Part shown: piece after piece, positions 1-32,000 of the stretch
Position numbering within the stretch: position 1 is the first letter of the stretch
How the letters are laid out: each line of letters opens with the position of its first letter
Source: Marinococcus luteus
Lineage (GTDB): Bacteria > Bacillota > Bacilli > Bacillales > Marinococcaceae
Length of the DNA stretch: 32,000 nt
Reading direction: 5' to 3'
Assembly (NCBI RefSeq): GCF_034497705.1
Contig: NZ_JAXRUV010000004.1
Coordinates: 138,958 to 170,957 of the forward strand
Program-made: the position numbers and the translations under genes
Notes under the pieces: generated by a model
Told to the model about the DNA's origin: nothing
Database searches by the model: none
The model's input: the letters and a program-made list of their open reading frames with translations, nothing else

Positions 1-1
1 T

Positions 2-184
2 GAAGATATGGGCCTCCACCGGATTGAAGCCCGGTGTTTTACCGAAAATACAGCATCCGCCAAGGTGATGGAAAAGGTCGGCATGGTGCATGAAGGCACA
101 CTGCGCCGCTCGCTGTTGATTCAAGGGGTACGGCGGGATGTGATGATTTACGCTATTTTAAAAACAGAATGGAAAAGCTATTAA
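2..184 (+). CDS. GNAT family N-acetyltransferase, C-terminal fragment (5' end lies outside the window)
   Basis: The frame is open from the window edge to TAA at 182-184. The translation EDMGLHRIEARCFTENTASAKVMEKVGMVHEGTLRRSLLIQGVRRDVMIYAILKTEWKSY looks like the C-terminal part of RimJ/RimL-type acetyltransferases. A hairpin terminator follows immediately. Confidence 0.6.
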   Translation, partial: EDMGLHRIEARCFTENTASAKVMEKVGMVHEGTLRRSLLIQGVRRDVMIYAILKTEWKSY

Positions 185-213
185 AAAAACAGCCGACAAT
201 GCGGCTGTTTTTT
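183..213. terminator. Bidirectional rho-independent terminator shared by the convergent GNAT fragment and dagK
   Basis: A 7-bp stem pairs ACAGCCG (189-195) with CGGCTGT (202-208) around a 6-nt loop. It is flanked by an A-run (183-189) and a T-run (208-213). The dagK stop codon at 212-214 abuts it. Confidence 0.65.
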
Positions 214-1099
214 ATGGGCAGAACAGTTCGATATGCTGGTACAAATTTTCAAACGTCGCCGGCAGATGGCCGCCGTATTCCCCGTCAAGATTCAGCTGCA
301 TGTCTTCTTTAGCCTCTATACGCAGCTGTTTTGCTTTAAAGTATTTAATTTTAGGATTTTCCAGATGCCTTCCTCGCAAAGCCTGACGTAGCAGCTGGCT
401 GAATTCAAACATCGTCATTTTCTGTACAATCAGCACATCAAAATAACCGTCATTGTACTCTGCCTGGGGAAGAAGTTTTTCAAAACCACCGACGGAGTTA
501 GTGTTGGATACGAGAAACATTGTAATTTCTTCCTCGAGAAGCTTTCCATCGTATTCAACAGTGGCCATCTGCGGATGCAGGGACCAGAATTTTTCAAACC
601 CTTTAATGAAATAGGCGGCCTGCCCCAGTGCCGTTTTCAGCCCTTTCGGGGTGTCATAGGTAAGCTCCGTCAGCTTCCCTCCCGCAGCAATATTAATAAA
701 GTACGATCCGTTCGCCTTTCCTATATCAATGACCTGGGTGCGTCCGCGCGCAAATACGTCGCAGACCTCTTTAATTTCTTTTCCCTGCAGTCCGAGAGCC
801 CGGGCAAAATCATTCGTCGTTCCGGCAGGGATAAGTCCTACTCTGGGGCGCCACTCCTGTTCAGCGATCCCATTAATGACCTCAAAAATAGTTCCATCTC
901 CACCTGCGGCAATTACGGCTTCGAACCCATCCTTTGAGGCGCGCCGTGCCTCCTCCCGGGCGTCCCCCTCCCCACGGGTCATAAAGGCCGACGTTTCGTA
1001 ACCTGCCTGCTCCATCCGGTCTAATATATAAGGCACCTGCCGCTCCATCTGCTCTCTTCCAGACGTTGGATTGTAAATTACTCTCGCTCGTTTTCGCAT
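212..1099 (-). CDS. dagK: Diacylglycerol kinase (DagK/YerQ family lipid kinase)
   Basis: 295 aa. The N-terminus MRKRARVIYNPTSGRE and the GGDGT motif (AAGGDGTIFEVING) are typical of the DagK/LCB5 kinase family. Its position relative to gatCAB matches B. subtilis yerQ. Confidence 0.9.
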   Translation of the reverse strand: MRKRARVIYNPTSGREQMERQVPYILDRMEQAGYETSAFMTRGEGDAREEARRASKDGFEAVIAAGGDGTIFEVINGIAEQEWRPRVGLIPAGTTNDFARALGLQGKEIKEVCDVFARGRTQVIDIGKANGSYFINIAAGGKLTELTYDTPKGLKTALGQAAYFIKGFEKFWSLHPQMATVEYDGKLLEEEITMFLVSNTNSVGGFEKLLPQAEYNDGYFDVLIVQKMTMFEFSQLLRQALRGRHLENPKIKYFKAKQLRIEAKEDMQLNLDGEYGGHLPATFENLYQHIELFCP

Positions 1100-1215
1100 A
1101 TTATAACCCCTATTACATCGAAGATTTCAATTCATTTGGCTAATATATAAAAGAACTATCTTTGTCTCTCATTGTTACATGCGTTACTAATTAATTGTAT
1201 ACTATTGTTAATTCA

Positions 1216-2151
1216 TTAAACAGTAGCAGCTGTGGGGTCGATATTTTTTGGCTTAAAATTGGAATATTGCGCAAAGGTAGCCCTTTGAAATCGCAGGTAA
1301 TTTTCTTCTATAAAATCATAAAACATCTTTTGCCCTTTATCTTTCAGGATAAACATAGCTTTTTCCATAGATCGTAAAGCGTTCGCGTATTCGCCCATAT
1401 AAAATAAAGCTACACCCTTTTGGTAATAAAGTTCACCTAACAGATACACTGATTCTATGTCGTATATATATTTTACTCCTTCATTTGCGACTTCCAGGCT
1501 TTTTTCAAACTGCATGGCTTTGGAGTATACAATGCACAAATTCATATAAATTTTTGTTTTGGAAGTATCCCATTGCGCTACAGGAAGTTTTGTATAAAGA
1601 GCAAGAGCCTCATTAAAATAATAAATGGCGTCTTTATACTCGTTCATATCCATATATACTGTACCAATATTTATATATATACCAATATCTTCTTCTGTAA
1701 TGCTTAAAGAACCTGTATCCACATCCAGGGCCAACTGTAATAATTCCAGGGATTCTTCTTTTTCAAGTGTTAATTTAGAGTGGCAGGCGGCTCTTTTCCA
1801 TAACAAAAATTTAAGATGGACAGGCTTTCGAAATAGTGGATTTTTTAATTCTTGTCTAATGATTTTCATTGCTTCTTCTAATTCATATATACGTACCAGT
1901 TTATCAATTTTATCCTTAGTCTCCTGTATATAGTTAAATCGTGGAGCTTCATGATCTTCAAAAAAATAACTAATCTTCACTCCTAGTTTTATTGCCATTT
2001 GATGGAGTATATCTGCGGTCGGCTGTATTTCTCCCCGTTCAATTTTGGAGACAGCTCTTTGAGAACAAATACTTTCAGCTAGTTCTCTTTGACTTACTTC
2101 GTAGTACTGTCTTAAATCTTTTAATTTTTTCCCGACATTTGAATCTTCCAT
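1216..2151 (-). CDS. XRE-family HTH transcriptional regulator with C-terminal TPR-like peptide-sensor domain (RNPP / Rgg / PlcR-like)
   Basis: 311 aa. The N-terminal segment VGKKLKDLRQYYEVSQRELAESICSQRAVSKIERGEIQPTADILHQMAIKLGVKISYFF is a canonical Cro/C1-XRE HTH. The remainder is helical-repeat-like with TPR-style pairs (EYKDAIYYFNEALALY, MQFEKSLEVANEGVKY, GEYANALRSMEKAM). The size is comparable to PlcR and Rgg. The SD AAAGGTGG lies 4-5 nt before the ATG. Confidence 0.8.
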   Translation of the reverse strand: MEDSNVGKKLKDLRQYYEVSQRELAESICSQRAVSKIERGEIQPTADILHQMAIKLGVKISYFFEDHEAPRFNYIQETKDKIDKLVRIYELEEAMKIIRQELKNPLFRKPVHLKFLLWKRAACHSKLTLEKEESLELLQLALDVDTGSLSITEEDIGIYINIGTVYMDMNEYKDAIYYFNEALALYTKLPVAQWDTSKTKIYMNLCIVYSKAMQFEKSLEVANEGVKYIYDIESVYLLGELYYQKGVALFYMGEYANALRSMEKAMFILKDKGQKMFYDFIEENYLRFQRATFAQYSNFKPKNIDPTAATV

Positions 2152-2165
2152 ACAACCACCTTTTA

Positions 2166-2179
2166 AGAACTATAGTTCT
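2166..2179. promoter_or_regulatory. Perfect 14-bp palindrome AGAACTATAGTTCT between the predicted regulator promoter and its SD (candidate operator or 5'-UTR hairpin)
   Basis: Read directly from the sequence. It is self-complementary over all 14 nt and lies 15-28 nt upstream of the regulator ATG (2151). Confidence 0.4.
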
Positions 2180-2190
2180 AGTCACTTTAG

Positions 2191-2199
2191 ATTTTACCA
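2191..2199 (-). promoter_or_regulatory. Candidate extended -10 promoter (TGgTAAAAT) for the regulator gene
   Basis: The minus strand reads TGGTAAAAT. There is no good -35. A start site here would place the 14-bp palindrome just downstream of it. Confidence 0.3.
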
Positions 2200-2267
2200 C
2201 AATTCTAGAGCTTTCACCTAATTATTGGGCAATGAATGCATTAGAAGCCCAAAGATATTTATATACG

Positions 2268-2287
2268 TATATGTCATAATGCATATA
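2268..2287. promoter_or_regulatory. Inverted repeat TATATG-N8-CATATA (PlcR-box-like spacing) upstream of the mini-ORF
   Basis: The 6-bp arms are perfectly complementary. The inner 16 nt TATGTCATAATGCATA match 9 of the 10 specified positions of the recalled PlcR box TATGNAN4TNCATA. The repeat ends 3 nt before a -10-like AATAAT (2291-2296). It overlaps a second palindrome, ATATACGTATAT (2261-2272). Confidence 0.35.
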
Positions 2288-2327
2288 GAAAATAATTACA
2301 AAGTTTCTTGTAGGAGGGTTGTTTTCA

Positions 2328-2432
2328 GTGAAAGCTAATTTGATTAAATTGACTGTAGCTATAGGGTTAGTAACAACGGCTGGTGCTGCTGGCGATTTCC
2401 AGTTACTAGTTAACTTGCCGGGAATAATGTAA
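2328..2432 (+). CDS. Unannotated 34-aa ORF: putative secreted signalling pro-peptide MKANLIKLTVAIGLVTTAGAAGDFQLLVNLPGIM
   Basis: GTG start at 2328, preceded by AGGAGG(G) at 2312-2318 with a 9-10 nt spacer. TAA stop at 2430-2432. It is divergent from the XRE-TPR regulator and followed by its own terminator. It is too short to appear in the supplied ORF track. Confidence 0.55.
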   Translation: MKANLIKLTVAIGLVTTAGAAGDFQLLVNLPGIM

Positions 2433-2514
2433 TTATTTTTAAATAATTGTAAACCGTCACCCTCGACACACGTTTCACACCATTAACCAAGCTTACCCCT
2501 GTTATATTTTTTGT

Positions 2515-2551
2515 ATCCCTTGCAGTTTAGCTGGCAGGGGATTCTTTTTTT
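2515..2551 (+). terminator. Rho-independent terminator downstream of the mini-ORF
   Basis: A 9-bp stem pairs ATCCCTTGC (2515-2523) with GCAGGGGAT (2534-2542), including one G.U pair on the plus-strand RNA. The loop is 10 nt, followed by TTC and T7 (2545-2551). Confidence 0.65.
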
Positions 2552-2591
2552 ACTTACTTTCCAAACATTTATCTACATAGGAGGAGTGGCC

Positions 2592-2903
2592 ATGCATCCG
2601 GATCAATACATTGCTTACTTTGTAGATCAGTTTTTGTACCAGCTGGATCGTGCGGACGACCCGGCCGAGCTCTGCAAGCTCCGCGATCAGGTGTTTGAAC
2701 AAGTCGCCCTTATCGGCGCCCGTATCCCTTATATTGAAATGATGGGCGCCATCTGGCACAAACACCCTGCCATCCTTCAGGAAGCACTCGAGAAAGAGCC
2801 TGTCTGTTATGGTCTTTTAGTTGATACGTTTCAGTACATTTCTTCGAATCAGTTTGTGTATATGCGCTGGCGGCTGAACGAATGGGCCAGGCTTTCTGCG
2901 TGA
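2592..2903 (+). CDS. Hypothetical protein (103 aa, predicted helical, no family recognised)
   Basis: ATG at 2592 is preceded by TAGGAGGAGTGG. The longer ORF-track start (2511) would run through the terminator hairpin. Composition is close to the core genes. Translation begins MHPDQYIAYFVDQFLYQLDRADDPAEL. Confidence 0.6.
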   Translation: MHPDQYIAYFVDQFLYQLDRADDPAELCKLRDQVFEQVALIGARIPYIEMMGAIWHKHPAILQEALEKEPVCYGLLVDTFQYISSNQFVYMRWRLNEWARLSA

Positions 2904-2943
2904 ACAGAAAATAGGTTATATTCGGCAAAATATCGGGAAAATA

Positions 2944-2968
2944 CCCTCCACCTATAGTTTACGGAGGG
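2944..2968 (+). promoter_or_regulatory. Hairpin pairing CCCTCC (2944-2949) with the GNAT Shine-Dalgarno GGAGGG (2963-2968)
   Basis: A 6-bp all-GC/AT stem with a 13-nt loop. The 3' arm is the only SD for the ATG at 2977. No T-tract follows, so it is not a terminator. Confidence 0.3.
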
Positions 2969-2976
2969 GATAAAAA

Positions 2977-3564
2977 ATGGCTGATTTTACCGTGGATTCC
3001 CAGATATACCTTCGCCCGTTTAAAGATAAGGACGCTGCCGATTATCTGCAGCTGGTGGAGGATAATCGTTCATACCTGCGTCATTGGCTTCCCTGGGTGG
3101 ATAAGACACGCGAGCTGCGTGACGTACTCCGTTTTTTTGAATACCGGGCCAAGCTTGCCCGCCGCGGCACCTCTTACACGTTTGGTATCTGGTACGAAGG
3201 CAGGCTCGCCGGTGCGATCAGCTTCAACCATGTGTACCGACTGACCCGGCGCACCGTTATTGGCTACTGGCTCGCCGCCCCCTTTCAGGGCAAAGGCATT
3301 ATGACCCGGGCGGTACAGACATTGACTGATTATGCCTTTCGGGATATTCATCTTAGGCGTGTGGATATTTGCGTTGCTCCGGATAATCGGCCCAGCCGTT
3401 CAATTCCGGAACGGCTCGGCTTTGAAAAATATAAGTATGTGCGTAATGCCGAATGGCTGTACGACCATTATGTCGATCACGTTGTCTATACGATGCGTTC
3501 GCGCTTCTGGCTGCCAGCTATTCTTGGTCCCGGCATGGAGCATACAAAAACCCCGCAGTTTTAA
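2977..3564 (+). CDS. GNAT N-acetyltransferase, RimJ/RimL (ribosomal-protein-serine acetyltransferase-like) family
   Basis: 195 aa. The YLRPFKDKDAADYLQLV opening, the WLPW motif, and the acetyl-CoA motif A region WLAAPFQGKGIMTRAVQTLTDYAF are typical of Acetyltransf_3-type GNATs. Confidence 0.85.
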   Translation: MADFTVDSQIYLRPFKDKDAADYLQLVEDNRSYLRHWLPWVDKTRELRDVLRFFEYRAKLARRGTSYTFGIWYEGRLAGAISFNHVYRLTRRTVIGYWLAAPFQGKGIMTRAVQTLTDYAFRDIHLRRVDICVAPDNRPSRSIPERLGFEKYKYVRNAEWLYDHYVDHVVYTMRSRFWLPAILGPGMEHTKTPQF

Positions 3565-3579
3565 CGCTGCGGGGTTTTT
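3546..3579. terminator. Bidirectional rho-independent terminator between the convergent GNAT and gatB
   Basis: An 8-bp GC-rich stem pairs CCCCGCAG (3551-3558) with CTGCGGGG (3567-3574). A5 lies upstream and T5 downstream. The GNAT stop codon sits in the loop. Confidence 0.8.
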
Positions 3580-3583
3580 CGTA

Positions 3584-5020
3584 TTAGCGCTGTTCCATGC
3601 CTTTAAGAATTAAAGAGTTTACCATCTGAGGGTTGGCTTTCCCTTTCGTTTCCTTCATCACCTGGCCGACTAGGAAGCCGAGCGCTTTGTCTTTTCCATT
3701 TTTGTAGTCTTCGATCGATTGCGGGTTATTGTCCAATATGCCGTCAACTACCTGCTTAAGCTCTCCTTCATCAGAGATCTGCATAAGTCCTTTATCTTTT
3801 ACGATCTGCTCCGGATCGCCGCCCTGCTCCATTACATCTGCAAAAACCTGCTTCGCAATTTTGCTTGAAATAGTGCCTTTTTCAATGAGTTCAATCAGCT
3901 TGGCAAGCGACTCCGGCGTGAGAGCCGTCTCGTCGATATCCATATCGTTGTTGTTTAAATAGCCGCTTACCTCGCCCATCAGCCAGTTGGCTGTAAGCTT
4001 GCTGTCCGCTCCGGCATCAACAGTTTCCTGGAAAAAGTCTGCGATTGCCTTGGACTGCACCAATACCGAGGCGTCGTATTCGGAAAGTTCGAAGTCCTCG
4101 ATATAACGCTTCTTCCGTGCATCCGGAAGTTCCGGAATGGAAGACATGATCCGTGATTTCCAGTCTTCGTCGATATAGTACGTGACCAGGTCCGGTTCCG
4201 GGAAGTAGCGGTAATCGTCCGAGCCTTCTTTGATACGCATCAGAATTGTTTCTTTTTTCGCGTCATCCCACCGGCGCGTTTCCTGCAGTACTTCCCCGCC
4301 CGAAAGCAGTTCTTTTTCCTGACGTTCTTCTTCAAATGCCAGTCCTTTTTGCACATTCGTAAATGAGTTCAAGTTTTTCAGCTCAGTTTTCGTGCCAAAT
4401 TCCTCCTGGCCTGCCGGACGGATGGAAATGTTCGCATCACAACGGAGCGACCCTTCTTCCATTTTGCAGTCGGAAACGTCAGTATACTGCAGAATCGCTT
4501 TTAGTTTTTCCAAATAAGCGTAGCCTTCCTCGGGAGTCGTAATATCCGGCTCTGACACAATTTCAATCAGCGGTGTGCCAACACGGTTAAAGTCAACCAG
4601 AGAGTGGCCTCCGTCTTCGTCGTGCGTGAGTTTTCCGGCATCTTCTTCCATATGAATGCGGGTAATACCTATACGCTTCGGTCCGTTTTCTTCTGTTTCA
4701 ATGTCAATCCACCCGTTTTCTCCAATTGGCTGGTCAAACTGGGAAATTTGATAAGCCTTTGGATTGTCGGGATAAAAGTAGTTTTTCCGGTCGAATTTCG
4801 TTTCTGGGGCAATCTCGCAGTTCATTGCAAGCGCTGCTTTCATGGCATAGTTGACCGCCTGCTCATTCAAAACCGGAAGCACTCCCGGATGGCCCAGGCA
4901 GACCGGGCACGTATGCGTATTCGGAGGAGCACCAAATTCGGTTGAGCAGTTGCAGAAAATCTTTGTATTTGTTTTTAACTCTGCATGGACTTCGAGTCCA
5001 ATGATTGTTTCAAAGTTCAT
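3584..5020 (-). CDS. gatB: Asp-tRNA(Asn)/Glu-tRNA(Gln) amidotransferase subunit B
   Basis: The start is set at [17 protein letters not shown] (ATG at 5020), with SD GGGGAGGAA 8 nt upstream. The ORF-track extension to 5116 overlaps gatA. The sequence is characteristic of GatB throughout. Confidence 0.95.
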
Positions 5021-5036
5021 GGTCCTGGTTCCTCCC

Positions 5037-6494
5037 CTATAATTCCGGTCTGGCTTTATGGTGTTCAGTTGCCTGTTCAAAGGCGTGGGCAACTGTATAG
5101 ATCGTTTCTTCAGCAAATGGCTTGGCTATAATCTGCAGACCGACCGGCATATTGTCCGAGAAGCCGCACGGCACGGAAATCGCCGGAATACCAGCCAGGT
5201 TTACCGGAATGGTTAGAATGTCGTTGGCGTACATCGTGAGCGGGTCATCAAGCTGCTCCCCGAGCTTAAACGCAGTGGTCGGTGCTGTCGGTCCGACGAT
5301 GACGTCATAGTCGGCAAACACCTTTTCGAAGTCCCGGCGGATCAGCGTCCGCACCTGCTGGGCCTTCTTGTAATAAGCATCGTAATATCCGGCGCTCAAA
5401 GCAAAGGTTCCAAGCATAATCCGACGCTTCACTTCTTCGCCGAATCCTTTGCTGCGGGTTTCTTTGTACATTTCCACCAGATCCTTCGCGTTTTCATCGC
5501 GAACACCGTAGCGGACACCGTCAAAGCGGGCCAGGTTGGCTGAAGCCTCTGAAGAAGCAATTAAATAATATGCAGCGACTGCGTATTTTGAATGAGGAAG
5601 GGAAACTTCTTCCCACACTGCCCCCTGGCCCTCCAGTACCTTCAGTGCTTCAAGCACCCGCTGTTTAACGCCTTCATCCACGCCTTCCCCGATGTATTCG
5701 GCCGGCACACCAATTTTCAGGCCTTTAACATCTTTGCCGAGTGCTTCCAGATAATTTGGTACCTGTACATCTGCGGAGGTCGAATCGTTTTCCGAATGAC
5801 CGGCAATCTGCTGCAGGACGTAAGCATTATCTTCAACCGAACGGGTAAGCGGTCCGATCTGATCCAGGGAAGAAGCAAAAGCCACAAGACCGTACCGTGA
5901 TACGCGTCCGTAGGTAGGCTTTAAGCCAACAACTCCACAGTAGGAGGCAGGCTGGCGAATGGAGCCTCCTGTATCAGAACCTAACGAAAACAGCACTTCG
6001 CCGGCTGCCACTGAGGCTGCCGAACCGCCGCTTGAACCCCCTGGAACATACTCGGTGTTCCACGGGTTTCTCGTTTCCTGCACGCCGGAGTTTTCCGTTG
6101 AGGAACCCATGGCGAATTCGTCCATGTTCAGCTTCCCGACGGTTACCGTTTCTGCCTCGTCCAGTTTATCCATCACAGTCGCGTTATGGACCGGATCGAA
6201 ATTTGCAAGCAGCTGGCTCGCGCAGGTGGTCCGCAGATCCTGGGTGATAATATTATCTTTAATACCTGCCGGCATGCCGAACAAAAACGGCACCTCGCCG
6301 CCGTTTTGAATCTGCTTATCAAGCTTTGCAGCCTGCTCGAGGGCCCGGTCTTCGTTCAACGTTAAAAACGCTTTTACATCTGTATCTACTTCGCGAATAC
6401 GGGCAAATGAAGCTTCCACCAGCTCGGCGACAGTTACTTCCTGGTTTTTTATTTTCGTATGTAACGACGCTACACTTTCTTCCAAAATGGACAT
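5037..6494 (-). CDS. gatA: Glu-tRNA(Gln) amidotransferase subunit A
   Basis: 485 aa. It has the amidase signature region [14 protein letters not shown] and the [12 protein letters not shown] motif. It lies between gatC and gatB. Confidence 0.95.
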
Positions 6495-6511
6495 ACGTTA
6501 TCTCCCTTCTT

Positions 6512-6802
6512 TTACTCCAGCACGGATGGTACTTTCACCTGGCCGTCTTTTTGGTCCGGAGCATTTTTTAATGCTTCCTCCCGGTCAAGCGATGGTTGAA
6601 TGGTATCTTCACGCAGTACGTTGTGAATATCGAGTACGTGGGATGTCGGCTCCACTTCAGTCGTATCAAGTTCATCGAGCTGTTCAGCAAATCCAATGAT
6701 CGCATCAAGCTCTGCGGTCAGCTTCTCTAAATCTTCATCGGACACGGAGAGGCGAGCCAAATGGGCTACGTGCTCCACGTCTTCTTTCGAAATATGTGCC
6801 AT
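6512..6802 (-). CDS. gatC: Glu-tRNA(Gln) amidotransferase subunit C
   Basis: 96 aa. The opening [42 protein letters not shown] is typical of GatC. It is the first gene of gatCAB. Confidence 0.95.
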
Positions 6803-6856
6803 CAGTTTTTCCTCCTTTAAGTGCTTCCATCTTTCTTCTATCGTGACAATACTCTG

Positions 6857-6865
6857 ATCATATCA
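6857..6865 (-). promoter_or_regulatory. Candidate extended -10 promoter TGATATGAT for gatCAB
   Basis: The minus strand reads TTTGATATGATCAG, about 55 nt upstream of the gatC ATG and directly after the camS terminator T-tract. Confidence 0.35.
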
Positions 6866-6901
6866 AAGAAAAAGGAAAGCGGGCAACTGTGCCCACTTCC
6901 C
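6865..6901 (-). terminator. Rho-independent terminator of camS
   Basis: Minus-strand RNA reads GGGAAGUGGGCA-CAGU-UGCCCGCUUUCC, a 12-bp stem with two G.U pairs, then UUUUUCUUU. The wobble pairs become C.A mismatches on the plus strand, which supports the minus orientation. Confidence 0.75.
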
Positions 6902-6912
6902 GCGCTCACAAA

Positions 6913-8115
6913 TTACTCATTGTATACGTGAACGTACATATCCTCTCCCGGCTCTTTCGTAATTAACGCTTCCTGGCCAGCAGAGGAATTAATATTCACT
7001 TCAACTTCAAGGCCGTTCGGAAAAATGTCTTCCACATTATCCGCCACGTGCTGGGTGAAGGCGACGATTTCTGTTTTACTATAGAATTGAATAGGAATAT
7101 CAATCGTCAGGCTGTCAAGTTCACCGTTGACGTAATGACCTTCTCCAACTACACCGACTGTATTGTCAAAAAAGCTGTTCACTTCATTACTAAACTCATC
7201 GAACATTTCAGAATCCGAACGGTTATTTTCTTCTGCTTCCGAAGACGGGAACAGATAGTTCGATTCATTTAACTCGTTCCAGCTTCCAGGCTCCTGCCCC
7301 GGCTCAGCCATACCAGTTGCAATAAACGTTCCCGGCACGCTCGAATCTCTTGGAGCCTCCTGGAAGACGGTAAACATAATCGGCACTTCTTCAATGCGGT
7401 CTGAATTCTCACGTTCATCGTCCCGCAGACGCTCCGTGATTTTCCCTGCAATACGCTGGGCGTCCTCAAGAGCATTCTCTTCACTAATGGACTCCTCGAG
7501 CCACGGGCCGTAGGTACCGTCCTCATTTTCTTCGCGGAAGTAATATGTTTCATTCATCGAAAGCCCGATGACAATGCCGCCCAGTTCAAGACCGCCGCTT
7601 CCCTCTTCCATATAGTTATGTTCAAGCAGGTTGGACATTGTTCTCGGTGCACCGCGTTCACGCTCCTCAAACCCGTCTCCTTCACTGCCGGCAAGCGGTG
7701 GGTTCAGCCCTTTCGGCCTCGTCGTTGGTTCCCCGTCGCCTTCTTCGCCTTCCCGGAGCAGCCAGTTATTTAACTCACTGCGTTCAATAACCTGGCCTTC
7801 CCGGAAATAATAATCATCCTGACTGAACTCTTCCGAAGCAAGCTCCTGCATGCCTATTTCCATCCGCTCAAGGTCAAAGCGATTATAAACAACGGAATTA
7901 CTGAGTCCCCGGGATTCACCCGTGACGTACTGGCCATCGTCAGTGAGTACCGCCCGGTAGTACTCATCCAGGCTTGGAATGCCAGCACTCAGCGACAACT
8001 CTTCTTCTGATTCCGGCTGAGAGTCCTCTGATTCTGATTCATCCCCGCCAAACAACCCGCATCCTGATAATGCAAACACGGAAGCAGCTATAACAAGGCC
8101 GGCTCTTTTCCGCAT
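6913..8115 (-). CDS. camS: CamS family sex-pheromone-biosynthesis lipoprotein (YerH homologue)
   Basis: 400 aa. The lipoprotein signal peptide is MRKRAGLVIAASVFALSG|C, with lipobox LSGC. An acidic linker precedes the conserved CamS body. Its position between ligA and gatC matches B. subtilis yerH. Confidence 0.8.
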   Translation of the reverse strand: MRKRAGLVIAASVFALSGCGLFGGDESESEDSQPESEEELSLSAGIPSLDEYYRAVLTDDGQYVTGESRGLSNSVVYNRFDLERMEIGMQELASEEFSQDDYYFREGQVIERSELNNWLLREGEEGDGEPTTRPKGLNPPLAGSEGDGFEERERGAPRTMSNLLEHNYMEEGSGGLELGGIVIGLSMNETYYFREENEDGTYGPWLEESISEENALEDAQRIAGKITERLRDDERENSDRIEEVPIMFTVFQEAPRDSSVPGTFIATGMAEPGQEPGSWNELNESNYLFPSSEAEENNRSDSEMFDEFSNEVNSFFDNTVGVVGEGHYVNGELDSLTIDIPIQFYSKTEIVAFTQHVADNVEDIFPNGLEVEVNINSSAGQEALITKEPGEDMYVHVYNE

Positions 8116-8253
8116 GATATCATTTCCTCCATTCCCGGCGTTTCCTTCCAGATATTTTTTCTCTTTTGTACGTCCAGACGTTTACATTTTTTTCTTTCCC
8201 ATCTCTATCTTAGAAGGTATGCCCGAGTGAAACAAGCTACTTTTATCTTCTTT

Positions 8254-12494
<4,241 letters not shown>

Positions 12495-12519
12495 GATGCC
12501 ACCGCCTTTCGTAAGTATT

Positions 12520-12537
12520 CAGGAACATACGTTCCTG
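12520..12537 (-). other. Intergenic hairpin CAGGAAC-ATAC-GTTCCTG between pcrB and pcrA
   Basis: A perfect 7-bp stem with a 4-nt loop. No T-tract follows on the minus strand, so it is not a classic terminator. It may be an mRNA processing or stability element. Confidence 0.3.
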
Positions 12538-12567
12538 CTTTAGTATACCGAATATTTGTGATTTACG

Positions 12568-13254
12568 CTAAGGTCTGACCGCTCTGACGGTCTGCACTGC
12601 TCTCTTTACATTTTCATATACAATGTCTCCGACTACGATGGTATCTGCGTAAGCAGCCATTTCCGCTGCCTGCTCTTTCGAACGGATACCGCCGCCGTAA
12701 AAGAGCCTTGCTTCGTGTAATGCTTTCCGCGCTTCCTGAACCATGCGCACGTCGCCGTATGTGCCGCTGTATTCTATATAAAAAATTGGAAGATGAAACA
12801 GCCGGTCTGCCATCGCAGCATATGCTTCAATATCTTCATCCGTCTGTTCCGTCCTGGCCTCTGTTAATGCTGCTGCCTTGGCATCCGGATTTAAAATGCA
12901 GTACCCTTCCGCGAGTACTTCCTCCTGCTCAAGGGCAGGGCCCATTTCCTTCAGTGCCTGCTGATGCAGCCCGGTAATCCACCGGGCCTCTCCTGCGTTT
13001 AATACCGTCGGCACGAGATAGCAGTCAAAGCCGGGGGTCACCGCTTCTATATTTGAGATTTCAAGCGCGCATGCCACTGGAAACCGACGCACCCGGGCCA
13101 GAAGATTCAATGTATTATCAAGGGTAACCCCGTCGCTTCCTCCCACAATGACCGCATCTGTTCCCGACTCACATATTTGTTCTAAATCCTCGTCGCTGAT
13201 CGCTTTCGCCGGATCCAGCTTAAAGGCATGTTTCCATTCTGAATATGATAGCAT
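12568..13254 (-). CDS. pcrB: Heptaprenylglyceryl phosphate synthase
   Basis: 228 aa. The segment EWKHAFKLDPAKAISDEDLEQICESGTDAVIVGGSDGV closely parallels B. subtilis PcrB as recalled. It is adjacent to pcrA. Confidence 0.9.
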   Translation of the reverse strand: MLSYSEWKHAFKLDPAKAISDEDLEQICESGTDAVIVGGSDGVTLDNTLNLLARVRRFPVACALEISNIEAVTPGFDCYLVPTVLNAGEARWITGLHQQALKEMGPALEQEEVLAEGYCILNPDAKAAALTEARTEQTDEDIEAYAAMADRLFHLPIFYIEYSGTYGDVRMVQEARKALHEARLFYGGGIRSKEQAAEMAAYADTIVVGDIVYENVKRAVQTVRAVRP

Positions 13255-13422
13255 CTAGACGTACTCCCTTTATGCAAATAGATAAGCTCAGAAACGCTCT
13301 CTTTGAAGCTTCTGATACCTGAAGCGGCCAAACATTCCGGGCCTTTTTGCTTTTCATTCCTCAGTCTTTCATTATACCAAATCCACCGCCGTTACTAAAT
13401 GAACTTATATCGTTTCCCCCGC

Positions 13423-13458
13423 AAAAAAACTCCCATCCGGCAGTCCGGCGGGAGTTTT
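13423..13458 (-). terminator. Rho-independent terminator of yerC
   Basis: An interrupted stem pairs CTCCC with GGGAG and CCGG with CCGG around a CAGT loop. T7 follows on the minus strand (A-run at 13423-13429 on plus). Confidence 0.6.
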
Positions 13459-13480
13459 ATACGCGTCTGTCTGTTACGCT

Positions 13481-13798
13481 CTATTGTGAGTCCTGTTCCT
13501 GTTTTTCATTATGCACACGGTCGAGAGTCATTTGGTAACTGTCGTTTCCATAATTCAGGCAACGTTTCACCCTTGATATGGTTGCGGTGCTTGCACCGGT
13601 TTCCAGTTCAATTTTGTGATACGTATATCCGTGCTGAAGCATTCTTGCTACTTCAAGCCGCTGGGCAAGTGATTGAATTTCATTAATTGTGCATAGATCG
13701 TCAAAAAATTCATAGCACTCATCGATATTTTTTAACGAAAGGATCGCCTGAAAGAGCTGATCGAGCTCTTTCCCCCTTAATTTGTCAATCTGCAACAC
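13481..13798 (-). CDS. yerC: YerC/YecD family TrpR-like DNA-binding protein
   Basis: 105 aa. The segment IDKLRGKELDQLFQAILSLKNIDECYEFFDDLCTINEIQSLAQRLEVARML matches the YerC family as recalled. The start is GTG at 13798, or TTG at 13795 to give MQID. The SD is AAAGGAG. Confidence 0.85.
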   Translation of the reverse strand: MLQIDKLRGKELDQLFQAILSLKNIDECYEFFDDLCTINEIQSLAQRLEVARMLQHGYTYHKIELETGASTATISRVKRCLNYGNDSYQMTLDRVHNEKQEQDSQ

Positions 13799-13855
13799 AC
13801 TACACTCCTTTTTGGCTACGTGACAGACGAAGGTATTTATTCATAAAGCGACGCG

Positions 13856-13882
13856 CAAAACAGTTTCATTTAAGCTGAAACT
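13856..13882 (-). terminator. Weak terminator-like hairpin after the adenine deaminase gene
   Basis: The minus strand reads AGTTTCA-GCTTAAA-TGAAACT, a 7-bp AT-rich stem, followed by GTTTTG. Confidence 0.3.
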
Positions 13883-13910
13883 AGCTGATATCAGTACCTA
13901 CTTTTACAGT

Positions 13911-15653
13911 TTAACGCATAATGGCAGGAAAGAGTACCATTTTTTTATGAACGTCATATATACCTTTTTGCGTAACCCTGATATACGGGAGATGAGTCGC
14001 TGCAAAAAATAAGAGAGAATAAACCGGATCCTCATGCGGATAGCCCCGGGTTTTCAGCGCGGCTACCATTTTTTCATGCTCAACAATGACCTCTTCCATC
14101 GGCTTCGAGGACATCAGACCGAAAATACCCAGGGAAATATGCTCCACCACTTCCCCGTCCTCGACGAGAAAAATCCCGCCTTTATTTTTAATCAGTTCTT
14201 CGGCTGCTTTTTGCATATCTTCCTTGTGCTTGCCGATCATAATAATATCGCCGTTGTTATTAAAGGAAGATGCGAATCCGTCCACCTTGGTTGCGAATCC
14301 TTTTAAGATCGTATTAACGCGCCATTTTCCGTACCGGTCAATGACCATGAAAAAGGACTCGTCGTGGGTTTTCCACAGTTCATCATTGTTTGCTTCAATG
14401 CCGATATGGTAAGGCTTTAAAATAACGGAATTCATCAGCTCAATTCCCATCGGCATCGAAAAGTGAAAGTCACTGTCCTTTAATTCCCAGTCAATTTCAA
14501 GCGGTGTCACCCCGTACTTTTCCCATTCGAAGGGCTTTTTCGGATACAGGTTCGTTTCATCCCTGTATACCCACTGTCCTTTAGCAAGAACGGCTTCAGG
14601 TTTGGGTTCGCGCTTATCCGATAAAATATTCAAATGGGCAAGCCGCCCCGGGGCAATCATGCCGATCAAATTGTCGAGACCAAGGTGAACCGCCGCATTA
14701 TACGAGCCCATTTCATACGCATCGATTTCGGGCACGCCCTTGTCCAGGCAGATTTGAATGGTCTGGTCAATAACCCCTTTTTTATAAAAGGCCGGCGTGG
14801 AGCCGTCAGTGTTCAGTGTAAAACGGCGAAAGTCCGTGATTCCGGCCTCAAGCAGTCCTTCGATCATATCCGGAAGATCCGGCCGGATCGAAGAGTAGCG
14901 GAGTGATGTGACAAGACCTGCGTCCAGTCGGCGCAGCGCTTCTTCAGCGGTCATCGCTTCATGTTCGCCGTCCACGCCAAGAAGCGCCATCTGCGTAATC
15001 GTCGATACCGAGGAGCCTGGAAGGTGTCCTTCAATTGGCTTATTCAGTTCCTTCGTGTATTGCATCCAGTGCAGAATCGTATCGTTGCCGGTCATTACTT
15101 TAGGCCACGAAGTCAGTTCTCCCCCCTGGACGACGAGCGGATGCTCCAGCCAGTCCTTCATGTTCGACGGCGAAAACCACCGATCTTCTTCCTCAAGCTC
15201 TGTCTGCGAGTCGTACCGGGCCCACCAGAACATGGACGTAGGAAGCTCCCCAAGGTCTTCAATAGCAGAAAGCGCCTGGTATTTCTCCATATTTAAAAAC
15301 AAAAACAAATTATCATTCACAAGTGTAGTCGTTCCACGCACGGACGCATACTCCGCCAGTGTCTGCGGGCTGTACAGCTGGAAAGGGTGGGCGTGTGGTT
15401 CAATATAACCCGGCACCACCCATTTTCCGCTGCAGTCGACGATTTCTGATCCGTGTGTTTTTTCCGGCCATTCAGGCCCGGCGTACATAATACGGTCGTC
15501 ATATATCCATATGTGGCCGCGACTCCAGCTTTTACGGGCACTATTTAAGTATGTTGCATCTTTTAAAATAATAGAGGGAGCTGTTTCGCCCCTCATCACG
15601 GAAAGATGGTCTCTTAATGTTGATTTGCTCCAATGATACAGCTTATTTGCCAT
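13911..15653 (-). CDS. Adenine deaminase family amidohydrolase (YerA-type)
   Basis: 580 aa from ATG at 15653 (MANKLYHW), with GGAGGAG upstream. The metal-binding signature VVPGYIEPHAHP is that of the amidohydrolase superfamily. Its position next to yerC matches B. subtilis yerA. The ORF-track start at 15677 is a GTG lying inside the SD. Confidence 0.85.
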   Translation of the reverse strand: MANKLYHWSKSTLRDHLSVMRGETAPSIILKDATYLNSARKSWSRGHIWIYDDRIMYAGPEWPEKTHGSEIVDCSGKWVVPGYIEPHAHPFQLYSPQTLAEYASVRGTTTLVNDNLFLFLNMEKYQALSAIEDLGELPTSMFWWARYDSQTELEEEDRWFSPSNMKDWLEHPLVVQGGELTSWPKVMTGNDTILHWMQYTKELNKPIEGHLPGSSVSTITQMALLGVDGEHEAMTAEEALRRLDAGLVTSLRYSSIRPDLPDMIEGLLEAGITDFRRFTLNTDGSTPAFYKKGVIDQTIQICLDKGVPEIDAYEMGSYNAAVHLGLDNLIGMIAPGRLAHLNILSDKREPKPEAVLAKGQWVYRDETNLYPKKPFEWEKYGVTPLEIDWELKDSDFHFSMPMGIELMNSVILKPYHIGIEANNDELWKTHDESFFMVIDRYGKWRVNTILKGFATKVDGFASSFNNNGDIIMIGKHKEDMQKAAEELIKNKGGIFLVEDGEVVEHISLGIFGLMSSKPMEEVIVEHEKMVAALKTRGYPHEDPVYSLLFFAATHLPYIRVTQKGIYDVHKKMVLFPAIMR

Positions 15654-15704
15654 CCAAACATCTCTCCTCCTGCACACAGTTCGTTGCTCGATTTCATTTT
15701 CCCT

Positions 15705-15713
15705 ATCATATCA
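15705..15713 (-). promoter_or_regulatory. Candidate extended -10 promoter TGATATGAT for the adenine deaminase gene
   Basis: The minus strand reads TGTGATATGATAGG, about 50 nt upstream of the ATG at 15653. Confidence 0.35.
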
Positions 15714-15976
15714 CAAATGTAAACGCTTTTTTTATATTTTCAGGTGACAATTTTGAAACGTTTTCCTTTTTTACAACTGTTTTCATATTTTCACAAAAAT
15801 AGTGAAACAGTTTCAGTCAATTATCAGAATTCACTTAAAATATTAAGCAATTTTATAAAAAATCGATAAAACTGTACTAATATTTTTATCCTGCTCATTG
15901 TAACAGAATCCTTTACCTGGGAGAAAGAAAATGAAAGGAAATATAACATAAAATTCATATTCTCTTTGCAAAGTTC

Positions 15977-16008
15977 AAAAAAACTGCTTCTGCCATCAGC
16001 AGAAACAG
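15977..16008 (-). terminator. Rho-independent terminator of the pur operon
   Basis: Minus-strand RNA reads CUGUUUCUGC-UGAUG-GCAGAAGCAG, a 10-bp stem with one G.U pair, followed by U7. It begins 13 nt after the purD stop. Confidence 0.85.
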
Positions 16009-16020
16009 TTTTGCTTTTCA

Positions 16021-17268
16021 TTATTGCAGCGCCCGAAAACCAATGTCGGTGCGATAAAACAAATTATTCGTATCGAGTTCCTTCATTTTTTCATACACCT
16101 GTGCCTTTGCTTCCCCGAGAGTCGCAGCCTTTTCTGACAGCAGCAGCACCCGGCCGCCGCTGTTCACATATACACCATTCTTTTTTTCCACTCCAGCGAA
16201 AAAAAGAAGAGGGCTTTCCGGTACATGGTGGATGGGACGGTTCTTTTCATAGCTGCCCGGATAGCCTTTAGAGGCAGCCACTACCCCGAGTACCGCTTCT
16301 TCCGACCAGACTGGCTCCGGCCTGCCTCCGTCGAGGAGGGTTCCCAAAAGCTCCGCCAGATCCGATTCGAGTCGCGGAAGCACGACCTGCGCTTCCGGAT
16401 CACCGAACCTCGCATTAAACTCAATCACTTTCGGTCCCGCAGACGTCATCATTAATCCGGCATACAGAACACCGGTGAACGGTGTGCCTTCCTCCACCAG
16501 CCCGGAGGCTGCCGGCTGAAGCACTTTTTCCACCGCTTCATCGATGTCTTTTTGAGTAAACTGAGGAACGGGACTGTAAGCACCCATTCCTCCGGTATTG
16601 GGGCCTTCGTCGTTATCATATGCACGTTTATGGTCCTGCGCAGCTACCATTGGCACAACCGTTTCGCCGTGGACAAAAGCCATTAAAGATAGCTCTTCGC
16701 CCTCTAAAAACTCTTCAATGACTACTTCGGCTCCCGCTTCGCCGAACTTGTGGTCTTTCAGTACTTCTTCAAGCGCCTGTAGCGCTTCGGCTTCGGTCAT
16801 CGCCACGGTGACCCCTTTACCGGCAGCCAAACCGTCTGCCTTAATGACAATCGGCGCTCCCTGGCTGCGTATATAAACCTCTGCTTCTTCGTATTTTGAA
16901 AATGAAGCATAGGTGCCGGTCGGAATATGATAGCGCTCCATGACTTCTTTCGCGTAGGATTTGCTTCCTTCAATCATAGCTGCTTTCTCACCCGGACCAA
17001 ACACACGCAGCCCTTCCTGTTCAAAACGGTCGGCAAGCCCGGCCAAAAGCGGGGCTTCCGGCCCGATCACGGTCAGCTCCACCTTCTTTTCCTTTGCGAA
17101 GGCCACAAGGCTTTCCTGATCGCTTTCCGCTATGTTCACGCATTCTGCGTAATTCTCCATACCGTCATTACCCGGTGCTGCATACACGCGGGCCACACTC
17201 GCACTTTTTGCAAAGGCGTAAGCTAGGGCATGCTCCCGGCCGCCTGCTCCTACTACTAAGACATTCAT
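16021..17268 (-). CDS. purD: Phosphoribosylamine-glycine ligase
   Basis: 415 aa from MNVLVVGAGGREHALAYA (ATG at 17268). The SD AGGAGG lies 6 nt upstream. The ORF-track start at 17304 adds 12 unsupported residues. Confidence 0.95.
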   Translation of the reverse strand: MNVLVVGAGGREHALAYAFAKSASVARVYAAPGNDGMENYAECVNIAESDQESLVAFAKEKKVELTVIGPEAPLLAGLADRFEQEGLRVFGPGEKAAMIEGSKSYAKEVMERYHIPTGTYASFSKYEEAEVYIRSQGAPIVIKADGLAAGKGVTVAMTEAEALQALEEVLKDHKFGEAGAEVVIEEFLEGEELSLMAFVHGETVVPMVAAQDHKRAYDNDEGPNTGGMGAYSPVPQFTQKDIDEAVEKVLQPAASGLVEEGTPFTGVLYAGLMMTSAGPKVIEFNARFGDPEAQVVLPRLESDLAELLGTLLDGGRPEPVWSEEAVLGVVAASKGYPGSYEKNRPIHHVPESPLLFFAGVEKKNGVYVNSGGRVLLLSEKAATLGEAKAQVYEKMKELDTNNLFYRTDIGFRALQ

Positions 17269-17318
17269 CGCCATCCTCCTGTTCAAAAAAACCGTTATAT
17301 TCATGCTTCACTGGCTTC

Positions 17319-17347
17319 AAATAAAAGCCCGGGAATCCATTTCCCGG
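17319..17347 (-). terminator. Terminator-like hairpin in the purH-purD intergenic region
   Basis: The stem pairs CCGGGAA with TTCCCGG (7 bp, 5-nt loop). GCTTTTATTTG follows on the minus strand. It lies 16 nt after the purH stop. Confidence 0.4.
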
Positions 17348-17362
17348 ACTTTTCTGCCGCTT

Positions 17363-18895
17363 TTAATGCTTAAAATGGCGCATACCGGTAAACACCATAG
17401 TGATTCCCAATTCATTGGCCCGGTCGATGGACTCCTGATCGCGGATCGAGCCGCCCGGCTGAATGATCGCTGAAATTCCCGCTTCTCCGGCTGTTTCCAC
17501 CGTGTCCTGCATAGGGAAAAAGGCGTCGGAGCCCAGAGCGCTGTGCACCGCTTCTTCCCCAGCCTGGTCAATAGCGATCCCGGCCGAGCCGACCCGGTTC
17601 ATCTGGCCGGCCCCAATGCCTATCGTCTGGACATTTTTCGTCAATACGATCGCGTTGGATTTAACATGCTTCACTACCTTCCAGGCGAGCTTCAGGTCTT
17701 CCCATTCCGCCTCTGTCGGCTCCCGTTCCGTGACCACCCGCACGTCTGCGTCCAGAAACCCTTTAGTATCTTCATCCTGCACAAGCAGACCGCCGTGAAT
17801 CGAAGTAAGCTGCGAGCGTGTCTCCGCCATTCCCTCGAGCGTCACTGTCAGCAGACGAATATTTTTCTTCTGCGTCAGCAGATCAAGAGCTTCCTGGGAA
17901 AAGCTCGGGGCGATGACAATTTCAAGGAAAATCTCCTTCAGCTTCTCGGCAATGGCCTCTGTCACTTCACCGTTAAACGCCACAATGCCGCCGAATATCG
18001 AGACTGGATCTGCGGCATACGTTTTGTCGTAAGCTTCTTCGAGTGTTTCCCCAATCGCGACCCCACACGGATTCATGTGCTTAACGGCTACCGAAGCCGG
18101 ATGCGTAAACTCACGGATCATGCTGAGCGCTGCTTCAGCATCGTTAATATTATTATAGGAAAGCTCCTTGCCGTGCAGCTGGAAGGCGTTTGCAATCGAG
18201 CTGAGCGGCCCGATCGGCTCCCGGTAAAAGGCTGCCTCCTGATGAGGGTTTTCGCCGTAGCGCAGATCCTGCTTTTTCTCATACGTCACGGTATACATTT
18301 CAGGATGCTTTTCCCCGGCTTCCCGGGTTAAATAATCCGCAATTAACGCGTCATAGGAGGCAGTGTGACGGAACACCTTGGCCGCAAGCTTTTTATTCGT
18401 CTCAGCTGATACCGCACCGCCCTCATTTAATTCTGTAAGCACAAGCTCATAATCATCCGGGTCTACGACGACCGTAACGTCTTCGAAGTTTTTCGCCGCG
18501 GCTCTTAGCATCGTCGGGCCGCCGATATCGATGTTTTCAATAGCGTCCTCAAACGACTTGTCCGGGTTTTCGATCGTTTTTTTGAACGGGTACAGATTTA
18601 CTACCACCAGGTCAATCGGTTCGATGCTGTGCTCCTTCAGCTGAGATATATGAGCATCGTCACTGCGGCGGGCAAGCAGTCCGCTATGTATGTTTGGATG
18701 CAGCGTCTTCACCCGGCCGTCAAGTATTTCTGGAAAACCAGTAACCTCTGAAATACCCGTGATCTGCACACCGCTTTCCTCTAGTACGCGGCTCGTCCCT
18801 CCTGTGGAAATAATTTCAATTCCCTGCTTTTCTAGGCTTTTAGCCAGGGGGACAATGCCCTCTTTATCTGACACACTAATTAATGCTCGTTTCAT
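17363..18895 (-). CDS. purH: Bifunctional AICAR transformylase / IMP cyclohydrolase
   Basis: 510 aa. It opens MKRALISVSDKEGIV and ends FTGMRHFKH, both typical of PurH. Its start overlaps the purN stop in an ATGA junction. Confidence 0.95.
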   Translation of the reverse strand: MKRALISVSDKEGIVPLAKSLEKQGIEIISTGGTSRVLEESGVQITGISEVTGFPEILDGRVKTLHPNIHSGLLARRSDDAHISQLKEHSIEPIDLVVVNLYPFKKTIENPDKSFEDAIENIDIGGPTMLRAAAKNFEDVTVVVDPDDYELVLTELNEGGAVSAETNKKLAAKVFRHTASYDALIADYLTREAGEKHPEMYTVTYEKKQDLRYGENPHQEAAFYREPIGPLSSIANAFQLHGKELSYNNINDAEAALSMIREFTHPASVAVKHMNPCGVAIGETLEEAYDKTYAADPVSIFGGIVAFNGEVTEAIAEKLKEIFLEIVIAPSFSQEALDLLTQKKNIRLLTVTLEGMAETRSQLTSIHGGLLVQDEDTKGFLDADVRVVTEREPTEAEWEDLKLAWKVVKHVKSNAIVLTKNVQTIGIGAGQMNRVGSAGIAIDQAGEEAVHSALGSDAFFPMQDTVETAGEAGISAIIQPGGSIRDQESIDRANELGITMVFTGMRHFKH

Positions 18896-19500
18896 GAATG
18901 GTTGGCTCCCTCCGTATTGGTTTGCACTGTTTTAAGGGGACGGGCAATCCACTGCTGGACAATTTCCGGATAGAGCCGGTGTTCAACAGCCTGGATTCCG
19001 GCTGTGAGCGTCTCGAGCGAATCCGATTCTTTTACATGCAGCGGCTCCTGCGCAATGATGATGCCGGTATCCATGCCTTCATCAACGTAATGAACCGTGA
19101 CCCCGGTCACTTTTACTCCAGCATCCCACGCCTGCCTGATGGCATCTTTTCCAGGAAAGGCCGGAAGCAGCGACGGATGAACATTAATCATACGTCCGCC
19201 GTATTCCGTGAGCAGCGTATCGCCGATTAACCGCATATAGCCTGCAAGCACGATCCGCTCCGCCCCTTTAGCATATAATTCCTTTACGATTTCAGTTTCA
19301 AACGCTGCCTTGTTTTCGTATTCCTTCGGCGAAAAAGCGCACACCGGTATGCCCTCTTCCTCAGCAAAGGCAACGACTGGGGCGTGAGGCTTGTCACAGA
19401 CAATCAGCACAAATTCCGCTTCGATCCGCTGCTCGCGGGCTGCATGGACCAATGAACGGGCATTTGAGCCGGTGCCGGAGGCAAATAAAGCGAGCTTCAT
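18892..19500 (-). CDS. purN: Phosphoribosylglycinamide formyltransferase
   Basis: 202 aa from ATG at 19500 ([13 protein letters not shown]). This start overlaps the purM TGA by 1 nt, with the SD AAGGGAG upstream. Confidence 0.9.
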   Translation of the reverse strand: MKLALFASGTGSNARSLVHAAREQRIEAEFVLIVCDKPHAPVVAFAEEEGIPVCAFSPKEYENKAAFETEIVKELYAKGAERIVLAGYMRLIGDTLLTEYGGRMINVHPSLLPAFPGKDAIRQAWDAGVKVTGVTVHYVDEGMDTGIIIAQEPLHVKESDSLETLTAGIQAVEHRLYPEIVQQWIARPLKTVQTNTEGANHS

Positions 19501-20537
19501 CAGCACGTCGCTCCCTTCACCTGCACACCACCGCCATCAGTCACTTCCCCGATGGTCCACGCCTCTTCCCCGGCCTGCTTCAGCGCCTGGAGCATGCTTT
19601 CTTTTTCCGCAGCCGGTACAACCGTCATTAAACCAATACCCATATTAAAGGTGCCAAACATGTCTTCCGGGGACAAATGACCCTCGTTTTGAATGAAGGG
19701 AAAAATCTCCGGCTGCTGCCAGCTGTTAACATCAAACATCGCGCCGCAGCCATCTGGAAGCATTCTCGGAACATTTTCGAAAAAACCACCGCCCGTAATA
19801 TGAGCCATCCCTCTGGCTGTTCCTGCCTGCTTAATTGCTTTCGCCGCATTCACGTAAATCTTCGTCGGCTCGAGAAGCTCTTCCCCGAGCGGACGCTGAA
19901 ACGGCGGTACCGTGTCGTTCACCGTAAACAATCCCTCTTCGAACAAAACCTTTCGCACAAGGGAAAATCCGTTGCTGTGCACGCCAGAGGAAGCCACCCC
20001 GATAATTGCGTCTCCGGGTTCTGCTTTTGATTCAGCCAAAATATCCGCCTTCTCCGCCGCACCAACGGCAAACCCGGCCAGATCGTATTCTTCCTCGCTG
20101 TACATTCCCGGCATCTCGGCGGTTTCTCCGCCAATAACAGCACAGCCTGCCTGCGCACAGCCGTCTGCTACACCCTTCACGATCTGCTCAATTTTTTCCG
20201 GGTTTGCTTTTCCCAGGGCCAGATAATCCAGAAAATAGAGGGGGTCGGCCCCCTGGACGGCGATATCATTTACACACATCGCCACCACATCCTGGCCGAT
20301 CGTGTCGTGCTTATTCATTTGAAAAGCAAGCATTAATTTCGTGCCGACACCGTCTGTGCCCGATATGAGCACGGGCTCCTTGTAAGGAAGTCCGGAAATA
20401 TCAAACATACCGCCAAAACCACCGAGAGCCCCCATCACTTCCGGGCGCCCGGTGCGGGCAATGTGTTTTTTCATCCGCTCTACTGCCTGGTATCCTGCTT
20501 CAACGTCTACACCGGCCCGCTTGTAAGCTTCAGACAT
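19500..20537 (-). CDS. purM: Phosphoribosylformylglycinamidine cyclo-ligase (AIR synthetase)
   Basis: 345 aa. The sequence [16 protein letters not shown]...GGFGGMFD is typical of PurM. Confidence 0.95.
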
Positions 20538-20554
20538 CCATAGGCCCTCCTTTG

Positions 20555-21976
20555 TTAACCATTCATAATTTTATCGTGCGGGTGGAGCGTATCGTCATAA
20601 ATTTCTGTAGGGTATTTGCCGGTAAAGCACGCGAGGCACTGACCGCAGTTCGGCTCGCTCTTATCCCGGCCGATGCCGTTCTGCAGGCCTTCAATGCTGA
20701 TAAACGACAGGGAATCCGCCCCCATCAGATCGCGCATTTCATCGACGGTATAGTTCGAAGCAATCAATTCTGCCTTCGTTGATGTATCTATTCCGTAAAA
20801 GCACGGGTGCGTAATCGGCGGTGACGTAATGCGTACGTGCACTTCGGTCGCTCCCGCTTCCTTGAGCATGCGGACGATCCGCTTGCTTGTCGTACCACGG
20901 ACGATCGAATCGTCTACCATGACCACCCTTTTGCCTTCTACAACTCCACGGACAGCAGACAGCTTCATCTTCACGCCCTGCTCCCGCAGCGCCTGTGACG
21001 GCTGAATGAATGTCCGGCCAACATACCGGTTTTTAATCAGTCCGAGTTCATACGGTGTGCCGGTAGCTTCGGCAAAGCCGATAGCAGCGGAAATCGAAGA
21101 GTCCGGCACCCCGGTCACTACGTCTGCTTCCACCGGCGCTTCTTTAGCCATTTCTTTGCCCAGATTTTTTCTCGCCGTATGCACATTAATATTATCCACA
21201 TTGGAATCCGGCCGGGCAAAGTAGACGTATTCCAGGCTGCAGATCGCCCGGGACGTAGAGGTTGAAAACAGCTCCGAGCGCATACCCGAGTCGTCAATGC
21301 TGACAATTTCTCCCGGCTGCATGTCCCGGACGTACTCAGCGCCGATCACGTCGAACGCACACGTCTCTGAAGCGACCACGTACGTGTCTCCAATTTTCCC
21401 GATCGTAAGCGGACGGAGCCCGTTCGGATCCATGGCGCAAAGCAGTTTGTCCTCGGTCATCACCGCAAAAGCATACGCCCCTTCAATATAGGACAGCGCA
21501 TCCTTCAGCTGATCCTCAAAGCGGTTTTCATTGCTTCTCTTAATCAAATGGGCGAGCACTTCAGTGTCCGAGGTGGATTGAAAAATGCTTCCTTTTCTCT
21601 CGAGCTCTTCTTTCACGTGGTTGGCGTTCACAAGATTTCCGTTATGCGCAATCGCAAGTCCTGTCGTCTGCGACTGAAAAAGCAGCGGCTGACAGTTGAC
21701 GAGACCACCGCCGCCTGCCGTAGCGTAGCGCACGTGCCCAACGGCTGAGCTTCCCTGCAGCTGTTCGAGATCTCCCTCTTTAAAGGCTTCGGTAATAAGA
21801 CCGAGTCCTTTGTGGCTCGACAGTTTATCGCCGTCGCTGACGACGATGCCTGCCCCTTCCTGCCCGCGGTGCTGCAGGCTGTGCAGCCCGTAATAGGTCA
21901 GCTGTGCCGCCTCCTCATGGTTCCAGACAGCAAACACACCACATTCTTCGTTTAAGCCTTTGATTTCACCAAGCAT
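20555..21976 (-). CDS. purF: Amidophosphoribosyltransferase
   Basis: 473 aa. The propeptide plus catalytic Cys segment [18 protein letters not shown] is nearly identical in pattern to B. subtilis PurF as recalled. Confidence 0.95.
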
Positions 21977-24180
21977 GGAATAGCTCCTTTCCAGGCGTTC
22001 TCCAACTCCTTGGCAGAAGCTTGAAGAATCGTCTCTCCCGATTCTTTGAGTAAGTGCAATGTTGCTTCTTCTGTCACTCTGCCGGCATATCTTGCGTCTG
22101 GTACTGTCTGTTCAAAAGCTTTCCGGTTTTCCGGTGTTACGGAAATCACATAGCGTGACTGCGTTTCAGCAAACAATTCATTGATAACTTCCCCGGCAAT
22201 GACTGCCTCCGCTCCGAGTCCGGTGCCAAACGTGCTTTCCGCAATTGCAACGGCAAGACCGCCTTCGGATACGTCATGCGCTGACTGAACCATTCCTTCC
22301 TGAATAGCCTTTAACACGTCGCGTTGTCTCCGGTACTCGGTGTCAAGATCAAGCTCCGGGGCCCGTCCGTCTATCGAACCGGTCTGCATTTCTTGAATCT
22401 CGCTGCCGCCGAAATCTTCTCCTGCTTCGCCGATAATATATACGGCATCTCCCGCCTGCTTAAATTCCTGGGTTGTAATATGGGCAAGCTCTTTAATCAG
22501 TCCGACCATGCCGACCACCGGCGTCGGATAAATCGCGCCGTTCTGCGTTTCGTTGTAGAGGGATACATTGCCGCCGATAACCGGTGTTTCAAGGGTTTTG
22601 CACGCTTCTGTCATTCCGTCAATCGACTTCTCAAACTGCCAGTATATTTCCGGTTTTTCCGGATTGCCGTAGTTCAGGCAGTCGGTCAGCCCGAGCGGGA
22701 GTCCGCCCGAGCAGATAATGTTCCGGGACGCTTCTGCGATAACGATTTTTCCGCCATGCTCCGGATCAAGGCCGAGATAACGCGCATTGCAGTCGGTCGT
22801 CATTGCAAGTGCCTTATCTTTGCCGCGCACCCGGAGCACTGCTGCATCTGAGCCGGGTTGAACGGCTGTGTTGGTGCGGACCATGTAATCGTACTGGTCA
22901 TACACCCATTCTTTGCTCGCGACCGTCGGCTGCTTCAACAGGTCCGTGAGCGTTTCTTTCGCGTCACTCACGTCGGGCCTCCACGCCTCCTGCTGCTGGC
23001 GCTTGCGGAACGCTTCCGGCTCCCGCGATTCGGGATAGTACACCGGTGCATCCTCGGCCAGCGCATCCACGGGAACGTCCGCTACCCGCTCACCACCGTG
23101 CCAGAGCACAAGACGCTGCTCATCGATGACACGGCCGATTTCCGCTGAATGAAGCCCCCAGCGGCTGCAGATATCATGAATTTCTTTTTCTTCTCCCTCT
23201 TTTACAACCAGTAGCATCCGCTCCTGGGACTCGGAGAGCATCATCTCATACGGGCTCATGTCAAGCTCACGCTGTGGTACCGTGTCAAGGTTCATCTCGA
23301 TGCCTGACCCTGCCTTGCTGGCCATTTCTGCTGAAGAAGAAGTCAGCCCTGCCGCTCCCATGTCCTGAATCCCGACAAGCGATTCACACTTCACGAGTTC
23401 GAGGCATGCTTCAAGCAGCAGCTTTTCCATAAATGGATCCCCCACCTGCACGGAAGGACGCTTGCTTTCCGATTCGTCGCTGATTTCTTCCGAAGCAAAA
23501 GTAGCTCCGTGGATACCGTCTTTACCAGTGCTAGCACCGACATAAATAACCGTATTTCCGGCCCCGCTTGCAATCCCCTTCTGAATATCCTTATGGTCAA
23601 TAAGCCCGACACACATTGCGTTGACGAGCGGGTTGCCTTCATAGCTCGGGTCAAACTGCACTTCGCCTCCGACCGTCGGCACGCCGATGCAGTTCCCGTA
23701 TCCGGCAATCCCGGCGACCACCTCTTCAAATAAATATTTCACCCGCGGCTTGACGAGCTCTCCGAAACGAAGCGAATTCATAATGGCAACCGGGCGGGCC
23801 CCCATTGAGAAGACGTCCCTTAGAATGCCGCCTACTCCGGTAGCTGCTCCCTGATAAGGCTCAATCGCTGATGGATGGTTGTGGCTTTCCATTTTAAACA
23901 CAACCGCCTGCCCGTCGCCGATGTCGATGATGCCGGCACCTTCCCCAGGCCCCTGCAGCACGCGCTCTCCCTCTGTCGGAAATTTTTTCAGCTGGGCTTT
24001 GGAATGCTTATAGCTGCAGTGCTCCGACCACATGACTGAAAACAGGCCGATTTCTGTATAGTTTGGCAGGCGTCCGAGAATTTTTTTAATCATTTCGAAT
24101 TCTTCGTCTTTAACGCCCATTTCCTGATAGACTTTTTCCTGTTCAATCTGTTCTGCGGAAGGCTCAAGTAGTAAGGACAT
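21952..24180 (-). CDS. purL: Phosphoribosylformylglycinamidine synthase subunit II
   Basis: 742 aa. It has the small-PurL architecture and overlaps purQ and purF at both ends, as in Bacillus. Confidence 0.95.
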
Positions 24181-24847
24181 GGGATTTCCTCCATTGCTTC
24201 AATATTGACTGAAAGATTTTTAATCCGTCGTCACTGCCGAGAATCTGGTCGGTTGCTCGTTCCGGGTGGGGCATCATGCCCATCACATTGCCCTGCTTGT
24301 TTACAATGCCGGCAATTGCCTCTTTGGAACCATTAAAATTATCTTCATATGTGAACACAATCTGGTTGTTCGCCTGCAGATCCTTTAGGGTCTCGTCGTC
24401 GCAGTAGTAGTTTCCTTCGCCGTGGGCTACCGGAATCGTAATTCGCTCGTCCCTTGCATATTCGGAGGTAAAGCCGGTTTCATGATTCGCCACTGCGAGG
24501 CGGGCCGGGCGGCAGATGAACTTCAGCGACCGGTTCCTCTGCATGGCTCCCGGTAGCAGTCCGGCTTCAAGCAGCACCTGAAATCCGTTGCATACGCCGA
24601 GAACCGGCTTGCCTTTTTCCGCCTGCTCCACGACGCTCGCCATGACCGGGGCAAAACGGGCAATTGCTCCGGAACGAAGATAGTCTCCGTAGGAAAATCC
24701 ACCAGGCAGAAGAATACCGTCGTAATCCGCGACGCTTTCTTCGGTGTACCAGACTTTATCCACCGGTTCTCCGAGACCTTCCTGGATTGCATAATACATG
24801 TCGTCATCACAGTTGGACCCTGGAAACACGATCACCGCGAACCTCAT
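24164..24847 (-). CDS. purQ: Phosphoribosylformylglycinamidine synthase subunit I (glutaminase)
   Basis: 227 aa. It opens [14 protein letters not shown], has the catalytic GVCNGFQ and ends with the HPER motif. Confidence 0.95.
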
Positions 24848-25095
24848 CAGGACACGCCCTTTCCGATCGTGTACGTGTAATCTTCAATCACCGGATTGGA
24901 CAGAAGCTTTTCGCACATTTCTTCGATCCGGGCTTCAAGGTTGTTTCCTTCCTCTACTTCGAGCTCAATATACTTACCGGTCTGGACAGATGCCACTTCA
25001 TGGTACCCCATTGTCTGCAGGGCATTTTCAATCGTACTTCCCTGCGGGTCAAGTACTCCCTCTTTTAATGTCACATACACTTGAACGTTAACCAT
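24847..25095 (-). CDS. purS: Phosphoribosylformylglycinamidine synthase subunit PurS
   Basis: 82 aa. The segment [21 protein letters not shown] is typical of PurS. It lies between purC and purQ. Confidence 0.9.
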
Positions 25096-25807
25096 GTGCA
25101 GCTCCTCCTAATCGCTGTAAGATTTCGGTATAGCCTTCCTGAAGAGAACCAATTCCGTAACGGAACAAATCTTTATCAAACTTCTGGCGGGTTTCTTTAT
25201 CCCACAGCCGGCACGTATCCGGAGAAATTTCGTCGGACAGCAGCAGCTTCCCGTCCTCAGTCATGCCAAATTCAATCTTAAAATCCACAAGCAGCAGACC
25301 GTGGTCGGAAAAATGCTTCTTAAGCGTCTCATTCACGTGTTCGGCCATCTGCTTCATGTCCTTCACCTGCGACGGGGAAGCCGCCTGCAGCAGCCGGATA
25401 TGATCATCGTTAATCAACGGGTCCCCGAGCTCATCATCCTTGTAGTAGAATTCCACTACCGGCTGACCGGTTTCAGTGCCTTCCCCGATGCCGGTGCGGC
25501 GGTGAAGACTGCCGGCGATAATATTGCGTACTACGACCTCAAGAGGGATAATCGTCGTCTTCCTGACCGCCTGTTCGGTTTCAGAGAGCCGTTCCACGAA
25601 ATGGTTGTTTATGCCTTCTTCATGCAGCTTTTGAAACAGCAGGGAAGAAATTTCGTTATTCAGTTTGCCCTTCCCGACCAGCACTTCTTTTTTCTCCCCG
25701 TTAAACGCAGTGGCATCGTCTTTGTACTCTACCCAGAGCGTATTTTCCACGTCTGTTTCATACAGTTTTTTGGCTTTTCCTTCATACAATAGAGCGCGTT
25801 TTTCCAT
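25088..25807 (-). CDS. purC: SAICAR synthetase
   Basis: 239 aa. The sequence LYEGKAKKLYETD...IPLEVVVRN is typical of PurC. Confidence 0.95.
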   Translation of the reverse strand: MEKRALLYEGKAKKLYETDVENTLWVEYKDDATAFNGEKKEVLVGKGKLNNEISSLLFQKLHEEGINNHFVERLSETEQAVRKTTIIPLEVVVRNIIAGSLHRRTGIGEGTETGQPVVEFYYKDDELGDPLINDDHIRLLQAASPSQVKDMKQMAEHVNETLKKHFSDHGLLLVDFKIEFGMTEDGKLLLSDEISPDTCRLWDKETRQKFDKDLFRYGIGSLQEGYTEILQRLGGAAHG

Positions 25808-25836
25808 CGCAGGCTCCTCCTTTGGACTATCCCTTA

Positions 25837-27132
25837 TTATTCGATGCCGGCACGTGCGAAGATCGTATCGACTTCCTTCATGTGATGACGGTGGTCAAAG
25901 CATTCCTCGATTTCTTCACTGCTTAAAACATTTGTAATCGCCGGTTCATTTTCCACCAGCTCCCGGAACGGAATGCCTTTTTCCCAGGCCTCCATCGCTT
26001 TTGGCTGAACCGTGTCATATGCTTCCTCGCGCACCATGCCTTTGTTGATCAGCGTAAGCAGCACGCGCTGTGAGAAGACAAGACCGAGCGTTTTGTTCAT
26101 GTTTGCTTTCATATTATCCTCAAATACTGTCAGGTTTTTCACGATATTGCCAAAGCGGTTCAGCATGTAATTGAGCGCCGTGGTAGCGTCTGGAATAATA
26201 ATTCGTTCGGCCGATGAATGGGAAATATCACGTTCATGCCAAAGCGGCACATTTTCATAGGCGGTCAGCATATGGCCTCGGATCACTCTGGCCAGGCCGG
26301 TCATGTTTTCCGAGCCGATCGGATTGCGTTTATGCGGCATCGCTGATGACCCCTTCTGCCCTTTGGCGAAAAACTCTTCCACTTCCCGGGTTTCACTTTT
26401 TTGGAGACTGCGGATTTCAACTGCCATTTTTTCAATCGACGTAGCAATTAAAGCGAGGGTGCTCATGTAATCTGCATGACGGTCCCGCTGCAGCGTCTGC
26501 GTCGATACCGGCGCTGCCTGAAGGCCGAGTTTCCGGCAGACCGATTCTTCAATAGCCGGCGGGATGTTGGCAAACGTTCCCACTGCTCCCGACAGCTTCC
26601 CAACACGGATGCCCTCGGCCGCTGCGTCAAAGCGCTCGATATTTCGCTTCATTTCCTGATACCAGAGTGCAAGCTTAATTCCGAAGGTGGTGGGCTCTGC
26701 GTGTACCCCGTGGGTGCGCCCCATCATGATCGTATGCTTATGCTCTTTTGCTTTGTTTTTTAAAATTTCGAGAAACCGCTCCAGATCTGACCGCAAAATA
26801 TCGTTGGCCTGCTTAATCAGATAGGAAAGCGCCGTATCCACAACGTCGGTGGAGGTGAGGCCGTAATGAACCCATTTGCGCTCATCACCAAGAGTCTCCG
26901 ATACCGCCCGGGTGAATGCCACAACATCATGACGCGTTTCCTCTTCAATCTCCTGGATCCGTTCGATGCTAAAGGAAGCATTGTTTCTTATTTTTTTCAC
27001 ATCTTCCTTCGGGATGTCCCCAAGCTCCGACCAGGCTTCGCAGGCGCAGATTTCGACCTCGAGCCAGGCGTTAAAGCGGTTCTCTTCGGTCCAGATGGCA
27101 CCCATTTCCGGGCGTGTGTAACGATCGATCAT
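25837..27132 (-). CDS. purB: Adenylosuccinate lyase
   Basis: 431 aa. It opens [14 protein letters not shown] and carries the fumarate-lyase signature [11 protein letters not shown]. Confidence 0.95.
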
Positions 27133-27163
27133 AATCAGGTTCCTCCACTCTTCTCTTTAATAA

Positions 27164-28303
27164 TTATTTCTCTATGTACTGCTTCCAAACGTCCGTGGAC
27201 CGATCAAGCGCGTCCTGAAGATCCTCCCGGAGCACCGTCCAATGCCCCATTTTCCGGCCGGGCTTGGCTTCATCCTTGCCATACAGATGTACGTGGTCCT
27301 TGCTCCACTCTTCCATATGCGCAGTTACCGCCTTGACGTGTTCACCGAGAATGTTGGTCATAACCACCGGCTGCTTCAATCCGGCAGGTCCGAGCGGAAG
27401 ACCGCAGACAGCGCGGATGTGCTGTTCAAACTGGGAGGTTTCACACGCCTCAATCGTATAGTGACCTGAGTTGTGAGGCCGCGGCGCCACTTCGTTTACA
27501 TACACCCTATCATCTTCTGTGACAAACATTTCCACTGCCAGGGTACCGACAAGATCCACATGCTCGGCAAGCCGGTGGGCGATACGTATCGCTTCTTCAT
27601 TCACAAATCGAGAAATTCTTGCCGGTACAATTGTCTGGTGCAGAATGTTATTAACATGAATATTTTCCCCGACTGGAAAAACACCGGTCTCCCCGTGCAC
27701 GCTCCGGGTGACAATGCAGGAAATTTCTTTTTGGAAAGGAATCCACGCTTCAAGTACGAGCTCTTTACCGTCACTTCCCCCGAGGGTTTCAAACGCTGCT
27801 TCTGCATCCTCTTCTGCTTGTAACACCACCTGTCCTTTGCCGTCGTAACCGCCGCGGCACGTTTTCAGCACGCTTGGCACATCAATCTCTTTTACTGCTG
27901 CCGAAAGCTCTTCGCGGGAGGTCACCTGATGGTACGGAGCTACTTTAATATTTGCTGCTTCAATGGCCTTTTTTTCACGAAGGCGGTGCTGCGCCGTATG
28001 AAGCAGCTGGCTGCCCTGCGGAAGATAAAGGGTATTTTCCAGATGCCTGGCTGTGTCTGCGTCAATATTTTCAAATTCATAGGTTAATACGTCACACGCT
28101 TCTGCCATCCTGTCCGCCCCGGCACGGTCGTCATAAGCTGCTTCAATTTCAACATCTGCCACCTGTCCGGCGGGCGAGTCTGTTTTTGGCTCAAGCACGG
28201 CCACACGGTAGCCCATTGGCTTGGCCGCAAACGCCATCATCCGTCCGAGCTGTCCGCCTCCAAGTATTCCGATTGTCTGTCCCGGTTTCATTACTCTCCC
28301 CAT
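27164..28303 (-). CDS. purK: N5-carboxyaminoimidazole ribonucleotide synthase
   Basis: 379 aa. It has an ATP-grasp fold with [15 protein letters not shown] at 28303 has the SD AGGAG 7 nt upstream. An alternative ATG at 28291 overlaps the purE stop. Confidence 0.9.
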
Positions 28304-28785
28304 AATTCATCTCCTGACTGCATGACCTGCTCACGCATTTGCTCTCTACGCCGCTGCAGCTTACCTGCCAACGTTTCATCGAAGGCTGAAATCATTTGAG
28401 CGGCCAGAAGTCCGGCATTTGTCGCCCCGGATGTTCCTATGGCCATGGTTGCTACCGGCACGCCGCCGGGCATCTGCGCGATGGATAAAAGCGAGTCCCA
28501 TCCACTTAAAGCCTTGGACTGCACCGGCACCCCGATGACCGGCAGCGTCGTTTTCGCCGCTACCATACCCGGGAGATGAGCCGCTCCCCCGGCACCGGCA
28601 ATAATCACTTTTATTCCTCGTCCTCTTGCATCAGCTGCGTACTCAAACATATAATCCGGCGTCCGGTGGGCGGATACAATGTTCTTTTCAAACGGTACAC
28701 CGAGCTCATCGAGCACTTCGCATGCCTTCTGCATCGTTTCCCAGTCGGACCTACTGCCCATTACTACTCCTACCTGCGGTTCCAC
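28291..28785 (-). CDS. purE: N5-carboxyaminoimidazole ribonucleotide mutase
   Basis: 164 aa from GTG at 28785 ([18 protein letters not shown]), with the SD AAAGGGGTGG upstream. This parallels the recalled B. subtilis PurE N-terminus MQPLVGIIMGSTSDWETM. The ORF-track start at 28893 would read through the riboswitch leader. Confidence 0.9.
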
Positions 28786-28973
28786 TTGCGCCACCCCTTT
28801 GCTTTTCCTCACTTGCTTTTTGACATAAAGAATCCCCGGTGCCAGATCCATCCCTAAAAAGGATAGTCTTCCGCACTCCGGGGAAGGTCTCATGAACGCA
28901 TAAGTTCTACTATAGAAGAAAAATTCAAGCCGAAGCTTCCACTATTTCAGACAAAGGCTTCGTTTGATCATTC

Positions 28974-29044
28974 TCCTCATAGTCCAGCAATTTACGGTTG
29001 CCGGGTAGAGACGCTCGAGCCTTATTCCCGAAAGTATATGAGGA
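28974..29044 (-). promoter_or_regulatory. Purine riboswitch aptamer, guanine/hypoxanthine class (C at the specificity position)
   Basis: The minus strand reads TCCTCATA-TAC-TTTCGGG-AATAAGG-CTCGAGC-GTCTCTAC-CCGGCAA-CCGTAAA-TTGCTGG-A-C-TATGAGGA. P1 is 8 bp. P2 and P3 each have a 7-nt loop. J2/3 is GUCUCUAC versus GUUUCUAC in xpt. L3 is CCGUAAA. The GACUAUG junction has C at the ligand-pairing position. Confidence 0.85.
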
Positions 29045-29079
29045 TTGTCATCGTTCTGCTTTTGTTGCTTGCATGTTTC

Positions 29080-29109
29080 AGCTTAACAAGTTGTTATATT
29101 ATCTGTCAA
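29080..29109 (-). promoter_or_regulatory. Candidate sigma-A promoter of the pur operon (-35 TTGACA, 18-nt spacer, -10 TAAGCT)
   Basis: A perfect -35 lies at 29104-29109 (minus strand). The -10 is weak, matching only at T1, A2 and T6. A start site here would lie about 30 nt upstream of the riboswitch P1. Confidence 0.3.
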
Positions 29110-29112
29110 TCA

Positions 29113-29156
29113 AAATTCGAACAATCAGAATAACAAAACCTCAAATGTTCGTTTAT
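29113..29156. promoter_or_regulatory. Pair of inverted PurBox-like sequences (candidate PurR operator)
   Basis: AAATTCGAACAAT lies at 29113-29125 on the plus strand and ATAAACGAACATT at 29156-29144 on the minus strand. Each matches 12 of 13 positions of the recalled B. subtilis PurBox AWWWCCGAACWWT. They are convergent and 18 nt apart, immediately upstream of the -35. Confidence 0.55.
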
Positions 29157-29353
29157 TTCTTTTTTGCTTCAAAGCTGATTTCCTGCCTCACAGGCACATA
29201 CTGCATCTCTCCGTTAATGGTCTGCTCTTCAAATATAGGCTTTTCCATTCTGCGTACCGGCATAAAACCTTCAGCCGCCATGCGGGCGAGGCAATCTTCC
29301 ACTGTTTCTTCTTCATGTACGTAAAACGTCTGTTTATTTTTCTTTTTTGCCAT
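29153..29353 (-). CDS. yebG: NETI-motif family small protein (YebG-like)
   Basis: 66 aa. The segment FYVHEEETVEDCLARMAAEGFMPVRRMEKPIFEE parallels the YebG/NETI family as recalled. Its position immediately upstream of purE matches B. subtilis. Confidence 0.7.
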   Translation of the reverse strand: MAKKKNKQTFYVHEEETVEDCLARMAAEGFMPVRRMEKPIFEEQTINGEMQYVPVRQEISFEAKKK

Positions 29354-29411
29354 TCTTGTCGCTGCTCCTTATTTCTTTACTTCTATGCTTTCAGTATAAC
29401 AGGTTCTTTCT

Positions 29412-29449
29412 AAAAAAAACGAACGAAGCAGAATTTCATTTCCCGCTTC
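29412..29449 (-). terminator. Rho-independent terminator after the M20 amidohydrolase gene
   Basis: On the minus strand GAAGCGG pairs with CTGCTTC (7 bp, one G.U pair, 11-nt loop), followed by GTTCG and T8. Confidence 0.5.
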
Positions 29450-29459
29450 ATCCGCTTAT

Positions 29460-30767
29460 TTATCGTCCGTTTTCTGTGCCTATCGTTCGTATGGTCTCTT
29501 TTAATACAGCAACCCCATTTACACAGTCCTTTAATTCAGTAAATTCCTCCGGCGTATGACTTTTGCCTTCAAAGCTCGGAACAAACAGAAGGCCGAAGGG
29601 CACGTAGGCTCCAAACATCATAGCGTCATGGCTAGCACCCGATACGAGGGATTCTGTAGCTAAGCCGATGCTCCGGGAGGCCTCCTCAATCGAACGCCGG
29701 ATCCATTCAGGGGCCGGCACTGGTTTTACCCTGAAGGCCACTTCATGAGAAACAGTAAGCCCGCGGCGAGCGGCTATTTTTTCTGCTTCGCTTCGCGCCA
29801 GGCTGATCATTTGATCCCGGACTTCCTCATCGAGGTCCCGGATATCTGCTGTCAGCCGGGCCTCTCCGGCAATTACGTTTGAACCGTTCGGCTCAAGAGA
29901 AAGCCTCCCTATGGTAGCTACTGCGGTGTCACTGTGCATAGCCGGAAGCTGCTCCAGATACAGAATAAATTCTGCTGCTGCAGCGGCTGCGTCTTTCCTT
30001 ATGTTCATCGGGGTATTACCGGCGTGGTCCGTTTCCCCCAAAAAATGAACGTCAAGCCAGGAAGGGCCGGCGATTCCTTCCACCACCCCTATACCCGCCT
30101 CCTGCTGTTCGAGCTGCTTTCCCTGCTCCACATGCAGCTCTAAATATGCGCGCAGCCGTTCACGCGGATAAATATTTTTCTCGGGCTTGTTCGGCGAATA
30201 ATCCATCAGCTTCATCGCCTCCGCCGCCGTCACTCCCTCATCATCACGCATTTGAAAAAAATCATCCTTCGAGATATCGCCAACGGCCGCCCGGCTTCCG
30301 AGCATCCCGCTCCCAAAACGTGCCCCTTCCTCATCGACAAAAACAGCAATTTCTATTGAACAATCCAGTTCGGCTCCTTCTGCCTTCAATGCTTCTACGG
30401 CCATCAGGCTCGATACACAGCCGAGAGCTCCGTCAAAAGCACCACCGTTTTTCACAGTGTCGAGATGAGATCCAGTAAGGATAATCGGGGCTCCGGCACG
30501 GCCTGACTCCCACAGTCCGTAAATGTTTCCTACACCGTCTTCCCGCACACTCAGGCCCGCTTCCTCCATCCAGGAACGAAAAAGATTTTTTGCCTGCTGC
30601 TCCTCTTCTGTATAAACATAACGTGTAATGCCACCCTCTTCCGTACGGCCAATAGCCGCCAGTTCTTCCAGGCGGCTCGCCAAAACCTCGGGATCAATCG
30701 ACGGAAAGCCCCTGCTTTCCTCAATCGTCTGGAGGAGGCGCTCCCTGCTGAATCCCTTGTTACCCAA
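29460..30767 (-). CDS. M20-family Zn-dependent amidohydrolase (allantoate amidohydrolase / N-carbamoyl-L-amino-acid hydrolase type)
   Basis: 435 aa from a TTG start at 30767, with the SD AAGGAG 10 nt upstream. The motifs GSHLDTVKNGGAFDGALG and FVDEEGARFG are typical of the AmaB/AllC subgroup. The substrate cannot be assigned from sequence alone. Confidence 0.8.
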   Translation of the reverse strand: MGNKGFSRERLLQTIEESRGFPSIDPEVLASRLEELAAIGRTEEGGITRYVYTEEEQQAKNLFRSWMEEAGLSVREDGVGNIYGLWESGRAGAPIILTGSHLDTVKNGGAFDGALGCVSSLMAVEALKAEGAELDCSIEIAVFVDEEGARFGSGMLGSRAAVGDISKDDFFQMRDDEGVTAAEAMKLMDYSPNKPEKNIYPRERLRAYLELHVEQGKQLEQQEAGIGVVEGIAGPSWLDVHFLGETDHAGNTPMNIRKDAAAAAAEFILYLEQLPAMHSDTAVATIGRLSLEPNGSNVIAGEARLTADIRDLDEEVRDQMISLARSEAEKIAARRGLTVSHEVAFRVKPVPAPEWIRRSIEEASRSIGLATESLVSGASHDAMMFGAYVPFGLLFVPSFEGKSHTPEEFTELKDCVNGVAVLKETIRTIGTENGR

Positions 30768-30816
30768 AGCAACATCACTCCTTCTTTTCTTTTAGACTAA
30801 CACACCGACAAAGACG

Positions 30817-32000
30817 TTACACTTCATTAAAGGAGGGAACATACACTTCTCCCTGACTATCTGCCTGCTCAATGATACGGCGCACCTGTTGGGATAAACG
30901 GTTTGGAGGATATGGCTTGGTCAGGTAATGCCGGACATCCATACGGGCCATTCGCTCTTTATCCTCGTGCAAAGCCGAGGAAATAATAATTGGCACATCT
31001 TCGGTATGACGGAAGGATTTCAGCTGTTCAATAAAATCCCATCCATCCATTTCTTCTCCAAGCATCAGATCCACCACAAAAACCTCCGGTCGCAGTCCCC
31101 TTTTTAATGCATTCAGCGCTTTGTAAGGATTGAAGTAGTGCACTACTTCGTATTTGGCGTGGCGAAGTTCCTCTGAAAGAAGCATCCCGAGGCTCCGGTC
31201 GTCTTCGAGTATGAGCACCGAGTGAAGATCATTTTCTTCCGGCAGATCTTCAATATCGAAATCGACTCCTGAGATCGGGAAGAATAAGCAGAAGCTGCTG
31301 CCTTCTCCTTCTATCGAATCAACCTCTATTCTGCCTTTATGGTCTTCAACAATTTGCTTCGTTACCGCAAGTCCCAGACCGGTTCCGCGGATTTTCCTCC
31401 GGTCTTCATCATTAATACGGTGAAATTTTCCGAAAAGACGAGGAAGCTCTTTTTCCGGAATTCCAAGACCTTCGTCTTTGATTTTTACTCTCACCATATC
31501 CTGCTCATTGGCAAGCTCAATTTTCACCTCACCGCCCTCTGGAGAGAATTTTACCGCATTCCCCACAATATTAGTGACACCCTGCACGATTTTGCCTTTG
31601 TCCGCATAGATTCGTCCATACTGCAGCCGGTCCTTTACAACAAACGTGTGATCCGGCTGGTTCGGTTCAAAGGTATCCACGACCTCAAGGATCAGGCTGC
31701 TGATATCAATTTCTTCCATGCCGTATTCCTGACGGCCGGACTCCATACGCTGCAGATCGAGAAAATCGTTAATTAACGAAGTTAGTCTTTCACCTTCCCG
31801 GTGAATGGTTTCTATATATTTTTTCTGACGGGCCGGCTTTAAATCTTTGACGAGAAGAAGCTCCGCAAAGCCTAAAATACTCGACAGCGGCGTCCTGAGT
31901 TCATGACTTACAGTGCTGACAAGATCTGATTTCATCTGGTCAAGCTCAAATTCCTTAGTCCGGTTGCGGTGAACAAAGATAGTGCCCTTTTCTTCGGATT
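30817..32000 (-). CDS. Hybrid sensor histidine kinase / response regulator (5' end outside the window)
   Basis: The frame stays open upstream of the ORF-track Met to the window edge (...GTIFVHRNRTKEFELDQMKSDL). It has the H-box SHELRTP, N-box NAVKFSP, G1 DEGLGI and G2 GTGLGL. A complete receiver domain follows (VLILEDD, phospho-acceptor VVDLML, conserved KP). Confidence 0.85.
   Translation of the reverse strand, partial: SEEKGTIFVHRNRTKEFELDQMKSDLVSTVSHELRTPLSSILGFAELLLVKDLKPARQKKYIETIHREGERLTSLINDFLDLQRMESGRQEYGMEEIDISSLILEVVDTFEPNQPDHTFVVKDRLQYGRIYADKGKIVQGVTNIVGNAVKFSPEGGEVKIELANEQDMVRVKIKDEGLGIPEKELPRLFGKFHRINDEDRRKIRGTGLGLAVTKQIVEDHKGRIEVDSIEGEGSSFCLFFPISGVDFDIEDLPEENDLHSVLILEDDRSLGMLLSEELRHAKYEVVHYFNPYKALNALKRGLRPEVFVVDLMLGEEMDGWDFIEQLKSFRHTEDVPIIISSALHEDKERMARMDVRHYLTKPYPPNRLSQQVRRIIEQADSQGEVYVPSFNEV

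Follow-up and report, generated by a model that had tools for sequence, protein, structure and literature searches.

In the 32,000-nt stretch of Marinococcus luteus DNA that was analysed (the window), the 1100–2551 segment had a G+C content of 0.335 compared with 0.505 in the rest, and the values of 200-nt windows across this islet ranged from 0.285 to 0.39. The drop in G+C reported in the original prediction does exist, but its level is about 33% and not the 25–30% claimed there. The islet lies in the dagK–gatB interval and contains a divergent pair of genes: a regulator gene on the minus strand (1216–2151), which encodes a protein of 311 aa, and a 34-codon sORF on the plus strand (2328–2432), separated from it by a gap of 176 bp. 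The sORF is followed by a conserved non-coding block (2446–2514, plus strand) and an intrinsic terminator (2515–2551, plus strand), beyond which the third gene, orf103 (2592–2903, plus strand), encodes an orphan protein of 103 aa.

A putative RNPP-type receptor resembling PlcR

Pfam searches confirmed the architecture proposed earlier for the 311-aa protein, that is, an N-terminal HTH and a TPR-like C-terminus. The HTH_3 profile matched residues 10–63 with 39.8 bits (cut-off 23), and the AlphaFold2 (AF2) model placed helices at residues 6–63; the RNPP_C profile matched residues 82–283 with 41.9 bits (gathering cut-off 26.5), and additional matches were obtained with TPR_1, TPR_2 and TPR_12. 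Of the profiles expected for this protein, HTH_3 and TPR were thus found, while Rgg_C reached only 16.3 bits, under its cut-off of 27, and TIGR01716 gave no match in NCBIfam. The best phmmer match in the PDB was PlcR (2qfc_A, E 2.5e-14, residues 3–267). The AF2 model (pLDDT 83.9) retrieved PlcR (3u3w/2qfc) first in Foldseek (3u3w_A, E 6e-11, 24% identity), and the top 35 matches in the PDB were PlcR, ComR, Rgg2 and PrgX, the last with a weaker fold match (TM ~0.41). The RNPP_C profile and the predicted fold agree in assigning the C-terminal domain to the RNPP/TPR fold, and the length of the protein falls within the 250–500 aa expected of RNPP receptors. Its layout comprises an XRE HTH (approximately aa 6–63), a TPR-like peptide-binding domain (approximately aa 74–295) and a disordered tail (296–311). 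Since Rgg_C scored below the cut-off, the system is to be regarded as PlcR-like rather than Rgg-like, and the Rgg-type assignment made initially was abandoned. The Marinococcus-specific motif of the tail, F-x-P-x-x-IDPTAATV, was also considered as a functional element; because the tail is disordered in the AF2 model and overlaps the DNA upstream of dagK, which is conserved within Marinococcus only, this motif is more likely a by-product.

The candidate pro-peptide gene and the intergenic region

The ORF listing placed the start of the sORF at a TTG codon (2319–2432); however, the Shine-Dalgarno sequence AGGAGG (2312–2317, plus strand), which stands 10 nt before the GTG at 2328, fits the latter start. 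The existence of a 34-codon ORF with a strong SD on the opposite strand, 176 bp away from the regulator, was thereby verified, and its product is MKANLIKLTVAIGLVTTAGAAGDFQLLVNLPGIM. By inspection, residues 1–22 are signal-like, with a K/R-containing n-region, a hydrophobic core of 14–16 residues and small residues at −3 and −1 before an invariant D, so that cleavage is predicted at A-A-G|D. The product ends in the 12-mer DFQLLVNLPGIM, the last seven residues of which, VNLPGIM (codons 2409–2429, plus strand), represent the predicted mature heptapeptide according to the register of PapR7 (ADLPFEF), where a hydrophobic residue precedes the proline (PMC2441798).

Orthologous loci were compared in a set of eight, this one and seven others from Marinococcus, Alteribacillus and Sinobaca. 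In the seven other genomes the position, strand, length (34–36 codons), SD and C-terminal motif of the sORF were kept, although the ORF was mostly either missing from the annotation or called 'hypothetical'. Since these features persist where the local DNA is only 45–57% identical, the sORF is more than a chance ORF, and the anticipated conserved divergent sORF beside homologous regulators was present in 8/8 loci, each with a strong SD. M1, G22, D23, V28 and P31 are invariant across the eight products, all of which contain an [AST]-x-G|D junction and a C-terminal heptapeptide of the form V-x-[LF]-P-[GH]-x-x, in which position −7 is always V, position −4 always P and position −5 hydrophobic. 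The Pro at −4 and the hydrophobic residue at −5 also recurred in the peptide classes DEDLPYCH and GIPSEH found beside distant homologues, where the sORF could be divergent, convergent or co-directional.

The 176-bp gap contains a perfect 14-bp palindrome, AGAACTATAGTTCT (2166–2179), which is a candidate operator for the HTH dimer. In the form AGWACTATAGTWCT, with at most one mismatch, it recurred at this place in 7/7 orthologous loci, and the distant loci lacked it; the 32-kb window holds one exact copy, and further matches in it had three mismatches and occurred at chance frequency. The predicted extended −10 of the regulator, TGGTAAAAT (2191–2199, minus strand), belongs to a conserved pattern, as a TG plus a −10-like hexamer stands at this site in 8/8 loci (in two of them spotted by eye), and the palindrome would cover approximately +5 to +18 of the predicted regulator transcript. 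As the palindrome lies just downstream of this predicted promoter, the regulator is probably autoregulatory and represses its own gene. For the sORF, an extended −10 was predicted at 2273–2281 (plus strand, TGTCATAAT), where TGTnAnAAT is invariant in 8/8 loci, and the likely transcription start, as judged from the sequence, is the invariant A at 2287. The geometry of these elements appeared to be fixed: the distance between the sORF −10 and the palindrome centre was 101–102 bp in 8/8 loci, and that between the two −10 elements was 78 bp in the six loci where the regulator −10 was located by pattern. Some 100 bp thus separate the sole conserved palindrome from the sORF −10 downstream of it, and enumerative searches with 10–14-mers in seven sequences revealed no motif common to both promoters above the shuffled controls. 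Without a shared motif near the sORF promoter, direct activation of the peptide gene by the regulator, the positive feedback commonly seen in such systems, is not supported by the sequence. A PlcR-box-like element, TATATG-N8-CATATA (2268–2287), was also tried as an operator and rejected, since only its left part is conserved in the orthologues: the 2270–2285 segment matches the PlcR box TATGNAN4TNCATA at 15/16 positions, but its right half is unconserved and the conserved part is the extended −10 itself.

Divergence of the cassette, its age and the 3′ region of the peptide transcript

Between species, the regulator and the sORF showed 45–69% nt identity, while that of the flanks was 84–97%, and the borders of this fast-diverging segment were sharp. 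In Marinococcus species pairs the regulator was 65–67% and the sORF at most 50% identical, compared with 92–97% for DagK, GatB and GNAT. Substitutions in the regulator were concentrated in the TPR domain, and the C-terminus of the sORF product changed in step with the regulator clade, as the original prediction had expected. Receptors accompanying LPG- and LPH-type peptides differ at positions aligned to the PlcR contacts K87, K89 and Y207 (R87, Y89 and a small residue at 210 in Marinococcus; S, T or H at 87, W or T at 89 and F or Y at 210 in the others), although this co-variation is confounded with phylogeny because it includes only about six independent lineages. The peptide-backbone contact Q241 of PlcR is retained as Q244, and Q237, which binds the glutamate of PapR, is replaced by E240, which fits peptides lacking Glu.

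The islet had been put forward as a lineage-specific insertion, that is, a recently acquired horizontal element. The G+C content is about 34% in the regulator and 50% in the genome, the GC3 of the former is 0.28 versus 0.52 in dagK, and distant homologues are located on a plasmid (Alkalihalophilus pseudofirmus OF4), all of which would be consistent with such an origin. However, the comparison of the dagK–gatB interval across relatives revealed the same three-gene cassette at this site in Marinococcus, Alteribacillus and Sinobaca, thus it is not a recent insertion; the synteny largely refutes this explanation. Moreover, the regulator has 30–34% G+C in each host, independently of the G+C content of the host, and orf103 is host-like in composition. 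The absence of an integrase, a tRNA and convincing flanking repeats, stated already in the original prediction, was borne out by searches that detected no tRNA within 1–8000 of the window and no convincing direct or inverted repeats flanking the islet, and the mobile element was therefore rejected. Alleles may have been replaced between the conserved borders, yet this would not be a new insertion. Taken together, recent horizontal acquisition specific to this lineage is very unlikely.

Two further explanations concern the transcript of the sORF, whose 3′ region proved to be far better conserved than its coding part. The non-coding block (2446–2514) was 94–96% identical at the nt level among Marinococcus species, as was the entire 2446–2551 segment, whereas the adjoining sORF was 45–57% identical. 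Its core, TTyACACCAyyAACCAAGCT(T)ACCCC (2474–2501), is kept in the three genera and followed by a U-run, and this C-rich stretch is predicted to be single-stranded just before the U-run and the terminator. The terminator, which was missed by a simple scan, consists of a 9-bp stem (2515–2523/2534–2542), a 10-nt loop and a U-tract, with the T-run extending to 2551; it is kept in 8/8 orthologous loci with compensatory changes in two pairs of the RNAalifold consensus, so the claim that the sORF is followed by its own intrinsic terminator holds. A covariance model of the 3′ element scored 65–97 bits in the eight loci, which match by construction since the model was built from them, and at most 21 bits elsewhere, the matches outside them among 60 sources being weak and terminator-like; at locus L011, CCUUACCCCU likewise forms an arm of the terminator. 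The 70 exact-pattern metagenome matches to the core are considered chance matches, because none of them encodes a homologue of the regulator, DagK, GatB or orf103. Located 40 nt past the terminator, orf103 is preceded by a separate SD and by a gap too short for a promoter, therefore its expression probably depends on transcripts that start at the sORF promoter and read through. In every orthologous locus a homologue immediately follows the terminator of the sORF, and these proteins form a clade-restricted family (four representative clusters in 1.8 billion proteins). The AF2 model of the protein (pLDDT 93.1) consists of six helices, and no match was found in Pfam, NCBIfam, PDB or Foldseek.

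These features would suit a transcript acting mainly at the RNA level, either as a dual-function RNA with the C-rich 3′ stretch as an sRNA seed, or as a terminator/attenuator gating read-through into orf103, with the peptide being secondary. The conservation of the 3′ segment, the core common to three genera, the unpaired C-rich stretch and the position of orf103 in all loci speak for it, and so does the predicted pairing of the mRNA 5′-end with the stop-codon region, which was found via differing sequences in 6/8 loci and ranked 0–9 among approximately 254 natural control windows. Nevertheless, the pairing is absent from two loci (L004 and L005), folding of the whole transcript is not unusually stable (z = −1.3), an Rfam search of 2100–2700 returned no credible family, neither a target nor an alternative antiterminator structure was identified, and the transcription start is only a predicted one. 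Besides, the conservation could reflect a recombination anchor or the efficiency of termination. We regard a predominantly RNA-level function as unlikely though conceivable, and it could coexist with quorum sensing. The same long-range pairing and conserved 3′-UTR resemble those of type I toxin mRNAs, and a 34-aa product with a single hydrophobic helix, together with promoter-like hexamers on the opposite strand (2460–2424), could also indicate a toxin-like membrane peptide or a bacteriocin-like, non-signalling product, which the XRE-TPR protein either regulates or has nothing to do with. These hexamers are, however, weak, occur at the frequency seen in shuffled sequences and are conserved within Marinococcus only. 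Furthermore, the sORF is always accompanied by an RNPP receptor, it is the C-terminal tail and not the hydrophobic helix that is conserved, the G-D junction is signal-peptidase-like, and the PapR-like register is found even in sORFs adjoining distant homologues, which makes a toxin or bacteriocin very improbable. Considering these results, we concluded that the islet is, with good probability, a chromosomal cassette for peptide quorum sensing of the PlcR/PapR (RNPP) type.

Comparison with known systems and a proposed mechanism

The cassette is genuine and represents a hitherto undescribed relative of the PlcR/PapR pair of the Bacillus cereus group, a system of an ordinary kind with some additional features at the RNA level; an uncharacterised RNPP cassette with a divergent regulator/mini-peptide pair, as put forward originally, is thus supported by the profiles, the fold and the conserved sORF. 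Computational work has by now predicted RRNPP systems in the thousands (PMC10075063), and the RRNPP_detector supplementary text that was searched does not mention Marinococcus, Alteribacillus or Sinobaca. PlcR is the closest relative both by sequence (full length, about 24% identity) and by fold. The two systems have in common the HTH and five-TPR-like architecture, the LLGxLYYQxG motif with the Gln that contacts the peptide backbone, a C-terminal heptapeptide in which a hydrophobic residue (−5) precedes Pro (−4), and a specificity region that is hypervariable between species in a pherotype-like manner; the pro-peptide, of the Sec type in PapR, would be so here as well. On the other hand, papR lies co-directionally downstream of plcR, whereas here the peptide gene is divergent and upstream, and no sORF is present in the 116 bp that separate the stop codon of the regulator from the start of dagK. 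VNLPGIM lacks the Glu and Phe residues of PapR, and the glutamate-binding K87, K89 and Q237 of PlcR correspond to R87, Y89 and E240. The conserved palindrome occurs instead of a PlcR box, and its position downstream of the regulator's predicted promoter suggests autorepression, in contrast to the autoactivation of PlcR. Finally, the Marinococcus host is a non-pathogenic halophile and the likely local output is the 103-aa orphan. Since neither the Glu-binding lysines nor the PlcR box is conserved, the details of PlcR regulation are not transferable to this system.

In layout, the closest match is to the TprA/PhrA systems, and the regulatory logic is probably similar as well. TprA2/PhrA2 of Streptococcus pneumoniae is divergent with approximately 190 bp between the genes, and TprA-type regulators repress themselves and the peptide operon until the peptide relieves repression (PMC5436883). 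The opposite-strand arrangement with a comparable gap, and genes located downstream of and co-directional with the peptide gene (the targets there, orf103 here), are shared with TprA/PhrA and TprA2/PhrA2, while PhrA peptides (e.g., VDLGLAD) lack the Pro register and the outputs there are lantibiotic/ABC genes rather than an orphan helical protein. The divergent layout had been called atypical on the assumption that the genus was Bacillus; this does not stand, as the host is a Marinococcus and TprA2/PhrA2 is already divergent (PMC5436883). Divergent regulator/peptide gene pairs are also known from the Rgg/SHP systems of groups I and II and from PrgX/PrgQ (PMC13361665). The RNPP fold is likewise common to these, but Rgg_C scores below its cut-off in our regulator, and SHPs are shorter and exported via PptAB rather than Sec. 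PrgX is the weaker fold match, and a promoter scan gave no evidence of overlapping antisense transcription at our locus. A further likeness is seen with the PrgX/PrgQ system of pCF10, where a terminator immediately following the peptide gene controls passage into the genes beyond it, and where some 100 bp separate the peptide promoter from a strong palindromic operator.

A working model can be proposed. Transcription of the sORF would begin at its extended −10 promoter, and translation starting at GTG 2328 would yield a 34-aa pre-pro-peptide, which may be exported by the Sec pathway and cut after A-A-G22 to release DFQLLVNLPGIM. This peptide would probably be trimmed extracellularly to the heptapeptide VNLPGIM and, at high cell density, re-imported by an oligopeptide permease. 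By binding to the TPR domain on its concave side it could alter the oligomeric state or the DNA binding of the regulator, whose HTH dimer most likely recognises the palindrome AGAACTATAGTTCT and probably mediates autorepression, as in TprA-type systems; the peptide gene and orf103 are the likely local outputs. A more speculative and rather improbable extension is that the peptide transcript is an RNA regulatory module (an sRNA or an attenuator), made up of the near-invariant C-rich 3′ stretch, the terminator and the co-varying 5′/stop-codon helix, which would couple PlcR-type signalling to the six-helix orphan, with the regulator and peptide serving as an exchangeable, hypervariable 'pherotype' cassette between two conserved borders.

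The cassette does not overturn the current understanding of RNPP signalling. It would bring PlcR-type signalling to Bacillaceae that are halophilic and non-pathogenic (Marinococcus, Alteribacillus and Sinobaca), where the peptides follow a new code, V-x-[LF]-P-[GH]-x-x, and it offers a compact, testable three-gene model consisting of a receptor, a pro-peptide and an orphan output. As to the wiring of such cassettes, leads come from the conservation of the 3′ RNA block and from the constant spacing of the promoter elements, and the rapid divergence of receptor and peptide within sharp borders, at a fixed site of the core genome, makes it a clean case for the diversification of signalling specificity.

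The regulator and its divergent peptide gene

The 311-aa regulator (ORF at 1216–2151, minus strand) lies in an AT-rich islet (1100–2551) of 33.5% G+C (0.285–0.39 in 200-nt windows), compared with 50.5% in the remainder of the window. The G+C drop of the original prediction therefore stands, while its figure of 25–30% has to be raised to about 33%; the regulator ORF, the divergent sORF and the terminator it described are all present. Pfam profiles matched HTH_3 (39.8 bits), RNPP_C (41.9 bits, cut-off 26.5), TPR_1, TPR_2 and TPR_12, in agreement with the proposed HTH and TPR/RNPP C-terminal domains, while NCBIfam gave HTH-level matches only. The top hit of the PDB sequence search was PlcR (2qfc, E 2.5e-14, residues 3–267 aligned). 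The AlphaFold2 model (input alignment of 18 sequences) was all-helical with a mean pLDDT of 83.9, and Foldseek ranked PlcR first (3u3w, then 2qfc and 4fsc), followed by ComR, Rgg2 and PrgX. Because of the Pfam, PDB and Foldseek results, we conclude that the regulator is an RNPP receptor, whose nearest characterised relative is PlcR (about 24% identity). The Rgg-type option was dropped, since Rgg_C scored 16.3 bits, under its threshold of 27. Marinococcus regulators also carry a tail of 12–16 residues, F-x-P-x-x-IDPTAATV (residues 296–311, DNA 1216–1263), which is missing in the other genera and disordered in the model. It overlaps DNA that is 89–97% identical within Marinococcus and lies upstream of dagK; the constraint on the tail probably comes from dagK promoter DNA and not from the function of the protein.

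The ORF listing placed the start of the sORF at TTG 2319, but the AGGAGG at 2312–2317 suits GTG 2328 instead. From this codon the sORF (MKANLIKLTVAIGLVTTAGAAGDFQLLVNLPGIM, plus strand) has 34 codons and starts 176 bp from the regulator start codon, so its length, strong SD and spacing had been described correctly. A divergent ORF of 34–36 codons at equal distance from the regulator was found in 7/7 orthologous loci (L001–L007), which answers the proposed check for a conserved partner. A strong SD precedes each of these ORFs, whose products have one or two K/R close to the N-terminus and a 14–16-residue hydrophobic core; on inspection they show an [AST]-x-G|D junction whose −3 and −1 positions hold small residues, in keeping with a signal peptidase I site and consistent with the secretion-like N-terminus noticed earlier. 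Residues G22, D23, V28 and P31 are invariant. Since frame, length and motif are retained at a DNA identity of only 45–57% between Marinococcus species, there is strong evidence that the sORF is coding. It is unannotated in most sources ('hypothetical' in Sinobaca), and the accessible part of the RRNPP_detector supplementary text does not mention Marinococcus, Alteribacillus or Sinobaca.

The C-termini are VNLPGIM, VNLPGVA and VHLPGAA in Marinococcus (LPG class) and VSFPHVY, VSLPHAY, VTLPHAY and VTLPHIH in Alteribacillus and Sinobaca (LPH class). A Pro at −4 preceded by a hydrophobic residue (−5) puts the heptapeptide in register with ADLPFEF (PapR7), the form that is active in B. cereus (PMC2441798), and judged from its sequence the sORF product looks like a PapR-type pro-peptide. 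Regulator positions were compared through the PlcR alignment and the published PlcR–PapR contacts (K87, K89, K204, Y207, Q237, Q241, Y275 and A278 of PlcR). Receptors of Marinococcus, whose peptides are of the LPG class, combine R87 and Y89 with a small residue at 210, while LPH-class receptors have S/T/H at 87, W/T at 89 and F/Y at 210. Q244, equivalent to PlcR Q241, is conserved; E240 stands where PlcR has Q237, the binder of the PapR glutamate, and the sORF peptides contain no Glu. This pattern would fit peptide binding in the manner of PlcR, with a code of its own, and the differences between the LPG and LPH classes are of the kind anticipated for a C-terminus covarying with its receptor, although this co-variation is confounded with phylogeny.

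A fast-evolving cassette at a fixed site

Protein searches found regulator homologues at 46–93% identity in Marinococcus, Alteribacillus and Sinobaca, and at <36% in assorted Bacillaceae; among the 61 loci from a genome scan, that of M. luteus DSM 23126 matched best (95% identity). The host is thus a luteus-like Marinococcus, whereas Bacillus had been assumed. The cassette lies between dagK (diacylglycerol kinase; 212–1099; NF009874, 438 bits) and gatB in all three genera alike; in the window a GNAT acetyltransferase gene (2977–3564) also flanks it. Another GNAT-type gene (8–184, plus strand), cut by the window start, adjoins dagK in all orthologous loci, and from about 3600 to 32000 most remaining large ORFs are on the minus strand.

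The original prediction regarded the cassette as a lineage-specific insertion. Comparison of the dagK–gatB interval contradicts a recent event of this kind, as the same site is occupied in three genera; the searches found no tRNA within 8 kb and no meaningful flanking repeats around the islet, as had been stated. Nor does the AT-richness mark a recent arrival: it is a maintained property, because the regulator gene has 30–34% G+C (GC3 0.28) in every host, whatever the G+C of the neighbouring dagK (42–51% in the window and L001–L007). The gene of the 103-aa orphan protein, orf103, is host-like in composition (G+C 0.50, GC3 0.57). Between Marinococcus species DagK, GatB and GNAT are 92–97% identical, the regulator 65–67%, with substitutions concentrated in the TPR domain, and the sORF 50% or less; DNA identity falls from 0.84–0.98 to 0.45–0.69 at about 1250 and returns to 0.92–0.96 at about 2451. 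This divergence pattern of regulator and sORF resembles that of pherotype loci, and the cassette is a fast-evolving resident, not an insertion.

Cis-elements, the 3′ RNA block and orf103

Alignment of the eight loci (window and L001–L007) revealed three conserved elements in the 176-bp intergenic region, the rest of the spacer being unconserved. The 14-bp palindrome AGAACTATAGTTCT (2166–2179) matches AGWACTATAGTWCT with ≤1 mismatch in all orthologues; the site is unique within the window and was absent from the distant loci. The other two are predicted extended −10-like elements, TGGTAAAAT of the regulator (2199 to 2191, minus strand) and TGTCATAAT of the sORF (2273–2281, plus strand, with an invariant A at 2287); a motif search found none shared between them. 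The palindrome centre is 101–102 bp from the sORF −10 in 8/8 loci; the pattern search placed both −10 elements in six loci, each time with a spacing of exactly 78 bp. Given the predicted promoters, the palindrome would span roughly +5 to +18 of the regulator transcript, a repressor-type position, which suggests by analogy that the regulator may repress itself there, as reported for TprA2. The sORF promoter might be controlled from another, weak operator through looping, in the manner of PrgX. A PlcR-box-like sequence at 2268–2287 was rejected as an operator, being unconserved and mostly the sORF −10 element. The half-palindrome ATAGTTCT at 1152–1165, inside 1100–1215, has 3 mismatches to the full site, which is not above chance.

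The intrinsic terminator ascribed to the sORF was missed by a simple scan and recovered by folding as a conserved hairpin (2515–2523/2534–2542, plus strand) with a T-run to 2551, whose stem shows compensatory changes across loci. The ~100 nt from the sORF stop to the terminator end are the best-conserved DNA of the region (94–96% between Marinococcus species), and the core TTyACACCAyyAACCAAGCT(T)ACCCC (2474–2501), followed by a U-run and the terminator, is kept in three genera. An Rfam search of the 3′ region gave no match; a covariance model scored 65–97 bits in its eight source loci, a match by construction, and ≤21 bits elsewhere. Exact-pattern matches to the core in metagenomes were attributed to chance. 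The predicted 5′ end of the sORF mRNA (2289–2300) is complementary to the stop-codon region (2428–2439) at 12/12 positions. Equivalent pairings from different sequences exist in L001, L002, L003, L006 and L007, ranking 0–9 among about 254 natural control windows; L004 and L005 lack them. The SD and the Pro codon take part in the pairing of L002 and L007.

Behind the terminator, orf103 (2592–2903, plus strand) starts 40 nt past it with a strong SD and no promoter room. An M. luteus database entry matches its protein at 100% identity, and the family is clade-confined (1.8 billion proteins yielded four representative clusters), with 79–84% identity within Marinococcus and 28–36% between genera. 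The model has six helices (pLDDT 93.1); family-profile and structure searches gave no family or fold match. Since orf103 homologues, in the same place, and the conserved terminator accompany the regulator and sORF in every orthologous locus, the conserved unit consists of three genes: regulator, pro-peptide and the orphan protein behind the terminator.

Distant homologues and relation to known systems

The sORFs beside distant regulator homologues are convergent, co-directional or divergent, and Pro recurs at −4 in the two well-populated classes (DEDLPYCH, GIPSEH). In Cytobacillus firmus and relatives, a PlcR-like homologue is followed by a co-directional, predicted secreted pro-peptide of 61–76 aa with three or four tandem GIPSEH units, each after a similar spacer (plus strand; L040:6912–7127, L041:6914–7144, L043:6914–7144, L046:3834–4049, L056:6924–7109). 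By its sequence, this is a putative tandemly duplicated pheromone precursor, a subject treated in PMC11343458. A separate clade of homologous regulators, in Guptibacillus, Pseudalkalibacillus and others, has a convergent downstream sORF of 43–45 aa ending in DEDLPYCH or DEDLPWCH, a PapR-like register plus Cys (minus strand; L014:7066–7203, L016:7163–7294, L020:7067–7204, L022:7064–7201, L023/L024:7070–7207, L036:7069–7203, L053:7067–7204). Divergent sORFs occur in L008, L011, L033, L034, L039 and L042; those of L008 (5681–5821), L011 (5659–5787) and L042 (5655–5795), all minus strand, are signal-peptide-like and end in ...LPYEHHGSPNEYL, ...ELPPVYKMSNVVEL and ...EDEPGPRH, respectively. In L008 a subtilisin-like protease gene follows the sORF and terminator, and the 3′ region of L011 has CCUUACCCCU as a terminator arm, similar to the conserved 3′ core of the window.

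By sequence and peptide register PlcR/PapR is the closest known system, but the cassette differs from it in gene order, PlcR box and Glu-binding residues. TprA2/PhrA2 of the PlcR subfamily resembles it in layout and probably also in logic, being a divergent pair with about 190 bp between the genes, downstream co-directional targets and self-repression (PMC5436883); consequently, the divergent arrangement is not atypical, contrary to the original prediction. Divergent pairs are also the rule in Rgg/SHP groups I and II (PMC13361665), a likeness in pairing that does not extend to Rgg membership, and large-scale surveys already list numerous RRNPP clusters, with several orientations of their genes (PMC10075063).

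The regulator and sORF quite probably form a functional peptide-signalling pair, and the cassette is most likely a PlcR/PapR-type quorum-sensing circuit. The analysis documents the domain and fold assignment, the conservation, synteny and co-variation, and the cis-elements; on how the peptide is secreted, processed, imported and bound, and on the sign of regulation, we infer the following scheme. Export of the pre-pro-peptide would be followed by cleavage behind G22 and trimming to roughly the last seven residues; this heptapeptide would then re-enter the cell and bind to the TPR domain of the regulator. At the palindrome the regulator would control its own promoter, and its action would also reach, directly or indirectly, the peptide operon with orf103. 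The core of the original prediction, an uncharacterised RNPP cassette with a divergent peptide gene, is upheld by the predicted fold and the conserved sORF, and the cassette is a genuine member, so far undescribed, of a well-known family. Beyond adding another RRNPP system, it combines a specificity module that evolves fast between sharp borders, at one fixed position of the core genome, with a near-invariant 3′ RNA block, a predicted 5′–3′ helix, fixed promoter geometry and a co-inherited orf103.

What the first reader, a model, noticed from the sequence alone, without database searches (positions are those of the whole stretch)
2328..2432. Unannotated 34-aa ORF with the anatomy of a signalling pro-peptide
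Reading from GTG at 2328 gives MKANLIKLTVAIGLVTTAGAAGDFQLLVNLPGIM, ending at TAA (2430-2432). AGGAGG(G) at 2312-2318 sits 9-10 nt upstream. The N-terminus is basic (K2, K7). A hydrophobic core LTVAIGLV follows, then a small-residue stretch T-A-G-A-A-G with an AXA-like site (A18-G19-A20). The C-terminus is a 12-residue hydrophobic tail beginning with the only acidic residue (D23). As recalled, streptococcal SHPs mature to C-terminal octapeptides starting with Asp or Glu (e.g. DIIIIVGG), and PapR and NprX mature from the C-terminal part of Sec-exported precursors. A mature signal within DFQLLVNLPGIM is therefore plausible. The ORF is below the length cut-off of the supplied ORF track and would be missed by standard annotation.
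Basis: partly seen in the sequence, partly recalled or inferred. Interest (0 to 1): 0.75.

Follow-up and report, generated by a model that had tools for sequence, protein, structure and literature searches.

The report
Unannotated PapR-like quorum-sensing pro-peptide gene
The 34-codon ORF is a real but unannotated gene that most likely encodes the secreted signal peptide for the PlcR-type quorum-sensing receptor next to it, so it is a correct call and an annotation gap but an ordinary member of a well-known class of bacterial cell-to-cell signalling systems.

Summary
GTG 2328 to TAA 2432 encodes MKANLIKLTVAIGLVTTAGAAGDFQLLVNLPGIM, with AGGAGGG 9-10 nt upstream. The divergent neighbour (1216-2151, minus strand) is a 311-aa HTH+TPR regulator. 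Its best sequence and fold matches are PlcR of Bacillus thuringiensis. In 11 orthologous loci from Marinococcus, Alteribacillus and Sinobaca, a 33-36-aa ORF sits at the same place. The proposed frame is the only stop-free frame in all of them. Third codon positions are saturated while positions 1 and 2 are constrained. Each copy has its own SD, extended -10 element and terminator. All share a basic N-terminus, a ~15-residue hydrophobic core, a small-residue/Gly-Asp junction and a C-terminal xx[L/F]P[G/H]xx heptapeptide. That heptapeptide is in the same register as PapR7 (ADLPFEF). The regulator+sORF block (about 1200-2450) is a sharply bounded hypervariable cassette. Its synonymous sites are far more diverged than those of the syntenic flanks, which is a pherotype-locus signature. 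The exact M. luteus-type peptide is absent from a 15-billion-protein collection, and no curated model matches it. Related PlcR-subfamily pairs with the same divergent layout are already catalogued (RRNPP_detector). I therefore call it a new member of a known kind. Secretion, the mature form, the operator and the regulon are all inferred.

The parts
2328..2432 (+). sORF coding a 34-aa pro-peptide. Signal-peptide-like residues 1-22 (n-region MKANLIK, h-region LTVAIGLVTT, c-region AGAAG); exported part D23-M34; proposed mature heptapeptide V28-M34 (VNLPGIM).
   Evidence: Orthologues in 11 loci. It is the only stop-free frame in all of them, and variation is biased to third codon positions.
2312..2318 (+). 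Shine-Dalgarno sequence AGGAGGG of the sORF.
   Evidence: AGGAGG/GGAGG sits at the equivalent position in every orthologue.
2272..2280 (+). Putative extended -10 promoter element of the sORF (TGTCATAAT). No good -35 element.
   Evidence: TGTnAnAAT is found in 10 of 12 intergenic regions, 47-59 nt upstream of the sORF start. It is one of only two conserved blocks there. Its promoter function is inferred.
2515..2551 (+). Intrinsic-terminator-like hairpin (2515-2542) plus a T-run (2545-2551) downstream of the sORF.
   Evidence: An equivalent GC-rich hairpin plus T-run follows the sORF in all 12 sequences. The consensus scan did not list it, presumably because of its loop/bulge limits.
1216..2151 (-). 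Cognate receptor: a 311-aa PlcR-subfamily RRNPP regulator with an N-terminal HTH_3, a linker helix, TPR repeats and a C-terminal capping helix.
   Evidence: Pfam HTH_3 4.8e-10, RNPP_C 1.1e-10, TPR_1/2 about 8e-12. PDB phmmer best hit PlcR 2qfc, 2.5e-14 over residues 3-267. AF2 model pLDDT 83.9. Foldseek top hits PlcR 3u3w/2qfc/4fsc.
2166..2179 (.). Conserved palindrome AGAACTATAGTTCT. It extends to a ~20-bp dyad in some alleles. It is the candidate operator and lies between the regulator's -10 and its SD.
   Evidence: It is one of only two conserved blocks in the otherwise saturated intergenic region, present in all 12 sequences, with single-base variants in L007 and L066. It is unique in the 32-kb window. 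Extended symmetry TTAAGtACTATAGTtCTTAA is seen. The binding protein is not identified.
2191..2199 (-). Putative extended -10 of the regulator gene (TGGTAAAAT on the minus strand).
   Evidence: TGnTAnAAT-like elements align at this position in the orthologues. Function is inferred.
1201..2450 (.). Hypervariable, low-GC (about 33%) allelic block holding exactly the regulator, the intergenic region and the sORF.
   Evidence: GC profile. Nucleotide identity to M. halotolerans falls from 85-97% to 49-75% only in this interval. pS is 0.78 in the regulator against dS 0.42-0.58 in the flanks.
2592..2903 (+). Orphan 103-aa gene (unk103) that always follows the sORF. It may be a read-through output of the system. 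Its membership in the system is uncertain.
   Evidence: Syntenic in all orthologous loci. Only about 28 nt separate the terminator T-run from its SD, and no promoter was found there. No family, PDB or usable fold information.

Best explanation
The sORF 2328-2432 is a translated gene. It encodes the secreted pro-peptide, a PapR analogue, of a two-gene RRNPP quorum-sensing cassette. Its receptor is the divergently transcribed PlcR-subfamily regulator at 1216-2151.

Proposed mechanism:
1. The sORF is transcribed as its own short unit, from an extended -10 promoter to its own terminator. The elements are shown in the sequence; their function is inferred.
2. The 34-aa precursor is exported by Sec. 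Signal peptidase I cuts at the conserved small-residue/Gly|Asp junction and releases DFQLLVNLPGIM (inferred from the anatomy).
3. That 12-mer, or more likely a C-terminal fragment trimmed outside the cell, is re-imported by an oligopeptide permease. The best guess for the fragment is the heptapeptide VNLPGIM. This rests on analogy with PapR7, PapRa7 and PhrA7.
4. The peptide binds the TPR groove of the receptor and changes binding of its HTH dimer to DNA.

The most likely operator is the conserved palindrome AGAACTATAGTTCT. It lies just downstream of the receptor gene's own -10. That position suggests autorepression relieved, or altered, by the peptide, as in TprA/PhrA (inferred). Other regulon members are unknown. 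The orphan gene directly downstream of the sORF is a candidate output.

The cassette is ancestral to the Marinococcus/Alteribacillus/Sinobaca lineage. It sits at a fixed chromosomal site and has diversified into distinct peptide-receptor alleles (pherotypes).
For: - Receptor identity: HTH_3 + RNPP_C + TPRs. PlcR is the best solved relative by sequence (2.5e-14, full length) and by fold (Foldseek 6e-11).
- Real gene: the sORF is found at the same divergent position (169-188 nt from the receptor start) in all 11 orthologous loci from three genera. The proposed frame is the only stop-free frame in all 12 sequences. Position-3 variation is 13/13 and 14/14 codons, against 8, 7 and 6, 4 at positions 1 and 2. 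Window vs M. luteus DSM 23126 shows 4 synonymous and 1 non-synonymous change. Within-clade dN/dS is 0.3-0.5.
- Own expression signals are conserved: SD, extended -10 element and terminator.
- Anatomy is conserved: net +2/+3 n-region, 15-18 uncharged h/c residues, an [A/S/T]-G|D junction and a C-terminal V-x-[L/F]-P-[G/H]-x-x.
- Family-wide pattern: 41 of 61 receptor homologues have an adjacent Sec-like sORF. Most end in xx[L/I]Pxxx, for example EDLPYCH, AGIPSEH and KDIPYIH. This is the register of PapR7 ADLPFEF (PMC2441798) and PapRa7 CSIPYEY (PMC3519770).
- Co-divergence: the regulator and sORF form one block with nucleotide identity 49-75% against 85-97% in the flanks, and saturated synonymous sites against dS about 0.5 in the flanks. 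The TPR domain diverges faster than the HTH.
- Precedent: a 36%-identical homologue on the A. pseudofirmus OF4 plasmid is filed as subfam_03_PlcR, with the same divergent layout and a SignalP Sec/SPI call for its 37-aa peptide (peptide read).
- No Rfam family matches the region.
Against: - There is no experimental evidence of translation, secretion, processing, import or binding.
- SignalP could not be run. The signal-peptide call rests on heuristics and on a published prediction for a distant homologue (probability 0.65).
- No curated Pfam or NCBIfam model matches any of the 14 peptides, even at E<=10.
- The receptor lacks PlcR's Lys87/Lys89 gatekeepers (it has R87/Y89, alignment; PMC2441798), and the peptide has no Glu. 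The peptide code therefore differs from PapR, and the heptapeptide length is an extrapolation. In two bridging homologues the LP core is shifted by one residue (…LPGIHT, …LPYIHT).
- No conserved operator lies near the sORF promoter, so autoinduction of the peptide gene is not supported.
- The one conserved palindrome shares its GAAC-N4-GTTC core with the Bacillus LexA box (PMC9578287) and may not be the receptor's site.
- No Opp permease lies in the window.
Confidence: 0.8

Rival explanations
1. SHP-type signal. The precursor is not a Sec substrate. It is cut inside the membrane by an Eep-type protease just before Asp23 and exported by a PptAB-type ABC transporter. The active signal is the Asp-initiated peptide DFQLLVNLPGIM or a shorter Asp-initiated fragment, sensed by an Rgg-like receptor.
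For: The precursor is short (33-36 aa), which is closer to SHPs than to the 48-aa PapR. The divergent gene layout resembles rgg/shp pairs. Asp after the hydrophobic segment is invariant in the 12 close orthologues. Rgg2 and ComR are second-tier structural hits.
Against: The receptor passes Pfam RNPP_C (41.9 bits, cutoff 26.5) but fails Rgg_C (16.3 bits, cutoff 27). PlcR is clearly the best hit by sequence and fold. The peptides have a canonical n/h/c layout with -3/-1 small residues before the Asp. The census obtained a Sec/SPI prediction for the OF4 homologue. The strongest family-wide conserved feature is the C-terminal [L/I]-Pro core, not an Asp-initiated hydrophobic octamer.
Confidence: 0.08
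2. A small hydrophobic membrane protein or type I toxin-like micro-protein. It would only happen to lie next to the regulator and would act in the membrane of the producing cell rather than as a diffusible signal.
For: Hydrophobic 33-36-aa products with a basic N-terminus are also typical of small membrane proteins. No secretion data exist.
Against: The uncharged stretch is only 15-18 residues and ends in small residues, which fits a signal peptide rather than a transmembrane helix. The most conserved part is the polar/Pro-containing C-terminal tail, not the hydrophobic segment. Adjacency to an RRNPP receptor is conserved, and the pair co-diverges as one block. No antisense RNA family or other known RNA was found.
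Confidence: 0.04
3. A regulatory leader or arrest peptide (MifM/SecM-like monitor, or an attenuation leader). Its translation would control read-through of the downstream hairpin into the orphan gene unk103.
For: The order sORF, hairpin plus T-run, unk103 is conserved on one strand. There is almost no room for a separate unk103 promoter. An upstream C-rich element can pair alternatively with the terminator arm. The peptide has an N-terminal export signal and a conserved Pro-containing C-terminus, as secretion monitors do.
Against: The sORF stop codon lies about 60 nt upstream of the first alternative-pairing element and about 145 nt upstream of the unk103 SD. That is too far for a stalled ribosome to remodel those structures. 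The hairpin does not sequester the SD. This model does not explain the conserved pairing and co-divergence with a TPR peptide receptor.
Confidence: 0.03
4. A chance ORF in AT-rich intergenic DNA, not translated.
For: In a single genome, an SD-preceded ORF of at least 30 codons arises in 3.8% of shuffles. The peptide is absent from protein databases for this species.
Against: The frame, length, SD and stop are kept in 12 sequences whose synonymous sites are saturated. All other frames carry stops, and variation shows strong position-3 bias.
Confidence: 0.01

Closest known systems
PlcR-PapR of the Bacillus cereus group (PDB 2qfc, 3u3w; PMC2441798)
   Same: The receptor has the same architecture (HTH_3, linker helix, TPR repeats, capping helix) and PlcR is its best sequence and fold match. 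The pro-peptide is small with an N-terminal Sec-type signal. Its conserved C-terminal heptapeptide has a hydrophobic residue plus Pro at positions 3-4, as in ADLPFEF. The receptor-peptide pair has diversified into alleles, as the four PlcR pherotypes have.
   Different: Identity to PlcR is only about 24%. The peptide gene is divergent and upstream, not co-directional and downstream. The precursor is 34 aa rather than 48. The heptapeptide has no Phe-Glu-Phe core, and the receptor has R87/Y89 instead of the K87/K89 gatekeepers. There is no conserved PlcR box (TATGNAN4TNCATA): the single 1-mismatch look-alike at 2270-2285 is not above chance and is not conserved. The host is a halophilic, non-pathogenic coccus and the regulon is unknown.
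Candidate PlcR-subfamily pair on the Alkalihalophilus pseudofirmus OF4 plasmid (ADC52264.1/ADC52265.1), catalogued by RRNPP_detector (PMC10075063, supplement)
   Same: The receptor is 36% identical (P0016). The divergent layout '(<==== =>)' is identical. The peptide is 37 aa with a predicted Sec/SPI signal and ends in …LDLPYIHT, an LP-core C-terminus.
   Different: That pair is plasmid-borne and sits next to an integrase. It lacks the Gly-Asp junction and the V-x-L-P-[G/H] motif. It has not been tested experimentally either. Marinococcus, Alteribacillus and Sinobaca do not appear in the census text or the supplements held.
TprA/PhrA and TprA2/PhrA2 of Streptococcus pneumoniae (PlcR family; PMC5436883)
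   Same: The receptor belongs to the PlcR family. The active signal is the C-terminal heptapeptide of a Sec-predicted precursor. The regulator acts as a repressor whose inhibition is released by the peptide. That is the mode suggested here by an operator placed just downstream of the receptor gene's -10.
   Different: The peptide code is different (LDVGKAD/VDLGLAD, no Pro core). The host is a streptococcus and the known output is a lantibiotic cluster. The repressor mode is only inferred here.
PlcRa-PapRa of B. cereus (PMC3519770)
   Same: A PlcR paralogue whose peptide gene lies upstream of the receptor gene. Its heptapeptide has an Ile-Pro core (CSIPYEY). No PlcR box is used.
   Different: PapRa is 93 aa and its active heptapeptide is internal rather than C-terminal.
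Rgg/SHP systems of streptococci
   Same: Short hydrophobic precursors and divergent receptor/peptide genes. Target genes often lie downstream of the peptide gene.
   Different: The receptor fails the Rgg_C model. SHPs lack a Sec cleavage site and use Eep/PptAB. The conserved core here is the C-terminal LP motif.

Membership tests
RRNPP quorum-sensing pair (five-criterion signature of PMC10075063) | Pro-peptide is small (10-100 aa) | tested here: met
   34 aa in the window; 33-36 aa in the orthologues.
RRNPP quorum-sensing pair (five-criterion signature of PMC10075063) | Pro-peptide carries a Sec/SPI secretion signal (SignalP) | tested here: inconclusive
   SignalP was not available. Heuristics are met: n-region charge +2, a 15-residue uncharged h/c region, and -3/-1 small residues (AGA|A, AAG|D). 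A distant homologue scored Sec/SPI 0.65 in the published census.
RRNPP quorum-sensing pair (five-criterion signature of PMC10075063) | Receptor is 250-500 aa | tested here: met
   311 aa.
RRNPP quorum-sensing pair (five-criterion signature of PMC10075063) | Receptor contains TPRs | tested here: met
   TPR_1 7.8e-12, TPR_2 8.4e-12, RNPP_C 1.1e-10, all above their cutoffs. The AF2 model shows an all-helical repeat domain.
RRNPP quorum-sensing pair (five-criterion signature of PMC10075063) | Receptor and pro-peptide genes are direct neighbours | tested here: met
   176-nt divergent intergenic region. Adjacency is kept in all 11 orthologous loci.
RRNPP quorum-sensing pair | Mature peptide is re-imported and binds the receptor to change its activity | not testable with these tools
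   This needs binding assays and genetics. The only indirect support is co-divergence of the peptide with the TPR domain.
PlcR subfamily (receptor) | HTH-linker-TPR-capping-helix protein whose closest characterised relative is PlcR | tested here: met
   phmmer vs PDB: PlcR 2.5e-14 over residues 3-267; the next RRNPP hits are >=1e-3. Foldseek top three hits are PlcR entries, ahead of ComR, Rgg2 and PrgX. A 36%-identical homologue is filed under subfam_03_PlcR.
PlcR subfamily (receptor) | Binds the PlcR box TATGNAN4TNCATA | tested here: not met
   There is one 1-mismatch look-alike (2270-2285), which is not above chance (2 found vs 0.79 expected) and is absent from the other alleles. The conserved dyad is AGAACTATAGTTCT instead.
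PlcR subfamily (receptor) | Lys87/Lys89 gatekeepers pairing with Glu6 of the peptide (PMC2441798) | tested here: not met
   The aligned residues are R87 and Y89 (alignment). The peptide has Ile/Val/Ala at position 6. Asn204 (aligned with PlcR N201) and the LLGELYYQKG motif (PlcR LIGQLYYQRG) are conserved.
PapR-type pro-peptide | C-terminal heptapeptide with a hydrophobic-Pro core at positions 3-4 is the active form | tested here: inconclusive
   The sequence pattern is met: VNLPGIM, VSLPHAY and others match the register of ADLPFEF. Activity and length are untested, and the register is shifted by one in L062 and L067.
PapR-type pro-peptide | Recognised by a curated peptide-family model | tested here: not met
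   No Pfam-A or NCBIfam model relevant to signalling peptides matches any of the 14 peptides at E<=10.
Rgg/SHP | Receptor matches the Rgg C-terminal domain | tested here: not met
   Rgg_C scores 16.3 bits against a cutoff of 27.
LexA (Cheo) box, as a reading of the conserved palindrome | CGAAC-N4-GTTCG placed over a promoter (PMC9578287) | tested here: inconclusive
   The core GAAC-N4-GTTC is present in the window and L001. Most orthologues have GTAC in one half-site, and the C/G flanks are missing. The symmetry extends to about 20 bp in some alleles, which is longer than a LexA box. The only other core match in the window lies after a -10 upstream of pcrA.

The most novel reading that the evidence does not exclude
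The cassette may be more than a textbook two-gene loop. It could be an ancient, chromosomally fixed three-part module: receptor, peptide, and an orphan 103-aa output gene expressed by read-through of the peptide gene's terminator. Its peptide/receptor alleles are far older than the surrounding chromosome, suggesting trans-specific pherotype polymorphism or allelic exchange. The receptor promoter may be gated by a GAAC-N4-GTTC box bound by LexA, so that DNA damage would control whether the cell listens to the signal.
Probability: 0.15. Interest if true: 0.55.

Novelty: new member of a known kind. Interest (0 to 1): 0.3.

Why it matters
It fills an annotation gap. The signal gene of a quorum-sensing system is missing from the M. 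luteus gene set, and gene callers find it only inconsistently in related genomes. It extends the PlcR branch of RRNPP signalling to moderately halophilic cocci (Marinococcus, Alteribacillus, Sinobaca), where no cell-to-cell signalling is described in the literature I could search. It provides a compact set of natural receptor/peptide alleles (VNLPGIM, VNLPGVA, VHLPGAA, VS[L/F]PH[A/V]Y, VTLPHAY, VTLPHIH). These sit at one fixed locus with sharply bounded divergence, which makes them a convenient system for studying how peptide-receptor specificity evolves. It does not change the current understanding of RRNPP systems.

Tried and rejected
1. PlcR box. The look-alike TATGTCATAATGCATA at 2270-2285 overlaps the sORF -10. 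It is not above chance and is not conserved, so I rejected it as an operator.
2. Allele-specific dyads upstream of the sORF promoter. TTGGGC-N16-GCCCAA occurs at 2225-2252 in the window and L001, and TACGA-N3-TCGTA in L003 and L007. Their positions are inconsistent and most alleles have none. Not used.
3. unk103 function. There was no Pfam, NCBIfam or PDB match. Only Marinococcus homologues turned up in the word-indexed search. The AF2 model has pLDDT 57.9, too poor for a fold search, so I stopped.
4. LexA regulon check. Au et al. 2005 is not held, and two other papers did not state whether pcrA is LexA-regulated. That point rests on my memory only.
6. Known RNA families: none in 1100-3000 at E<=1.
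7. Curated peptide families: none match.
8. An alternative cognate peptide downstream of the regulator (1100-1215): no SD-preceded Sec-like ORF there.
9. Lipoprotein or double-glycine bacteriocin precursor. There is no Cys/lipobox, no GG-leader and no transporter or peptidase gene nearby. Rejected.
10. Recent horizontally acquired island as the cause of the low GC. Rejected, because the cassette is syntenic between gatB/unk103 and dagK in three genera.
Full report
**Observation.** The ORF is exactly as described. GTG 2328 opens 34 codons that end at TAA 2430-2432 and encode MKANLIKLTVAIGLVTTAGAAGDFQLLVNLPGIM. AGGAGGG at 2312-2318 lies 9-10 nt upstream. The mechanical ORF list extends the frame to TTG 2319, but that codon abuts the SD, and the orthologues start at the position aligned with GTG 2328, mostly with ATG. 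In isolation the ORF is only modestly unusual: 3.8% of shuffles of the 2152-2591 region yield an SD-preceded ORF of at least 30 codons.

**Surroundings.**
- The divergent neighbour (1216-2151, minus strand, 311 aa) has HTH_3, RNPP_C and TPR domains, all above Pfam cutoffs. Rgg_C is below its cutoff.
- Its best solved relative by sequence is PlcR (2qfc, E 2.5e-14, residues 3-267).
- An AlphaFold model (pLDDT 83.9) finds PlcR entries 3u3w, 2qfc and 4fsc first, ahead of ComR, Rgg2 and PrgX.
- The two genes lie in a ~33% GC stretch within ~49% GC flanks.
- The rest of the window is housekeeping: dagK-like, GNAT, gatCAB, ligA, pcrA, pcrB, an adenine deaminase-like gene and purD among others.
- A 100%-identical neighbour protein identifies the source as Marinococcus luteus.

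**Comparative test of the sORF.** The regulator has close homologues in Marinococcus, Alteribacillus and Sinobaca (48-93% identity) and remoter ones in other Bacillaceae. I fetched 61 genomic loci and six more contigs.
- All 11 orthologous loci of the close clade carry a 33-36-aa ORF at the same divergent position, each with an AGGAGG/GGAGG SD.
- The proposed frame is the only one without stops in all 12 sequences.
- In the C-terminal tail every third codon position varies (13/13 and 14/14), against 8, 7 and 6, 4 for positions 1 and 2.
- Window vs M. luteus DSM 23126 differs by 4 synonymous changes and 1 non-synonymous change. Within-clade dN/dS is 0.3-0.5.
- A TGTnAnAAT extended -10-like element lies about 50 nt upstream in 10 of the 12 sequences, and a GC-rich hairpin plus T-run follows the sORF in all 12.
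- No Rfam family matches the region.

The ORF is therefore a real protein-coding gene with its own expression signals.

**Anatomy.**
- All orthologues have a +2/+3 n-region and 15-18 uncharged residues that end in small residues.
- Gly-Asp follows and is invariant in the 12 close orthologues.
- The tail is 11-12 residues long and ends V-x-[L/F]-P-[G/H]-x-x.
- The hydrophobic stretch is too short for a membrane helix and has -3/-1 small residues, as a type I signal peptide does.
- Among the 61 receptor homologues, 41 have an adjacent SD-preceded Sec-like sORF in divergent, convergent or co-directional layout.
- Most of these end in a heptapeptide with [L/I]-Pro at positions 3-4: EDLPYCH, AGIPSEH (in 3-4 tandem copies) and KDIPYIH.

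This is the register of the experimentally defined PapR7 (ADLPFEF, the C-terminal heptapeptide, whose central Pro is thought necessary to fit the groove; PMC2441798) and of PapRa7 (CSIPYEY; PMC3519770). C-terminal heptapeptides are also the active form in TprA/PhrA (PMC5436883). I therefore propose VNLPGIM as the most likely mature signal. The 12-mer released by signal peptidase is the alternative. This step is inference.

**The 'islet'.** The order gatB-(GNAT)-unk103-sORF-regulator-dagK is conserved in all three genera, so this is not a recent insertion. Between the window and M. halotolerans, nucleotide identity is 85-97% in the flanks. It falls to 49-75% only between about 1200 and 2450, which is exactly the regulator, the intergenic region and the sORF. 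The minimum lies over the sORF and its promoter. Flank dS is 0.42-0.58, the same as between the window and the other M. luteus strain. The regulator, by contrast, is saturated (pS 0.78) and the sORF has dS 0.95. Within the receptor, the TPR domain diverges faster than the HTH and linker (62% vs 75-80% identity). Old, co-diverging receptor/peptide alleles inside a younger chromosomal background are the pattern known from pherotype loci such as plcR-papR.

**Regulatory DNA.** Apart from the two -10-like elements and the SDs, the only conserved intergenic element is the palindrome AGAACTATAGTTCT (2166-2179). It is unique in the window, present in all orthologues with single-base variants in L007 and L066, and extends to a ~20-bp dyad in some alleles. 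It lies between the regulator's putative extended -10 and its SD, a position that suggests repression of the regulator's own gene. My preferred reading is that it is the receptor's operator, with the peptide modulating autorepression as in TprA/PhrA. However, its core equals the core of the Bacillus LexA box CGAAC-N4-GTTCG (PMC9578287). The only other GAAC-N4-GTTC in 32 kb lies just after a -10 upstream of pcrA. The flanks, the centre and (in most alleles) one half-site deviate from the LexA consensus. I leave this unresolved, at roughly 55% own operator and 20% LexA. No conserved operator lies near the sORF promoter, so autoinduction of the peptide gene is not supported.

**Possible output.** The orphan gene unk103 (2592-2903) follows the sORF on the same strand in every orthologous locus. 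Only about 28 nt separate the terminator's T-run from its SD, and no promoter was detected there. Read-through from the sORF promoter is therefore plausible. I could learn nothing about its function.

**Comparison with the known.** The pair meets four of the five computational criteria for an RRNPP system (PMC10075063). The fifth, a SignalP call, is met only heuristically. It belongs to the PlcR branch by sequence and fold, but it is not a PlcR/PapR orthologue.
- It has no PlcR box.
- It has no K87/K89-Glu6 gatekeeper pair (PMC2441798).
- The gene order is divergent.
- The precursor is shorter.
- No curated model matches the peptide.

A 36%-identical homologue on the A. pseudofirmus OF4 plasmid, with the same divergent layout and a Sec/SPI-predicted 37-aa peptide, is already catalogued under subfam_03_PlcR. 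Marinococcus, Alteribacillus and Sinobaca are not mentioned in either census or in the supplements held. The M. luteus-type peptide is absent from a 15-billion-protein collection. The Sinobaca orthologue is deposited only as 'hypothetical protein', and one Alteribacillus assembly has no gene called there.

**Verdict.** The refinement is that the right analogue is PapR/PlcR, not SHP/Rgg. This is a new member of a known kind. It is useful as an annotation correction and as a natural series of specificity alleles, but it would not surprise a specialist. Interest 0.3.

Noticed in passing
window 12523-12534: GAACATACGTTC is the only other GAAC-N4-GTTC in the window. It lies directly after a TATACT -10-like hexamer, 29 nt upstream of the pcrA start codon, and is probably an SOS (LexA) box. 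I recall pcrA being in the B. subtilis LexA regulon but could not verify it.
   Followed up: partly
window 2592-2903 (+): An orphan 103-aa all-helical protein with no Pfam, NCBIfam or PDB match. Its homologues occur only in the clade that has the signalling cassette. It always lies directly downstream of the sORF with almost no room for its own promoter. It is the fastest-evolving gene between the two M. luteus strains (84% aa identity, against 94-97% for its neighbours).
   Followed up: partly
window 2494-2542: A C-rich element (ACCCCTG, 2494-2500) upstream of the terminator can pair with the same GGGG arm as the proximal stem, giving two alternative hairpins. A similar ACCCC element precedes the terminator in the other genera. 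In Marinococcus an extended -10-like TGTTATATT (2500-2508) sits between the two.
   Followed up: no
window 2225-2252: The dyad TTGGGC-N16-GCCCAA sits just upstream of the weak -35 region of the sORF promoter. In M. luteus DSM 23126 the arms are kept while two spacer bases differ. The other alleles lack it.
   Followed up: partly
L040 3912-4127, L041 3914-4144, L043, L046, L056: Cytobacillus/Bacillus homologues of the receptor have a co-directional downstream pro-peptide of 61-76 aa carrying 3-4 tandem copies of (A/L)GIPSEH. This is an example of the tandemly duplicated pheromone pro-peptides described in PMC11343458.
   Followed up: no
L014, L016, L020-L025, L027, L029, L030, L036, L053 (about 190 nt, 269 nt in L016, downstream of the receptor, opposite strand): A third layout: convergent 43-46-aa Sec-like pro-peptides that all end in …DEDLP(Y/W)CH, in Guptibacillus, Pseudalkalibacillus and relatives. 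The conserved Cys in the putative heptapeptide is unusual.
   Followed up: no
L067 2633-3885 (Bacillus sp. LL01): The receptor homologue here is followed by FeeM-like, PP-binding (carrier protein) and FabA/ApeI-like genes. This suggests a small acyl-amino-acid or polyene-type biosynthetic cluster as a possible quorum-sensing output in that species.
   Followed up: no
L063 2712-2816 versus L064-L066 and L062: Gene calling is inconsistent. The orthologous sORF is called in some assemblies (34, 34, 33 and 37 aa) but not in the A. bidgolensis contig or the M. luteus genomes. Census tools that rely on annotation will miss part of this family.
   Followed up: yes
window 1101-1200: The 116-nt spacer between dagK and the regulator's stop codon is 97% identical between M. 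luteus and M. halotolerans, which is higher than the coding flanks. It marks an abrupt left boundary of the hypervariable block and could serve as a recombination anchor.
   Followed up: no
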